DNA from: an uncultured Planctomycetia bacterium
Lineage (GTDB): Bacteria > Omnitrophota > Gorgyraeia > Duberdicusellales > 4484-171
Length of the DNA stretch: 64,000 nt
Direction: 5' to 3'
Assembly: GCA_964635565.1 (NCBI GenBank)
Contig: CAZWON010000006.1
Location: 10,837-74,836 of the forward strand
Of the stretch, positions 1 to 64,000 are shown piece by piece; positions within the stretch are counted from its first letter, which is position 1, and each line of letters opens with the position of its first letter. A program made the position numbers and the translations under genes. The notes beneath the pieces were generated by a model, which had not been told where the DNA came from, searched no databases, and saw only the letters and a list, made by a program, of their open reading frames with translations.

Positions 1-524
1 CCACCATTTACATAAGAAAGGTCTAGTCCTGCTAAATTAATTTCATATTTCTGCCATTCTTTAGTTAACCTTAAGGGACCATACTCTTTACTTACAGTAT
101 CAGGATATTTTACAGCCTCGCCAGCAGGAGTAGTCTGAATTCCTCCCACTTTAACCAAAGTAATTACTTCTCCGCCATCTTTCCCTCTTGCCCAAAAGGT
201 AAGTTTGTTAAACCCTGTCAAATCAAAACCTGTCTGTTTGTCTCCCCAGTTATTGGAAGAGGACTGCCAATAGATACCCGCCCATCCTTGCTGTTGAGAA
301 CGCTGGGCAGTATAAGTAACTTTTATGCAGGTAGAACCAGAAAAGGGCGACTCCTGGGATTGGTCATTAAATTTTAAATCTCCGTAGTCTCCCATCCATC
401 CACTTGGGATAAAACGATTCGTAGGAGAATTTTTATCTGTGTAGATATAAAATTTGTCCAGACAAAAAGCACTCACGGTAAATATCAATAAAAATATACT
501 CATTATACTTACTACTCTTTTCAT
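1..524 (-). CDS. Secreted hypothetical protein, 3'-truncated by the window edge. Possibly a carbohydrate-binding or glycan-associated protein.
   Basis: ATG at 524..522 (minus strand) with a GGAGG RBS 7 nt upstream (cctcc at 531..535). The frame stays open to position 1. Own translation begins MKRVVSIMSIFLLIFTVSAFC (signal peptide) and is W/G-rich (GWAGIYWQSSSNNWGD). It is not in the ORF track, presumably because it is truncated. Confidence 0.55.
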   Translation of the reverse strand, partial: MKRVVSIMSIFLLIFTVSAFCLDKFYIYTDKNSPTNRFIPSGWMGDYGDLKFNDQSQESPFSGSTCIKVTYTAQRSQQQGWAGIYWQSSSNNWGDKQTGFDLTGFNKLTFWARGKDGGEVITLVKVGGIQTTPAGEAVKYPDTVSKEYGPLRLTKEWQKYEINLAGLDLSYVNG

Positions 525-530
525 TTTACC

Positions 531-535
531 TCCTC
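531..535 (-). promoter_or_regulatory. Shine-Dalgarno GGAGG for the truncated first gene
   Basis: cctcc on the plus strand, 7 nt upstream of the ATG at 524..522. Confidence 0.6.
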
Positions 536-591
536 CTTTTTTGATTTTCTTTTTTCTAAAGAAATTTTTGGAAATCCACCACCTCCTTCTT

Positions 592-2883
592 TTAATTATT
601 CCATAACCCTTGATAGGTGAAATAAGCTTTTTTTAGCTGGCGCAGAAATGGTGAATGCTTACCATCTCCTTGAGAACATATGCCCAGCCACTCCTCATGC
701 ATATAGCCATCTAAAAAAGGACCGGCAAAAAGACCCTTTCGGTCATGATAGCTAGGCTCATACGCTTTCCACCATTCATCTAACCACTCAAAAGCAATCC
801 CACCAATAGCATTACCTGCGCCAAAACCACAAGAATTGTAATAAATATCCCACCAGGCATTACGATGATACTCAGCCTGATAATCTTCGCTTTCCTCCTC
901 GGTATAATTTTTATAATAGGAAGGAGCACCGTATTCTGTAATCATCGCAGGCTTATGAGCCACTCTTTTTACTTCATCCCATAAGTCCAAAAATCCATAG
1001 CTACCTCTATAGGCGTTTGTTCCAAAAATGTCTATATCAGGACAACACCGAGCAAAAATATCCAAGTACAATATGTCACCAGAAGCAATTGCTACAGGTC
1101 TTTTTAAAGGGTCAAGTTTTTTAATAAGTCGGGCAGCCTCATTGGCGAATTTAAAAAAACTCTCTGGCTTCTTATCAGCATTGCACCCTAAACCATAAAC
1201 ATTTTCATTGCCTAAAATCCACATAAGAACATAAGGTTCATCTTTGAACTCCTCTACCATCTCCTTTACACTCTCTAACATCTTCTTTTTCTCCCCTGTA
1301 TCATCATAATCAGTGCCTTTCTCCCAGGTTGCTCCGCTTCCCAAGGCATATTTACCTAAAAAATCACCCAGAAGTATATATATACCATATTTTTCATACA
1401 TTTGTCTAAATAGGCTCTTGTTCAACTTAAAGGGGTGATGATATACACGAATAGCATTTACTCCCATTTCCTTCATTAGTTTAAAATCTCCTACAGATTT
1501 CTCGTCCTTATCCTGAGTATTATCTCTGTCTTTATCTACCCAAGCCTCAAAAGGAGCATCAATTAACCCATTATTATTTGTATCTTGAGTGGTCCAGTTC
1601 TGCAATGTCCCCTCGTCAGGAGATTCTCCTACCCGGGTAGGAGCATAAGTTACTGCTTTAATTATAAAAGGCTCATTATCCACCAATAACTGCCAATCAC
1701 CATCTTCATATCTTAGGAGTTTAACTTTATCTCCTCCTCTTACTTCCACTACCTTTTGTGTCTTTCTTTTCTTAAGTTTATTATTGTATAAACATAACTT
1801 TTTTAAAAAAGACCTCTTAACCAATCTACCCGGATTAACAATAAACTCATCATTTCTTATATCGTGGTCAAAACCATTCACCACCTCAATATAAGCATCC
1901 TCAAGGTAAAGATTTAACTCAGGATATTTTCTTAAAAGATATTTAATTCTATAAAGGGCTACCTTGCCTATATACCACGGTGTCTGCCAGTATGTCCATC
2001 CTACCGCATGAGGAAAATGTACGACCACCGCATAATAAGCTTTTATTGCCTGTTTGATTAAACCACTCCTTTCTAAAATATCTCCAATATAAAACTGTCT
2101 TACTCCTTGGGGCTCACCAGCTATATTCCACTTATAAAAAGCACGGGCTAAGTCTCTTGAATTAAGTATCTTCCAGTGATCAAGAGAAAACAATTCCTTC
2201 TTTATTTTGACAAAATTAGGGTCAAATTTAAGAGAACTGGTATTAGGATAAATCCCCTCGCCTACTGCCTTAGAGAGACCTATTGGATCCTCGATTATAT
2301 ATTTATAATCTTTTCTACCTATACCTACAAATTTACCATACTTAGCATAGTTTACAGGAAACTCTTCTCCTTCGTCATAAAGCTTAACTTTAGTAATAAC
2401 TATTTTTTCTTTTTTTTCCTCTTCAATGATTTTCCCTGTCTCTAACTTCTTCAAGGTAATTTCGGCCTTCTCTTTTATAGACCAAAACCACCCCCGAGGA
2501 TCCCATGCCTGGGCAAAAGGATATTTTTCTATCACTTTACGAAACACTTCTTTTGCCTCTTTAAGCTTTCCCTCCCGCATAAGAGCCTCGCCCTTAATAA
2601 AGTAACAAATAGCAACATCATTCATTACCTTATAAAAACTCTCCTTATCTTGGGGAGGGAAATTATTTAAAGTTTCAGCAAGTTTATCTGCTTCGTAAGA
2701 AAATTTGTCAATACAGGCTTTGGTTAAGGAGTAAACTTCACTAAAATTACGCTTGCCTAATTCTGACCAAGCTTTACTTACATACTCATAAGATGCCACC
2801 TCACTGCAAAATACAAATTTCAAACTCCAAAATGCAAAAATGCATATCAAAATGCAAAATTTTAATTTTGTTTTTTTTATCAT
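592..2883 (-). CDS. Secreted clan GH-A (TIM-barrel) glycoside hydrolase, GH2/GH5-like, with an N-terminal TPR-like region
   Basis: N-terminal signal peptide. Motifs NAIRVYHHP, WILGNENVYG (acid/base NE) and MITEYG (nucleophile TE-G) are typical of clan GH-A. It sits directly upstream of a sugar ABC importer. Confidence 0.55.
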   Translation of the reverse strand: MIKKTKLKFCILICIFAFWSLKFVFCSEVASYEYVSKAWSELGKRNFSEVYSLTKACIDKFSYEADKLAETLNNFPPQDKESFYKVMNDVAICYFIKGEALMREGKLKEAKEVFRKVIEKYPFAQAWDPRGWFWSIKEKAEITLKKLETGKIIEEEKKEKIVITKVKLYDEGEEFPVNYAKYGKFVGIGRKDYKYIIEDPIGLSKAVGEGIYPNTSSLKFDPNFVKIKKELFSLDHWKILNSRDLARAFYKWNIAGEPQGVRQFYIGDILERSGLIKQAIKAYYAVVVHFPHAVGWTYWQTPWYIGKVALYRIKYLLRKYPELNLYLEDAYIEVVNGFDHDIRNDEFIVNPGRLVKRSFLKKLCLYNNKLKKRKTQKVVEVRGGDKVKLLRYEDGDWQLLVDNEPFIIKAVTYAPTRVGESPDEGTLQNWTTQDTNNNGLIDAPFEAWVDKDRDNTQDKDEKSVGDFKLMKEMGVNAIRVYHHPFKLNKSLFRQMYEKYGIYILLGDFLGKYALGSGATWEKGTDYDDTGEKKKMLESVKEMVEEFKDEPYVLMWILGNENVYGLGCNADKKPESFFKFANEAARLIKKLDPLKRPVAIASGDILYLDIFARCCPDIDIFGTNAYRGSYGFLDLWDEVKRVAHKPAMITEYGAPSYYKNYTEEESEDYQAEYHRNAWWDIYYNSCGFGAGNAIGGIAFEWLDEWWKAYEPSYHDRKGLFAGPFLDGYMHEEWLGICSQGDGKHSPFLRQLKKAYFTYQGLWNN

Positions 2884-3716
2884 CCTACTAATGCTCCTGC
2901 AGTAAGCCCTTTTACAAATTGCTGTTGCATTCGTACATAGAGAAGAATTATAGGAAGGGCCGCTACTGTAAGAGCTGCCATTATAAGGGTGTGCTGAGTA
3001 ACCATTCTATTAGAAAATTCCATTAATCCAACCTGAAGGGGCATAAGATTATCATTAGTAAACATTAAAGACGCCAAGACAAATTCATTCCATACATTCA
3101 AAGCATTAAAAATAACTACCACTGCCAGCGCAGGAGCAACCAAGGGTAAACCTACATGCCACCATATCCGCAATTTATTACATCCGTCGATGCGGGCAGC
3201 ATCTTCTAAGTCACGAGGCAACTGGTCAAAGAAAGTCTTAAGAAGATAAATGCTTAAAGAAAGTCCCATATTAGTCATTGCCAGAACATAACCTGTACGA
3301 TTAAGAAGGTGCAACTGTTTTAACAGAATATATACCGGCACAAAACCCGCAGGTAAAGGAATCATCATTGCTGTAAGAAACATATAAAATATAACATTTT
3401 TGCCAGGAAATTGCAAACGGCTGAAGCTGTATGCTGACAGAGAAGAAACAAGTACAATAAGAAGAACAGTAATAAAAGTATAAAAAATACTATTTAAAAA
3501 ATAACGCCAAAAACCTTCTTTTAAAATAACTTCCTTATAGTTATCCCAATTGAGACGGCGAGGAAATTTCAGTCCATAATCACTGTTGAACTCCTTTTGA
3601 TCTTTAAAAGAAACATTAATCATCCATAAAAAAGGGAAAATACAACTTAAAGCAACGCTTAGAAGAAAAGCATGGAGAACAATGATAATAACTACTTTTT
3701 TAGCTTGATAATACAC
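2880..3716 (-). CDS. Carbohydrate ABC transporter permease (MalG/UgpE-like)
   Basis: Six-TM profile. EAA loop DLEDAARIDGCNKLRIWWHVGLPL. Overlaps neighbouring genes, consistent with an operon. Confidence 0.85.
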   Translation of the reverse strand: MYYQAKKVVIIIVLHAFLLSVALSCIFPFLWMINVSFKDQKEFNSDYGLKFPRRLNWDNYKEVILKEGFWRYFLNSIFYTFITVLLIVLVSSLSAYSFSRLQFPGKNVIFYMFLTAMMIPLPAGFVPVYILLKQLHLLNRTGYVLAMTNMGLSLSIYLLKTFFDQLPRDLEDAARIDGCNKLRIWWHVGLPLVAPALAVVVIFNALNVWNEFVLASLMFTNDNLMPLQVGLMEFSNRMVTQHTLIMAALTVAALPIILLYVRMQQQFVKGLTAGALVG

Positions 3717-4596
3717 CGTATTTTTCTCTTATTTTTTTAGAAATAAAAAACATTGTAAAAGATACTATTACTAAAATTATTCCCAAGATTAACCCTTCGG
3801 CTGCTGCTAAGCCTGCAATATTATGCCTGAGGTGGTCATAAATCACCATTACAGGCACAGTGGTAAGCCCCCCTGCCCCTCCAGTTAAAGCCAGAATCAT
3901 TGCAAAAGCCTGCATTGTCCCTAAAATAGTCAATACCACAACTAAAGTAATTACAGGCATAAGAAGAGGAAAAGTAATTCTTATAAAGCATTGCCATGCG
4001 CTAGCTCCATCAATACGCGCGGCTTCATAAAGCTGTTCAGGGATACTCTGTAAACCTGCCAATAAAATTACAAAAGCCCAACCAAACCCCTTCCAGCAAT
4101 GGACAAGAGCAGTTATAAGACGCACACGTTCGGTTCCTAACCAGCTTTCTGTCATAAAACCCAGTCCTATATTATGGAGTAAATGATTTAGCACATCTCT
4201 TCCTATAGGTTCTCCTGCTAAAAACTGTTTCATAAGAAGACCGATTATAATCTCAGAAAGCACAGGAAGAATAAAAAATACAATACGGTAAAACTTTCTT
4301 AACCTTATTATTTTATCTACTCCCAAAGCTAACATAAACGCTAGAATATTCTGAAAGGTTAACGCCCAAAAAGTAATAAAAGCACCATTATACATTGAAG
4401 ACCACCAGTCAGGGGAGGTAAAAACCACTTTAAAATTGCTCCAACCTATAAATTGAGGAGGAGAAATCAAGTCATTTTCTTGAAAACTGAGAATAAAAGT
4501 ATAGAAAAAAGGATAAACCCAAAAGATAGTAAAAATAAAAAGAGCGGGGATAATAAAAGAAAAATTTACTGTCTTCTCTTTAACAGCGAGGTTCAT
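3700..4596 (-). CDS. Carbohydrate ABC transporter permease (MalF/UgpA-like)
   Basis: EAA loop YEAARIDGASAWQCFIRITFPLL. Multi-TM protein. Confidence 0.85.
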   Translation of the reverse strand: MNLAVKEKTVNFSFIIPALFIFTIFWVYPFFYTFILSFQENDLISPPQFIGWSNFKVVFTSPDWWSSMYNGAFITFWALTFQNILAFMLALGVDKIIRLRKFYRIVFFILPVLSEIIIGLLMKQFLAGEPIGRDVLNHLLHNIGLGFMTESWLGTERVRLITALVHCWKGFGWAFVILLAGLQSIPEQLYEAARIDGASAWQCFIRITFPLLMPVITLVVVLTILGTMQAFAMILALTGGAGGLTTVPVMVIYDHLRHNIAGLAAAEGLILGIILVIVSFTMFFISKKIREKYGVLSS

Positions 4597-5885
4597 CGAT
4601 GAATTCTTTCCTTTATCTTCTGAATATCTTTAGCAATTTCTTCAGGATCTTTAATACCCATAACAACCTGTTGTAATCCTCTATTTATAACCTCAATAAC
4701 TTGGGAATGCTCATTTTTGGGCCAAATATCAGGATGGGTAAAGGAACCAAATTCACTAGTTAAATTCTTAAGTACAAGAGGAAGTTCCTCCTCGCAATTC
4801 TTTACAGAAGGTAAATTGTTGGTTTCTTTTATGAGAGTTTTCTGTTGTTCTCTGGCAGTAAGCCATCTTAAGAATTTGACTGCTTTTTCTTTATTGAAAG
4901 AGCGAGCATTAACCATAAAGGAAGAACCTGCTCCACCCCAAACCTTAACAGGAAACTCATCAGAAACTTTAGGCAAAGGAAAAAAAGCATAATCAAGGTT
5001 GGGTGCTAATTTTCTATATACATTTACTGCCCAGCTTCCATTAAAAGAAAAAGCTGCTTTTTCTTTAGAAAAGGCGTCTTCTGCTTCTTTATTAGTCATT
5101 GTGGCAATACCTTCTGCAAGTATTCCTGCTTCACGCAATATGGCAAAATAAGAAAATACTTTTATCCAATCACTATCAGTATAAGGTATCTTTCCTTCTA
5201 TTGTTTGCAAAAATTTCTTCTCGCCCATCAGGTTTATCGCCCACTCTGTAGCTAAAGCATTAAGCAACCAACCCTCTCCCCATCCACAAACAAAACCATC
5301 TACTCCCAATTTATTTTTAACTATCTTAGCGTCATTAATAAACTCTTCGAAAGTTTGAGGGGGAGTATCCGGATCTAAACCAGCTTTCTTAAAAAGAGTC
5401 CTATTATATATAAAACTAAGAAGAGTAGTGTCAATGGGAACTCCATATATACCAGGTTTAATGTTATAGGTATTGTTATCTTTAAAAACTACCAGACGTA
5501 AGGTTTGAGGATAAAATATTTTTTGCCAAGAAGAATCATTCTCTTTCATATAAGGTGTTAAATCAAGAATGTGACCAGCTTTTATAAAAGAAGCAAAGGT
5601 TCTTTTTTCGCCCAAAATACCAAAAATATCAGGTAAGGTTCCTGCTCTTGCTGCAGCAATTACCTTCTGAGAATATATATCAGGAGGAAAAAAAAGCTTG
5701 AACTCTACATTTATGCCACTCTCCTTTTCATATTCCTTAGCCAATTTCTGAAATGCATCCTGGCGGTCAACCATCCAGTGCCAGATAATAAGTTTCTCCT
5801 TGGTGGGTTTATGAGAAGAAGTACATCCTGAAGTAATGATAAAAAGACAAAGTAAGATTTTTCCCCACTTACCTTTCTTTAACAT
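4593..5885 (-). CDS. Extracellular solute-binding lipoprotein of the sugar ABC transporter
   Basis: Signal peptide with lipobox (LFIITSGC). Length of about 430 aa fits family-1 solute-binding proteins. First gene of the permease operon. Confidence 0.8.
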   Translation of the reverse strand: MLKKGKWGKILLCLFIITSGCTSSHKPTKEKLIIWHWMVDRQDAFQKLAKEYEKESGINVEFKLFFPPDIYSQKVIAAARAGTLPDIFGILGEKRTFASFIKAGHILDLTPYMKENDSSWQKIFYPQTLRLVVFKDNNTYNIKPGIYGVPIDTTLLSFIYNRTLFKKAGLDPDTPPQTFEEFINDAKIVKNKLGVDGFVCGWGEGWLLNALATEWAINLMGEKKFLQTIEGKIPYTDSDWIKVFSYFAILREAGILAEGIATMTNKEAEDAFSKEKAAFSFNGSWAVNVYRKLAPNLDYAFFPLPKVSDEFPVKVWGGAGSSFMVNARSFNKEKAVKFLRWLTAREQQKTLIKETNNLPSVKNCEEELPLVLKNLTSEFGSFTHPDIWPKNEHSQVIEVINRGLQQVVMGIKDPEEIAKDIQKIKERIHR

Positions 5886-6246
5886 ACTATCTCCTCGGCA
5901 ATAAGAGCTAATAGTTTATCATAATTATAAAAATATTGCAATAGATGTAAAAAATGCATAGTGTCAAGAAAAGTGTGTAAATTCTTGGCCAAATAAACAA
6001 AAAAAGCTATACCCTCTTATATAAGGAAAGAAGGAAAAGTATAGCCTATGAAACAAGTAAATTTTGATGCTGGTAAAATTTACCCCTAAGATGAAGCGGG
6101 GGTTAAAGAAATTCTACCGAATGTATCCTGACCCATTAAGACATTACTGACTCAAACGTTATTGTATCAGAATAAATGTTTAATTTTGGATGTCCGATGT
6201 CGAAATTAAATTTTTCTTTATTTCTGGAAAATAAAAGAAACTCATT

Positions 6247-6930
6247 TTAGAATAACATTCTATGTAACTTAAGAAAATTCTTCATATCTTCTGGTAAATC
6301 TATCCTTATCTCTACTGTCTCTCTACTTATAGGATGAATAAAGCTTAAAAAAGAAGCATGTAAAGCAAGACGCTTAAAATCAACTCCCTTATATTTTTTT
6401 TCTTTAATAACAAAATCTTTCCTAAAAGCATATTTACGTTCTCCCAGGATAGGTGTTCTGCGTTTAGCCAGCTGAATTCTAAGCTGATTAGTTCTTCCTG
6501 TTAAGGGAATAAGTTTTATCAAACTGAACTCTTGAAAACTTTCTATAAGCTCATAGTATGCCTTGGCTCTCTTTCTTTTCTCGCCGAAACGCGCACCTTC
6601 CTTATCTAAAATATAATCATCAAAAAAACCTTTTTTGTTCTTCAAACTTCCTTTTATAAAAGCGAAATATTCTTTTTTAACTAACCTCTTTCTAAATTGT
6701 TCCATAATTTTCTTTTGAATATCTTTGTTTTTAGCATAAACAATCAAGCCTGTGGTCTCTCTATCTAAACGATGGCAGGGATAAACGGTCTCTTTCAATG
6801 CGCTCTCTAAAATAGAAGTTAAGGTATACTTTTCTCTTTTAGGGGAAGGATGAACCAATAGCTTTGCTCTCTTATTTATAACTAATACATATTCATCGTT
6901 AAATAATACTTCAAATGCTCTTTTAACCAC
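6247..6930 (-). CDS. RNA pseudouridine synthase, RluA family
   Basis: Catalytic motif HRLDRETTGLIVYAKN with the Asp. Length about 227 aa. Confidence 0.85.
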   Translation of the reverse strand: MVKRAFEVLFNDEYVLVINKRAKLLVHPSPKREKYTLTSILESALKETVYPCHRLDRETTGLIVYAKNKDIQKKIMEQFRKRLVKKEYFAFIKGSLKNKKGFFDDYILDKEGARFGEKRKRAKAYYELIESFQEFSLIKLIPLTGRTNQLRIQLAKRRTPILGERKYAFRKDFVIKEKKYKGVDFKRLALHASFLSFIHPISRETVEIRIDLPEDMKNFLKLHRMLF

Positions 6931-6936
6931 TTTTTA

Positions 6937-8505
6937 TTATTCCTTCTTTAAAAAAAGAAATTCTATTTCTTTTTTTAAATCTTTTTTTAAAATTTTCCCC
7001 GTGGCATTTTTAGGAAGGCTATCTTTTACAATCACTTTGAGAGGAACTTTATAAGAAGCAAGATTTGCCCGTAAATATTTAATAAGCTCTCTTGTATCTA
7101 TATTTTCTCCTACCACAAAAACAACAGGAACTTCTCCCCGATGAGGATGACTTATACCAACACAAGCTACTTCTTTAACATCGGGATGCTTATATATTAA
7201 TTCTTCAATTTCTCGAGGATACACATTAAGCCCACGGACATTAATCATCTCCTTCTTCCGTCCTTTAATATAAATATATCCTTCTCTATCAATCGAAGCC
7301 AAATCTCCAGTATAAAGCCACCCACCCCTTAAAACATTTTCTGTCTCCTTACCTAAACGGTAATATCCTTTCATAATACTGGGGCCTTTAACTAAGAGTT
7401 CGCCTACGCCCTTCGATAAACTCTTTCCCTCGTTATTCACAATTTTTACGCTTAAAGAATCTAAGGGTATTCCTACAGAAGATGGCTTTCTTTTTTTCAA
7501 AGGATTTAAAGAAACTACAGGAGAGGCCTCTGTTAAACCATAGCCTTCCAGAAGAGGCCTTTTAAATTTTTTTTCAAATTGCTTTAAAACATCCCTTGAT
7601 AATGCTGCTGCACCAGAAATATATACCCTTACAGGGTTAAAAAGTATTATTCCTATATGTTTATACCAAGGAATTCTTATCTGGGATAAAATATTATATA
7701 CAGAAGGAACTGCAACAAATACTGTAACTCTATTTTTAAATACTGCCCTCAATACCCTCTTAAAAGGCCGAATCGCTCGCATAAGAACAATCTTCGCTCC
7801 TTTATAAAAAGGAAGCAACATACACACTGTAGAAGCAAAAGAATGAAAAAGAGGCAAAATACACAAAAAAGAGTCCTTTTGTGTAACTCTTATAGCATAA
7901 GAACAATCTCTTATATTAGAAATGAGATTTCGGTGAGTTAAACATGCTCCCTTGGGACGACCAGTGGTACCAGAGGTATAAATTATTTCTGCAATATCAT
8001 CAGGTTTAAGCTTGTTTTTAAAAAAAGGACCGTCTTCTTTAAGAAGCTCATAAAAGTTCTTCACAGAAGCATCATTAGACCGGGGGACGCAAATAAGATA
8101 TTTAAGAGAACTGACGCGAGAAAGAATTACCTTAGATGCCTCTAGTTTATCAATAGATAGAATAAGAATAGTACATTTAGAATCTTCTATGATAAATTTA
8201 GCTTCTTCTCTTTTAAAAAGATTATTTATAGGAACAACTATTGCTCCCAGAGAAAGAATGGCAAAATAAGAATAGATGAATTCAGGACAATTAGGAAGCC
8301 ATAAGCATACCTTATCTTCTTTTCTTACTCCCAAATGATAAAGTGCATGAGAAAATCTCAACGATATTTCTCTTATCTTTCCATAAGTAACCTTTTTTGC
8401 TCCAAAAATAATAGTTTCTTTTTTAGAGAAAGTCTCAGTTATCTCATAAAACATCTCTACTAAGTTAGACATTTTCTTCTCTTTTATCTTCTTCTCCCAC
8501 CACAT
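6937..8505 (-). CDS. AMP-dependent synthetase/ligase (long-chain fatty acid--CoA ligase-like)
   Basis: AMP-binding motif YTSGTTGRPKG. Also YGLTE and the C-terminal lysine region GWLYTGDLASIDREGYIYIKGRKKE. Confidence 0.85.
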   Translation of the reverse strand: MWWEKKIKEKKMSNLVEMFYEITETFSKKETIIFGAKKVTYGKIREISLRFSHALYHLGVRKEDKVCLWLPNCPEFIYSYFAILSLGAIVVPINNLFKREEAKFIIEDSKCTILILSIDKLEASKVILSRVSSLKYLICVPRSNDASVKNFYELLKEDGPFFKNKLKPDDIAEIIYTSGTTGRPKGACLTHRNLISNIRDCSYAIRVTQKDSFLCILPLFHSFASTVCMLLPFYKGAKIVLMRAIRPFKRVLRAVFKNRVTVFVAVPSVYNILSQIRIPWYKHIGIILFNPVRVYISGAAALSRDVLKQFEKKFKRPLLEGYGLTEASPVVSLNPLKKRKPSSVGIPLDSLSVKIVNNEGKSLSKGVGELLVKGPSIMKGYYRLGKETENVLRGGWLYTGDLASIDREGYIYIKGRKKEMINVRGLNVYPREIEELIYKHPDVKEVACVGISHPHRGEVPVVFVVGENIDTRELIKYLRANLASYKVPLKVIVKDSLPKNATGKILKKDLKKEIEFLFLKKE

Positions 8506-8523
8506 TTCTGAATTAATTATAAT

Positions 8524-8874
8524 TTACTTTAATGTATTTTTAGGAGTAAATATCTTGCACCACATCAATCCCGTAATGCTACCGAGAGTACTCACAATAA
8601 TATCTTTAAAATCAAAAGAACGATAGGGCAAAAAATACTGAACAACTTCAACAAAAATTCCTAAAAACAAAGCATAGAAGAAACTTTTTATGTATTTAGC
8701 AGAGGTAAATGCTGACATACAAAAATATACTAAAATAAGATAGAGAAAATAGTGAAATATTTTATCCACAGGGAATTCTTCAAATTGGGGGATTCTTTTT
8801 AGAGGCAAAAAAGAAACAAAAAGAATAAATAAAGAATAAATAATTACTATTTTTTTAGCAGTATTATTTTTCAT
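8524..8874 (-). CDS. VanZ-like small membrane protein
   Basis: Three to four TM segments. DKxxHxxxY-like motif (DKIFHYFLY) and a C-terminal D..S..GS..G pattern. Confidence 0.45.
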   Translation of the reverse strand: MKNNTAKKIVIIYSLFILFVSFLPLKRIPQFEEFPVDKIFHYFLYLILVYFCMSAFTSAKYIKSFFYALFLGIFVEVVQYFLPYRSFDFKDIIVSTLGSITGLMWCKIFTPKNTLK

Positions 8875-8895
8875 AACTATCTACAATATATATAG

Positions 8896-9651
8896 TTATG
8901 GCAATGACAAAGTGAATCCATCATAGGCAAATTTTACCATAGGAAAATCCTTCCTTATCTTTCCTTCAATAATGTGGGGTTTAGCGCGAAGCATACTCAT
9001 TCCAAAATGGGTAAATATTGCAGTCTTCGGTTTTATTTCTTTTACCAACTTTAAAGCCTCATCTAAACAGAGATGGTCATAATCGCTTCGAGGCTGGTAA
9101 AAAACAACATTAATCACTAATACCGTAGAATCTTTATAAGCATCAATTAAATCGGAAAGATACTTTGTATCGGAGATAAAGGAAACTTTCTCTTTATCAA
9201 AACAAAACTTTAAACCATATGTTTCTACAGAATGCACATTCCTAAATGGGACAGAAAAATTAATATCTCCTATAGAATATTCGCCTTTTTTTATCACAAC
9301 TATCTTATCTAAGTAATTTTTTAAATAAGAAAAAACTACTCCTTCATTACCTACTGCATCAGAAGGAGCAAATAATATCCCTCTTTTGCGATATCCTCCC
9401 TCTGTCATCGCTTCAATCATTATATTAACATCTCCGGAATGATCGAGATGTTTATGAGTTAAAATAATAGCATCTAAATTAGTAGGGTCAAGATGGGGAC
9501 GGGTATGATTACACCGCACAATTGCCCCTGGACCAGGATCTATAATAAGATTGGTAGATTTATAATTTATCCAAACTCCTGCTGAGGAACGCAATTGTCT
9601 TATCATTACGAACCTTGCTCCTGCTGTTCCCAAAAACTTTATAAATCCCAT
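8896..9651 (-). CDS. MBL-fold metallo-hydrolase
   Basis: N-terminal FLGTAGA. HxHxDH motif THKHLDHSGD. Confidence 0.8.
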   Translation of the reverse strand: MGFIKFLGTAGARFVMIRQLRSSAGVWINYKSTNLIIDPGPGAIVRCNHTRPHLDPTNLDAIILTHKHLDHSGDVNIMIEAMTEGGYRKRGILFAPSDAVGNEGVVFSYLKNYLDKIVVIKKGEYSIGDINFSVPFRNVHSVETYGLKFCFDKEKVSFISDTKYLSDLIDAYKDSTVLVINVVFYQPRSDYDHLCLDEALKLVKEIKPKTAIFTHFGMSMLRAKPHIIEGKIRKDFPMVKFAYDGFTLSLP

Positions 9652-9716
9652 CGATACTTTCCTTAAAACATAAAAGAGAATAGCTAATAAATTTTAATTT
9701 ATTTGATTCTGCGTCC

Positions 9717-10757
9717 TTAATAACAAATCCACCTTCTTGCTTCTTTATTTATACCAATTTTTACAAGTTTTTGAAAGGAATTTATTTTTGCTTCTTTTCT
9801 TAATTTAATAATCTGATATGCTGTCTTTTTACCAATCGTAGGAATCCTTATAAGCTCATCAAATCTTGCCTTGTTTATATTAATAGGGAAAAGGTGACTG
9901 TTCTTAAAAGCAGAAGCAGTTTTAACATCCATATTTCTTAATAGATTTCCATATTCGTCATATAAAAATTCACTGCTAACAAAACCGTAATCTCTAATGA
10001 GAAAATCTGCTTCATATAAACGTCTAACTCTTAAATTATCTACAGGAGAAACACTACTAAGAGGAATATTAGGGAAAGGAAGGAAACAACTATAGTAAAC
10101 TCTTTTTAACTTTAATAAACGATATAACCTTTCAGTAACACTTAAAATTTCACGGTCAGACTCGCCTAAAGCACCCACTACAAACTGGGTAGTTATACCT
10201 TTTGATAAAGAAAGACTTCTGTTTAGCGCACTTAAATATTTAAGTCTCGCAAAGAGGTCACTGAAGGATTTCTTATGAGAAACTTTCCTGAGATACTTCT
10301 GTGCAGGAAATTCTAAATTAACAGAAAGTCTATCAACATAATGAAATAACTCTTTGATTAAATACAGGCTTGCATTAGGAAGGATTTTAGCATGAATATA
10401 CCCTTTATAGCCTAATTTTTTTCTCAATAAAATAACTGTTTCTAATATTTTCTCCTGAGAATAGTCTTCCTTTTTATATATACCACTGGAAAGAAAAATA
10501 CCTTCTACTTTATTTTTCTTATATAAATTCATAAAGAGTTTAGCTAATTGTAAGGGCTTTAAAATAAAACGGGGGCAATTACTTTTTACATTATTGAAAC
10601 AATAGCCACAATTGTAATAACAACAATTGGTAAGAAGAATTTTAAAAATATAATTTATCTTTTTGGCCTTTGCAGGATAAATATAGGAAGATAAACAATC
10701 AGCTTCGACCTCTGCATTTTGAGATAAAATATTCTGGGCGCTTAACAAATTCTTCAT
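9717..10757 (-). CDS. Radical SAM protein with a C-terminal helix-hairpin-helix. Resembles the putative DNA modification/repair radical-SAM family.
   Basis: CxxxCxxC cluster motif NCCYYNCGYC near the N-terminus. C-terminal HhH-like IPTIGKKTAYQIIKLRK. The start overlaps the DUF523 gene by 59 nt, so the true start may be further downstream. Confidence 0.65.
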   Translation of the reverse strand: MKNLLSAQNILSQNAEVEADCLSSYIYPAKAKKINYIFKILLTNCCYYNCGYCFNNVKSNCPRFILKPLQLAKLFMNLYKKNKVEGIFLSSGIYKKEDYSQEKILETVILLRKKLGYKGYIHAKILPNASLYLIKELFHYVDRLSVNLEFPAQKYLRKVSHKKSFSDLFARLKYLSALNRSLSLSKGITTQFVVGALGESDREILSVTERLYRLLKLKRVYYSCFLPFPNIPLSSVSPVDNLRVRRLYEADFLIRDYGFVSSEFLYDEYGNLLRNMDVKTASAFKNSHLFPININKARFDELIRIPTIGKKTAYQIIKLRKEAKINSFQKLVKIGINKEARRWICY

Positions 10758-11217
10758 TGCTTACTATAACTACATTATCATTTTTAAGAAGATAGGCAAA
10801 CAATCCTAATCCTTCTTTTAATATTTTACTAAAACTACCATTATAAATAAAATCAGGGGAACAGGAGGGGCTTTTTGACTTAAGAATTGCTAACCTTATG
10901 TTGTTTTCCTTTGCTATTTTAAAAGACAGTTTTGCTCCTTGGATAAACATTCCTGTCACATCTTTACCTTTTATATCTACTACTCTATTTTTCCTAAGAA
11001 AGATGTCCGAAGCCTTTCCTTTTAACTCAAAAGGGCCTCTTTTTTTCTTAAAGCCTGCTAACTCCTCTGGACAAACACCAATAGGCCTAAAACTTCTCAG
11101 TAATTTGACCAAAGTTTTATCATAACAATTACTCCCATCGTAACGGCAATTTCTTCCCAATAAACAGGCACTTATCAATACTTTTCCTTTCATGACTAAA
11201 CATAAACATTTAATCAA
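10699..11217 (-). CDS. DUF523 / TudS-family (thiouracil desulfidase-like) Fe-S protein
   Basis: N-terminal VLISACLLGRNCRYDGSN. Also CPEELAG, LKSKSPSC and IYNGSF, matching conserved blocks of DUF523/TudS proteins. Confidence 0.7.
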   Translation of the reverse strand: MIKCLCLVMKGKVLISACLLGRNCRYDGSNCYDKTLVKLLRSFRPIGVCPEELAGFKKKRGPFELKGKASDIFLRKNRVVDIKGKDVTGMFIQGAKLSFKIAKENNIRLAILKSKSPSCSPDFIYNGSFSKILKEGLGLFAYLLKNDNVVIVSNEEFVKRPEYFISKCRGRS

Positions 11218-11284
11218 TGGCCAACACCCAACACTCTACAACTTAAAGGCAACCACTTGACTCCTTAATCTATATTACCCTCTT

Positions 11285-11764
11285 TTACTCTTTAAGCCAC
11301 AGTTTCCTTAACTGGTCATTTATTTCTTTTTTTATAGTGTAGTCAATATTCTTGTCAATGTCTTTTTTATTCTTAACATGAGGAAATCTCTTTTTTCTTG
11401 CCTTTCTACCAAGAAAGTCGGTAGTCGATAAGACACCTGCCCCCTGTTTTCTCACATAGCTTACAATCTCATAATCATCACTTACAACTACTATCTGACG
11501 CTTATTCCTACAAACATCAATCTTCCTGCAAATTAATTCATCCGCGCTCTTTACGCCACTAAAAATTATCTCAAATTCCTGTTCTCTATTCTTCAATAAA
11601 ACATCGACATTTCCATCAAAAACAATGGTCACACGATTATTTCTACTGCCTGTGAGGCGATATCTTTTTATAAAAGAAATAAATTCTTCTCTTGGGGAAG
11701 GGCTCTTTTTTAAGAAAGAAACCTTATGTATTACGTTCCAGCCATCTATGATATACCACAACAT
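11285..11764 (-). CDS. NYN-domain (YacP-like) predicted ribonuclease
   Basis: MLWYIIDGWNVIH ... VTIVFDG ... IVVVSDDYEI, the YacP/NYN pattern. Confidence 0.7.
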   Translation of the reverse strand: MLWYIIDGWNVIHKVSFLKKSPSPREEFISFIKRYRLTGSRNNRVTIVFDGNVDVLLKNREQEFEIIFSGVKSADELICRKIDVCRNKRQIVVVSDDYEIVSYVRKQGAGVLSTTDFLGRKARKKRFPHVKNKKDIDKNIDYTIKKEINDQLRKLWLKE

Positions 11765-12671
11765 ATACTAATCCTCCCAAGATGCTGGTAAGAATGTTAA
11801 TAAACAAAAAAGAAAAAGATAAACTCAAGGCTATAGATTTATCTATAGCAATACGGGAGAAAAAATAAACTGTCGCAGCATCTCTTGTCCCCATACCAGC
11901 AATAGTAATAGGAAGGGTAGCAATAAATTGCACTATTGGTATGAGAATAAAAAAATATACAGCTTCTACCTTTAAAAAAAATGCTTTTGAAAGAACAAAG
12001 AAAATAAAACATATACTTCCCTGTATAACACAGGAATAAATTAAGCTTTTAAAAAATATAGAAGGATTTTGTCTAAAGAAATAAAGGTCATTATAAAAAC
12101 GCACCAGTCTATTCTTAATAATTCCTCCCTTGACATATCTATTTATACGGTGGAAAAAATATTTATTAAATACAATAAGCACTAATCCTAAGTTTAAAAG
12201 TAAAAAGAATGCTATTGATATAATGATATTATACTCCTTTATCCTTCTACTTGCTATTATATAAGCAAATAATGCTATTATTCCCAAACTAAAACCCCCA
12301 CTAAACCTATCCATAACTACACTGGAAATAATTTTAAATGATTTTTTATGGCGGTAACTTAAAGCCAGACTTCTAAAAATATCTCCTCCTAATAAAGAAG
12401 GAGACAGAATATTAAAAAAAAGACTAGAAAAATACGTATACAATATCTCCCTGATACCAATATCTACACTTATAGAAGAAAGAATAAAACGCCATCTCAA
12501 TGCTCCTAAAGCATTTACCATAACAAAAAGAAAAAAAGAAAATATAATATAAAATTTATTGGCCTCTCTATAAAGCGCTATAATCCGTTGATAAGAAATG
12601 AATTTGAAGAGAAAAAAGATAATTCCTAATCCAATACAAACCCGGAGAGTAAAAAATGCTATTTTTTTCAA
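11724..12671 (-). CDS. Flippase-like domain membrane protein (UPF0104 / LPG-synthase TM family)
   Basis: Eight or so TM segments. N-terminal GLGIIFFLFKFISYQ ... LGALRWRFIL, typical of UPF0104. Confidence 0.55.
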   Translation of the reverse strand: MKKIAFFTLRVCIGLGIIFFLFKFISYQRIIALYREANKFYIIFSFFLFVMVNALGALRWRFILSSISVDIGIREILYTYFSSLFFNILSPSLLGGDIFRSLALSYRHKKSFKIISSVVMDRFSGGFSLGIIALFAYIIASRRIKEYNIIISIAFFLLLNLGLVLIVFNKYFFHRINRYVKGGIIKNRLVRFYNDLYFFRQNPSIFFKSLIYSCVIQGSICFIFFVLSKAFFLKVEAVYFFILIPIVQFIATLPITIAGMGTRDAATVYFFSRIAIDKSIALSLSFSFLFINILTSILGGLVYVVVYHRWLERNT

Positions 12672-12672
12672 T

Positions 12673-13599
12673 TCAATAACTTACATAACTACCTTTAAGC
12701 TGACGATACACGCTTAAAGCAGCAATTGCCCCTTCGCCTGCAGCAGTAATAAGTTGTCTTAAAGGACGGCGCCGACAATCACCACAGGCATAAATATAAG
12801 GAGAGGATGTTGCCATATTTTCATCGGTAATAATAAACCCTTCCTCATTCATATCAATAAGCCCCCTATATATCTGGGTATTAGGTGTTATGCCTATAGC
12901 AATAAAAACAGCATTAACCTTAAGGGTGTCAATCTTATTCTCTTTATTATTCTCTATTACTACTTCTTCAACAAAATCCTTCCCTCTGATTTTTTTTACA
13001 GTACTATTCCATAAAATCTTGATATTTTCTTTTTTAAACACTTCTTTCTGCAAGTAATCCAGAGCTCGTAACTTATCACGACGGTGAATTAAATAAATCT
13101 TTTTACATATAGAAGAAAGATAAAGAGCATCTTCTACCGCTATATTTCCTCCGCCTACAACAACAACTTCTTTCCCTTTGAAAAAATAACCATCGCAAAC
13201 TGCACACCAAGAAACTCCTCTCCCTATGAATTCTTCTTCTCCTTCAACTTCTAACCTTCTAAAAGAAGCTCCTGTAGCAATCACCAAAGAAAACGCCTCA
13301 TACTCTCCTTTATTAACATAAACATTAATTCTCTCTTCTTTTTGAGTAACCTTCGTCACTTCTTCCTCTATGACTTTAATATCTAATTCTTTTAAGGATG
13401 AGCCTAAAATATTTAAAAATTCCCCTCCTCTAGTTCCCAACTTTACTCCTGGATAGTTATCTACATAGTTAATGTAATTAAGCTGTCCTCCTAAAGCGGA
13501 TTTTTCAAAAATAACGGGTTGTAGCCCTGCCCGCTTAGCATATAAAGCACAGGAAACTCCTGCAATCCCTCCTCCAATAATTATTAATTCTTCTTTCAT
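12673..13599 (-). CDS. trxB: Thioredoxin-disulfide reductase
   Basis: FAD motif GGGIAGVSCALYAKRAG. Redox-active CAVCDG. NAD(P)H motif VVGGGNIAVEDA. Confidence 0.9.
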   Translation of the reverse strand: MKEELIIIGGGIAGVSCALYAKRAGLQPVIFEKSALGGQLNYINYVDNYPGVKLGTRGGEFLNILGSSLKELDIKVIEEEVTKVTQKEERINVYVNKGEYEAFSLVIATGASFRRLEVEGEEEFIGRGVSWCAVCDGYFFKGKEVVVVGGGNIAVEDALYLSSICKKIYLIHRRDKLRALDYLQKEVFKKENIKILWNSTVKKIRGKDFVEEVVIENNKENKIDTLKVNAVFIAIGITPNTQIYRGLIDMNEEGFIITDENMATSSPYIYACGDCRRRPLRQLITAAGEGAIAALSVYRQLKGSYVSY

Positions 13600-13615
13600 A
13601 GTTTAACCTTAAAAA

Positions 13616-13813
13616 TTACTTTCTCTTTAAAGAGATAAAATACTCTATAGAACGATTATATGTCTTTTCTGCCTCAGGAGGGAAAAGACATCCGGGAAGC
13701 TCATTATGTGATAAATGATACCGCAGGCATTCGCAACATATGCCTTTGCGGGAACATCCGGGATAAGTACAGGGACACAACTGCGTATTTTTACTCTTAT
13801 TATTGCACTCCAT
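13616..13813 (-). CDS. Small Cys-rich hypothetical protein (9 Cys in 65 aa)
   Basis: CPCTYPGCSRKGICCECLRYHLSHNELPGC. Tightly packed between trxB and def, overlapping def by 14 nt. Confidence 0.4.
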   Translation of the reverse strand: MECNNKSKNTQLCPCTYPGCSRKGICCECLRYHLSHNELPGCLFPPEAEKTYNRSIEYFISLKRK

Positions 13814-14312
13814 TCTTAACCCTCTTTTTTATCTCTCTTAGTTTACCTCTTAACTTTAACCGTTCTAAGAAAGGAATACGTTCAATAAAAACTATCCCAT
13901 TGATGTGGTCAATTTCATGTTGGAGAGCAACAGACAAAATTCCTTCTGCTTCAATATCAAAAGGGTTACCTCTTTCATCTAATGCTGAAACCCAAACTTT
14001 TTCTGCCCGCCTTATCCTCAATATAATCCCCGGAAAGCTTAAACATCCCTCCTCAAATTGGACTCTCCCTTCTTTTTTTATTATCCGGGGGTTAACCAAC
14101 TTAAAAATATCTTTCTGAATCTGAATAACTACAAGACGTAAATCAACCCCTGCTTGATTCGCAGCTAATCCTATCCCTTCAGAAAGTATCATTAAAGAAT
14201 GCATCTCGTTAAGAATCTTGCGGATATTATCGTTAACTTCCTTTACTTCTCTACACTTTTTACGTAGAATATCCTCACCCCAAAAATGTATTCTTAATTT
14301 TATTTCTTTCAT
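13800..14312 (-). CDS. def: Peptide deformylase
   Basis: Three PDF motifs: GIGLAANQ, EGCLSFPG, QHEIDH. Confidence 0.9.
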   Translation of the reverse strand: MKEIKLRIHFWGEDILRKKCREVKEVNDNIRKILNEMHSLMILSEGIGLAANQAGVDLRLVVIQIQKDIFKLVNPRIIKKEGRVQFEEGCLSFPGIILRIRRAEKVWVSALDERGNPFDIEAEGILSVALQHEIDHINGIVFIERIPFLERLKLRGKLREIKKRVKNGVQ

Positions 14313-14637
14313 TTAGCTCTACAAATTTTATCTTGAAATCCTCCAATTCCTCGGGAAGAAACATCCCATAAGAAAGAATAATAAGTTTATCGCCTTTAAA
14401 CCCCGTGCGTGCTGCAGGCCCATTTAGGCATACTACCCCACTACTTCTTTCTCCTTTTATAACGTAAGTCTCAATTCTTGCTCCATTATTAAGGTTAAGA
14501 ACCTCAACTTTTTCTCCTTCAAGAAGATCCGCTGCTTCCATAATGTCTTCATCAAGAGTAATGCTTCCTTTATAATAAAGCTGTGTCTCAGTAACAGTAG
14601 CATAATATATTTTTGACTTTAACATACTTCTTAACAT
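14275..14637 (-). CDS. panD: Aspartate 1-decarboxylase
   Basis: MLRSMLKSKIYYATVT ... KGSITLD (Gly-Ser self-cleavage site). Length 120 aa. Confidence 0.9.
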   Translation of the reverse strand: MLRSMLKSKIYYATVTETQLYYKGSITLDEDIMEAADLLEGEKVEVLNLNNGARIETYVIKGERSSGVVCLNGPAARTGFKGDKLIILSYGMFLPEELEDFKIKFVELNERNKIKNTFLG

Positions 14638-14645
14638 ATTACCAC

Positions 14646-15791
14646 CTATCCTTTTACTCTCTTCTTCAATATATCAAAGGTCAAAGAAGCAATCATAAAA
14701 CCTTCATCTGTGGGAATAACTATAACTTTTGTTTTAGAAGATACCACCTTCTGGATACTTCTCTTAAGTGAGTTTATTAAATCAGGGTTATTCTCTCCTA
14801 TACCTGCAGTAAAACAGACAGCGTCTGCTCCTCCTAAAACCATATAATAGGCACCGATATACTTTTTAATTCGATACATAAACATCTCAAGGGCAAGCTG
14901 AGCAAGTTTATTACCTCTTTCTGCAGCTTTTTTTATTTCCCTTATGTCATTACTTATTTGGGAAACACCTAATAATCCACTTTTTTTATTCAGAAGTTCA
15001 TCTACCTTTTTAAGAGATAACTTCTCTTTTTCCATTAAATATAAGACTGCTGCTACATCAATATCTCCACAACGTGTTCCCATCATAAGACCTTCTAAGG
15101 GGGTAAATCCCATTGACGTATCAATAGACTTTCCTTTATCGATTGCTGTTATACTACAACCGTTGCCTAAATGGCAGGTTATAAGTTTCACTTTACTTAA
15201 TGGCTTCTTAAGAATACGAGCAGCTTGTTTTGCTACATATTGATGAGAGGTTCCGTGAAAACCATATTTTCTTATCTTATATTTTTTGTAGTATTTTAAA
15301 GGAAGGGCATACCTATGGGCATAATCAGGAATAGTTTGATGGAAAGCAGTATCAAATACAGCTACTTGTAAAACATTAGGTAAAGTATTAAGTGTTGCCT
15401 TAATACCCTCCAGATTAGCAGGATTATGCAAAGGAGCTATTTTTATACATTCTTTGATTTTTCTTATTACCTTTTTATCAATAACATGAGGCTCGTGAAA
15501 AGTCTCACCGCCATGAACGACTCTATGACCAATGGCTTTTATTTCACTGAGATGCTCAATAACCTTATTATCTATCAATTGGGAAAAAACTACCTTCATT
15601 CCCTCAGTATGAGTGGAAACACCTGAATCCTTTTCCCCAATCTTTTCTATAACTCCCCCTGCTAAAAGTTTACCGTGAGGGAAAAGATATAATTTATATT
15701 TAATAGAAGAACTCCCACAATTTATGGTAAGAATATGAGCATTAAGAGAAGTCTTTATGGTTGTTTTCTGTATTCTATTAAATCTCTTCAT
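14646..15791 (-). CDS. ackA: Acetate (propionate) kinase
   Basis: ILTINCGSSSIKYKLY signature. Adjacent to a phosphotransacetylase. Confidence 0.85.
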   Translation of the reverse strand: MKRFNRIQKTTIKTSLNAHILTINCGSSSIKYKLYLFPHGKLLAGGVIEKIGEKDSGVSTHTEGMKVVFSQLIDNKVIEHLSEIKAIGHRVVHGGETFHEPHVIDKKVIRKIKECIKIAPLHNPANLEGIKATLNTLPNVLQVAVFDTAFHQTIPDYAHRYALPLKYYKKYKIRKYGFHGTSHQYVAKQAARILKKPLSKVKLITCHLGNGCSITAIDKGKSIDTSMGFTPLEGLMMGTRCGDIDVAAVLYLMEKEKLSLKKVDELLNKKSGLLGVSQISNDIREIKKAAERGNKLAQLALEMFMYRIKKYIGAYYMVLGGADAVCFTAGIGENNPDLINSLKRSIQKVVSSKTKVIVIPTDEGFMIASLTFDILKKRVKG

Positions 15792-16737
15792 TGATAAAGC
15801 TTGTTTTCTGCGCTCTAATAACCGTAACTGCAGTACAATCTACAATATCATCTATACTACACCCACGAGAGAGGTCACTACAAGGTTGGGCAGTACCTAA
15901 AATTATAGGCCCTATTGCTCTTGCTTTTGCTAATCGTTCTGTAAGCTTATAGCAAATATTTCCTGCGTCAAGATTAGGGAAAATTAAAACATTGGCTCTA
16001 CCTGCCACTTCACTATCTGCAACTTTTCTTTTTGCCACTTCAGAAACTATTGCTGAATCCGCCTGAAGTTCACCATCAATCAAAAAACTATCATCTTTAG
16101 ACTTGGCAATTTCTACAGCATCTTTAACTTTATCTATCCATCTTCCCTCGGCACTACCTTTGGTAGAAAAACTTAACAAAGCTACACGAGGAGTAATATT
16201 TAGGACATCACGGGCAAACCTAGCTGCAGAAAGGGCAATTAAAGCTAACTGTTCGCTGGTAGGATAAGGAATTACTCCACAATCAGCATAAACAAAAAGA
16301 CCACTCTCTCCATAACTACAATCAGGTATAGCCATAACAAAACAACTGGAAACAATCCCATAACTTCTATCAATATTTAAACAATTTATTGCCGCTCTTA
16401 TAACATTTGATGTTGTAGAGATAGCACCAGCAACAAAACCATCCGCATATCCCAAACGTACCATCATCGCAGCATAATAAAGGGGATTCTCCATAATCTC
16501 CCTTGCTTCCTCAAATGTTACTCCTTTTACCTGTTTTCGTTCATAAAAAATATTAGCAAATTCCTCCTGTTTCTCTGGTTCAAGATTATCATGAGTTAAA
16601 AGTAGAGGAGAAGCTATATTTTCTCTCTTTATATATTCTACTGCTTTAACAATTCGCTCATCAGAAACCTCAGGAAAAATAATTTTCTTAGGATCTTGTT
16701 TCGCTCTTTTTCTTAACTCACTAATTATCTTCTCCAT
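15778..16737 (-). CDS. pta: Phosphate acetyl/butyryl-transferase
   Basis: Pta_PtaB-family length and blocks (GAISTTSNVIRAA, GELQADSA). Operon with ackA. Confidence 0.75.
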   Translation of the reverse strand: MEKIISELRKRAKQDPKKIIFPEVSDERIVKAVEYIKRENIASPLLLTHDNLEPEKQEEFANIFYERKQVKGVTFEEAREIMENPLYYAAMMVRLGYADGFVAGAISTTSNVIRAAINCLNIDRSYGIVSSCFVMAIPDCSYGESGLFVYADCGVIPYPTSEQLALIALSAARFARDVLNITPRVALLSFSTKGSAEGRWIDKVKDAVEIAKSKDDSFLIDGELQADSAIVSEVAKRKVADSEVAGRANVLIFPNLDAGNICYKLTERLAKARAIGPIILGTAQPCSDLSRGCSIDDIVDCTAVTVIRAQKTSFINEEI

Positions 16738-16999
16738 AGCGCCTCCCTTAAAAATTTAGAAATTGAATCTTATCACAAACTTATTCTTTCTTCAACCTAA
16801 AATTTACTCTCTGTTATTGCAACATAAAAATATCACCTTTTTTGCAAAATAAGTATGCATATTCTAATTCCAGAACTTTTTTCTAACCGCGTAGGTTAGA
16901 ACGGTAACGCCTGTAACAACATTGGCTTTCTTTATAACAGGCTTTCCATAAATATTTGTATTTACAATCAATTGCCATTAGTGTTAGAATATTCCCATT

Positions 17000-17707
17000 A
17001 TGTATAAAGATTATTTGAAGGCATTTGTCAATATTATTTTCCCTGCCTACTGCTTTGTATGCAGGAAAAAACAAGCGAAAGAGATTATCTGTGAAGAATG
17101 CAAGAATAAAATAGAAGTTCTTATGCCTCCTTTCTGTAGGCTATGCGCAAAAGAAATAAGAAAAGAAAATGCTGATATATGTAAAGATTGCCTTAAAAGA
17201 AAAATTTATTATGATAGAGTAATAAGCTGTTTTTTATACAAAGAACCATTAGTAACCCTTATCCACCTCGTAAAATATAAATACTACGATTACATTATGG
17301 AATTTATGTCTTTGCTTATGATGGATTATCTATCAAAAATGAACTTTTCTTTTAAAGAGTATGACTTTATTACAAGTGTACCTTCTCATCCTCTAAGGAT
17401 ACGAGAAAGGGAATATAATCAGAGCGCTATACTGGCGAAAAAAATAAGTGAATTCTTAAAAATTCCTTTTAAAAATGATATAATCTTTTCCAAGAAGAAT
17501 AAACCATCACAAACTACTTTAAAAAAAGATTTAAGGCTTAAAAATGTAGAAAATAATTTTTTTATAAAGAAAGATTTAACAGATAAAAATATAATTATTG
17601 TTGATGATGTAATCACCACGGGCGCTACTCTATCTGAATGTGCAAAAGCATTAAAGAAAAAGGGAGCAAATAGTGTTGTAGCATTAACTTTGGTGAAAGT
17701 CCCATGA
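17000..17707 (+). CDS. comF: ComF-family phosphoribosyltransferase (double zinc ribbon plus PRTase)
   Basis: N-terminal CFVCRKK ... CEECKNK ... CRLC zinc ribbons. PRTase motif IIIVDDVITTGATL. Confidence 0.8.
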   Translation: MYKDYLKAFVNIIFPAYCFVCRKKQAKEIICEECKNKIEVLMPPFCRLCAKEIRKENADICKDCLKRKIYYDRVISCFLYKEPLVTLIHLVKYKYYDYIMEFMSLLMMDYLSKMNFSFKEYDFITSVPSHPLRIREREYNQSAILAKKISEFLKIPFKNDIIFSKKNKPSQTTLKKDLRLKNVENNFFIKKDLTDKNIIIVDDVITTGATLSECAKALKKKGANSVVALTLVKVP

Positions 17708-18789
17708 GAATACTAAGAATGTATATATTAAAAGATTTCCTCTCCTCTTTTATTTTTTCTCTTATGAGTCTTACTTTAGTAATGGTCTTAGGTAACTTAA
17801 AAAAAATATCTGATATGATCATCAGAAAGGGAATAAATATTACCGATGCTCTTAGAATATTCTCTCTATTTATTCCTTATATCTTAGGCTTTACTCTTCC
17901 TCTTGCTATCCTTATGGGAATTCTACTTACAATGGGCAGGATTATTGCCAATAACGAATTAATAGCAATAAATATTGCTGGTATTTCTCTTTTAAAAATC
18001 CTTGCAATTTTTATTATTGTCGCTATTATATTCAGTTTATTTCTTTTCATTCTCCATGATAAAGTTATTCCCTATTTCCATTATAGTTACCGAAGTACCC
18101 TAAAAAACCTTTATGCCAAAAATATAGTTGCTATTATTGAACCAGGAGTATACTTAGAGAATTTTAAGAATACTATTCTCTATGTAGACGATATCGCAGA
18201 TAATAAATTGAAAAATATCTATATATACGAGACAACTGAAAAGGGATTAAACCGTCTTACTTATGCCCGGAGAGGAGAGTTTGTTGTAGATAACAATAAG
18301 TTAACCATGCGTTTAGAAAAAGGCTTCAGAGATGAAATGAATCCGGGAGGGAAAAAAACACTCTACCGCTTAAACTTTAAAATATTTTTTATAGATCTTC
18401 CCATCCAGGAGAAAAAAAATAAAAATGTTGAAAAGAAGGCTTCTGATATGAACCTAAAAGAACTTAAGGAAAATATAAAATACTTAAGGAAATTAAATAT
18501 AAGTCCTACGGAATTACTTGCTGAATTATATAAAAGACTCAGTTTATCATTCTCACCGATTACTTTTGTAATTTTAGGCTTTGGAATATCCTTGATAGTA
18601 AAACACCGCGAGAAGTCAGTAAACTTTGGCATAGCAGTACTAATAGCAGGAGTTTATTATCTCCTTATTCTTCTCGGAGAAACCCTTGTTGATTATAATT
18701 ATCTACCACCGTTATTAGGAATGTGGCTCCCTAATCTTATTATAGTTACTATTGGAGGTCTATTAATAATTAGAAAATGCATATATTAG
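17704..18789 (+). CDS. lptF: LPS export permease LptF/LptG family
   Basis: MRILRMYILKDFLSSFIFSLMSLTLV start with YjgP/YjgQ topology. Overlaps comF by 4 nt. Confidence 0.75.
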   Translation: MRILRMYILKDFLSSFIFSLMSLTLVMVLGNLKKISDMIIRKGINITDALRIFSLFIPYILGFTLPLAILMGILLTMGRIIANNELIAINIAGISLLKILAIFIIVAIIFSLFLFILHDKVIPYFHYSYRSTLKNLYAKNIVAIIEPGVYLENFKNTILYVDDIADNKLKNIYIYETTEKGLNRLTYARRGEFVVDNNKLTMRLEKGFRDEMNPGGKKTLYRLNFKIFFIDLPIQEKKNKNVEKKASDMNLKELKENIKYLRKLNISPTELLAELYKRLSLSFSPITFVILGFGISLIVKHREKSVNFGIAVLIAGVYYLLILLGETLVDYNYLPPLLGMWLPNLIIVTIGGLLIIRKCIY

Positions 18790-19865
18790 ATAGGTATATA
18801 ATAAAAAAAATTGTCTTATCCTATTTATTTGTTGTGTTTAGTTTTATTGGCCTCCATTTTATTATTGACCTCTTCTCTCATTTAAAAGATTTTTTGGAGG
18901 CAAAAGTATCATTGTATATTATTCTTCAATATTATATCTATTCTTTACCTCTGTTTTTCCTCCGCACAAGTTCTTTTGCTATGCCAATAAGTATTTTATA
19001 TTCTGTGGGAGAACTTAACCGCAACAATGAAATAATAAGCATGCGCTCATCGGGTATAAGCATTGAGAGGCTTGCTTTACCTATATTGTTCTTTGCTCTA
19101 TTCCTCTCTTTTTTCTCGCTTTTTTTACAGGAAAATGTCCTTATTTATTCGCAAAAAAAAGCTGACGATACAATTATAGAATTTGTGAAAACCAAAAGTG
19201 GCAAACAGAGAATAGAAAGAAATCTTGTATTCCGCAGTGACAGTCAACTTTTTTTTGCTTCAGAATTTATTCCCCAGAAAAACATACTTAAAGGTGTAAC
19301 GATACTAAAAGGAAATACAGAAGGAAACATAGAAGAAAAAATTATGTGTCAAACAGTTACATATAAAAAACATCAGTGGGAGGCATATGAAGTTATAAGT
19401 TATAAATTAAATAAATATGGAGAAATGATTGGACAACCTATCTTAGAACATAAACGGATAATTACACTGACTATTAAACCCAAAGAAATACTTCTGAAAA
19501 AGAACTCTCTAAGCGAGTATATACCTTTAAAAAAAATAAAGAAAGAGATAAAAATGCTCAAAAAAGAACCCTCTTCTAACCTTATAAATAATCTTATAAT
19601 AAATTACCACAAGAAAATTGCTGAACCTTTCGCTCACCTTTTCTTAACTATAGGAGTACTGCCTTTTGCCTTTGAAATAAGAAAAAGAAAGGTAGCTTTA
19701 TCCGCTCTTGCAGGCGGATTTATGTTTGGATTTCTCTATTACTTAATTTTCTCCATCAGTATCTCTTTGGGGAGAAAAGATATTCTTATTCCCTATCTAA
19801 GTAGTTGGGTTGCTCCTTTATTCTTTCTTGCCATGGGCATAAGTGGAATTATTTTGATAAGATAG
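18777..19865 (+). CDS. lptG: LPS export permease LptG/LptF family
   Basis: MHILDRYIIKKIVLSYLFVVFSFIGLHFIID start. Paired with the previous gene. Confidence 0.75.
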   Translation: MHILDRYIIKKIVLSYLFVVFSFIGLHFIIDLFSHLKDFLEAKVSLYIILQYYIYSLPLFFLRTSSFAMPISILYSVGELNRNNEIISMRSSGISIERLALPILFFALFLSFFSLFLQENVLIYSQKKADDTIIEFVKTKSGKQRIERNLVFRSDSQLFFASEFIPQKNILKGVTILKGNTEGNIEEKIMCQTVTYKKHQWEAYEVISYKLNKYGEMIGQPILEHKRIITLTIKPKEILLKKNSLSEYIPLKKIKKEIKMLKKEPSSNLINNLIINYHKKIAEPFAHLFLTIGVLPFAFEIRKRKVALSALAGGFMFGFLYYLIFSISISLGRKDILIPYLSSWVAPLFFLAMGISGIILIR

Positions 19866-19932
19866 CGGAGAGTTTAGCGGATAGGGATTAGTTTATTTTT
19901 AGCGGTTAGCGGATAGAAAAAGCTGTTGACTG
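19866..19932. repeat. Convergent intergenic spacer with TAGCGGATAG-type direct repeats
   Basis: The sequence agatagcggagagtttagcggataggg...tagcggttagcggatag lies between the lptG stop and the alr stop. The reverse complement of tagcggata recurs at 60650..60660. Confidence 0.5.
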
Positions 19933-21066
19933 TTAGTGTTTAGGATGAATTGAATTCTTATAAATACGAGGGATTTTAAGAGAAAGGCGAGAAACAATCT
20001 CATAAGGGATGGTATCGCAATAATCTGCCAAATCCTCTACTGTTATCTTATGCCGGGGTGAGTTACCAATAAGAATTACTTCCTCCCCTGTTTTTATAGG
20101 GAAATTTTTTAGATTTACCATAATGTGGTCCATACATACTCTGCCTACTACATTAAACACTCTATCTTTAATAATCACTTTACTGCGATTAGAAAGCTTC
20201 CAAGGATAGCCATCAGCATAACCACATGCTACAGTAGCTACAAAACAAGGACGAGAAGCAATAAAAGTCCTTCCATAACTTATACTCCGTCCTTTATCTA
20301 CTTTCTTTACAAAAATTACTTTTGACTTTAAAGAAAGTAAAGGCTTGACTCTTATATCTAAAGAAGAAGGTTTTATGCCATATAATATCAAGCCAGGTCT
20401 TACTAAGTTAAAATGAGCTTCTTTATATCTCATTAATCCAATACTATTAGCACAATGAAGATACTCAAATTTAATTCCTTCCTTTTCTAAAGCGCCAACC
20501 ACCTCGTTAAATATTCTTATCTGTCTTTCAGTAAATTTGTAGTCAGTATCAGCGGAAGGAAAATGAGTATACAGACCTTCCTGTTTTAAGTTTTTAAAAT
20601 GGCTTAATTTCTTAATAAAATACATACTTTCTTTATACCATATTCCTAATCTACCCATCCCTGTATCAATCTTTACATGGATGCTAAGCATCTTATTTCT
20701 TTTTTTTGCTTCTCTATTTAATTTCTCGGCAAATGATAAATCGACTACAGTAGGAGTAACTTTATATTTTATAAGCTCTCCCGCAAATTTTTTATCTACT
20801 GCGCTTAATATAAGAATAGGACCTTCTAGACCTTCTCTTCTTAAGGCGATTGCTTCTTCTAAGCTTCCTAATCCAAAAAAATCTACTCCTAAAAATGACA
20901 ATTCTTTTGCTAAAGGAATAAGGCCGTGTCCGTAGGCTTCCTGTTTTAATGTTGCCATTACTTTTACTTTTCTACCTACTATTTTTTTAATCTTTTGGAA
21001 ATTATACCTTAATGCTCCTAAATCTATTTCTATCCACAACGGTCTATACATAATATCCTCACTCAA
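19933..21066 (-). CDS. alr: Alanine racemase
   Basis: PLP-lysine motif VMATLKQEAYGHG. Length 377 aa. Confidence 0.85.
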   Translation of the reverse strand: MSEDIMYRPLWIEIDLGALRYNFQKIKKIVGRKVKVMATLKQEAYGHGLIPLAKELSFLGVDFFGLGSLEEAIALRREGLEGPILILSAVDKKFAGELIKYKVTPTVVDLSFAEKLNREAKKRNKMLSIHVKIDTGMGRLGIWYKESMYFIKKLSHFKNLKQEGLYTHFPSADTDYKFTERQIRIFNEVVGALEKEGIKFEYLHCANSIGLMRYKEAHFNLVRPGLILYGIKPSSLDIRVKPLLSLKSKVIFVKKVDKGRSISYGRTFIASRPCFVATVACGYADGYPWKLSNRSKVIIKDRVFNVVGRVCMDHIMVNLKNFPIKTGEEVILIGNSPRHKITVEDLADYCDTIPYEIVSRLSLKIPRIYKNSIHPKH

Positions 21067-21149
21067 GCTTACCGTAATTAACGAAAAAAGAATGTAAGTC
21101 TATAATGCCACTTTATTTAATAGTCTAAATTTTTTAGTTTTTAAATTTC

Positions 21150-21200
21150 TACTTTGATATAAGCTATGAACTATGAGATAATTTTCTATTGGTTAATCCC
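21150..21200. repeat. Copy of the intergenic box element AGCTATGAACTATGAGATAATTTTCTATTGGTTAA
   Basis: It shares an exact 16-mer, agctatgaactatgag, with 60574..60589. About 35 nt in total are near-identical. Located 108 nt upstream of the alr start. Confidence 0.7.
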
Positions 21201-21210
21201 TTTAATAATA

Positions 21211-21885
21211 CTACCCTCTATATATTTTCCTTACCTGACAGTCCTTAGGATAAATATACAACGGTTCCAATTTATCCAAAGAAGTAAATTTTTTATTCAA
21301 AACGTATTCTCTTGAAAGCATCAAAAGAAATCTTGCGCGTGGCCATATATCTTTAGGATAAAAATTTAAATCTTTCTTAATACTTAAAGCCTTTTCTCTT
21401 AAGAAAGCGTCGTAGGTAACAAACGTATACGAAGAATACCTCCTTATAAATTCCTCTAAAGAATATAAGTTTTCTTTTCTCTCTCTCATAATTTTACCAT
21501 TTTTTATTATAAAAGGTGCCCCGTAAATAAGATTTCTTCTTGCATCAGAGAACATAGCAACTTTTTTGTGTTTACTTTTCAGCTGATTCACACAAGAAAA
21601 GAAACTTCCTATACTAACTACAGGTTTATTCAACGATAAACTAAAAGCTTTTATAATACTAAATGATATGCGCAATCCTGTAAATGAACCAGGCCCTTTC
21701 CCTATGCAAAAAGCATTAAAATCTTTTAAAGAAATAGAGAGCCTCTCTATCGCATTTTTAAGATGGACTATTACCTCGGAGGCTCCATATTTTTTACGAC
21801 GATTAAATTCAAAAATCACCTCACTATTTATCATTATGGCAAAAGATATAAACTCGGTTGATGTATCAATACCCAATAAGTTCAT
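21211..21885 (-). CDS. tsaB: tRNA t6A37 threonylcarbamoyladenosine biosynthesis protein TsaB
   Basis: MNLLGIDTSTEFISFAI N-terminus. Adjacent to tsaE. Confidence 0.8.
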   Translation of the reverse strand: MNLLGIDTSTEFISFAIMINSEVIFEFNRRKKYGASEVIVHLKNAIERLSISLKDFNAFCIGKGPGSFTGLRISFSIIKAFSLSLNKPVVSIGSFFSCVNQLKSKHKKVAMFSDARRNLIYGAPFIIKNGKIMRERKENLYSLEEFIRRYSSYTFVTYDAFLREKALSIKKDLNFYPKDIWPRARFLLMLSREYVLNKKFTSLDKLEPLYIYPKDCQVRKIYRG

Positions 21886-21899
21886 CTCAATTATAAACT

Positions 21900-22361
21900 T
21901 TAGCTATAACAACTTAACTCTGTTAGTTTAGCCTTAGGATATCCTTTTAGAGTAATAATAATTTTACGCTTTTTGAATTCTATAAATCCTATTCTTACTT
22001 TTATATACTCAGGCAGAATATCTTCTATTCTTTCCCCCCATTCAATTAAAGTTACTCCTGGGGGATTGTAAAAAAACTGCTGGTAATCTAAATTTATAAG
22101 CTCTTTCTTTCTCTCTATACGGTAAAGGTCAATATGATACACCTTTAAGTCAGATTTGCTGTACTCTTTTATAATAGTAAAGGTAGGACTTATAATATCC
22201 TTTTCTCTAAACCCAAATCCTCTTAACACTCCTTTTATAAAGGTAGTTTTCCCTACCCCTAACCCTCCCTCAAATATTACAACATCACCAACACAAAGAA
22301 TTTTTCTTAATTTCTGGCCTAAAAGTTTTGTCTCTCTATCAGAGGTAGTTATAAATTTCAT
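21900..22361 (-). CDS. tsaE: tRNA t6A37 ATPase TsaE
   Basis: P-loop GGLGVGKTTFIKG. Length 153 aa. Confidence 0.85.
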   Translation of the reverse strand: MKFITTSDRETKLLGQKLRKILCVGDVVIFEGGLGVGKTTFIKGVLRGFGFREKDIISPTFTIIKEYSKSDLKVYHIDLYRIERKKELINLDYQQFFYNPPGVTLIEWGERIEDILPEYIKVRIGFIEFKKRKIIITLKGYPKAKLTELSCYS

Positions 22362-22377
22362 TATTTACTTTAATTTA

Positions 22378-23235
22378 TCAGAAATGCATGTATCCTCTGA
22401 TATTTATTTTTTCTTTCTTTTTCTTATCTTTAAAATAGTACCCTTCTTTAATACTTTTAACAACTCCTACAAAATAAAACTTTTTCTTCAGCAACTCTAT
22501 TTTTTTCTCATTTCTATCTACAGTAAAAATAAGTCCGTAGTCTTCCCCTCGATACATATCTTTTATATTACAAGTAACAGGTACTCTATCTTTATACAAA
22601 ATAGCACCTTTTCTACTTTCTTTTAAAATCCTGTAAAGGTCAATAATAAATCCATCTGAGATATCAATCATAGCATTAACCTTAAAATTTTTTACTAAAT
22701 AACGGACTTCTTTAAGCGGAGGTATAAATGGTTTATTAAAAGCCAGCTTCCCCAATTTAGCAGTAACAAAAATATAATCTCCTATTCTTGCTGTACTTCT
22801 TAAAATAGGCTTTTTTGTCTGCCCCATCACCCAGATATCAAGAAAGAGTTTTTTTGCCTTTGAGGTATCTCCACCTATTACTAAAGCACCGCATAAAGAG
22901 GCAATATTCTCTATACCATTTATTATTTTCTTTATACTATCGGGGGTAATATATGAAGGAATCCCTGCTGACACAATAATAAACTTCGGTTCACCACCAC
23001 ATGCAGTAATATCAGAAATAGCACGGGCAGTAGCACGTTTTCCTATATTAAGAAAAGAGATTTCTTTTAACCTAAAATGCACATCCTCAATGAATAAATC
23101 ACTGCTTATAAGATAATATTTATTTTTTTCTTTTATAACCGCACAGTCCTCACCAATACCCGCGAGGATACTTTTGTTTTTCTTAGCTTTTTTCTTTAAA
23201 AATCTAACCCAATCTAACTCACTAAAACCTATCAT
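22378..23235 (-). CDS. thiL: Thiamine-monophosphate kinase (AIR synthase-related fold)
   Basis: GEDCAVI ... DLFIEDVHF N-terminal block. Conserved thiL-tsaE adjacency. Confidence 0.65.
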   Translation of the reverse strand: MIGFSELDWVRFLKKKAKKNKSILAGIGEDCAVIKEKNKYYLISSDLFIEDVHFRLKEISFLNIGKRATARAISDITACGGEPKFIIVSAGIPSYITPDSIKKIINGIENIASLCGALVIGGDTSKAKKLFLDIWVMGQTKKPILRSTARIGDYIFVTAKLGKLAFNKPFIPPLKEVRYLVKNFKVNAMIDISDGFIIDLYRILKESRKGAILYKDRVPVTCNIKDMYRGEDYGLIFTVDRNEKKIELLKKKFYFVGVVKSIKEGYYFKDKKKKEKINIRGYMHF

Positions 23236-23359
23236 CTTATCTTTCCTGAAACCAGATATACGCTGATATTATAGCTTAAATAAAGCATTATTCAAAGGAG
23301 AAGATTAAATTCTTTTTTATAAGTAAAGCGAATTAATGATATTTAAAACATATGAAGAG

Positions 23360-24403
23360 TCACCTTAGGTTTTGGCTTAATCTTCTTATGTTTTGCTTAA
23401 AAGGAGGATAGATTATCCCCTTATCAGTAACTATTGCAGTGATAAGTTTATGAGGGGTAATATCAAAAGCAGGGTTATAAACCTTAAAATTTTTGGGAAC
23501 AATTCTAAACTTCCCTAAAATTTTCCTTACTTCATTAGGATCTCGCTGTTCAATAGGTATATATTTACCTGTCTCTATACTAAGATCGAAACTAGTTAAA
23601 GGAGCAACTACATAAAAAGGGATTCTATGATAATGGGCCAAGATTGCTAAATTGTAGGTCCCTATTTTATTTGCTACATCACCATTTTTTGCAATACGGT
23701 CCGCTCCTACAAAGATCTTATCAACCATTTTCTTTTGACAAAGATACGCTGCCATATCATCACAGATAAGGATGGCATCAATTTTCTTTTTCTTAAGTTC
23801 CCAGCAAGTTAAACGTGCTCCTTGTAAAAGGGGCCTTGTCTCATCTACATAAACTTTTATCTTACGGTAACGCTGTTTTGCTGCATAAATAATCCCTAAA
23901 GCAGTACCGTAATGTGATGTTGCAAGAAAGCCTGTATTACAGTGGGTAAGAATAGCATCTCCTTTTTTTATAAGACTAACTCCAAATCTTGCTATCCTTT
24001 CACAAAGGATAACATCTTCAGCATAGATAGCCTCTGCTTCCTTTAAAATAATTCTTTTAAGTTCTTTAATATCTTCTGCTGTACTATTATATACTGCTTT
24101 AATTATCCTTGACAAAGCCCAGGAAAGATTAACCGCAGTAGGACGACAACTCTTTAAATATGTAACCACCTTATCTAAATAAGATAAGAAATCTCTCCTT
24201 TTACCTTTAAATTTGGCTAAAGAAATATATACACTGTAAGCGCAAAATACTCCAATTAAAGGGGCGCCTCTTACTTTAAGTTTTTTAATTGCTTCGTAAG
24301 CATCTTTTAATCCTCTGCATTCTCTATAAACTTCTTTATAAGGAAGGCGTGTCTGGTCAAGATAGTAAAGATGTCCCTCTCTAAAAATAATTGCTTTGCT
24401 CAT
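23360..24403 (-). CDS. mtnA: S-methyl-5-thioribose-1-phosphate isomerase (eIF-2B alpha/beta/delta family)
   Basis: LDQTRLPYKEVYRECRGLKDAYEAIKKLKVRGAPLIG. Length 347 aa. Confidence 0.8.
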   Translation of the reverse strand: MSKAIIFREGHLYYLDQTRLPYKEVYRECRGLKDAYEAIKKLKVRGAPLIGVFCAYSVYISLAKFKGKRRDFLSYLDKVVTYLKSCRPTAVNLSWALSRIIKAVYNSTAEDIKELKRIILKEAEAIYAEDVILCERIARFGVSLIKKGDAILTHCNTGFLATSHYGTALGIIYAAKQRYRKIKVYVDETRPLLQGARLTCWELKKKKIDAILICDDMAAYLCQKKMVDKIFVGADRIAKNGDVANKIGTYNLAILAHYHRIPFYVVAPLTSFDLSIETGKYIPIEQRDPNEVRKILGKFRIVPKNFKVYNPAFDITPHKLITAIVTDKGIIYPPFKQNIRRLSQNLR

Positions 24404-25503
24404 AAAAAATCTTTAATTTTAAGTAGAAAACTTTTCTCAATACCAATTGCCTTAAAACGGCATACTTCAAAACAACACATACAGCGAATACATTTTGAAT
24501 AATCTATCCAGGCCTTTTGTTTTTTAATTACTATTGCTGAAAGAGGGCAGCTCTTAATACAATCATTGCATCCTCTGCATAAATCTCTATTTACTTTTGG
24601 GTATATCTTTATAAAAGGACTTAACATTTTTATAACAAAAATAGGAAGATTATTAACAAAAAATTGAGAAGGAAGCTTAAAATCTTTAACTGTAAAATCA
24701 CTCTCTGATACTATTTTAACGCTGTTACTATTAAAGTACCCTTTAGCTTCAGCAAGCCTTATAAGAGGATTCTTATCTTTAGATAAACCGATGATTCTTG
24801 ATACAGCATAGTCCACGCAAAGAGCATCGTCTCCTATAGCCACAAACTCTGTATGTCGTGGGACACCTCCTGTTGCTGGCCCCTCACCTTCCAAAGAAAC
24901 AATACCATCAACAATACTAAGAGTTGGCTTAATCAACTTATATAATTCCAGCAATAACCCTATAAAATCTTTAGTTTTGGGGTATAATTTGTGAAGAATA
25001 TTTTTGTAAGCTCCACTTATACAGCCATAAAGATTTTTTACAGCACAGGTAATAATGGTTATATTATGAGTCTTAAACTTGGGTAAGTTTATTATCGTAA
25101 AGTCGCGAGACCATTTTGAAAAAGGAATCCCTTCTAAAATATAAGTTGAAGAAGGATAAAGCAATTTAAAATTATTACGATATGCTAAATCTTCAATCTG
25201 TGTCTCCCTATATACTTTTTCTACACTAGTCTCAGTATTAAAAACAGAAGGATTATCTGCTATATAAACATCTAATCCTTTTTCTTTAAATACGCAACCT
25301 ACCGCTTCCACAAATACAGGATGAGTTGTAATTGCGTAATTAGGATTTACAGACGTAAGAAGATTGGGTTTAAGGAGAACTTTGTTCCCTTTAATCATTT
25401 TATCCAAAGAAAAGAAATTATCTAAGGCTTTTTTTATCTCCTGTTTTAATAAACTTAGACTGTATTCCTTAACCCTCAATAAGATAACTCTTTTTTCCTG
25501 CAC
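24400..25503 (-). CDS. DUF362-domain protein with a C-terminal 2x[4Fe-4S] ferredoxin domain
   Basis: C-terminal CRGCNDCIKSCP ... CIRCMCCFEVC. N-terminal DUF362-like region. Confidence 0.6.
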   Translation of the reverse strand: MQEKRVILLRVKEYSLSLLKQEIKKALDNFFSLDKMIKGNKVLLKPNLLTSVNPNYAITTHPVFVEAVGCVFKEKGLDVYIADNPSVFNTETSVEKVYRETQIEDLAYRNNFKLLYPSSTYILEGIPFSKWSRDFTIINLPKFKTHNITIITCAVKNLYGCISGAYKNILHKLYPKTKDFIGLLLELYKLIKPTLSIVDGIVSLEGEGPATGGVPRHTEFVAIGDDALCVDYAVSRIIGLSKDKNPLIRLAEAKGYFNSNSVKIVSESDFTVKDFKLPSQFFVNNLPIFVIKMLSPFIKIYPKVNRDLCRGCNDCIKSCPLSAIVIKKQKAWIDYSKCIRCMCCFEVCRFKAIGIEKSFLLKIKDFL

Positions 25504-25511
25504 TTTATTCT

Positions 25512-26252
25512 TTAAAAACTAAAAATTCTTTTAGCATTAGAATAAACTGTGTTTTTTAGTTCATCCAATGAGATATTTCTTATGTGAGCAGTGTAATTAT
25601 AAACTTTTATTATATCAAAGGGAATAGAATATTCGCCGTATATCTTCATATAGGGAGAATCTGTTTCTAAAAGCAGATTATCAAGGGGAATATACTTAAG
25701 TGCCTCATCGAGTTTATTTTTTCTCCTTAAAATATTAAGAGAAAAAGATACGTTTCCTTTTTTTTCTATGATATGTTTTAAAAAATTTATGTCCTGGGAG
25801 AAACAATGAAAAATAACTTTTGAATAATCAGTAAAATATTTATCAAGTATAGAAAAAATCTCATCATTATGCCAGCGATTATGAAGCATAAGAGGCAAAT
25901 CAAACTCTTTAGAAAGACTTATAAACTTTTCTAAGATACTTCTCTGCTGTTGGTAAGACAATGCAGCTTTGTAGTCTAAACCAACTTCTCCTATAGCTAC
26001 TATTTTCTTATTGTCTAAAAGAAAATCTCTATATTTATTTATTGTATCTGAAGAGAATTGTCTACCACCTAAAGGATGAAACCCTAAGGAAGTATATACA
26101 AAATCATAGCTACAAGAAAGACTTATGGACTCTAAAGAGCTATTTAAATCAACGCTTATATCAATGAAGATGTAGCCAGAAGAATTATTTAATATATTCT
26201 TTTGTGTTTCACCAGATAGAGAATTTATATGGCAATGGGCATCAATCAGCAT
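25512..26252 (-). CDS. tatD: TatD-family metal-dependent hydrolase/DNase
   Basis: MLIDAHCHIN start. Conserved metG-tatD adjacency. Confidence 0.85.
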   Translation of the reverse strand: MLIDAHCHINSLSGETQKNILNNSSGYIFIDISVDLNSSLESISLSCSYDFVYTSLGFHPLGGRQFSSDTINKYRDFLLDNKKIVAIGEVGLDYKAALSYQQQRSILEKFISLSKEFDLPLMLHNRWHNDEIFSILDKYFTDYSKVIFHCFSQDINFLKHIIEKKGNVSFSLNILRRKNKLDEALKYIPLDNLLLETDSPYMKIYGEYSIPFDIIKVYNYTAHIRNISLDELKNTVYSNAKRIFSF

Positions 26253-27768
26253 CTATTCTGGGGAAAAGAGGAGTTTCTTTTCTTATCGTAAATCCTTTGC
26301 TCTGCCACACTGTATCTTTTAAAGACACACAATCGTTTACACCTAGCTGGTCAAAAATCTTTTTGCTAGTATCTGGCATAAAAGGATAAATATAAATAGC
26401 GGTTATTCTTATCCCTTCCAAAAGGGAAAATAAAAAACCTCTCAACTCATCCTCTTTTTTCTCTTTCCATAAAAGCCAAGGTTTTGTATATTCAATAAAT
26501 TTATTCATAGTATTGACAAACTGCCACACAATATCCAAAACAGAAGAAAAACTAACATCTCTCATAAAAGGAATATATTTTTCATACAGACACTCCAATG
26601 CTTCTTTTAAAAAAGAGGGTATATCTCTATTGTACGGTTGAATATTGCCTTCAAAATACTTCTCTGCCATATTAAGAGTGCGGTAAACTAAATTACCTAA
26701 ATCATTCGCCAGGTCGCTATTTAAGCGGTGAATAATTGCCTCCCACGAAAAGTTACCATCCATCCCCACGGGCACTTCTCTTAAGAGAAAATAGCGTAAA
26801 CCGTCCACACCAATCTTCTCAATGAGTTGAAGAGGATTAACAATATTCCCTCTGGACTTAGAAATTTTATCTTCTCCCACTTTCCACCAGCCATGAGCAA
26901 ATATTATCTGAGGGGGTTTTATCCCTAAAGCATAAAGCATTATAGGCCAGAATATGGCATGGTGTCTTAGGATATCTTTGCCAATAAACTGAATCTCTGC
27001 AGGCCACCATTTTCTAAACCTGATCTCATCATAACCAAAACCTACAGCACTAATATAATTTAAAAGAGCATCAAACCACACATATACAACAAAATTATCA
27101 TCCAAAGGAAAATCTATGCCCCAGGAGACCCTCTTTTTAGGACGAGAAATACATAAGTCCTCTAAATGATTGCCTTCTAAAAATGACATTACCTCGTTGT
27201 ATCTTACCGTAGGTTTTATAAAATCAGGATTGTCTTTTAAGTGATTCTTAAGCCACTTTTCATATTTAGAAAGTTTAAAAAAGTAGTTATTTTCAACGAT
27301 CTCTTCAACTTCTCTTTTACAACTGGGACAACCGTTGCTTTCTTTAATCTGTGCTTCTGTCCAGAAAGATTCACAAGGAACGCAGTAAAACCCTTTATAT
27401 TCTGCTTTATACACATCTCCCTTCTCGTAAAGAATATTTATCACCCTTCTTACCACATCTTTGTGATAGCTATCTGTAGTGCGGATAAAGTAATCATAAG
27501 AAACATTCAATTTGCGCCATAAATCTTTAAATATCTCTACCTTACTATCTACAAATTTTCCTATAGCAACACCTTCTCTTTCTGCTGCCTTCTTAATTTT
27601 CTCTCCATGCTCATCAGTGCCTGTAAGAAAAAAAACATCGGTATTATTTAATCTGGCAAAGCGGGCAAGGCAATCACAAATGACATTGGTATAAGCATGT
27701 CCTATATGAGGAGAAGCATTCACATAATACAAAGGCGTAGTAATATAAAATTTATTCATTCTTATCAA
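26242..27768 (-). CDS. metG: Methionine--tRNA ligase (short form, no C-terminal tRNA-binding domain)
   Basis: HIGH motif (SPHIGHAYT). Zn knuckle CVPCESF ... CPSCKRE. KMSKS motif (KISKSRGN). Confidence 0.9.
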   Translation of the reverse strand: MIRMNKFYITTPLYYVNASPHIGHAYTNVICDCLARFARLNNTDVFFLTGTDEHGEKIKKAAEREGVAIGKFVDSKVEIFKDLWRKLNVSYDYFIRTTDSYHKDVVRRVINILYEKGDVYKAEYKGFYCVPCESFWTEAQIKESNGCPSCKREVEEIVENNYFFKLSKYEKWLKNHLKDNPDFIKPTVRYNEVMSFLEGNHLEDLCISRPKKRVSWGIDFPLDDNFVVYVWFDALLNYISAVGFGYDEIRFRKWWPAEIQFIGKDILRHHAIFWPIMLYALGIKPPQIIFAHGWWKVGEDKISKSRGNIVNPLQLIEKIGVDGLRYFLLREVPVGMDGNFSWEAIIHRLNSDLANDLGNLVYRTLNMAEKYFEGNIQPYNRDIPSFLKEALECLYEKYIPFMRDVSFSSVLDIVWQFVNTMNKFIEYTKPWLLWKEKKEDELRGFLFSLLEGIRITAIYIYPFMPDTSKKIFDQLGVNDCVSLKDTVWQSKGFTIRKETPLFPRIDAD

Positions 27769-28525
27769 AAACTATTTTTTCTATCCGTTTATCTTCTAAC
27801 TCTACATACACGGTTCGTCTCAATATATTCACAGAAATAACAGTGCCTTTACCAGAAGAAGTAGTAATTTTATCCCCCTCTTTAGGGAGACCTTTTGCAA
27901 GTTCGCGGTAATGCTTATACTCATAGAAAAGACAACACATAAGCCTACCACATATTCCTGATATCTTGGAAGGATTAAGAGGAAGTCTCTGCTGTTTCGC
28001 CATCTTAATACTTACAGGCTCAAAATTCTTCAAAAACGTCGCGCAACATAAACTTCTACCGCAGGGTCCAATTCCTCCAAAAAGTCTTGTCTCATCTCTT
28101 ACTCCAATCTGGCGCATTTCTATTCTAATTCTGAATACTTTTGCTAAGTATTTTACCAATTCTCTAAAATCAACACGCTCCTCAGAAGTAAAATAAAAAA
28201 TAATCTTCTTTTTATCAAAAGAATATTCTGCTTCTACAAGCTTCATTGACAGATTATACTCCTTTATTTTATTAAAACATATCTTTATAGCTTCTTTTGC
28301 CATTTTTTGATTATCCTTTATCTTCCTCGTATCCTCCCCTGTAACCTTCCGTATAACTTTCTTAAGAGAAAGAGCATTTGAGGTTTCATTTATCTCTAAA
28401 ATTTCTCCATAATCTAAACCTCTATCTGCTTCAACAATAACATAATCTCCCACATTTAAATCATCAGAGGCTAAATATACAGTAATATTACCCGCTTCTC
28501 TCAAACGCACTACTGCTACTTTCAT
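27752..28525 (-). CDS. ricT: PSP1 C-terminal domain protein (RicT/YaaT-like)
   Basis: Conserved PSP1 blocks (RQIGVRDETRLFGGIGPCGRSLCC). Position after holB, as in Firmicutes. Confidence 0.75.
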   Translation of the reverse strand: MKVAVVRLREAGNITVYLASDDLNVGDYVIVEADRGLDYGEILEINETSNALSLKKVIRKVTGEDTRKIKDNQKMAKEAIKICFNKIKEYNLSMKLVEAEYSFDKKKIIFYFTSEERVDFRELVKYLAKVFRIRIEMRQIGVRDETRLFGGIGPCGRSLCCATFLKNFEPVSIKMAKQQRLPLNPSKISGICGRLMCCLFYEYKHYRELAKGLPKEGDKITTSSGKGTVISVNILRRTVYVELEDKRIEKIVFDKNE

Positions 28526-28532
28526 AAATCCT

Positions 28533-29312
28533 TTAACTAAAACTTAAACTTAAAAGGTTGCAGGCTAAATTTATATTTATATTATCAATTGCTCTATATA
28601 TCTTTAAAATCTCTTCTAATATCCTTTGCGCCTCATTAATCCTATAAGGGAAAAACTCCAATATTTTACAGCTATCTTTATCAATTAAATTTTTTGTGTC
28701 TCCTAACAGTCTATATACGATATATTCTCTCATAAGGGTAATCAATTGTAATATAAATGCAGATAAAGACTCTCTATCAGAGACATAAATACGTTTATTT
28801 CTTATGAAATCTATAACATCATCGTAAACAATATTTACTTTTTTTTCTATATGGGGCAAGTAAATTTTTCTACAACGAGATAAAATTGTAGGTAGCATTA
28901 AATCAGTGCGCTCAGAGAGTAAAATAATCAAACAATTTTGAGGAGGCTCTTCCAGCAACTTTAAAAAGGCATTTCCTGCCTCAAGAGTAAGAAGGTGGGC
29001 ATAATTAATAATTAAAACCTTAATTTTTGCCTGGAAACTTTTACAATAAAGAAACCTCTGAGATTGACGGATAAACTCTATTTTAATCATTTTCTTTGGG
29101 AAGTTGATAATAAAAAGATCAGGATGAGTCTGGGTATTAATTCTTAAACAATCATCACAAGCATCACAAAAATAATCACTAAAAGAGCAATTAATAAGCT
29201 TACTCACATCCAGCGCCAAATTGAGATTATCCCCAACAAAAAGATAAGAGGAACAAAGACGATTATGTTTGGCTAAATGGTAAAAATAGTCTATAATAGT
29301 TTCTTTTCTCAT
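28533..29312 (-). CDS. holB: DNA polymerase III delta-prime subunit (short form with degenerate Walker A)
   Basis: HPDLFIINFPKKMIKIEFIRQ ... LKLLEEPPQNCLIILLSE. The P-loop is replaced by YLFVGDNLNLAL. Overlaps tmk by 4 nt. Confidence 0.65.
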   Translation of the reverse strand: MRKETIIDYFYHLAKHNRLCSSYLFVGDNLNLALDVSKLINCSFSDYFCDACDDCLRINTQTHPDLFIINFPKKMIKIEFIRQSQRFLYCKSFQAKIKVLIINYAHLLTLEAGNAFLKLLEEPPQNCLIILLSERTDLMLPTILSRCRKIYLPHIEKKVNIVYDDVIDFIRNKRIYVSDRESLSAFILQLITLMREYIVYRLLGDTKNLIDKDSCKILEFFPYRINEAQRILEEILKIYRAIDNININLACNLLSLSFS

Positions 29313-29920
29313 AAATATTTTATGATTGTCTTCTCTATCTCTTTAAAAAGATGAGGGAGTTTTTTATTAGCCTTAATAATACGAATCCTCTTAGGATATT
29401 GCTTTGCCAGCAATCTATATCCTCTTTTAAGACGTTGATGAAAAGAAATTGGTCTACTTTCTATTCTGTCTTTATGTTTAATCCTTTTCAAGCCTTCTTT
29501 TACTTTTGTATCCAAAAGAATGGTCAAATCAGGAACCCTACTGAGATTAAAAAGTTTAACTGCCTCTTCTGCAATATCCCTTAGCCCTAAAGCATAACCT
29601 TGATAAACAAGTGTAGAATCAAAAAAGCGATCACAAATTACAAAGTCATATTTTGCTAACGCTTTTTTAAGCTTTTCTTCAACCAGCTGTGTACGACAAG
29701 CTAAATAAAGAAGAAGCTCTGTGTGTTTACTCAACTCTTTATTTCTATTATCCAAAAGAATACTTCTTATCTTTTCTCCTATTCTTGTTGAACCCGGCTC
29801 CCGAAAAACTTTTACTTTAAACCCTCTTTTTTTCAAAAACTTCTCTAAAAAATTGATTATACTACTTTTACCGCTACCTTCTATTCCTTCTACTGTGATA
29901 AATATTGCTTTCTTTTTCAT
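29309..29920 (-). CDS. tmk: Thymidylate kinase
   Basis: P-loop FITVEGIEGSGKSS. DRF motif region. Confidence 0.9.
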   Translation of the reverse strand: MKKKAIFITVEGIEGSGKSSIINFLEKFLKKRGFKVKVFREPGSTRIGEKIRSILLDNRNKELSKHTELLLYLACRTQLVEEKLKKALAKYDFVICDRFFDSTLVYQGYALGLRDIAEEAVKLFNLSRVPDLTILLDTKVKEGLKRIKHKDRIESRPISFHQRLKRGYRLLAKQYPKRIRIIKANKKLPHLFKEIEKTIIKYL

Positions 29921-29943
29921 CTCTTTATATTATTATATATATT

Positions 29944-31377
29944 TTATCTCCTATACCAAATAGTCTGTCCATTAGGTAAATCCTCTAATATTATACCTTG
30001 TGCAAGAAGCTCATTCCGTATCGTGTCTGCTTCTTTAAACTTACCTTCCTTTCTTAAATGTGTCCGGCGCGTTATCCTTTCTGTTATCTCTCCTTCTGAT
30101 AAAACAGATGAAAATTTAGCTGTATCAATACTCATCATACTTTCTAAAGAAAAAATCTCTAATATCAAACACAAAAGAGCTTTTGCTTCTAAGAAAAATT
30201 CTTTATTCTTACTTAAATTTTCATTTACCACACGGATAATATCAAATATAACAGAAAAACCACCCCGCATATTAAAATCATCATCCATAGCATTTACAAA
30301 TTTTGTATATAAACCGCTAAATACCTTATAAGAAAAATTATTTCGCCTATCATTCCCGCTAAGATGAGTATGGCTGTTTAACTGTTTTATAAAAACTTCT
30401 ATTCTCTCCTTAATCCTTTCTGCTTCTTTTACCTTCTCTTTTGAAAAATCCAAGGGGCTACGGTAAGACGCAGAAAGATAAATTATTTTCAAAACTTCTG
30501 AAGAATAGTTATTAATCGCTTCTCTTAAAGTAACAAAATTCCCTAAAGATTTAGACATCTTTCTACCATCAATAGTTAAAAGCCCATGGTGCATCCAATA
30601 TAAAGAGAATGGTTTTTCAAAAAGAGCTTCCGATTGAGCTATCTCATTTTCGTGATGGGGAAAAATAAGGTCTTCGCCTCCTCCATGAATATCTAATGTA
30701 CTACCTAAATACCTACTTGCCATTACTGAACACTCGATATGCCATCCTGGCCGACCATCGCCAAAAGGAGATCCCCAAAAAGGTTCATCATTTTTTCTTC
30801 CTTTCCAGAGAGCAAAATCAAGAACATCCTCTTTTAAAGGAGAAGGCTCAATTCTTACCCCTGAAAACAAATCATCTATATTTCTTTTTGAAAGTTTGCC
30901 ATAATCTTTAAATCTTCTTATACGAAAATATACATTATTGGATTTTTGGTAAGCAAAATTTTTCTTAACCAACCCCTCTATAAAACTTATTATTTGAGGA
31001 ATATTATCTGTAGCTAATGGCTCAACATCTGCTTTAGTAATACCCAGTTTCTTTAAATCTTCATAGTAATTATTTATATAATGAGCTCTTACTTTATGAA
31101 AAGCTTCCTCTAAAGAAATCCTATCTTTAGAGGATAATTCTCGAGCTTTATTAATAATCTTATCATCTACATCTGTAATATTTCTTACAAACTTAACCTT
31201 GTATCCTCTAAAAGCAAGATACTTTCTTATGGTCTCAAAAATATATAAAGAGCGACCGTGCCCAATATGACAATCATCATATACAGTAACTCCACAGGTA
31301 TACATATTTACATAAGGATGATTAAGAGGATTAAATGGCTCTTTTTTCTCAGTAAGAGTATTATATATTTTTATCAT
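29944..31377 (-). CDS. cysS: Cysteine--tRNA ligase
   Basis: HIGH (CHIGHGRS). KMSKS (KMSKSLGN). Zn-binding C/H residues. Confidence 0.9.
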   Translation of the reverse strand: MIKIYNTLTEKKEPFNPLNHPYVNMYTCGVTVYDDCHIGHGRSLYIFETIRKYLAFRGYKVKFVRNITDVDDKIINKARELSSKDRISLEEAFHKVRAHYINNYYEDLKKLGITKADVEPLATDNIPQIISFIEGLVKKNFAYQKSNNVYFRIRRFKDYGKLSKRNIDDLFSGVRIEPSPLKEDVLDFALWKGRKNDEPFWGSPFGDGRPGWHIECSVMASRYLGSTLDIHGGGEDLIFPHHENEIAQSEALFEKPFSLYWMHHGLLTIDGRKMSKSLGNFVTLREAINNYSSEVLKIIYLSASYRSPLDFSKEKVKEAERIKERIEVFIKQLNSHTHLSGNDRRNNFSYKVFSGLYTKFVNAMDDDFNMRGGFSVIFDIIRVVNENLSKNKEFFLEAKALLCLILEIFSLESMMSIDTAKFSSVLSEGEITERITRRTHLRKEGKFKEADTIRNELLAQGIILEDLPNGQTIWYRR

Positions 31378-31401
31378 AACTTAAATAAACTAATATAAAC
31401 A

Positions 31402-31914
31402 TTACTCTTTCTCTGTGTTTAATTTATTTTTCCCTTCCAAAGATGCAATTGCAAAACATATAATCCCTTCATCTGTCCCCAAAATATTCAATCTTTCTTT
31501 AGACTTAATTTTTATATTAACAGAGATGCCAAATAGTCTGTAAAGATAATCTACCATCTTTTTCTTATACTTAGCCAAGGGAGGTTTATCCGCTACTACA
31601 GTGATATCTATATTTACTATCAAGTATTTTTTCTTAACTTTTTCTAATACGAATTTAGCAATATCAGCACTCTTTAACCCTTGTGATTTTTTACCTTGGG
31701 GAGGAAAATAATCTCCTATATCACCTAAAGAAGAAGCTCCCAAGAGAGCATCACAAATAGCATGCAAAATAATATCCCCGTCAGATACTGCCTCTATACC
31801 AAACCCACAGTCTATATTTACTCCTCCTAAAAGAAGAGATTTTTTCTTCTTAGTAAAACGATGAGTATCAAACCCTAATCCTATCCGCATATATCCTCTC
31901 TCATAAAAAACCAC
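31402..31914 (-). CDS. ispF: 2-C-methyl-D-erythritol 2,4-cyclodiphosphate synthase
   Basis: MRIGLGFDTHRF start. Length 170 aa. Confidence 0.9.
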   Translation of the reverse strand: MVFYERGYMRIGLGFDTHRFTKKKKSLLLGGVNIDCGFGIEAVSDGDIILHAICDALLGASSLGDIGDYFPPQGKKSQGLKSADIAKFVLEKVKKKYLIVNIDITVVADKPPLAKYKKKMVDYLYRLFGISVNIKIKSKERLNILGTDEGIICFAIASLEGKNKLNTEKE

Positions 31915-31999
31915 TGTATCGTAAGGAACCAGCCGTCAGTGGTCTATAACTTCTTGAGGCGCATCGTTTGTAGTTTCTTATCTTTATAAATATAGGCCC

Positions 32000-32030
32000 A
32001 CCGCTAAGAGCTAATTTTCTATGCTCTAAC
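32000..32030. repeat. Copy of the GAGCTAATTTTCTAT box element between ispD and ispF
   Basis: The sequence gagctaattttctatgctctaac sits about 94 nt upstream of the ispF start. It is preceded by the ACCACTG...CAGTGGT inverted repeat at 31922..31955. Confidence 0.55.
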
Positions 32031-32706
32031 TGCTGACTTTCTTCATTTTTAAAATTGCTCTTGCCAAAACCAAATCTTGAGGATATGTTACTTTTATATT
32101 CCAAAACTCTCCTTCTATAACTTTTACAGGCTGAGATAGTTTGACTATAAACTCACTATCGTCATAAACAAAGAATTTTCTAAATTTGTTATAGGCCTTA
32201 GAAAGTAATTTTCTCTCAAATACCTGAGGAGTCTGAATATACCAAAGATTTTTTCTTTCCAATGAATGTTTAATTATGTTTCTTTCCACTACCTTAACCG
32301 CATCATTAATCCTTAACCCCACTACTACTGCTTTATACTTAAAAACTTTCTTTTTTAGTCTTCCTATCATCGCTCTATTTATAAATGGCCTTGCCCCATC
32401 ATGAATAAATACATAATCTATATCCTCTTTTACCAAAAGCAATCCTTTGTATACTGAATCCTGTCTTCTTAAGCCCCCTGTTGTTAAAAAAACACGTCTA
32501 TCTTTTGTATAACGCTTAATTAAGGGAAAATATTTTTTCCGAGAAACAATAATTATCTGAGAAAAATATTTTATATTTCTAAAAACAGAATAACTATAAT
32601 AGAATAAAGGAAACTTTCCTAATCTAACAAAGGATTTATCAGTTTTCTTCTTTAATCGCCGGCCTCTTCCTGCACAAACTAATATTAAAGCACACTTCAT
32701 CCACAA
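32026..32706 (-). CDS. ispD: 2-C-methyl-D-erythritol 4-phosphate cytidylyltransferase
   Basis: ALILVCAGRGRRL N-terminal nucleotide-binding block. IHDGARP motif. Length 226 aa. Confidence 0.8.
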   Translation of the reverse strand: MWMKCALILVCAGRGRRLKKKTDKSFVRLGKFPLFYYSYSVFRNIKYFSQIIIVSRKKYFPLIKRYTKDRRVFLTTGGLRRQDSVYKGLLLVKEDIDYVFIHDGARPFINRAMIGRLKKKVFKYKAVVVGLRINDAVKVVERNIIKHSLERKNLWYIQTPQVFERKLLSKAYNKFRKFFVYDDSEFIVKLSQPVKVIEGEFWNIKVTYPQDLVLARAILKMKKVSS

Positions 32707-33698
32707 AGTTTTGTAAAAATTATCCTCCCGCTGGGAGACTGTAATACTGAGGTAACCTCAACATCCACATTCTTCCCGATAAGCCACTTAGCATTTTCTA
32801 CCACTACCATTGTCCCATCTTCTAAATACCCTACAGCTTGATTGTACTCCTTTCCTTCTTTTATTAACTTAAGAGAAAAACGCTCCCCAGGAAGAAGAAT
32901 TGTTTTAAGCGCATTAGCAAGGTCATTTATATTAAGAACCTTCACTCCCTGCAGTTGAGCAATTCTGTTAAGATTGTAATCAGTAGTAAGAATCTTGCCG
33001 TCTAAAATTTTAGCAAGCTTTACCAGTCTTTCATCTACCTCAAGATTCTCATGAGTCTCGTCCTCATAAATTTCTACTTCAATACTGGGCTCTTTTTTCA
33101 AAGCATGTAAAATTTCTATACCTCTCTTACCCTTTTGCCGTTTTAGAAAATCAGTAGAATCCGCAAGGGCTTGAAGTTCATTTAAAACATAACGGGGAAC
33201 AATAAACTTAGCCTCAATAAATCCTGTTTTTACAATATCTAAAATTCTCCCATCAATTATACTACTGGTATCCACAATTATATTTTCCTCCCTTAATTCC
33301 TGGCGTCTAAATCTTACATAGGGAATAATAAGACTAAATTCCTCCTTCCCTTTTAGACCAAGCGTCAACCCTAAATAAATACAGATAACATATATAAAGG
33401 CAGTAAAACCTGTAGTTATCTCGTCAGGGAGTTTAAAAAGAATTAGAAAGAAACTAAACAATTTTCCTAAAATTAAACCTAAAATTATTCCAAAAACACC
33501 TGAGGAAAGTCCTTTAAGCGAAACTCTGCGTGCTATTATCTCAAAAAAAACAATACTTATTCCTATAATCCCTCCCCCTATTGCATATATCAAAGTATTA
33601 CCCTCGTTCCCAAAAAGAGCATTTTCTCCCCCAAAAGAATAGGCAAGAAGTATACAAATAATAATAAAGAAAAGACGAATCAAATTAAGACTAACCAT
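32697..33698 (-). CDS. PIN/TRAM domain membrane protein (YacL-like)
   Basis: N-terminal TM helices, a central PIN-like domain (IVDTSSIIDGRI) and a C-terminal TRAM-like beta domain. Conserved position between radA and ispD. Confidence 0.7.
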   Translation of the reverse strand: MVSLNLIRLFFIIICILLAYSFGGENALFGNEGNTLIYAIGGGIIGISIVFFEIIARRVSLKGLSSGVFGIILGLILGKLFSFFLILFKLPDEITTGFTAFIYVICIYLGLTLGLKGKEEFSLIIPYVRFRRQELREENIIVDTSSIIDGRILDIVKTGFIEAKFIVPRYVLNELQALADSTDFLKRQKGKRGIEILHALKKEPSIEVEIYEDETHENLEVDERLVKLAKILDGKILTTDYNLNRIAQLQGVKVLNINDLANALKTILLPGERFSLKLIKEGKEYNQAVGYLEDGTMVVVENAKWLIGKNVDVEVTSVLQSPSGRIIFTKLCG

Positions 33699-33699
33699 A

Positions 33700-35064
33700 T
33701 TAACCTCCTATAACTTCTAATATTTCTTCTGCTGAGCTTAACCCTACAATATTAAAAGAATAACTCCCTTTATCTATTTCGTTAATATTACCTTTGGGAA
33801 CAAAACACTGCTTAAACCCCGCACGCTCTATTTCTTTCAACCTTAAAGAAAGGTGGCTTATAGGTCTAAGTTCTCCTGCTAAACCAACTTCTCCTATAAA
33901 TACAGAATTAGCTTCTAATTCTTTTTCTCTAAAAGAAGAAATTATAGCACACAACGCTGCTAAATCAACTGCAGGGTCAGAAATCTTCACTCCTCCAGCT
34001 ACATTTAAAAATATATCCTGGGTATGAAGGGCTAATCTTAAACGCTTCTCTATAGTAGCTATCAACAAAGAAAAACGATTAAAATCAAACCCTACAGCTC
34101 TTCTTCTTACTACTGTTAGGTTAGACTTACTTACCAATGCCTGTAATTCTATAAGAAGAGGCCGAAAACCTTCCAAAGCACAACAAATTGCGCTCCCTGC
34201 TACAGGATTGTCTTTATGAGGTAAAAAAACATCAGAAATATTCTTTACCTCTTTTAACCCCAAGGAAGTCATCTCAAAAACTGCTATCTGGCCTGTAGCA
34301 CCAAAACGATTTTTAGTAGCCCTTAATATCCGGTAAGAAGAAAGCATCTCTTGCTCAAAATATAACACACAATCAACAATGTGCTCTAATAGCTTTGGAC
34401 CTGCTAAAGAACCCTCCTTTGTGATATGACCTATTATAATAACTGTAACATCTTTTGTTTTTGCTAAGCGCATTAAAAATTCAGCACAACTCTTCACCTG
34501 ATTAATACTTCCTCTTACAGATTCAACATCAGGATGGTGAATTACCTGGATTGAATCTACTAATATTACCTCAAAGTTATACTCTTTAAAATATTTATAT
34601 ATATTTAGAACATTATCCTCGCTAACAATATATAATTTACTAAAATCTTTATTTAGCCGTTGAGCACGGAAATTTATCTGTTGAGGAGACTCTTCTGCAC
34701 TTACATATAGAACTTTTTTTGTATGAGAAAGGGACGCTCCTATCTGAAGTAATAATGTTGATTTACCAACTCCCGGTTCTCCCCCTATGAGAACAACTTC
34801 TCCTTCAACGAGCCCTCCTCCTAAGATGGAATCAAATTCTTTTATGTTGGTAGGAAATTTTACTGTTTTTTTTTCTTCTATGTTACTAAAAAGCTGGGGA
34901 GCTTCTTCTCTTATAAGGTTATCTTTTTCTATTTCAGTATCTTCAGCCTCATAAAAAGACTGCCACCGGTTACATATAGGACATCTTCCTAACCATTTAG
35001 TTGAATGGTAACCACATTCTGAACAGACAAACATATTCAATAATCTTGTTAGGTAAAAAGACAA
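33700..35064 (-). CDS. radA: DNA repair protein RadA/Sms
   Basis: N-terminal zinc finger CSECGYHSTKWLGRCPICNRW. Walker A GGEPGVGKSTLLLQ. KNRFG motif. Lon-like C-terminal domain. Confidence 0.9.
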   Translation of the reverse strand: MSFYLTRLLNMFVCSECGYHSTKWLGRCPICNRWQSFYEAEDTEIEKDNLIREEAPQLFSNIEEKKTVKFPTNIKEFDSILGGGLVEGEVVLIGGEPGVGKSTLLLQIGASLSHTKKVLYVSAEESPQQINFRAQRLNKDFSKLYIVSEDNVLNIYKYFKEYNFEVILVDSIQVIHHPDVESVRGSINQVKSCAEFLMRLAKTKDVTVIIIGHITKEGSLAGPKLLEHIVDCVLYFEQEMLSSYRILRATKNRFGATGQIAVFEMTSLGLKEVKNISDVFLPHKDNPVAGSAICCALEGFRPLLIELQALVSKSNLTVVRRRAVGFDFNRFSLLIATIEKRLRLALHTQDIFLNVAGGVKISDPAVDLAALCAIISSFREKELEANSVFIGEVGLAGELRPISHLSLRLKEIERAGFKQCFVPKGNINEIDKGSYSFNIVGLSSAEEILEVIGG

Positions 35065-35071
35065 AAATAAC

Positions 35072-35791
35072 TTATCTTCTTCTTGTTTTCTTCTCCTTAG
35101 GTTTATAAAGAAGCTTCCACGGGTGTTTCTTTAAATCATCTAAAAGCTCCTCTGCTTTTATGTATAAAGAATCGTCATAGAGAAACTTCCCTAACGTGCC
35201 TTCTTTTAATCGTGCATCAGTAATAATATTTTTAAATTCAGCGGTTATATCATTAATATTGCCAAGAGACTCCTCTAATTGGTTTTTAATATTGCTATCT
35301 TCAATAAAATTTTGTAATTTTAACGCAGTATCATGAACTGCCATAACTACATTAAAAAGAGGTAAAGAATTAACGCCCTCTATAGTTGCTCCTTCTTTTA
35401 AATATTTGCCCGAAGGAAGGGAAGGGGGAATTATTTCTAAATATTTCTCTCCAAAAAGACTTAAACTGTTGATAAAAAATTTAGAGCCTTCTGGTATATT
35501 TATCCCTTTTTCCACCTTAGCATAAACATATACAACTGGTCTGTTTTTTTCTTTTCTTATCTGTAGCTTTCCTACCTCCCCTATATCCACACCACAAAAT
35601 CTTACCGGCGAAGCAGTCTTTAATCCTTCTACAAAATTAAATTTAACTTTTATCAAATATGTACCTTTAAAAAAAGACACTTCTCTAATGGACATAATAG
35701 CAATAAAAAATAGAAAAAGAGCAACAAGAAAAAATATCCCTAACTTTATCTCTACCAAATACCTCCTTATATCCCAGGCTTTCCTTTTCAT
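35072..35791 (-). CDS. mlaD: MCE-domain protein (MlaD-like)
   Basis: Single N-terminal TM followed by an MCE domain. Downstream of MlaF/MlaE. Confidence 0.7.
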   Translation of the reverse strand: MKRKAWDIRRYLVEIKLGIFFLVALFLFFIAIMSIREVSFFKGTYLIKVKFNFVEGLKTASPVRFCGVDIGEVGKLQIRKEKNRPVVYVYAKVEKGINIPEGSKFFINSLSLFGEKYLEIIPPSLPSGKYLKEGATIEGVNSLPLFNVVMAVHDTALKLQNFIEDSNIKNQLEESLGNINDITAEFKNIITDARLKEGTLGKFLYDDSLYIKAEELLDDLKKHPWKLLYKPKEKKTRRR

Positions 35792-35792
35792 C

Positions 35793-36545
35793 CTAGACCT
35801 CCGTCTCTTTTATAGGACCTTCAGAACTACCTTTCATAAATTGAATTATCCGTTCATCTTTCAATTCATTTAAATCATCTTTTGTCCCTTCAAATATAAT
35901 CTTCCCCCCTAATAAAAATGCTAATCTATCTGCTAATTTTAAACCTACATGTAAATCGTGAGTAACAATAATAGAAGTCACGGAGAACTTACTATGTAAA
36001 TCTTCAATCAAAGATACTATTTTATCTACAGCAATGGGGTCAATACCTGTGGTAGGCTCATCATAGATAATTATCCGGGGATTATAAATTATAGCCCGAG
36101 CAATTGCTATGCGCTTCTTCATACCCCCGCTAAGTTCATAAGGAAACAAATTCTCTGTGCCCTGTAGACCAACTAATTTTAATGTTTCAGTAACCTTTTC
36201 TCTTATTTTATTCCGGGGTATTTTCTGATTATGATAAAGAACAAATCCCACATTTTCTTCTACATTTAAAAAATCAAATAGAGCATTACCTTGAAAAACT
36301 ATACCAATATTTTTCCTTATGTCATTAAGTCTGTCTTTATTTAAATTAGTAATATCGTTGCCATCAATAAAAATACTTCCACTATCAGGTTTAATAAGAC
36401 CGACGATGCTTCTTAAAAGGACAGTTTTGCCTGCTCCGCTTCTTCCAATAATTAAAAAAGTTTCTCCATCATTTATACTAAAACTTACTTTATCTAACAC
36501 CTTCTTATTGCCAAAAGATTTAGAAATCTCCACTACTTTTATCAT
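35793..36545 (-). CDS. mlaF: ABC transporter ATP-binding protein (MlaF-like)
   Basis: Walker A GRSGAGKT. Signature LSGGMKKR. Walker B IIYDEPT. Confidence 0.8.
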   Translation of the reverse strand: MIKVVEISKSFGNKKVLDKVSFSINDGETFLIIGRSGAGKTVLLRSIVGLIKPDSGSIFIDGNDITNLNKDRLNDIRKNIGIVFQGNALFDFLNVEENVGFVLYHNQKIPRNKIREKVTETLKLVGLQGTENLFPYELSGGMKKRIAIARAIIYNPRIIIYDEPTTGIDPIAVDKIVSLIEDLHSKFSVTSIIVTHDLHVGLKLADRLAFLLGGKIIFEGTKDDLNELKDERIIQFMKGSSEGPIKETEV

Positions 36546-36554
36546 ATTTTTTAA

Positions 36555-37319
36555 TTATATAAAAATAAAATAGAAAAAGGCTGTTAAAATACTATCAAAA
36601 ATTATAATCAAAATAAAGGAACGCACTACTGCGTGAGTAACTACTTTCGCTACATCTGAAGAAGAGAAGGGTCGAAAACCTTCAAAACAGGCAATAAAAG
36701 CAATGATAGCCCCAAAAAATATACTTTTAATCATACCACTTACAATATCCTTATACACCAATGCCTCAAAGGTCATTCTAAAATAGAAACCAAAGGGTAT
36801 AGCAAACTTTGTTGCTCCCACAATATAGCCACCAAGAATTCCCAAAAAATCTGCATAGATAACTAAAAGGGGCATAGAAATAACTAAACTTATAAACTTA
36901 GGAACTACAAGATAATTTATAGGGTCTACACCCATAACTTCTAAAGCATCAATTTGTTCACTTATCTTCATCGCTCCCAGCTGTGCTGTGATAGAGGCTC
37001 CGCTTCTGGAAGCAACGATAAGAGAACCTAAAACAGGCCCTAACTCTCTTGTTAAAGATAATGCCACCAGAGAAGCAATATATATTTCAGAAGAGAATAT
37101 TTTAAGCTGATAAGCGGTCTGAAAAGCAATAATAATTCCTACAAAGAAAGAAATTAAAGAGACGAGAGGAAAACTATCTATGCCAATAAAAACCATTTCT
37201 CTTATAAGACGGCGAAAATTGCGTTTACCATAAAATAGCCAATAAAAAATGTTTTTAACAAAGATATTTAGGTCACCAATATATTTAAAAAAACTCTCTA
37301 TATTTTTTATAATCCCCAT
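36555..37319 (-). CDS. mlaE: ABC transporter permease (MlaE-like)
   Basis: Conserved MlaE block TRELGPVLGSLIVASRSGASITAQLGAMKISEQIDALEVMGVDP. Confidence 0.8.
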   Translation of the reverse strand: MGIIKNIESFFKYIGDLNIFVKNIFYWLFYGKRNFRRLIREMVFIGIDSFPLVSLISFFVGIIIAFQTAYQLKIFSSEIYIASLVALSLTRELGPVLGSLIVASRSGASITAQLGAMKISEQIDALEVMGVDPINYLVVPKFISLVISMPLLVIYADFLGILGGYIVGATKFAIPFGFYFRMTFEALVYKDIVSGMIKSIFFGAIIAFIACFEGFRPFSSSDVAKVVTHAVVRSFILIIIFDSILTAFFYFIFI

Positions 37320-37337
37320 ATTTCTTTAAAAAAGAAT

Positions 37338-39767
37338 TTATTCAAATTTTAACACTTCTCTATCGCGCTTCACTTTTATTGTTACAGATTTATCTTTTTT
37401 AATTCGTTCTGAGAGACTTCCTTTAATAATCTCTTCTGCTAAAGGGTCCTCTAAAAATCTCTGAATAACTCTCTTTAATGGTCTTGCTCCGAAGACAGGA
37501 TCAAAGCCTTTTTCTACAAAGAAGTCGCGTGCTTCTACAGTCAACTCCACTTCTATTCCCTGCTCCTTTAAACGCTTATTAACAAAACCTACCTCTATAT
37601 CAACGATTTTCTCTAAGGCTTCTTTATCCAAAGGCTTAAACACAATAGTTTCATCTAAACGGTTTAAAAATTCGGGTTTAAATGTTCTCTTCACCTCATC
37701 CATAAGCAGTCGCTTCATCTCTTCATAGCCTATATCTTCTTTAACGGTGGTAAAACCTAAAGAACCTCTTTTCCTTATTATCTCGGCCCCTACGTTAGAA
37801 GTCATAATTAGAATAGTATTACGAAAATCTACTTTTCTCCCAAAACTGTCGGTGAGACGACCTTCTTCTAAAATCTGTAAAAGAAGATTAAATACATCAG
37901 GATGGGCTTTTTCTATTTCATCAAGAAGGATAACGGAATAGGGACGGCGTCTAACTTTTTCAGTAAGTTGACCTCCTTCTTCATACCCCACATATCCTGG
38001 AGGAGCACCAATCAACCGAGAAACATTAAACTTTTCCATATACTCGCTCATATCTAATTGAAGAAGTGCTTCTTCATCACCAAACATAAACTCTGCCAAT
38101 GCTCTTGCTAAGAGGGTTTTTCCTACTCCTGTAGGTCCTAAAAAAATGAAAGAACCAATAGGTCTCCGAGGTTCCTTTATCCCTGCTCGAGCTCTCCTAA
38201 CCGAACGAGCAATTGCCTCAATAGCCTCTTTTTGTCCTACAACCCTCTTCGATAATTCTTCCTCAATTCTAAGAAGTTTTTCTGACTCCTTTTCTTCTAA
38301 ACGATAAATGGGGATACCTGTAATCTGGGCCACTAATTTGGCAATATCCTCAACTGATACTGTGGGAATAATTTGGTCTCTCTTTTTACTCCATTCTCGC
38401 CGTAAAGTCTCTAATTTCAATCTCAACTTCTTTTCTTCGTCACGTAATTTTGCTGCTGACTCAAAATCCTGTTGTTTTATAAGAGCCTCTTTTTCTTTTA
38501 TTATCTCTCGCAACCGCTCTTCCAGCTCCTTTATATCACTGGGTACAGTTAGGACTGCTAAACGAGAACGTGCTCCTGCTTCATCAATCAAATCAATGGC
38601 TTTATCAGGCAAAAATCTTCCTGAAATATATCTATCAGAGAGCTTAGCAGCTGCTTCTAAGGCTTCGTCAGTGAATTGAACACGGTGGTGGGCTTCATAT
38701 TTATCTCTTAGACCCTTTAAAATCTCTATGGTCTCATATACACTGTTAGGTTCTACTACAATAGGCTGAAATCTCCTCTCTAAAGCCGCGTCTTTCTCTA
38801 TATATTTACGATACTCATCTAAGGTTGTAGCTCCAATGCACTGTATTTCTCCTCTGGAAAGAGAAGGTTTTAAGATATTAGAAGCATCAATAGCTCCTTC
38901 GGCTGCTCCTGCTCCTACTAAAGTATGGAATTCATCAATAAAGAGAATTACATCTTTGGACCGTTTAATCTCCTCCATTACTGCCTTAATTCTTTCCTCA
39001 AATTGACCACGATATTTGGTCCCTGCAATCATTAAAGCCAAATCTAATACTATAATCCTTTTATTCCTTAATACCTCAGGAACATTACCTTTAGTAATAC
39101 TCTGAGCTAACCCTTCTACAATTGCTGTCTTACCTACGCCTGCTTCTCCTAAGAGCACGGGATTATTTTTTGTCCGACGGGAAAGAACCTGAATAACTCT
39201 TTCTATCTCTGTACTCCTTCCAATTACAGGATCTAACTCCCCTTCTCTTGCTAGTTTGGTAAGGTCTCTTCCAAACGAATCTAAGGCAGGAGTTTTAGAA
39301 TGAGAAGAAGAACCTACACCTACACTGTGTGCCCCTCCTAAAAGGGTAGAAATTTCAGCCCGGACCTTCTCTAAATCCACTCCCATACTAAAAAGAATCT
39401 GTGATGCTAATCCTTCACCCTCACGGATGAGCCCTAAAAGGATATGTTCTGTGCCAATATAATTATGACCCAAAGTGCGCGCTTCTTCTGCTGCCAATTC
39501 TAAAGACTTTTTAGCACGAGGAGTAAAAGGAATATCTCCCAGAACAGAAGAAACTCCTCCTGAAATAATTAACTTTTCTATTTCTTTACGTAACACATCA
39601 AGACTTACTCCTAAATTTTGAAGCACAGCACATGCTACTCCCTCACCCTCACGGATGAGCCCTAAAAGGATATGTTCTGTGCCAATATAATCATGACTGA
39701 AACGACGCGCCTCTTCTTTCGCCAATACCAATACTTTCCTTGCTCTTTCTGTAAATCTATTAAACAT
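37338..39767 (-). CDS. clpC: ATP-dependent Clp protease ATP-binding subunit ClpC
   Basis: Two Clp_N repeats. Two AAA+ modules ([16 protein letters not shown]). UVR motif in the middle domain. Preceded by mcsA/mcsB. Confidence 0.9.
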
Positions 39768-39844
39768 AATTTCCTCCTCTTACTTATTAAAAGTTAAAGA
39801 ATTAATAACCTGCATTTTATAGCCCTTAGTTTATAGTTTATATC

Positions 39845-39890
39845 TTAACGAGTTTAATATGGACAATGAACTAAAAGCTATAAGCTAATT
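39845..39890. repeat. Degenerate copy of the box element (AAGCTATAAGCTAATTTTTATTCC)
   Basis: Lies between the mcsB stop and the clpC start, about 105 nt upstream of the clpC start. Confidence 0.45.
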
Positions 39891-40940
39891 TTTATTCCTT
39901 ACAAGTTTCTCTCTAATAACAGACGCCCTTATATAATCTCTATCTTCTTCCTTTAACACCTTACCTTCTAATTTCTGAAGATGTGCAGGTTGAATAATAA
40001 CAAAGAGATTATTAATAACACTTCGAGATATGTCCTTAATTATACCTAAATCTACTCCTATGCACAACATAGAAAGATGGGAAAATGCTTCCTTTGTAGA
40101 AATAAGACGACAATTTCTTAAAATACCCAGAGAACGCCAGGTGCTGTCTTCAAAAGTACGACGATATTTCTTTAACAAACTATTCCTTGCTGTTAGCTCA
40201 TGTTCTCTTACCTGATGCACCACACCTTTTAAACTATCAATAATCTCCTCTTCACTAAATCCCAATGTAGCTTGGTTGGAAACCTGAAAGAAATTGCCTA
40301 AAGCTTGTGTCCCTTCTCCAAACAGCCCTCTAGTAGTAAATGATAACTTTGCTAAAAGCTCTAAAATCTTATCTATCTGTTTAGTTAAAACTAATCCCGG
40401 CAGATGTAACATACACGAGGCTCTTAGACCCGTCCCTAAATTTGTAGGACAAGCGGTAAGATATCCAATCTCAGGAGAAAAAGAAAAACATAAATACTTT
40501 GATAATTCATCATCAAGCTGATTAATAAAGCTCCACGCTTTCTGTAAATCAAAACCGGAAAATATAACCTGCAACCTTAAGTGGTCCTCCTCATTAATCA
40601 TCACAGAAAAATCTTCCGAAACCGAAAGAATCAATGCTTTCCCCCGCTGTGAACGTGTATGCTCCTGGCTTATAAGGTGTCTTTCTAATAAAAATTGTTT
40701 ATCTAAGCTACTTAATGTTCCCATTTTAATAAAAGAAGCTTGACGCATTGCATCTATCTTTGTTGTTGCCTCTCTAACTTTACTTATGATCTCCTCCTTA
40801 TAAGAAAGACTGGCTTTCCAGGGAAAAGGGTAATTCTGGATATTCCGTGCCACTCTTATCCTTGTAGAAATTACAATATCCGAATGAGGACCTTCAGCGT
40901 TTAACCATCCTCTTTTGTTCTCTAAAAGCTCCTCAAACAT
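39885..40940 (-). CDS. mcsB: Protein-arginine kinase (ATP:guanido phosphotransferase)
   Basis: Phosphagen-kinase C-terminal domain blocks (CPTNLGTGLRAS). Operon position between mcsA and clpC. Confidence 0.85.
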   Translation of the reverse strand: MFEELLENKRGWLNAEGPHSDIVISTRIRVARNIQNYPFPWKASLSYKEEIISKVREATTKIDAMRQASFIKMGTLSSLDKQFLLERHLISQEHTRSQRGKALILSVSEDFSVMINEEDHLRLQVIFSGFDLQKAWSFINQLDDELSKYLCFSFSPEIGYLTACPTNLGTGLRASCMLHLPGLVLTKQIDKILELLAKLSFTTRGLFGEGTQALGNFFQVSNQATLGFSEEEIIDSLKGVVHQVREHELTARNSLLKKYRRTFEDSTWRSLGILRNCRLISTKEAFSHLSMLCIGVDLGIIKDISRSVINNLFVIIQPAHLQKLEGKVLKEEDRDYIRASVIREKLVRNKN

Positions 40941-41433
40941 TTTCAGATTTTTCTTTTTTCTTCAACTCTTTTATCTGGTCTCTAATCATTGCTGCTTCTT
41001 CATAGGCCTCTATCTGTATCGCCTTTTTAAGTCTTTCTCTTAAAATAGCTAACTTTTTATCTACAATTATTTCCTCCTTTACCGTGGGAGGAAACTTCCC
41101 TTTGTGTTGAGTGGTACTGTGGACTTTTTTAATAATAGGAAAAAGCTGATCCTTAAAAGTAAAATAACAATTAGCGCATCCTAAACGACCTTTTTTCTTA
41201 AAATCATAGAAGGTAATTCCACAGAAAGAACATCGGATATCCTTAAGTTTCTTATCCAAGTCCTCCTGAATAGTTAAATTACTTAAGAACTCAGAGATAC
41301 TCAAATGCTGTTTAAGCTCTTCTGCTTTAAGACGAGCACACTCCTGACAAATATGGAATTCCATAATCTTATCGTCCATAATCTCTGTAAGATGAACAGT
41401 CGCTATATTCTTATGACATATATCACACAACAT
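40933..41433 (-). CDS. mcsA: McsA-like activator (zinc fingers plus UVR motif)
   Basis: CDICHKN ... CQECA and CSFCG ... CANCY zinc-binding pairs. C-terminal UVR-like EAYEEAAMIRDQIKELK. Confidence 0.75.
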   Translation of the reverse strand: MLCDICHKNIATVHLTEIMDDKIMEFHICQECARLKAEELKQHLSISEFLSNLTIQEDLDKKLKDIRCSFCGITFYDFKKKGRLGCANCYFTFKDQLFPIIKKVHSTTQHKGKFPPTVKEEIIVDKKLAILRERLKKAIQIEAYEEAAMIRDQIKELKKKEKSENV

Positions 41434-41560
41434 AATATATTCTTAACCTCCAAATAATTAATACTCCCTTTTAGCGCTATTGCTTCCTTGTGTATTGCGC
41501 CATTTTCGTATTGGGTCGTCGTAGAACGTAGTTGGTTATAAAACACACAAGGACACACCG

Positions 41561-42436
41561 CTACAGGCTATACCTTATTCCTTCTTTCCTCGTAAGGCGT
41601 CTGAACTCTTTTAATATCAATTGAGTCATTTTACCAGGCTTACCTTCGCCTATCTTTCTTCCATCCACATTCACAACAGGCACAATTTCTGCTGCTGTCC
41701 CCGTTAAAAAGCACTCATCACTAATATAAAGCTCATGTCGGGTAATTACATGTTCATGAGCTGGTATTTTAAGGCGTTTAGCAATATTTAGTACAGCGTC
41801 GCGAGTAATTCCCCGTAAAGTACCCATACACTGAGGAGGAGTATAGATTTCTCCTCTCTTAACAGTAAAAATGTTATCTCCTGTACATTCAGCAATATAA
41901 CCTAAATGGTCCAGCATTAAAGCTTCTTTATAACCTGCATTTATCGCCTCAATCTTGGCAAGAATATTATTAAGATAATTCAAGGATTTAATTTGAGGAT
42001 TTAAGGCCTCAGGTATATTCCTTATTGTAGGAACAGTTATAATCGCCATTCCTTTTTTATAAAGCTCGCGAGGATATAAAGCTATTTTATCAGTAATAAT
42101 AATTACTGACTCATTGCCTCTGCATCTTTGAGGGTCAAGCCCTAAATCCCCTTCTCCTCTTGAGACAATAACTCTTATATAGGCGTCTTTAAGTCTGTTT
42201 GCTTTTAATGTTTTAATTATTGCCTCTATCATTTGCTTTTTATTAATTGGTATGTCTAACATTATGGAATGGGCTGACTCAAATAATCTGTCAATGTGCT
42301 CTTTAAGCTTAAATACTAAACAATTATATGACCTTATCCCTTCAAAAACACCATCACCATATAAGAAACCATGGTCAAACACACTTATTTTGGCATCTTT
42401 CCTATCAACTAATTTCCCATTTAAATATACCTTCAT
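41561..42436 (-). CDS. ilvE: Branched-chain amino acid aminotransferase (fold type IV)
   Basis: MKVYLNGKLVDRKDAKISVFDHGFLYGDGVFEGIRSY. Length 291 aa. Confidence 0.8.
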   Translation of the reverse strand: MKVYLNGKLVDRKDAKISVFDHGFLYGDGVFEGIRSYNCLVFKLKEHIDRLFESAHSIMLDIPINKKQMIEAIIKTLKANRLKDAYIRVIVSRGEGDLGLDPQRCRGNESVIIITDKIALYPRELYKKGMAIITVPTIRNIPEALNPQIKSLNYLNNILAKIEAINAGYKEALMLDHLGYIAECTGDNIFTVKRGEIYTPPQCMGTLRGITRDAVLNIAKRLKIPAHEHVITRHELYISDECFLTGTAAEIVPVVNVDGRKIGEGKPGKMTQLILKEFRRLTRKEGIRYSL

Positions 42437-42486
42437 AAATCCTCCCTCTCCTTGGACTAAACTTCAGTTACACTAACTACTCCTCT

Positions 42487-43170
42487 CTAAGAACACTCCT
42501 CTACAATAACGCCATTTTTTATGCATACTACTTTTTTTGTGCGCTTAGCTAATTCAAGATTGTGCGTAACGATTATTAAGGTCTTATTCTTACGGGTATT
42601 TAAATCCTCTAAAAGAGCTATTATTTTCTCAGCTGATTCTTTATCCAGATTACCTGTTGGTTCATCACAAAAAATAAGTGGTGGTTCATTAATTAAAGCC
42701 CGGGCAATAGCAACTTTCTGTTTTTCGCCTCCTGACAATTGAGACGGAACATAGGTCGCTTTTTCCTCTATCCCTAAATATTGTAACAACTTTCTTCCTG
42801 CTTTAAAAGAGGTTTTTGCTCTCTTATAGTTAAGTAAAGATGGCAAAACAATATTTTCTAAAACAGTGAGCTCCTCAATAAGATGGTAAAACTGAAAAAC
42901 AAATCCTATGGTTCTATTTCTCCAAAGAGCCATTTTATATTCATTGAAACGAAACAAATCCTCTCCTTTAAAGAAAATTTTACCTCGGGTGGGATAACTT
43001 AATCCTCCTAAGATACTCAATAATGTAGTCTTACCTGCGCCAGAAGGACCTACTATTACAAAATAATCTCCCTCTTTAACCGATAAGTTTATATTTTGTA
43101 AGGCGACCAACCTCTTATTACCACTATCGTATATTTTCCACAAAGAAACTACCTTAATAAGCTCACTCAT
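42487..43170 (-). CDS. lolD: ABC ATP-binding protein, LolD-like (lipoprotein release)
   Basis: Walker A GPSGAGKTT. Signature LSGGEKQK. Paired with an FtsX/LolC-family permease. Confidence 0.75.
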   Translation of the reverse strand: MSELIKVVSLWKIYDSGNKRLVALQNINLSVKEGDYFVIVGPSGAGKTTLLSILGGLSYPTRGKIFFKGEDLFRFNEYKMALWRNRTIGFVFQFYHLIEELTVLENIVLPSLLNYKRAKTSFKAGRKLLQYLGIEEKATYVPSQLSGGEKQKVAIARALINEPPLIFCDEPTGNLDKESAEKIIALLEDLNTRKNKTLIIVTHNLELAKRTKKVVCIKNGVIVEECS

Positions 43171-44320
43171 ACCTTAAAGCCTCCGAAGGGTTAAAACGAG
43201 AAGCTCTTATTGCAGGGAAGATACTGGAAATAAAAGAAAGAATAATACCTAATAAAGAAATTAAAACAATATCTTTTATGTTAACCATAATAGGTAAATA
43301 ATTAATGTAGTAAATTTCCTGAGGTAGATGGATAAATCGATACTCTTTTAACAAAAAACATATAGAAAGTCCTACGCCTACTCCTAAAACAACACCAACA
43401 AGTCCTAAGATAACACCCTGAAGAGTAAAAATACTTACAATACGCAATGGGTTAAACCCTAAGGATTTTAAAATTCCTATATCTTTGGTCTTTTCTACTA
43501 CTTTAACAGTAAGAGTGGCAAAAATATTAAAAGATGCTACTACAATAATTAAGCTTAAAATGATAAACATAGTTGTTTTCTCTAATTTTAATGCTGAAAA
43601 AAGAGCACTATTAGATTCTATCCAAGTATTTACCATACATCCTTTCTCAACAATACCTTGCAATTGTCTTTTAACATTATCAACTCTAAAGGGTTCTTTT
43701 ACTCTTACACCTATAAAAATAAGATAATTATTGCTTAAACTTCTTACTTCTTTAAGACTGCCCACTATATAATTATTATCTATGTCATACAATCCTATTT
43801 TAAAAACACCTCTTATCTTTGCCTTCTTAAGTTTTAACTTCCTTTCTAAGGGATAAAACTTTAAATTATCTTCTAAAAAAAACTTTCTTTTCAGACCTTC
43901 TCCAACAAAAAAACCATCTTCATTGTTTTCCTTTATCACATAGCGATAAAATAATTCTTTCTCAAAATGACTATCAAAATCCACTCCTCTTACCATAAGG
44001 GGAATAATATAACCATTGAATTTTCCAAAAACTTGTGTTTGCAAAAAAATAGAAGCACTTTCTATGTCATTTATTGCCTTGATTTCTTTTAAGATATGGG
44101 AAGGAAATTCTCCTTTAAGACTTTCTATAGTAATGTGATAGTTAAACCTCATAAGTTTACTCATAAGTTCTTTGTCAAAACCATTCATTACAGAAATAAC
44201 TATAATAAGAGTAGCTACCCCTAAACCAATTCCTAAACAAGCAATAACACTAATAAAAGAAACATGACGCGCTTTACCTCTGAAAAGATAACGAAAAGCA
44301 AGAAAAATCTCAGTCATCAA
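43163..44320 (-). CDS. lolE: FtsX-like permease, LolC/LolE family
   Basis: Four-TM topology with a large periplasmic loop. Overlaps lolD by 8 nt. Confidence 0.7.
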   Translation of the reverse strand: MMTEIFLAFRYLFRGKARHVSFISVIACLGIGLGVATLIIVISVMNGFDKELMSKLMRFNYHITIESLKGEFPSHILKEIKAINDIESASIFLQTQVFGKFNGYIIPLMVRGVDFDSHFEKELFYRYVIKENNEDGFFVGEGLKRKFFLEDNLKFYPLERKLKLKKAKIRGVFKIGLYDIDNNYIVGSLKEVRSLSNNYLIFIGVRVKEPFRVDNVKRQLQGIVEKGCMVNTWIESNSALFSALKLEKTTMFIILSLIIVVASFNIFATLTVKVVEKTKDIGILKSLGFNPLRIVSIFTLQGVILGLVGVVLGVGVGLSICFLLKEYRFIHLPQEIYYINYLPIMVNIKDIVLISLLGIILSFISSIFPAIRASRFNPSEALRYE

Positions 44321-45773
44321 TATTTTGGGGTTTTAAAAGAGGAAACAAAATAACATCTCTTATAGAAGACTGATCAAGAAAAAGCATAATAAGACGGTCT
44401 ATCCCAATACCTAATCCTGCTGCAGGAGGCATTCCATGCTCTAATCCCACGAGAAAATCCTCATCAATTTTTTTAGGTAATTCTTCTTCCTGCTTAATTT
44501 GTTCTAACAATCTTTTTCTCTGCTCAATAGGGTCATTAAGCTCAGAGTAACTGTTGGCTATTTCCATTCCCCCAATAAAAAGCTCAAACCGTTCTAATAT
44601 ATAGGGATTATCTTTTTTTGACTTTGCCAAGGGGGCTGTCCAGCTAAAAAAATCGATAACGAATACGGGTTTATCTAAAGGGTATTTTTTTTCAATAAGC
44701 TCTTCAGTTATATTTATAAGCTGTGTCCGAGAAAGTTGCTGTATTGATAAGTTTAACTTTCTACATATCTTATCACACACGGTATCTTGGTCATCTTCAG
44801 GGAAAACACCAAACTCTTCCTTAAAAAGCTCAGCAAAAGAAATCCTCAGCCAGGGAGGAGCAAAATCTATCTGTTTTCCTTGATATTTTAGGTTTAAAGA
44901 CAATTCTAACTTATCTAAAAGAAAAAGAAATAACTCTTCACATAAATTCATCATATATTCATAATTCTGATAGGCGCAGTAAGCCTCCAGCATAGTGAAC
45001 TCAGGAGAATGGCGCACAGAAAATCCCTCATTACGAAAATTTTTATTTATTTCAAAAACTCTATCAAATCCTCCTACGAGAAGTCGTTTTAAGTAAAGCT
45101 CAGGAGCAATGCGTAAATAAACATCTATATCAAAAGAATTATGATGAGTAACAAAGGGTGCGCCACTTGCTCCTCCAGGAATAGTCTGTAAAATAGGAGT
45201 TTCTACTTCAATATAGTCTTTCTTGTGAAAAAATTCTCTCATAGAATTAATAATTAAAGGACGCCTGAAGAATATCTGTCGTACCGAGGCATTAGAAATT
45301 AAATCCAAGTATCGCTGACGATATCTTATCTCTACATCTTTAAGGCCATGCCATTTCTCAGGAAGAGGCCTTAATGATTTAGCTAAAAGTTTCAATTCCT
45401 TAACTAAAATTGTAGGTTCTCCTGTTTTAGTTTTAAAAAGTTCTCCCTTCACTCCTACAATATCACCTACATCAATTTCTTTAAAAAGTTCATAGTCATC
45501 TTTTAAAATGTCTTTTCTCAAATAAAGCTGAGCTTTTGCAGATACATCGCTTATATGGGCAAAACTTGACTTACCATGTTCGCGTTTCGCAATAACTCTT
45601 CCTGCAGTGAAAACTTCCTTATTCTCCTTAAAATCTTTAAATATATCCTTTATATAAGAACCCTTGGGGAAAAAAGTTTCTTTATAAGGGTTACCATAAT
45701 GTGTACTGATTTTCTCTAATTTCTTTACGTTAACCATCGCTAAGATTATATAAGATTTGGCAGAAACTGTCAA
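44310..45773 (-). CDS. lysS: Lysine--tRNA ligase (class II)
   Basis: Class II motifs. Anticodon-binding OB fold N-terminus. GLGIGIDRLIM motif 3. Confidence 0.9.
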   Translation of the reverse strand: MTVSAKSYIILAMVNVKKLEKISTHYGNPYKETFFPKGSYIKDIFKDFKENKEVFTAGRVIAKREHGKSSFAHISDVSAKAQLYLRKDILKDDYELFKEIDVGDIVGVKGELFKTKTGEPTILVKELKLLAKSLRPLPEKWHGLKDVEIRYRQRYLDLISNASVRQIFFRRPLIINSMREFFHKKDYIEVETPILQTIPGGASGAPFVTHHNSFDIDVYLRIAPELYLKRLLVGGFDRVFEINKNFRNEGFSVRHSPEFTMLEAYCAYQNYEYMMNLCEELFLFLLDKLELSLNLKYQGKQIDFAPPWLRISFAELFKEEFGVFPEDDQDTVCDKICRKLNLSIQQLSRTQLINITEELIEKKYPLDKPVFVIDFFSWTAPLAKSKKDNPYILERFELFIGGMEIANSYSELNDPIEQRKRLLEQIKQEEELPKKIDEDFLVGLEHGMPPAAGLGIGIDRLIMLFLDQSSIRDVILFPLLKPQNIDD

Positions 45774-46049
45774 ACTACATTGTATATCTACCCGTATTAT
45801 ATGAAAAAGAGAATTTTCAATTTCTAATTTTTATTAAATTATCAATGAAATAATTTTTAAACAAGAATACGGATAGGCTTATGTTACAAAATAAGCAATG
45901 CTTAAAATGTAACATTACTTTATAACCTAATGTCAAGATTTCAGACGCTTCCAAACCAATCTTTAAAAACATAAGGGAAGATTACAGAACAAGCGCTTAA
46001 TTTTCGAGGGTCGCCCATATTATTTTAAAGTTAGTAGATTATTAAAACA

Positions 46050-46607
46050 TTAGGGGAAAGATATCTTTACAATGGTTAAACGAGAAATGGCAATAGGCGA
46101 GTTTTCTTCTTTAGGACTTATATTTAATTTCTCTACAGTTAAAATTTCTTTTGCTGACTCTATCCGATAAAGAAAACTTATTATTTTAGGCATATCTCCT
46201 TCGCAATTTAAATCTACATAGTATTTAATAATATTGTTTTCCTTCTTGATAGCAGAGGGTCTTATGTTAAGAAGATTAACCGAAGATTTGCGGGCAAAGT
46301 CTTCTATCAATTTTAGAAGACGATTCATCTCTTCATCATCGGAACCTGCTTTTTTTAAATAGGCACTGTAGTAGGAAGATTCTTTATTTATCTTCTCCTT
46401 TAAAGAAAGAAAACGTAAATCTTTCTGGATAATAAGTCTTTCCTTATCTATCTTTTCATCTAAGGATTCTATCTTCATAAAGGCGGGAGAAATCAACAAT
46501 CTGTCGAGAAAAGCCAAGAACACAAATACAATACTGCAATAGAATACAATCCTTTCTCTTTTAGATAATTTCTCTATAATAGCAGTTAACTGACCTATAT
46601 TAAACAT
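46050..46607 (-). CDS. GspM / PilO-like inner-membrane assembly protein
   Basis: Single N-terminal TM plus periplasmic domain. Last gene of the Gsp/Pil cluster. Confidence 0.5.
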   Translation of the reverse strand: MFNIGQLTAIIEKLSKRERIVFYCSIVFVFLAFLDRLLISPAFMKIESLDEKIDKERLIIQKDLRFLSLKEKINKESSYYSAYLKKAGSDDEEMNRLLKLIEDFARKSSVNLLNIRPSAIKKENNIIKYYVDLNCEGDMPKIISFLYRIESAKEILTVEKLNISPKEENSPIAISRLTIVKISFP

Positions 46608-48087
46608 TACTTTGAGTGGTCATTTTTAATTTAATTCCTACCTCAAAATCAGCAACTTCCTTATCTTCTTCTTTTCTTTTTGAAGTATAGCGCATTTTAA
46701 CTTCTTTAAATAAATCATCTTTACTTAAGTCTTCCACAAAAGAATAAATCGTAGTCATTGAGTCTGCAGTCCCTTTTATAGACAAAGAACTTGTTTCTCT
46801 GGTAAATCTAATATCGCTTATCGTTATAGCGGGAGAAAGATTTTTATAAATTCTATATATGATCTCTAAAGAATATCCTCTCTGGATAAGAAAGCGTTTT
46901 ATAAGCTGAGTGGTGCGGAATTTACTTTCTAAGGCATTGGCTTCTTTATGGATAACTTGAGAACGTTCTTTAAGCTTATCTAAATATATACTTCTAAATA
47001 CTATCTTACTGGCGACTAATATAAAAATAACTACTATAATGGAAAAAGAAAAAAATCCCATCCAGATTATCTGGCGACTTCTTTCCTCAAATGCTCTTTT
47101 GAGTTTAATCTCTTCGGGAAAGAGATTGATTTCTGTATTTTTATTCTCAAAAGAAGAAGCAATCACATCTAAGAACAAAGAAGGATTCACAGTAGAAAAC
47201 ATTTTTTTTACCTTTTCCCTTAAAACCAGATAATCTATAAAAGAAACACTTTCTGTAGTAATACCTATTGTATTATTCAGAAAAGGAGTTAAACCTTTAT
47301 ATTTTGTTGTAGGCATAAGAAGAAGAATCCTCTGAGGAACTGCTTCTATATCCTCGCTTCTATATACATCCAGAGATTTCTTTATTTCCTCTACAAATTG
47401 AGTAACATATCGTGTATAGTCCTCCTCGAGATGACGGTTTCCTATAGGAATACTCCGAGCAAAAACAGAATTTCCTCCAAAAACAATATTAAAATAACTG
47501 AAAGAACTATCAAGGTACAAAAAACCTGTAGGAAAATCGTCATTACTCAACTTAAATACTTCGGAAATAAATCTACCTGTGGTCTCCTGAGCAAAACATA
47601 TTTTTTTTATCTCTATTGCTGTCTTATTAATGATATTCATCTGCCTTCTTATAACCTCCCGCGTAACAATTACCAAAAGAACTTTGGTGTAATTTGCACG
47701 GTAAACCCCCATAATCTTATAATCAATAATGATTTCTTCTCGTGCATAGGGAGTATGACGAGCGGCCTGTAGATTCATAATATCAGCGATTTCCTTAGGA
47801 TCCTGGGAAGGAATCTCAATATTTTTGGTAATAGCCAGATGAGTGGGAATAACTAATACTATATTGGAATTCCTTAATTTTGTATCCTTAAAAAAAATTT
47901 TTATCTTCTCTGCTACATCATCATCAGTAAGCCCTCCCAAATCATAACCATATATATCCAAAACTTCACGATGGAATCTTTTTTGTTTAATATGAGCGAT
48001 TCTTAAGCCTCCTCCTCCAATCTGGATACTTATAGCATCCTTACTTTCTCCAAGAATAAAAGCATCTTTAAAATTATCTCCTAACAT
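46600..48087 (-). CDS. GspL-like protein (PilM actin-like ATPase fold fused to a PilN-like TM/periplasmic part)
   Basis: N-terminal PilM-like domain. One TM (IIWMGFFSFSIIVVIFILVA). C-terminal PilN/GspL periplasmic region. Confidence 0.6.
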   Translation of the reverse strand: MLGDNFKDAFILGESKDAISIQIGGGGLRIAHIKQKRFHREVLDIYGYDLGGLTDDDVAEKIKIFFKDTKLRNSNIVLVIPTHLAITKNIEIPSQDPKEIADIMNLQAARHTPYAREEIIIDYKIMGVYRANYTKVLLVIVTREVIRRQMNIINKTAIEIKKICFAQETTGRFISEVFKLSNDDFPTGFLYLDSSFSYFNIVFGGNSVFARSIPIGNRHLEEDYTRYVTQFVEEIKKSLDVYRSEDIEAVPQRILLLMPTTKYKGLTPFLNNTIGITTESVSFIDYLVLREKVKKMFSTVNPSLFLDVIASSFENKNTEINLFPEEIKLKRAFEERSRQIIWMGFFSFSIIVVIFILVASKIVFRSIYLDKLKERSQVIHKEANALESKFRTTQLIKRFLIQRGYSLEIIYRIYKNLSPAITISDIRFTRETSSLSIKGTADSMTTIYSFVEDLSKDDLFKEVKMRYTSKRKEEDKEVADFEVGIKLKMTTQSNV

Positions 48088-49119
48088 TTATTGCTCCCGC
48101 CAGAATAAAATATTTCCCTCTCGGCTCACTATACATTCTATAATCTCTTTAGCCTTTGAGTAACTAAGACTTGCTTCACTATTAATACTGAAATAATCTG
48201 AAGAAACGCCAATAAATCCTTTAGCCACAATATTACTTAAATTTTGCACTTCGCTTATAGAAAGGGAATAGTGCTGGCTTAAAGAAGGTACTACAGAAGT
48301 AGATGAAACAAAAATATTATCGTCCTCTGTCCCCAATTCACTATCTTCTCCCTTACGATAAGTAACTATCTTATCTATAACTGTATCCGTTATTCCAATT
48401 GCGGACAAAACTTCTTCTGAAGCTGTATTAATATTAACAGCCTTATCTCCATAGATAGTAATAAAATCCTTTATTTTATTAAATATATCAAAAGTTATTC
48501 CTTTTACCAGAAGTAACTCATCTAAACTCTCATAATCATCATCTTTACAATCATAAGGCTCACTGAGATTCCTATAATAGCTATCTTCAGCGCTACCCTG
48601 AGGAATCAAAAGATTACTATCCTTGTCTCTAAAATCAATTATAGAAGCAGCAAATTCTTTAGCCTCACTTTCACTTACATTAAGAACTATTTCAAACAAT
48701 CTTTCTATAATCTTCATATCTACTTTGTTTATGTTTATTTTTCTTGCCTCATCGACTACACCAAACATCGTTCTTATTGTACCATCTTGGGGGTAATTAT
48801 AAAATACATTAAATCTTCCTAAACCAATTTTTATATCCTTAAATTCTTCCTTTTTAGAAGCCCACACATCCAAAAAACTATCTATCCTGCTACTGTCATC
48901 TTTTGATATTGCCAAAATAGCTTTATTAACACCTGCCAAAGCAATAAGATGAAGAACATCCCTTTCTCCCAATCTTTTCACAAAAAGTGCCTTCTGCCTT
49001 GCTCCTCTCCCTAAATATAAACTAAAGATAGAAAGTAAAATTAAAACCCATAAAGCAAAGACTAAAATCATTCCCTTTTGATATTCCTTAATCATTTTGT
49101 ATCCAATCTTTAACTTCAC
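48088..49119 (-). CDS. gspK: GspK-like minor pseudopilin
   Basis: N-terminal hydrophobic segment MILVFALWVLILLSIFSL typical of GspK. Length 343 aa. Confidence 0.55.
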   Translation of the reverse strand: MKLKIGYKMIKEYQKGMILVFALWVLILLSIFSLYLGRGARQKALFVKRLGERDVLHLIALAGVNKAILAISKDDSSRIDSFLDVWASKKEEFKDIKIGLGRFNVFYNYPQDGTIRTMFGVVDEARKININKVDMKIIERLFEIVLNVSESEAKEFAASIIDFRDKDSNLLIPQGSAEDSYYRNLSEPYDCKDDDYESLDELLLVKGITFDIFNKIKDFITIYGDKAVNINTASEEVLSAIGITDTVIDKIVTYRKGEDSELGTEDDNIFVSSTSVVPSLSQHYSLSISEVQNLSNIVAKGFIGVSSDYFSINSEASLSYSKAKEIIECIVSREGNILFWREQ

Positions 49120-49711
49120 CTAAAGGTATATTAACCACTCTTTGATAATTAAAGGTACTATTTTTATAACGTAATGATATATATAGACTTACAGATAAAG
49201 GGATATCCTTTGTGTTCCATTCTTCTTTCCAAAAATATTTTTTTTCCTTAAGGTTATAAGAATAATAATTTATCCTAAAATCATCAATATTATTTAAAAG
49301 CAATTGTGTTGTCCCTTCTTTCTCGCGATAAATATCATTTAAATTTTTTAGAACTCTAAATATTTTCTTATTTTTTTTATCCCAATAGTATGTAACTTCT
49401 CCTATACCTTTACTTAAACCAGGAAACTGACTATTTTTTTTTATAAAGGTAGCAAAACTTACTTTTATTTTACTGCCCCTAAAATCTATAGAATTATACT
49501 TAACGGTATTCCTTAAATCGTAAGAAAATTTCTCAAAAAATATTGCTACATCCTCATCACTACTTTCTTTATAAACTCTCTGCCATATTTTTAAGCCACT
49601 ACTAAAAGTAGCAAGTAAAGTAAGTCCTACCACCGAAAATATACCTGCTACAATTACTGCTTCTATAAGAGTAAAATTATTTTTATTAAAAAATCTTCTT
49701 TTTTTCTCCAT
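49088..49711 (-). CDS. Minor pseudopilin (GspJ-like), prepilin-type N-terminus
   Basis: FTLIEAVIVAGIFSVVGL prepilin helix. The residue before Phe is Asn rather than Gly. Confidence 0.55.
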   Translation of the reverse strand: MEKKRRFFNKNNFTLIEAVIVAGIFSVVGLTLLATFSSGLKIWQRVYKESSDEDVAIFFEKFSYDLRNTVKYNSIDFRGSKIKVSFATFIKKNSQFPGLSKGIGEVTYYWDKKNKKIFRVLKNLNDIYREKEGTTQLLLNNIDDFRINYYSYNLKEKKYFWKEEWNTKDIPLSVSLYISLRYKNSTFNYQRVVNIPLGEVKDWIQND

Positions 49712-49722
49712 AAAATATTTCT

Positions 49723-50220
49723 TTACTCCTTCTTAAAATAAATATAAGTAGCGCGCACTAATTCTATATTTCTCTTACTCTCTCTCCATTTAACTTTTAA
49801 TGTTATTCTGTACATATCTATCTTATCTGTTCCTTCAGAAAAAGAATACGAAAGGTCCCATAAGAATTTTTTATTATATACATCAAAATATCCTCTGGTC
49901 TGGGGAAAAAGAGGAGCTTTATATCGCTTTAAATCATTTTCAATGCTCTCTATTTTATTATCCATCCACAGTTGGGCATATATATAATGTTGAGCATATG
50001 AAGAAACATTAAGGGAGGTAAAAAAACTTTCGTATATAAAAAGGATTCCTGTAACAAGAATAACTACTGCAACAATAAGCTCAACAAGAGTAAAGTAAGC
50101 CTTCCAAACTCTTTTTTTACCAAGAAAGTTATTGCAAGGAGAGATTTCATTATTTATATCTAATATGGAAATAATTTCTTTATTCCCAATTGGTAATATC
50201 GTCTTCGCTTTCTTTACCAT
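49723..50220 (-). CDS. Minor pseudopilin (GspI/H-like), prepilin-type helix. The 5' end is uncertain.
   Basis: FTLVELIVAVVILVTGILF with Glu at +5. The called ORF has a 41-aa leader and overlaps gspG by 41 nt. Confidence 0.5.
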   Translation of the reverse strand: MVKKAKTILPIGNKEIISILDINNEISPCNNFLGKKRVWKAYFTLVELIVAVVILVTGILFIYESFFTSLNVSSYAQHYIYAQLWMDNKIESIENDLKRYKAPLFPQTRGYFDVYNKKFLWDLSYSFSEGTDKIDMYRITLKVKWRESKRNIELVRATYIYFKKE

Positions 50221-50617
50221 CTCTTCCTAAAGAATACAAATCATAATCAGGTTTATGCCTTCCTGGAGAAACATACCGATATTTTCTCCCCCACGGATCA
50301 AGGGGTTCCTTTTCTAAATAAGGACCATTCCAGTTTGGTGCCCCTGAAGGTTTCTTCAAAAGAGCTTCTAAGCCCTCATCAGTAGTAGGAAAAACTCCAT
50401 TATCCAGCTCATAAAGCTTAAGAGCAGTAGCGATATTAACCTGAATATCTGCTTTAGCAGCTGCTCTTCTTGCCTGTTCTCCTCTTCCTGCAAGACGAGG
50501 AAACACCATTGCTACTAATGCACCAATAATAATAACTACAAGCATAAGCTCAATAAGGGTAAATCCTTTAGATACAATAATTTTCTGGCCAATATATCTT
50601 ATCTTCATTATTAACAC
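50180..50617 (-). CDS. gspG: Type II secretion major pseudopilin GspG
   Basis: KG|FTLIELMLVVIIIGAL prepilin site. GspG C-terminal signature DPWGRKYRYVSPGRHKPDYDLYSLGRDGKESEDDITNW. Confidence 0.85.
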   Translation of the reverse strand: MLIMKIRYIGQKIIVSKGFTLIELMLVVIIIGALVAMVFPRLAGRGEQARRAAAKADIQVNIATALKLYELDNGVFPTTDEGLEALLKKPSGAPNWNGPYLEKEPLDPWGRKYRYVSPGRHKPDYDLYSLGRDGKESEDDITNWE

Positions 50618-50629
50618 CTCCTTAAATCT

Positions 50630-51478
50630 TTAATCTTTACGATAGTATTTTTTCCATTCTCTCTCTAAATCCTCGATAGTATTAAAATAGTTTGCGTAAG
50701 AAGTGCGCAATGCCTCCTCTATGCTTTTACCATCACGTAACTGACGACAAAAATCTGTAAATCTCTTATTCCCATATTTCTCAATTAGGAAGCCTACCAG
50801 TGATACTGCCTCTAAATAGTAAAGATTAATAAGGTTTTTGCCTGTCATAATAAGAACTAAGGGAATACCGTTATCATTGGTATAACGGACATATATTTTA
50901 TCAGTAGACTTTATATTTCTTATGTCCATTTTCATCATATCACGCAGAGAAAGCAATGTTTTCTTTCTAAATGTATCATTTATTATATCCTCTATTGCGT
51001 CTCTCTTTGATTTTTCTTCCCACTGGGCAATTCCTTCATCAAGCCACAGAGGGATAAAGCTTGTAAACCCTACGAAATCTCTAAACATAAGGTGAGTAAT
51101 CTCATGAGGTAAAATGGAATCAAGGAATCCTTTACCCCTAAAATAACCCATAATTATCTTTTTGGTATAATCCGCCATACCATGAGACCAGTTAGGCATA
51201 TTACTTGCTTTAAGATAAGATTGGTGACTGGGATAGATGTATATCCTTACTCTTTTATCCCACAGCCAGAACTTCGAATAACGTTCATAACCTAAATCCC
51301 GGGCAATATCTATATAATATTTTTCTGCACAGGAGAGAACTTCTTGAGCAAAGGATAAATGCTGAGGATAATAATACACGATAAAATGTGTTCCTTTAAG
51401 TCGAGAAAAATCATCCTCTGCAAAAAGGAGAGAGTTAAAACTTAAAAAGAAAAGAATAAAAACTATTATCCTCTTCAT
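50630..51478 (-). CDS. Secreted peptidase-MA-like zinc metalloprotease
   Basis: Signal peptide. HEITH followed by WLDEGIAQW, which matches the Peptidase_MA_2 pattern HExxH ... W.xEG.A. Confidence 0.55.
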   Translation of the reverse strand: MKRIIVFILFFLSFNSLLFAEDDFSRLKGTHFIVYYYPQHLSFAQEVLSCAEKYYIDIARDLGYERYSKFWLWDKRVRIYIYPSHQSYLKASNMPNWSHGMADYTKKIIMGYFRGKGFLDSILPHEITHLMFRDFVGFTSFIPLWLDEGIAQWEEKSKRDAIEDIINDTFRKKTLLSLRDMMKMDIRNIKSTDKIYVRYTNDNGIPLVLIMTGKNLINLYYLEAVSLVGFLIEKYGNKRFTDFCRQLRDGKSIEEALRTSYANYFNTIEDLEREWKKYYRKD

Positions 51479-52687
51479 TTATCTAACCATAATATTTATT
51501 TGAAAAATAGGAAGGAGCATTGCCAGCACAATAAAACCTACAATTGAACCTATAAAAAGAATCATTATGGGTTCTAAAACAGTAGTGAAAACCTTTGTTC
51601 CTTCTTCTAATTCTTCCTCATAAATTGTGGCTAATTCTCCTAATGTCTCGTCCAACCTGCCTGATTCTTCTCCAATAGAAATCAAACTCGTAACAAAAGG
51701 AGGAAACATTTTTGACTGCCCCAAAGATGTTCCCAGCGATGCGCCATCTTCTAACTCTTTTATACTTTTCAAAAACTCACTCTTTATAACCTCATTATTC
51801 AAGATAGGAATGACAAGATTTAACCCTCTTAGTATAGGGATTCCACTTTTTATTAGAATTTCTAAGGTCCTACTTAAAAGGGCTATATCCTTTTTAAAAA
51901 CAAAATCTTTTAATACAGGAATACGTAACTTTAAAATACTTAAAAAAACCCTAACCTCTTTTCTCTTTCTCTGCCGAAGATAAATAAGAAGAAATACACA
52001 TAAAGAAATTACTATAAGGGGCCATTTTTCTTTTAGGAGAGTACTTAAAGAAATTAGAATACGTGTAGGTAAAGGAAGTTGGGAACCTAATTCAGAAAAA
52101 ATATTCATAAGGCGAGGGACCACAAAAGAAAGCATAAATATCACTGTTCCCACCCCTACTAATAACATGATTATAGGATAAACCAAAGCAATTTTTACTT
52201 TAGAAAATATATCTGCTTGCTTCTGACGATAATTTGCAATCCTTAATAAAACCTCCTCTAATTTACCACTATCCTCTCCTGCTTTTACCATAGAAGTATA
52301 AAAATTAGAAAATACCATAGGAAATTTGGCTAATGCAGAAGAGAAACTCTGGCCTTCTTTTATCTCGGAATGCAATTTTAGAACAACTCTCTTAAAATAA
52401 CTATTTTGCATCTGGTGAGAAATTATTTCCAAAGCTCTTAGGATAGGAACCCCTGCTTTAATAAGAATAGCTATCTGTCTCGTAAATACTGTAATTGTGC
52501 GAAAACTTACCCTTTTAAATAAAACTCTTTTAGAAGGAATATCTTTAAGAACTTTTTCTTCTAATCTTACAGGAAAATATCCCATTTCTTCTATTTTCTT
52601 AAGTGCTGATTCTTTGTTAGATGCTTCTATTTCTCCTTCAACTACTGTCTGGGGGTCAGTTTTTGCACGATAATAATAGATAGCCAT
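51479..52687 (-). CDS. gspF: Type II secretion / type IV pilus platform protein GspF/PilC
   Basis: Two GspF repeats. Three TM segments. Length 402 aa. Confidence 0.85.
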   Translation of the reverse strand: MAIYYYRAKTDPQTVVEGEIEASNKESALKKIEEMGYFPVRLEEKVLKDIPSKRVLFKRVSFRTITVFTRQIAILIKAGVPILRALEIISHQMQNSYFKRVVLKLHSEIKEGQSFSSALAKFPMVFSNFYTSMVKAGEDSGKLEEVLLRIANYRQKQADIFSKVKIALVYPIIMLLVGVGTVIFMLSFVVPRLMNIFSELGSQLPLPTRILISLSTLLKEKWPLIVISLCVFLLIYLRQRKRKEVRVFLSILKLRIPVLKDFVFKKDIALLSRTLEILIKSGIPILRGLNLVIPILNNEVIKSEFLKSIKELEDGASLGTSLGQSKMFPPFVTSLISIGEESGRLDETLGELATIYEEELEEGTKVFTTVLEPIMILFIGSIVGFIVLAMLLPIFQINIMVR

Positions 52688-52696
52688 CTATTCTCC

Positions 52697-52785
52697 TTCT
52701 TAGCTCATAGCTGTTAGCTCATAGCTCATATTTTTAAGCAAGGAAAGAGCTAAAGAATGAGCTATGAGCTATTCCATTATTCTTT
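52697..52785. repeat. Perfect 14-bp inverted repeat (AGCTCATAGCTCAT / ATGAGCTATGAGCT) plus box element between gspE and gspF
   Basis: Arms at 52716..52729 and 52757..52770 with a 27-nt loop. Followed by gagctattccattattc. A related element lies at 60470..60625. Confidence 0.75.
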
Positions 52786-52787
52786 TA

Positions 52788-54896
52788 TTATTTCTCTTCC
52801 CTAACAAAATAGTTTATTCGTGTTCTTTCACTTCCTGTAAGGTCCAAAAAACAAATACCTATCTCATATCTATCTATTTCCTCAGCAGGTTTAGACCAGA
52901 CAACTTTAGCTAAACATACAATAGGGTCTTTACCATCAGGTAACTCCATATTAACCTCTAAGATTGAACCTATGGGGATTTCTTCAGGAGCAATAAAAGC
53001 AACACCTCCCGCACTGATATTTTTTGTCGTAGTAAATTTATCCCATAAATATCCTTTTTTGGTAAGTTCCTCTTTTGATTTTATAATACGATAAAGAATA
53101 CGAATACGGGCATCTAATCTTTTAAAAGCCCGCTGTTCTAAAAAAATACTGGCTTCTCTTAAAGAAGTCTTTTCTTCATAAAGAAACCTCTTATCTTCAC
53201 TTGATACTACTCTCATAACCTCTTCAGGGGTGGTTATTCCTTCCATAACTTTATACCAACCATCTTGCCTTAAAGTATTCATACCTCTTTGAATAGCAAT
53301 CTTTTTTATTTCCTCTGAAGGAGCTCTTTCTATTACTAAATTTCTAATTACCTCGTCCATTAAAAGAATCTCATATATACCTGTTCTACCCAGATAACCC
53401 GTAAAATTGCATTTCTCACAGCCTCTACCTTTAAAAATTCTTAACTCTTCTGGTGAGGTTAATGACAAATCTTGTGCAATTTGGTTTTTAAGTTCAACGG
53501 ATAACTCTTTATCGTCCTCTTTACAATGAGGACAAATTACTCGCACCAATCTCTGAGCAATGAACGCTTCAATACTTGAGGAAACAAGATAAGGTTCTAT
53601 CCCAACATCAATTAACCTAGCTACCCCACTAGCAGAATCTTTAGTATGAAGAGTAGAAAACACCAAATGGCCTGTTAAAGCCATTCTTATGGCAATCTCT
53701 GCGGTCTCTAAGTCGCGTACCTCTCCTACCATAATAATATCAGGATCATGCCTTAAAATACTACGTAACCCACGGGCAAAATCTAAACCTATATCTGGCG
53801 CTACTTGTATCTGAGTAATACCTTTGAGTTCATATTCAATGGGGTCCTCAATAGTAATAATCTTTCTATCGCGGGTATTAAGTTTGCTTAAGCAAGCATA
53901 AAGAGTTGTGGTCTTACCACTTCCTGTAGGGCCAGTAATAAAAATAATACCGTTGGGTTTTGAGATGAGTCTCTCTACAATCTTTAAATCATTATCAGAA
54001 AACCCTAATCTTTCTAAACTGAAAAGCATTTTTGTAGGAAGAATTCTAATCACCATGCTTTCTCCATAAGGAGTAGGAAGGGTAGAAATTCTTAAATCTA
54101 AATTCTGCTCCCGCGTCTTAACTATTGTACGACCATCCTGAGGAAGCCGTTTTTCTACAATATTGAGATTGCACATTATTTTTATACGGGAAATAATGGG
54201 TAGAATAAATTTCTTTACTTCTTTAGAAATATTGGCATCGTACAATACTCCATCAATACGATAACGAATAGAAACCTCTCCTCGGTAAGGTTCAATATGA
54301 ATATCGGTAGCTCTTCTTTTATAAGCTTCAAATATTATCTGATTAACTAACTTCATTATAGAAGCATCTTCGGCTAACTCTTCTATATCTTCTATTTCTT
54401 TTACCGTAAAATCTTTCGGTTTGGTAGAGAGAGAAATTTTATCCACGGTATCTGCTCCTAAACCATAATGACGTTTTAAACTCTCATAAATATCCTCCTC
54501 TAAGGAAAGTTTCATTTCTATATTACATCCCAAGTGAATCATCAACTCATCCTGGGTCTTTATATTAAAAGGATAGGCAACTGCGATAACTAAAGTATTG
54601 TTTTTCTTAAGTTGCAAAGGGAAAAAGTGATAATAAAAAGCAATGCGTGCCGATACTTTCTTTAATGCTTCTTTATCTAAAGAGAGATTATTCAAATCCA
54701 CTACTTCTAAAGCTAATTCTTCAGCTAAAGCATTTAAAGCTGTTTTTTTATCAACGATTCCTTTTTTAGAAATAGCCAAGATAAAACTTTCTTTAGTAGA
54801 TGCTATTTCTTTCGCAACCTCCTCTGCCACTTCAGAAGAAATTACTCCTCTTTTAACAAGAATGCTCTTAATTTGTGTATCATATCTTCCTGCCAT
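52788..54896 (-). CDS. gspE: Type II secretion ATPase GspE with a C-terminal PilZ domain
   Basis: T2SSE_N N-terminal domain. Walker A GPTGSGKTT. Tetracysteine CPHC ... CEKC. The C-terminal ~125 aa carry PilZ motifs RAFKR (RxxxR) and NISAGG (D/NxSxGG). Confidence 0.85.
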   Translation of the reverse strand: MAGRYDTQIKSILVKRGVISSEVAEEVAKEIASTKESFILAISKKGIVDKKTALNALAEELALEVVDLNNLSLDKEALKKVSARIAFYYHFFPLQLKKNNTLVIAVAYPFNIKTQDELMIHLGCNIEMKLSLEEDIYESLKRHYGLGADTVDKISLSTKPKDFTVKEIEDIEELAEDASIMKLVNQIIFEAYKRRATDIHIEPYRGEVSIRYRIDGVLYDANISKEVKKFILPIISRIKIMCNLNIVEKRLPQDGRTIVKTREQNLDLRISTLPTPYGESMVIRILPTKMLFSLERLGFSDNDLKIVERLISKPNGIIFITGPTGSGKTTTLYACLSKLNTRDRKIITIEDPIEYELKGITQIQVAPDIGLDFARGLRSILRHDPDIIMVGEVRDLETAEIAIRMALTGHLVFSTLHTKDSASGVARLIDVGIEPYLVSSSIEAFIAQRLVRVICPHCKEDDKELSVELKNQIAQDLSLTSPEELRIFKGRGCEKCNFTGYLGRTGIYEILLMDEVIRNLVIERAPSEEIKKIAIQRGMNTLRQDGWYKVMEGITTPEEVMRVVSSEDKRFLYEEKTSLREASIFLEQRAFKRLDARIRILYRIIKSKEELTKKGYLWDKFTTTKNISAGGVAFIAPEEIPIGSILEVNMELPDGKDPIVCLAKVVWSKPAEEIDRYEIGICFLDLTGSERTRINYFVREEK

Positions 54897-54946
54897 ATTT
54901 TTATTTATTTTTTACATAACTTATTGTTAATCAAAACAATATGTAA

Positions 54947-55579
54947 TCACCGCCTCCTACTTCCTGCCTTATTCTTTCTTATCCAATTAAGCAGAGCTTC
55001 TGCATAATCATCTCTACCAAGAGCTCTTAAACGTTTTACTTCTTTTAGGGCACTTGCCTTATCTCCACTATTAAAATAGGCTCCTCCTAAAGCTACATAA
55101 GCATTAAAATAATCGGGCTTAAGCATTGTGCATTTCTTCAATGACTGAACCGCTTTATTATAATCTTTCATACTCATATAAACAAGACCTAAATGATAAT
55201 ATAACAAGGGATTTTTTGGCTGAATAATTCTTGCTTTCATAAAATATCTGATTGCTTCTTCATAATCTTTTTTAGAAGCGAAAATTAACGCTAAGTTATA
55301 ATAAGCACTAAAACTTTTAGGATTAAGTTTTATAACTTTCTTATAACAACTAATTGCTTTGTTATAATCTTTTTTTAGCCCGTAAATAAGCCCTAACTGT
55401 AAATAAGCAATACTATGGGAAGGGTCAATTTTTATAATTTCTTTATATTCTCTTATAGCAGAATCATAATCCTGTTTTTTAACATAAGCATTAGCCTTTT
55501 CGAACCTATCAGCAATCTCGCCGCAAAAAGCATTAAATGAGAATAAAAATATTAGTAAAAATAAATTTATTAACTTCAT
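54947..55579 (-). CDS. TPR-repeat protein with signal peptide (PilF/PilW-like candidate)
   Basis: Signal peptide ending FNAFC. Five to six TPR units (AIREYKEIIKIDPSHSIAYLQLGLIY and so on). Directly upstream of gspE. Confidence 0.65.
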   Translation of the reverse strand: MKLINLFLLIFLFSFNAFCGEIADRFEKANAYVKKQDYDSAIREYKEIIKIDPSHSIAYLQLGLIYGLKKDYNKAISCYKKVIKLNPKSFSAYYNLALIFASKKDYEEAIRYFMKARIIQPKNPLLYYHLGLVYMSMKDYNKAVQSLKKCTMLKPDYFNAYVALGGAYFNSGDKASALKEVKRLRALGRDDYAEALLNWIRKNKAGSRRR

Positions 55580-55606
55580 TATTCTCTCCTCCTTATAGGT
55601 ATTCCA

Positions 55607-57013
<1,407 letters not shown>

Positions 57014-57027
57014 TTAATAACCAATTT

Positions 57028-57090
57028 ATAGCTTATGGTTTTTTAGTAGAAACTAAAAAGTTAAACCATAAGCTAAATTTTATTTGCTAT
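57028..57090. repeat. 13-bp perfect hairpin (TAGCTTATGGTTT / AAACCATAAGCTA) plus box element between atpG and atpD
   Basis: Arms at 57029..57041 and 57063..57075. Followed by aattttatttgctatttact, which is shared with 60590..60612. Confidence 0.7.
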
Positions 57091-57104
57091 TTACTACAAG
57101 TATT

Positions 57105-57959
57105 TTACTTCTGTGCTTTCCGCTCAAAAATCATTCTTGCTGCAAATAATTCTCTCATACTTCTATCGGTTAATTCATGACGGAGACGAAAATATTTATA
57201 TTTCAGTTTCTCATCCAGTTCTTCAATTTTATGAGTGCAATCTTCTAAATGCATAAATCGAGCAGCAAACTCAGCCAATCTACTCATCATAAGAATTTCA
57301 TATATTCTTTTTACTATCCAGAGATAAATTAAATATTCCACTACTTGCTCTATATAAGACTCCCAAACAAATCCATAAATATCTATTTGTTTGTTACCCT
57401 CTTTAAGGTGACCACAAGGTAGAAGGGTTTCTATCTCTACTCGCTGAACAGCTAAAGAGTACGCTTTAGGATAAATTATCTTAACTTTACCTATACTACC
57501 TTTTATCACTTCTTTTAATATATAACTCTGAAGAGCTACTGCCTGTTCACCAACATAGTCTTCTTTAATTCCTTCCATATATACACAATTTATCCCTCTT
57601 TCTCGCACATAGATTCTTCCTCTCTCTCCTACAACAATAAGCCTTCCTTTCTGTTTTGATAGCTCAATAAATGCTTTATTTATTACCTGCATATTAAGTC
57701 CCCCTAAAAGCCCTGCGTCAGAAGTGATAGCAATAACTCCTAAAAGGTTGCTTGAAGGTGTAATAAAGGGATGGGATATATCTTTTAAATCTATACTGCC
57801 AAGAAATTCTTCTACTACCCGAGAAAACTTCTCAAAAGGATGAACTTTTCCTTCAAAAGCATAAAATTGAGAAATGGCGATCCCTTTAAGAACTTTAAGA
57901 AGCTCGGCTAACCCTTTGTAGAAATCCCTATCCCTTTTTACATCAGAAATAAAAGCCAT
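57105..57959 (-). CDS. atpG: F-type ATP synthase gamma subunit (divergent)
   Basis: Length 284 aa. C-terminal helix LAEFAARFMHLEDCTHKIEEL aligns with the gamma EHAARMxAM block. Sits between alpha and beta. Confidence 0.7.
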   Translation of the reverse strand: MAFISDVKRDRDFYKGLAELLKVLKGIAISQFYAFEGKVHPFEKFSRVVEEFLGSIDLKDISHPFITPSSNLLGVIAITSDAGLLGGLNMQVINKAFIELSKQKGRLIVVGERGRIYVRERGINCVYMEGIKEDYVGEQAVALQSYILKEVIKGSIGKVKIIYPKAYSLAVQRVEIETLLPCGHLKEGNKQIDIYGFVWESYIEQVVEYLIYLWIVKRIYEILMMSRLAEFAARFMHLEDCTHKIEELDEKLKYKYFRLRHELTDRSMRELFAARMIFERKAQK

Positions 57960-57973
57960 TTATTATTATTTAC

Positions 57974-59461
57974 CTAACCCTTCTTACTAAAATACTTCTG
58001 TAAGAAAGAATATAATACTTCCTGAATTTTATCAGTAACAATCTTCTGTTCTCGTAATCTAGAAATAACTTCAGGATATTCTTTCCTAAGAGCATACAGA
58101 CAATACTGCTTAAAATCCCTGATTTCTGAAGAAGAAAGATTATCCAGTATTCCCAAACTTAAGGCATAAAGATAAATTATCTGCTCCTCAATCTCAATAG
58201 GAGCATTTTTAGGCTGGATAAGAAGATGAGTTATTATTTCTCCTCTTTTTAAAGAACGTTCCGCCTCTTTAGAAAGACTGGTAGCACGTAGCTGTGTCAT
58301 CTGAAGAAGCTCTTTGTACTGAAGATACCCCAAACGCAAGTTTCTACTTAAAGCTTTCATTGCTGGCCATTGTGCTTTACTGCCAATACGGGAGACAGAA
58401 AGACCTAAATCAATTGCTGGTCTAAATCCTTTATTAAAGAGTGAGGTGCTAAAATATATTTGGCCATCGGTCATAGAAATAATATTTGTAGAAATATATC
58501 CGGTGACATCCCCATGTTGAATCTCTACAATAGGGAAAAAAGTCATTGAACCCCCTCCTAATTCAGGGCGAAGTTGACCTGCTCTTTCCATAAGTTGAGA
58601 ATGAATATAGAAAATGTCTCCCGGATAAGCTTCTCTACCTGGCGCTCTTCCTAAGAGCAAAGATATCTGCCTGTAGACCCAGGCATGACGGGTCAAATCA
58701 TCAAAAACAACAAGAACATCTTTTCCTTTATGCATAAAATATTCTCCCAGCATGCAAGCGGTATAAGGAGCAAGGTATTGTTCTCCTGCTGAAGTAGAAG
58801 CAACACCGCTTACTACAATTGTATAGGAAATAGCATCTTTTTCTTTTAGAATATCCAGAATCTTAACTAAATTAGAATAAGGTTTGCCAATGCAACAATA
58901 TATACACACTACATTTTTACCTTTCTGATTAAGAATAGTATCTATAGCTACGGTGGTTTTACCTGTTAATCTATCTCCAATAAGTAGCTGGCGCTGGCCT
59001 TTACCAATGGGGATAGTAGCATCTATGGTAAGTATTCCTGTTTCAAGAGTTCTATCTACAGGAACCCTATCTAATACCCCAGGTGCATCTCTAAAAACAG
59101 GATATAATCTATCTGTTTTAATCTCTCCCAACCCGTCCTGAGGCTGACAAAGACTGTCTACTACTCTACCTAAGAAAGCTTCTCCCACAGGAAGCGATAG
59201 AAACTGACCTTTATTATAAACCTCTTCTCCTGCTTTTATATCTACAGCAGAACCTAAAACAAGAATCTGAACTTCATCTTCAACAAATCCAATGACTATG
59301 CCTTTAAGACCATTAAAAAATTCAACCATCTGACCATTAACACAACTAGGTATACCACGAGCAAAAACAATAAATTTCTGGACTGATTTTATAGTCCCTA
59401 CTTCACGAATATCTACAGAATAATTAATATTTTGGTTTAAGTTATTTATCCCTTCTTCCAT
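57974..59461 (-). CDS. atpA: F-type ATP synthase alpha subunit
   Basis: P-loop GDRLTGKTTVAIDTILNQ. Blocks LAPYTACMLGEYF, YRQISLLLGRAPGREAYPGD. Confidence 0.9.
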   Translation of the reverse strand: MEEGINNLNQNINYSVDIREVGTIKSVQKFIVFARGIPSCVNGQMVEFFNGLKGIVIGFVEDEVQILVLGSAVDIKAGEEVYNKGQFLSLPVGEAFLGRVVDSLCQPQDGLGEIKTDRLYPVFRDAPGVLDRVPVDRTLETGILTIDATIPIGKGQRQLLIGDRLTGKTTVAIDTILNQKGKNVVCIYCCIGKPYSNLVKILDILKEKDAISYTIVVSGVASTSAGEQYLAPYTACMLGEYFMHKGKDVLVVFDDLTRHAWVYRQISLLLGRAPGREAYPGDIFYIHSQLMERAGQLRPELGGGSMTFFPIVEIQHGDVTGYISTNIISMTDGQIYFSTSLFNKGFRPAIDLGLSVSRIGSKAQWPAMKALSRNLRLGYLQYKELLQMTQLRATSLSKEAERSLKRGEIITHLLIQPKNAPIEIEEQIIYLYALSLGILDNLSSSEIRDFKQYCLYALRKEYPEVISRLREQKIVTDKIQEVLYSFLQKYFSKKG

Positions 59462-59467
59462 TATTAT

Positions 59468-60193
59468 TTAAACTTCATTTATTAGCTGGCGTGCTCCTTC
59501 CTTTATCTTCCACTTCAAACTAGCATCAATTACTAAACTTCCTATATTAATTAATAAACCAGACAATAAAGAAACGTCTTTTTCCTTTATAAACTCTATG
59601 TTCTTGCCTATTTTTTCCTTTAACTTAGAAGAAATAACATCAAACTTACTATCATCAAGGTCAAAAGCGCTTTTTATTACTGCAAAGGAGGCATCTACAT
59701 TTTGAGAAATGCTCAATTTATCAATCCCTGCATGAATAAATTCATCCACTAAATGATTATGTAATATTAAACGGACCTCTTGGCTAAGTGCTTTATCCAA
59801 TAAACTAACTGCTTCCTCTATTGCCTTTTCTTTGATTTTTCTTTCCATTTCCAAAATAAGATTCTGGCGAGCTTTTTCTGCCTGTTTTATCATTTCTTCA
59901 CTTTCCTGGCGGGCCTTCTCAATAATCTTCTCTTTCTGGGCGTTAGCTGATTGCTGAATTGCTTGCTTAATCTTTTCTGCTTCTTCTTTTGCTTCAGAAA
60001 TTTTCTTCTGATACATCTGGTTTATCTCATCTAAACGTTTATCTACCTCTTCCTGTTTTTTCATGTAATCTCTGGTAAGAACATCTAAATGCTGTGTAGC
60101 AGAAGTTATGTTTTTGGATAAAACTTTTTTAAGCAAGAATACAAGAAAAGCAAATATAATAACCTGAAATACTATTAAAACTACAAGCAACAT
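59468..60193 (-). CDS. atpF: F-type ATP synthase subunit b fused to a delta (OSCP) C-terminal-domain-like region
   Basis: N-terminal TM and charged coiled coil (b-like). The C-terminal approximately 100 aa (DVSLLSGLLINIGSLVIDASLKWKI) resemble the delta C-terminal domain. No separate delta gene is present. Confidence 0.6.
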   Translation of the reverse strand: MLLVVLIVFQVIIFAFLVFLLKKVLSKNITSATQHLDVLTRDYMKKQEEVDKRLDEINQMYQKKISEAKEEAEKIKQAIQQSANAQKEKIIEKARQESEEMIKQAEKARQNLILEMERKIKEKAIEEAVSLLDKALSQEVRLILHNHLVDEFIHAGIDKLSISQNVDASFAVIKSAFDLDDSKFDVISSKLKEKIGKNIEFIKEKDVSLLSGLLINIGSLVIDASLKWKIKEGARQLINEV

Positions 60194-60251
60194 CTACTCC
60201 TCCTATTTTATTTTCATTGATACCTAATTACTTATATATAGGGTATAATCT

Positions 60252-60467
60252 TTAAGGAGTAAGAATCTGAAAAACAATCAGCATCGCAATAATAGCTAAG
60301 CTCTGGGCAAATACAAGACCTACCACCATTGCAGTAAAAATCTTAGGAGCAGCAGAGGGATTTCTCCCTAAGGCATTGATACTGGCAAATATTCCTGCAG
60401 CAAAAACAGCACACGGTCCTAAAATGCATAACCCAAAAATTACAATCAGTGCTAAATTTCTACTCAT
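60252..60467 (-). CDS. atpE: F-type ATP synthase c subunit, with Gln at the conserved carboxylate position
   Basis: Two-helix hairpin. The ALGRNP loop aligns with the RQP/RNP loop. The residue 20 positions after the loop Arg is Q55 (CAG at 60305..60303), where E/D is expected. Confidence 0.75.
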   Translation of the reverse strand: MSRNLALIVIFGLCILGPCAVFAAGIFASINALGRNPSAAPKIFTAMVVGLVFAQSLAIIAMLIVFQILTP

Positions 60468-60469
60468 AT

Positions 60470-60625
60470 TATTAGCTCAGGGCTCTTAGCTCTTGGCTCA
60501 TAGAGTAGCTCTTAGCTCATAACTCTTAGTTCCTCGCTCTTCGTTCTTGTTTAATATCAACTATGAGCTAACAGCTATGAACTATGAGCTAATTTCTATT
60601 CGCTAAACGCTATTTACTCTACCCC
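60470..60625. repeat. Composite intergenic repeat element (imperfect long hairpin plus GAGCTAATTTCTATTCGCTAAACGCTATTTACT box) between atpC and atpE
   Basis: AGCTCTTAGCTCAT ... ATGAGCTAACAGCT inverted arms. The 30-mer gagctaacagctatgaactatgagctaa nearly matches the reverse complement of 52701..52730. Box copies occur at five other loci. Confidence 0.75.
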
Positions 60626-60686
60626 ACTATCCTATACACGATACGCTCAACGCACAGCGAGATATGGTTTATCCGCTATACGCTCT

Positions 60687-60920
60687 TTACGGTTCTTCCA
60701 CAATTATTGTCGCAACGTTCTTCTCTAATTTTACCACACCCCTCTTAATTATAAATGAATTTTTATTATCAATACTGATATGGCCTCTTATTAGACGAGA
60801 GATGATATTTTTATGAAAAGGGGTAATTTCAAATACCCCCTGCTCACCAGGTAAAATAATACTCTTTGCCTTCCCTTCAAAAATTGTCTTCTGAGGGGAA
60901 ATAATCATAAATTCTAACAT
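60687..60920 (-). CDS. atpC: F-type ATP synthase epsilon subunit, N-terminal beta-sandwich domain only
   Basis: MLEFMIISPQKTIFEGKAKSIILPGEQGVFEITPFH matches the epsilon N-terminal domain. At 77 aa it lacks the C-terminal helical hairpin. Confidence 0.7.
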   Translation of the reverse strand: MLEFMIISPQKTIFEGKAKSIILPGEQGVFEITPFHKNIISRLIRGHISIDNKNSFIIKRGVVKLEKNVATIIVEEP

Positions 60921-60922
60921 CT

Positions 60923-61726
60923 TTATTCTTTAATATCGGTAGATTCGGAAGACTCTTCTTCCCCAAAAGAAATTTTTTTTGCTTCTGAAATTATATCATG
61001 AGTTGCCCGGGAAGAACGGTACCAAGTAAAGAAAAACACCAAAGAAAGTAACCCAATAAAAATAATAATGGAAAAAATTACTATCCAAGTAGCAGTTTTT
61101 GTAGGCGAGAGAGTTTTAAACTTACTCTCAGCAAGAATATCAGGAGTAAGAGGACCAGTCTTTGTCTCTAAAAGTTTCTCCATGTCGCTAATCTCATCTT
61201 TAAGGCGGGAAAGGCTCTTAATATTGGCACGATACACACCAATATGCTGAGAACGACTTATGGTATCATCGCTCTGGGATTTTATTATTTCCGCAATGAG
61301 AGAATTGGCACGCTCAGAAAGTTTCTTCACTTCATCATAATGGGAAGAGCCTTTAAATGATACTAAAAGTTTATCAATCCTTCTCTTTACTCCTTCTATT
61401 TCTTCAGAAGGAATGAGCCAGATATCCTCTATTTCTACTTCAAAAATTTTCGTCTGGCGGGGCTTTAATATTACTCCATTATCATATACATAATAGAGAG
61501 ATTTCTGGGAATCAAAATCTAACTTAAGCCCTCCTAAGTCTATAATGTTTTTGGGCTTTACCTCCTCAGGTAAATAAACTTTTACCGGTACAAACTGGGT
61601 TTTTACAGAGGAAGGATTTATGGCAACAATTCGAAAACGGATATTATCACCCCAGCAAAAAAAAGGAAATAATATCCCTATTATAAATAAAATATTAAGC
61701 ATTTTTTTTTGAAAAGAAAAAAACAT
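60923..61726 (-). CDS. Hypothetical membrane-anchored protein (signal peptide plus C-terminal TM)
   Basis: N-terminal hydrophobic leader. C-terminal TM WIVIFSIIIFIGLLSLVFFF followed by an acidic tail. No recognisable family. Confidence 0.45.
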   Translation of the reverse strand: MFFSFQKKMLNILFIIGILFPFFCWGDNIRFRIVAINPSSVKTQFVPVKVYLPEEVKPKNIIDLGGLKLDFDSQKSLYYVYDNGVILKPRQTKIFEVEIEDIWLIPSEEIEGVKRRIDKLLVSFKGSSHYDEVKKLSERANSLIAEIIKSQSDDTISRSQHIGVYRANIKSLSRLKDEISDMEKLLETKTGPLTPDILAESKFKTLSPTKTATWIVIFSIIIFIGLLSLVFFFTWYRSSRATHDIISEAKKISFGEEESSESTDIKE

Positions 61727-61826
61727 CTTTTCTTTCTACCTTTCTTAACCTACGTTTTCTTATAAAACAATTTAGAAATTTATTTTAATTATATCTTTTC
61801 TTAATTATTTCTACAATACTTAAAAA

Positions 61827-64000
61827 CTACTGTAAAACTGTTGAAACAATGGGTGCGTCCATGCCACCGAATTTAGCCTCAAACAGAGCCTGAAGAATTC
61901 TTAAAACACCCTCTATAGTATCTGTTTTCTTCCTAATTGCCTTAATTGTAGGGGACTCACTGAGTTTCTCTTCAAGTATCTCACTAATATCATAACCCTG
62001 ACCAGCTGCTAACTCAGTTAATTTATCTGTAATCTCGTTTAAAGTGCTAGTAACTATAGGGCTTGCTCCTTGGTTTGCAATAATCGAAGGAAGTTCTTCT
62101 ACAGATTCCTGTAAATTCTTTAAAGTAATTGCAATACTTACTCCGTCTTCGCTTCCAATAGTAGCTTCTAATGCTTTTACTAAATCTAAAGTTTTCTTAG
62201 CAGCTCGTTCAGCCTCAGGAGCAGCAGAGGCTAACCCTGCAATAGTAGTTATAGACATTTCCTCTACTGAACCAGAACCTGTAACTAATCCTCCAGTAGT
62301 CTGTTCACTAACAGTATAGGTATAAGCCTTTCCAGGGGTAAAGCGTGTATCTGCATTAAATTCAAAAATATATAAACCAGGAGTTGTCTCCGTCATTACC
62401 CAATCCTTTACAATAGATTGGTTATCCCAACTGTATATATTCACCATAGGATAAAGTCCGCTGGGTCCTTGAACCTGCAAAGTAATGGCTTCTCCGCTTA
62501 AAGCAGGATTAGGTGATACTGTTGCTTTCCAAGAATATTTCTTAGCTGTTGCTTCTAATTCCTCACCTGCAGCTACTGCCTGTTCCGCACCTGCTTGGAG
62601 TTGCTCAATAGCCTCTGTGGTGCGTTCTTCAAAACTTGTTAAGGTTTCATCTACAGCGCTAACCATTTCATCGGTCTTTGTCTCAATAATAGTTTTTTGC
62701 TCTTCCATCTTCTGGTCAATAAGGTCAGTCTGGTCTTGTAGTGTCTGTTGTATTTCTGCATTCACCTCTGATATAGGTTTATCCAAAACTGCATTTACAG
62801 TATCCTGAACATCCTGTAATTTTGTTTCCGCAGTAATAGTAAAGGAATCTGGCGTTTTAAAGTGGGCACCACTGGCATTAGTAATATCTGTAATAGTTGT
62901 ATATACTTTCCCTGCAATAAGAGTTGTAGGATTCCATATAGAACTAAAGAAACCTGCAGGATCAGGGCTTGTATCAACTAAATGGGCAATTTCTTGTTCA
63001 GTTTCTGGGTCATAGATATATACATCTGCCTGAATACCACCACTTACTACAAATCCATCTCGTTCAAGCCAGCTACTTACACTGAGAGTATCTGTCGTTG
63101 GGTCGTAGGCAAAATCAGAGTAAGCCCGCCAAATATGGATAGCTGTTGTTTCCATAAAAATAGTCTCGTTCTCTGTCCCTACTAAAGGCTCATCTCTATC
63201 CAAAAGGAAACTAATCTGCTTATCACCATAACCAGTCTTTGACCACACGAGCGTCCAGAAACCATAAGGAAGCTCAACAGTACAAGGTGAACCTAAAGGT
63301 GCGCCAGGATTACCTGGCATCTCTGAGGTCTGCCAAACATCCCCTTTATCGGAAGAGCCATCAACGGTAAGTTGAGATAAGTTCTCATTAGTTAAAAGAT
63401 CCCTTATGTTAAAAGTCACAGAATAATAGTCTATAATAAAGTTATCATCGGAGGTATCGTTAACAGTAACATCACGAATATCAGAAACTCTCACCTTTAC
63501 AGTGGTTGAACGATCATCAGGAATTGTCCAAGCATAAGAATTAGGGGAAATCGTATTATCATAGGAAGAAACAATAGTATGAAGATCGGTATTAAAATTA
63601 TCTTTAGAATACTCAATATTTACTAAAGGAATTGAACCTTGTGTAGTTTCCCACGTAATATTGTGTTCTTCTCTTGTAACCCACCGTTCTCCACCATTAG
63701 GAGAAGTAATATGTAAGATTCCTCTCACAATAGAACAATCACTATCAGAGGCATCAAAAGCATCAGAATCAGTTGCACTCATCACTCTTACTCTAATTGT
63801 CTCAATCCTACTCTCTCCTTGAGGAGGAGCATTAGGAACTTTCCAGATATAACTTCCTGTATTAGGGGTTGAAGAAACAATGGCATAATCAAAAGTCAAT
63901 CCACTATCTTTAGAATAATCTAATCTTACATTATCTACGGTTCCTACACAACTCCAACTAACTGTGTAATCCTCACCTACAGTAAGTTCTTCTCCGCCAT
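61827..64000 (-). CDS. Large Ser/Thr/Asp-rich surface or secreted repeat protein, 5'-truncated by the window edge
   Basis: The track start at 63899 is a TTG. Own reading shows the frame stays open to 64000. Repeated YSKD..T.....N.....Y.W.IP units. A central Q/E-rich coiled-coil segment. Confidence 0.5.
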   Translation of the reverse strand, partial: GGEELTVGEDYTVSWSCVGTVDNVRLDYSKDSGLTFDYAIVSSTPNTGSYIWKVPNAPPQGESRIETIRVRVMSATDSDAFDASDSDCSIVRGILHITSPNGGERWVTREEHNITWETTQGSIPLVNIEYSKDNFNTDLHTIVSSYDNTISPNSYAWTIPDDRSTTVKVRVSDIRDVTVNDTSDDNFIIDYYSVTFNIRDLLTNENLSQLTVDGSSDKGDVWQTSEMPGNPGAPLGSPCTVELPYGFWTLVWSKTGYGDKQISFLLDRDEPLVGTENETIFMETTAIHIWRAYSDFAYDPTTDTLSVSSWLERDGFVVSGGIQADVYIYDPETEQEIAHLVDTSPDPAGFFSSIWNPTTLIAGKVYTTITDITNASGAHFKTPDSFTITAETKLQDVQDTVNAVLDKPISEVNAEIQQTLQDQTDLIDQKMEEQKTIIETKTDEMVSAVDETLTSFEERTTEAIEQLQAGAEQAVAAGEELEATAKKYSWKATVSPNPALSGEAITLQVQGPSGLYPMVNIYSWDNQSIVKDWVMTETTPGLYIFEFNADTRFTPGKAYTYTVSEQTTGGLVTGSGSVEEMSITTIAGLASAAPEAERAAKKTLDLVKALEATIGSEDGVSIAITLKNLQESVEELPSIIANQGASPIVTSTLNEITDKLTELAAGQGYDISEILEEKLSESPTIKAIRKKTDTIEGVLRILQALFEAKFGGMDAPIVSTVLQ

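Follow-up and report, generated by a model that had tools for sequence, protein, structure and literature searches.

We found that the spacers of this stretch contain a non-random, exclusively intergenic repeat family built on tandem copies of the heptanucleotide TAGCTCA and of its complement TGAGCTA, accompanied by decayed variants (TAGCGNN and TAGAAAT, with TGAGCTA or AAGAGCT in the complementary arm). The explanation that we favor, at a probability of roughly one half, is that the loci are copies of a dispersed extragenic palindrome family with arms made of 7-nt arrays, and that they are probably either RNA-processing elements or selfish DNA. The host is a Candidatus Omnitrophota metagenome-assembled genome (MAG), the phylum having been placed in this analysis, and the sequence examined from it was an 84.7-kb contig that includes the 64-kb stretch analyzed here, which we refer to as the window.

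The repeat stands out from its surroundings by sequence and by period. Allowing up to three mismatches, AGCTCATAGCTCAT had 23 matches in the window against 7.5 expected, concentrated at 21159, 39866, 52702 and 60474-60590, and 0 of 100 shuffles reached 23. Autocorrelation within intergenic DNA was maximal at lags 7, 14 and 21 (0.341, 0.316 and 0.308, vs about 0.285), while coding DNA had a period of 3 only, and when lags 5-11 were scanned in 28-nt windows nearly all periodic stretches were at lag 7. The pattern (TAGN4)x3 occurred 12 times where 1.36 matches were expected, and all 12 lay in spacers, although spacer DNA accounts for about 4% of the 64 kb. Tandem Repeats Finder (TRF) reported period-7 arrays at 52701-52730, 52757-52772, 60482-60541, 60561-60591 and 39827-39842; by TRF and autocorrelation alike, the units follow one another head to tail at 7 nt, as in arrays of the STRR and TAACTGA types. 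The first-pass annotation of this DNA included neither this 7-nt periodicity nor the arrays in other Omnitrophota and other bacteria nor the PF05635 cassettes described below.

Long identical strings connect separate loci. An exact 16-mer, AGCTATGAACTATGAG, is present at 21162 and 60573 (0.05 expected), and 60553-60587, when compared with 52699-52733 in reverse complement, is identical at 31 of its 35 positions, an exact 20-mer, CTATGAGCTAACAGCTATGA, among them; both relationships had been pointed out earlier and both hold. That strings of 16-20 nt with identical variant units are common to different spacers indicates that elements were copied between sites rather than each having arisen alone. 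A 10-mer also reported as shared, GCTATTTACT, is indeed present at 57086 and 60609, slightly shifted from where it was first placed, and, with 6922 10-mers occurring more than once in this DNA, is not informative.

Each hairpin had further been described as followed by a conserved box, GAGCTAATTTTCTAT, at a fairly constant distance from the downstream start codon. As a stand-alone motif this box was not enriched (9 matches with up to three mismatches, vs 8.3 expected), and it was found in exact or near-exact form only at 32008, at 21175 and, with a 1-nt deletion, at 60586. Its sense-strand sequence resolves into the heptamer units AGTAAAT AGCGTTT AGCGAAT AGAAATT AGCTCAT, and at the atpC-like/atpE locus it corresponds to 60586-60618, which are decayed units of the 5' arm. 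It was separated from the downstream start by anything between 61 and 118 nt and, in five of the six loci, from the upstream stop by -9 to 28 nt. What had been taken for a box is where one array has decayed, at its outer end beside the upstream stop codon. Coordinates and unit sequences of the loci are collected in Table 1, and the flanking gene identities given earlier were confirmed by Pfam (ATP-synt_DE_N, ATP-synt gamma, ATP-synt beta, T2SSE, T2SSF, ATP:guanido phosphotransferase, ClpC, IspD, YgbB, TsaB-like and Alr).

Table 1. Heptamer-array elements in the window, with their parts, unit sequences (sense strand where stated) and supporting results
Feature	Coordinates	Strand	Sequence	Support
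Largest element, long imperfect palindrome, atpC-like/atpE spacer	60474..60612	-		TRF period 7; MFE -72.3 kcal/mol, z -4.3; six overlapping (TAGN4)x3 matches; autocorrelation 0.55 at lag 7 and 0.51 at lag 14 vs 0.23 at other lags
5' arm (sense) of 60474..60612	60612-60553	-	TAGCGTT TAGCGAA TAGAAAT TAGCTCA TAGTTCA TAGCTGT TAGCTCA TAGTTGA = (TAGNNNN)n	
3' arm (sense) of 60474..60612	60547-60474	-	(WAGAGCT/ATGAGCT)n; ends at most 6 nt before atpE ATG	
Second, smaller stem right behind atpC-like stop codon	60649..60684	-	GAGCGTATAGCGGAT...ATCTCGCTGTGCGTT; contains units AGCGTAT/AGCGGAT	MFE structure of 60468-60686
Palindrome, atpG/atpD spacer	57030..57075	-	AGCTTATGGTTT...AAACCATAAGCT, inner stem TTTTTAGT/ACTAAAAA; preceded on the sense strand by TAG-phased units TAGTAAA TAGCAAA TAAAATT TAGCTTA (57095-57068)	z -4.75 to -4.95
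Palindrome, gspE/gspF spacer	52699..52771	-		Perfect 15-bp stem; z -2.6 to -3.65; TRF
5' arm (sense) of 52699..52771	52771-52757	-	TAGCTCATAGCTCAT, then 27-nt loop	
3' array of 52699..52771	52729-52699	-	ATGAGCT ATGAGCT AACAGCT ATGAGCT AAG; ends at ribosome-binding site AAGGAG	
Palindrome, mcsB/clpC spacer	39817..39883	-	5' arm TAGCTTATAGCTTTTAGTTCAT, beginning at mcsB TAG stop (39885-39887); 3' arm ATAAACTATAAACTAAGGGCTATAA	z -2.8; (TAGN4)x3 on both strands at 39820 and 39871
Half-element directly behind ispD stop, no inverted partner	32008..32030	-	TAG AGCA TAGAAAAT TAGCTCT TAGCGG	Exact box match; no significant fold (z +0.56)
Half-element 22 nt behind tsaB-like stop, no inverted partner	21159..21189	-	ATAGAAAAT TATCTCA TAGTTCA TAGCTTA T	Exact 16-mer common with 60573-60588; z +0.84
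Related locus absent from the first-pass list, convergent lptG/alr gap	19875..19916	+	AGCGG-type TAG-phased heptamers TAGCGGA TAGGGAT TAG...TAGCGGT TAGCGGA TAG	(TAGN4)x3; lag-7 autocorrelation 0.45

Folding divided the six loci that had been taken to share one hairpin element. Four are significant palindromes, the hairpins at 60468-60686, 57002-57104, 52688-52787 and 39768-39884 being stabler than dinucleotide shuffles (z -2.6 to -5.0), with AT-rich stems of about 15 to 45 bp, loops of 4-30 nt, and 20-30-nt loops or bulges. At the remaining two the proposed inverted repeat was not found: 32008-32030 and 21159-21189 are half-elements with 2-4 units in one direction, and no fold was obtained for the stretches around them, 31915-32025 (z +0.6) and 21067-21210 (z +0.8). 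The 64 kb hold four significant palindromes and three part-copies, in the manner of dispersed short imperfect extragenic palindromes of the REP/BIME kind. Folding of both strands, which had been suggested as a check, gave about equal palindrome z-scores on the two (-2.8 to -4.75), the elements being symmetric as DNA. Among the 13 spacers with a length of 98 nt or more, the sense strand was by raw fold energy the stabler one in 10 (for example, -72 vs -52 kcal/mol) because its composition is G+U-rich; we rejected this asymmetry as a sign of RNA-level selection, since the dinucleotide-shuffle z is equal on both strands and is thus no indication of selection on RNA rather than DNA. A common orientation of all copies, also claimed at first, says little for palindromes, and the strand of the longer TAG-phased array differs between loci (sense at 60561-60612, antisense at 52701-52724). 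Sequestration of the ribosome-binding site, or translational coupling, was likewise rejected: in gspE/gspF and atpG/atpD the stem does not include the Shine-Dalgarno sequence, and in atpC/atpE the stem base is 60 nt from the upstream stop.

The elements are non-coding. Stop codons occur in all reading frames on both arms, by which we rejected a small-ORF reading, and a search of the whole window at Rfam gathering thresholds gave 0 matches, so that no known RNA family accounts for the loci. No tRNA, tmRNA or rRNA was found in the window. These results are in keeping with the original proposal of a REP/MITE-like family that lies outside genes and is not accounted for by any CDS.

Arrays of the same unit are widespread. 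We found (GAGCTAW)3 arrays, or GAGCTAWGAGCTAWGAGCTA, in metagenome contigs numbering at least 120 and ranging from 35 to 73% GC, and AGCT-type heptamer arrays also on the cyanobacterial contigs L122 and L136-L147. For 43 metagenome arrays a position with respect to predicted genes could be assigned, and 41 of these were intergenic. Among the metagenome arrays as a set, only about 15% had an inverted partner within 200 nt. Several heptamer-rich spacers of the related loci L002 and L009 likewise gave no significant hairpin (z about -0.5). Because these spacers and two of the six window loci have no hairpin, and so few metagenome arrays are paired, the array rather than the stem may be the essential feature. 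Within 150 nt of a contig end lay 33 of 123 arrays, which explains contig breaks in MAG assemblies.

Outside the window, paired arrays were also seen to surround a gene. PF05635 ("23S rRNA intervening sequence protein") genes are present in L011 (two) and L013 (one), loci that were picked through gspF, independently of the repeats, as well as in L062, L070, L075, L122 and the cyanobacterial loci L136-L147 (one each). Inverted heptamer arrays bracket the PF05635 gene in Omnitrophota relatives, where the units are others, and in cyanobacterial and other metagenome contigs, where they are AGCT-type. The duplex between the two arms had a z of -4.3 to -8.2 in seven of the nine cassettes examined, and a long terminal-inverted-repeat stem of the kind found in the window encloses the gene in L011, L013, L070, L075, L122 and L146. 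The window stems are constructed like those enclosing PF05635 genes, and a gene enclosed by such a stem is how 23S rRNA intervening sequences (IVS) are built. In Coxiella, the 23S rRNA intervening sequence carries an S23p ORF in the loop of a 28-bp stem that RNase III cuts (PMC4990558). The cassettes share with the IVS of Coxiella and Leptospira a stem with a PF05635 ORF in its loop (PMC4990558); unlike them, the elements described here are intercistronic or intergenic rather than in helix 45 of 23S rRNA, their stems are heptamer arrays, and the window copies have no ORF.

These likenesses suggest that the window elements are the ORF-less form of PF05635-bearing stem elements. In its full extent this reading is tentative, and we would sooner doubt than accept it: the ORF-less hairpins would represent empty or miniature versions of an IVS-like class of elements, with an inverted heptamer-array stem and a PF05635 gene in the loop, that colonizes spacers and is excised by RNase III. 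Its hosts would include Omnitrophota, cyanobacteria and further bacteria, and its sites would extend beyond 23S rRNA. The PF05635 product is a four-helix bundle related to the DGR accessory protein bAvd. By tblastn (E<=1) no PF05635 homologue or remnant was found in the window, L001, L008, L002 or L009, and no PF05635 gene on the 84.7-kb contig; because the contig lacks such a gene, the window copies are linked with the cassettes through the unit type, slots and architecture that they have in common. We found no description in the literature of an element class made of inverted heptamer arrays around a PF05635 gene, nor, in the literature on heptamer repeats, any association with PF05635.

Comparison with relatives revealed how the arrays change. 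The orthologous gspE/gspF spacers of L002 and L009 retain AGCTCAT-type arms. In an alignment, L002 and L009 differ by one exact 7-nt unit. The atpG/atpD spacer measures 103 nt in the window, 130 nt in L002 and 161 nt in L009 but 9 nt in L011, and the spacer between atpD and the next gene 27 nt in the window vs 219 nt in L002; arrays change by gain or loss of 7-nt units, and whole elements are present or absent between relatives. Other units make up the heptamer arrays or hairpins of the distant Omnitrophota L005 and L007, and in L015 (1043-1085), also a distant relative, the slot corresponding to the lptG/alr gap contains heptamer arrays whose unit differs. Each lineage has its own dominant unit, and other unit types in relatives include GTATCGC and CCAATNA. 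Of the features of a MITE, inverted arms are present; no target-site duplication was evident at the flanks of 52699-52771 or at the empty and filled slots behind atpD, and no transposase family was in the Pfam lists of L001 and L008, which span about half of the 84.7-kb contig.

Such turnover would also be expected if the arrays were mutational by-products, that is, heptanucleotide microsatellites grown by slippage, with an occasional inverted duplication, that neither function nor move. The unit-sized indel between L002 and L009, the presence and absence of elements among close relatives, the many arrays without an inverted partner and the lack of a strand-specific structural signal all agree with this. 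We nevertheless consider it unlikely, as it does not account for the 16-20-nt strings with identical variant units in different spacers of one genome, for a dominant unit specific to each lineage, for an AGCT-type unit that recurs in contigs so varied in GC, or for the fixed architecture in which arrays bracket PF05635 genes, and a period so nearly exclusively of 7 nt goes beyond slippage alone.

Short tandemly repeated repetitive (STRR) heptanucleotides were reportedly described in cyanobacteria by Mazel et al. in 1990. 'Contiguous heptamer repeats' are also on record from Nostoc PCC 7120 (bioRxiv 10.1101/2022.06.06.494920). Like the window arrays, these are intergenic tandem 7-nt units; they lie near start codons or promoters and have many copies per genome. 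Unlike them, the window family has an Omnitrophota host and the dominant units TAGCTCA/TGAGCTA and TAGCGNN, and its arrays are mostly paired as inverted repeats, forming hairpins inside operons. TAACTGA direct repeats, nearly always intergenic and in 2-43 copies, occur in Beggiatoaceae, Cyanobacteria and Bacteroidetes (MacGregor 2015, PMC4679880), with arrays ending 1 nt before start codons that have few ribosome-binding sites. As in the window, they are intergenic heptamers with stops in all three frames, 7-nt steps between strains and a patchy phylogenetic distribution (PMC4679880), and, like the atpE array, many of them stop directly ahead of a start codon that has no clear ribosome-binding site. 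The window unit is different in sequence, however, and its elements are palindromic, while only 1 of 170 TAACTGA sets is inverted and the rest are direct repeats (PMC4679880); half of the window array material, moreover, adjoins the upstream stop codon. The window family is neither a canonical STRR1-3 nor a TAACTGA unit in a cyanobacterial or Beggiatoaceae host.

For the TAACTGA repeats of Beggiatoaceae it has been proposed, with CspB binding one molecule per heptamer, that the arrays serve as a binding platform (PMC4679880). By extension, the window arrays would be platforms for a protein that binds single-stranded nucleic acid (Csp or S1-like, about 7 nt each) and tunes translation initiation downstream. 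The (GAGCTAW)n array stops only a few nt short of the ATG of atpE, and atpE has no obvious Shine-Dalgarno sequence, likewise in L002. Among metagenome arrays, for which naive ORF calls proved too noisy in high-GC contigs and orientation was redone with a GC3 filter, the sense orientation outnumbered the antisense 20 to 9, and 12 of the 20 sense arrays ended within 21 nt of a start codon. We regard this role as improbable: most of the window array sequence is locked into palindromes, so that sites for single-strand binding would be masked, half of the array material is at the upstream stop rather than the start codon, arrays also occupy convergent gaps (including 9 of 41 in the metagenome set), and the orientation bias is weak.

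We then considered transcriptional signals. The proposal that the hairpins are intrinsic terminators of antisense transcription, or bidirectional insulators, draws on the T-rich plus-strand tails behind three of the four hairpins (ATTTCTAT, AATTTTAT and ATTTTTAT, against a background of 22.6%; binomial about 0.04). A consensus terminator scan, however, called no locus on either strand. The loci do not have the GC-rich stem, short loop and U-tract of an intrinsic terminator, their stems being AT-rich with long loops or bulges; the array itself accounts for the T-rich tail, which is complementary to its TAGAAAAT unit, relatives with the units GTATCGC and CCAATNA have no such tails, and equivalent stems house PF05635 genes. 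We thus judge this role very unlikely. The one canonical terminator of the contig (L008, 16768-16802) has a GC-rich stem and then a T7 run and is quite unlike the elements, and the sense-strand tails read AAUAAUAUG, AUAAAUUGG, GAAGGAGAA and AAAAUGCAGG. Internal promoters, or transcription-factor operators for the downstream gene, for which the position upstream of genes and a single repeated motif might speak, can be set aside almost entirely, given that no element has a sense-strand -35/-10 (sigma-70-like) match, that promoter-like matches do not exceed those in shuffles (66 vs 74 and 72 vs 76), that the start-codon distance varies, that the flanking genes are functionally unrelated and that the same gene pairs in relatives lack elements. 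On these grounds the elements appear to be neither promoters nor sense-strand terminators.

Since the genes run co-directionally and sense-strand terminator features are absent, the operon mRNA must contain the elements. REP sequences stabilize upstream mRNA, and RNase III cuts the stems of Correia elements. Like REP/BIME, ERIC and Correia elements, those of the window are dispersed imperfect palindromes limited to spacers, including intercistronic ones, lie within mRNAs and vary in presence between relatives; unlike them, they have arms of tandem 7-nt units. No GTAG head was seen, the heads here reading ATAG or TTAG, and no RAYT (Y1 transposase) partner came to light among the Pfam families listed for L001 and L008. 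In the dispersed palindrome reading that we favor, each arm would be a short tandem array, TAGCTCA on one side and TGAGCTA or AAGAGCT on the other, and within polycistronic transcripts the stems would fold as long double-stranded RNA. They would most likely be RNase III cleavage sites or exonuclease barriers, and such cleavage or blockage is predicted to divide the operon mRNA or stabilize parts of it, as REP, ERIC and Correia elements do, while the elements themselves are probably kept largely as selfish or near-neutral DNA. The family is probably IVS/REP/STRR-like, co-transcribed in operons and acting on mRNA processing or decay, and the RNase processing or stabilizer role listed in the first-pass annotation stays plausible.

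To our knowledge, heptanucleotide intergenic repeats have no accepted function or origin. Such repeats are common in some Omnitrophota lineages; we found no description of them in the literature for this phylum, and literature searches on the window repeat strings and on Omnitrophota repeats returned nothing relevant. New here are the recurrence of an AGCT-centered unit over 35-73% GC and the use of arrays as the stem around PF05635 genes, as seen in the nine cassettes examined. Recognizing these elements guards against their misannotation as promoters, terminators or small RNAs. The PF05635 link opens a concrete way of studying the repeats as well as the protein family, through RNase III cleavage and binding of the protein to the stem. 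If the ORF-less hairpins were indeed empty or miniature forms of PF05635-bearing elements, cyanobacterial heptamer repeats, the PF05635 family and rRNA intervening sequences would be one system.

The repeat family described in the first-pass annotation proved non-random. Allowing up to three mismatches, AGCTCATAGCTCAT had 23 matches against 7.5 expected, a number reached by none of 100 shuffles, and these matches were concentrated at four of the six loci. The 16-mer AGCTATGAACTATGAG recurs exactly at 21162 and 60573 (0.05 expected), and the near reverse complementarity of 60553-60587 and 52699-52733 was recovered at 31 of 35 positions, an exact 20-mer included. The proposed conserved box, GAGCTAATTTTCTAT, was not enriched as a motif (9 matches versus 8.3 expected), and the common 10-mer GCTATTTACT carries no information in a window where 6922 10-mers occur more than once. 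A hairpin had been proposed at every locus. We found folding better than dinucleotide shuffles at four of the six (60468-60686, 57002-57104, 52688-52787 and 39768-39884; z −2.6 to −5.0), while 31915-32025 (z +0.6) and 21067-21210 (z +0.8) did not fold beyond such shuffles. All six loci are spacers between co-directional genes. We conclude that four of them are complete copies, and the other two partial ones, of a family of extragenic palindromes made of heptanucleotide arrays.

Tandem Repeats Finder reported period-7 arrays in the loci, and on the sense (minus) strand the spacer between the atpC-like gene and atpE runs in heptamer phase nearly end to end. Its 5′ units, AGCGTTT AGCGAAT AGAAATT AGCTCAT AGTTCAT AGCTGTT AGCTCAT AGTTGAT, lead into a loop, followed by AAGAGTT ATGAGCT AAGAGCT ... 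AAGAGCT AAGAGCC CTGAGCT AATAATATG. The box is itself the reverse complement of decayed units (AGTAAAT AGCGTTT AGCGAAT AGAAATT AGCTC). Autocorrelation in pooled intergenic DNA was 0.341, 0.316 and 0.308 at lags 7, 14 and 21 versus about 0.285, coding DNA showing period 3 only, and when lags 5-11 were compared in a sliding 28-nt window, nearly all periodic stretches fell at lag 7. The pattern (TAGN4)x3 had 12 matches in the window against 1.36 expected, and all 12 fall within the roughly 4% of its length that is spacer. Arrays start −9 to 28 nt from the upstream stop codon at five of the six loci; the distance to the next start codon, thought to be fairly constant, varies from 61 to 118 nt. The family is confined to spacers, and its elements necessarily belong to operon transcripts.

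Other repeats were noted as well. A separate imperfect palindrome, GTGTCCTTGTGTG...CACAAGGAAGCA, lies upstream of the gene that precedes mcsB, in a spacer (41434-41560) that also holds the CTAC-phased heptamers CAACTAC GTTCTAC GACGACC. Some 1.9 kb outside the window, past its position 1, a heptamer hairpin of AATTTCT/AGAAATT units (14813-14891 of L008, a further stretch of the same contig) sits within a 721-nt intergenic region; its AGAAATT unit also occurs in the box. The convergent alr-lptG gap, with AGCGGTT-type arrays in the window (19875-19916), has CTCTACT-type arrays in a relative with 54% GspF identity (L015 1043-1085), the same slot with another unit.

The metagenome contig (ENA ERZ1742239 NODE_197) is 84.7 kb long, and the window covers 64 kb of it, has a GC content of about 33% and carries almost all genes on the minus strand; the gene names assigned earlier were borne out by Pfam. 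In genome collections, the nearest relatives of the window are MAGs of Candidatus Omnitrophota. AtpG identity is 75-79% for two MAGs labelled "uncultured Planctomycetia" and 45% for four labelled Omnitrophota, and source-named GspF homologues are also from Omnitrophota or Omnitrophica. The F-type ATPase cluster (54947-61726) is of unusual make-up, with the order 77-aa epsilon N-domain-only gene, 71-aa c-like subunit (no Pfam match), fused b-delta (PF00430 + PF00213), alpha, gamma and beta, and no a-subunit gene in the cluster. It is flanked by a 267-aa protein (no Pfam match) and a TPR protein, with type II secretion/type IV pilus genes directly after. A giant gene of 4010 codons (61827-63899, continuing into 1-5175 of L001, another stretch of the contig) leaves the window and reaches nearly to the contig end.

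Synteny of the atp-gsp region is retained in the two closest relatives (L002 and L009, 86-88% identical to each other in DNA) and in L011, a relative chosen through GspF homology only. AGCTCAT-type arms occur in the gspE-gspF spacer of the window, L002 and L009 with differing unit numbers and loops, and the alignment of L002 with L009 shows a difference of exactly one unit (7 nt) in one array, along with larger indels. The atpG-atpD spacer measures 103 nt in the window, 130 nt in L002, 161 nt in L009 and 9 nt in L011, and the spacer following atpD 27, 219 and 146 nt in the first three. Variant-unit strings are common to copies at different sites. These elements evolve through unit slippage and whole-element gain and loss; a main rival reading holds that they are pure slippage products without function. 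Dominant units differ by lineage: GTATCGC/GCGATAC in L003 and L011, ATATCGC and TAGTTNA in L005, and TAGGTTN/AACCTAN in L007. The last two, from distant Omnitrophota MAGs, have arrays or hairpins with units entirely unlike those of the window, and a dispersed family of palindromes, CCAATNA...ATTGGGA (AATCCCAATTACCAATGACCAATTGGGATTTGG), is also present in L007, in four spacers within 12 kb. Arrays are few or absent in four other relatives' loci (L013, L015, L004 and L006). The contigs L011 and L012 share about 99.5% identity and are set apart by an indel of 193 nt (L011 9492-9684; L012 junction 2947/2948) at the gspE 3′ end and spacer. That spacer contains hairpin modules, each of about 40 nt and repeated in tandem (GAAATATGT-hairpin-GAAATT), a repeat type other than heptamers.

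Of 13 tested spacers of at least 98 nt, 10 folded more stably as the sense strand than as the antisense strand. As a sign of selection for G-U pairing in mRNA, this did not survive the shuffle control: the sense strand is G+U-rich, and z is the same on both strands (−4.26 vs −4.21 at 60468-60686). The family is symmetric at the DNA level. Several heptamer-rich spacers of L002 and L009 had no significant structure (z about −0.5), so the array is primary, and the hairpin is a layout in which two arrays often occur. Another main rival takes the elements as single-strand protein-binding arrays tuning translation, a role proposed for TAACTGA repeats (MacGregor 2015, PMC4679880). The regulatory reading of the first-pass annotation is largely unsupported. 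A consensus scan found no sense-strand promoter-like site in any element, with totals not above shuffles. Antisense termination, also among the main rivals, is a weak possibility, since the same kind of scan called no terminator at any locus on either strand, again with totals not above shuffles, despite T-rich plus-strand tails at three of four hairpins (22.6% background; binomial about 0.04 by our own count) that are the complement of the array's TAGAAAAT unit.

Beyond these genomes, GAGCTAWGAGCTAWGAGCTA occurs in at least 120 JGI metagenome contigs (L016-L135), where by rough estimate a few matches would be expected by chance. The listed contigs total 657 kb at 35-73% GC (median 58%). Among the matches listed, arrays are 3-28 units of (GAGCTAA/GAGCTAT)n, and 41 of the 43 placeable with GC3-filtered gene calls are intergenic (20 sense and 9 antisense between co-directional genes, 9 in convergent and 3 in divergent gaps); for about 15% of the listed arrays, an inverted partner lies no more than 200 nt away. 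Some stop directly at start codons, as before an rpsS-like gene in L094. Among these matches, 33 of 123 arrays are no more than 150 nt from the end of their contig, a sign that arrays may break assemblies. Our literature searches found no paper containing the repeat strings and none on repeats in Omnitrophota.

Stems built like the window elements enclose, elsewhere, genes of PF05635, the "23S rRNA intervening sequence protein" family of bAvd-related four-helix bundles. The L011 atp operon contains two, each in the loop of an inverted heptamer-array pair: GTATCTC GTATCTC GTACCGC GTATCGC ... GCGATAC GCACGAC GCGATAC GAGATAC in one, a CCAAAT-type array opposite an ATTTGG-type array in the other. 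L013 likewise has one between inverted arrays of CGAAATT units. Jackhmmer and Pfam identified PF05635 genes in 4 of the listed 120 metagenome contigs (L062, L070, L075 and L122), which had been selected for the array only, and inverted AGCT-type arrays flank the gene in each. The L075 units are practically identical to the window's, and the L122 protein has close homologues in cyanobacteria, with the same bracketing. Arm-to-arm duplexes were far stronger than shuffles in seven of nine cassettes (z −4.3 to −8.2), the upstream array of the other two lying outside the 110-nt span used. The slot after atpD exists in three states, empty (window), arrays without ORF (L002, L009) and arrays with ORF (L011, L012), and its 5′ edge is homologous between both filled states. 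No PF05635 homologue was found in the window or in the two relatives closest to it. These cassettes share the architecture of the Coxiella 23S rRNA intervening sequence, where RNase III cuts a 28-bp terminal-repeat stem whose loop contains an S23p ORF (PMC4990558); our literature searches found no description of PF05635 genes within inverted heptamer-array stems.

Positions of arrays, cassette genes and a reference terminator
Sequence	Positions	Feature	Remark
Window	19875-19916	convergent lptG-alr gap, AGCGGTT type	(TAGN4)x3 matches; extra locus, absent from first-pass list
L005	14694-14803	array/hairpin	
L005	16027-16095	array/hairpin	
L005	18106-18161	array/hairpin	
L007	1980-2090	array/hairpin	
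L007	3498-3580	array/hairpin	
L007	4680-4763	array/hairpin	
L007	7048-7088	array/hairpin	
L007	9446-9484	array/hairpin	
L011	3627-4076	PF05635 gene in array-stem loop	
L011	6482-6841	PF05635 gene in array-stem loop	
L013	1227-1601	PF05635 gene in array-stem loop	
L070	2028-2399	PF05635 gene in array-stem loop	
L075	636-1019	PF05635 gene in array-stem loop	
L122	1762-2121	PF05635 gene in array-stem loop	
L146 (cyanobacterial)	1501-1860	PF05635 gene in array-stem loop	
L008	16768-16802	the contig's one clear terminator	GC-rich stem then T7, unlike the heptamer elements

The window elements resemble REP, ERIC and Correia palindromes and intervening-sequence stems most in behaviour, and cyanobacterial STRR and TAACTGA heptamer repeats in construction; they do not show the full set of features that defines any one of these families. 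In mRNA, their stems probably serve as double-stranded RNase III substrates or decay barriers, and we infer that the elements are maintained for the most part as selfish or near-neutral DNA. Their heptamer construction, their occurrence across very different GC contents and their association with PF05635 make this family worth pursuing.
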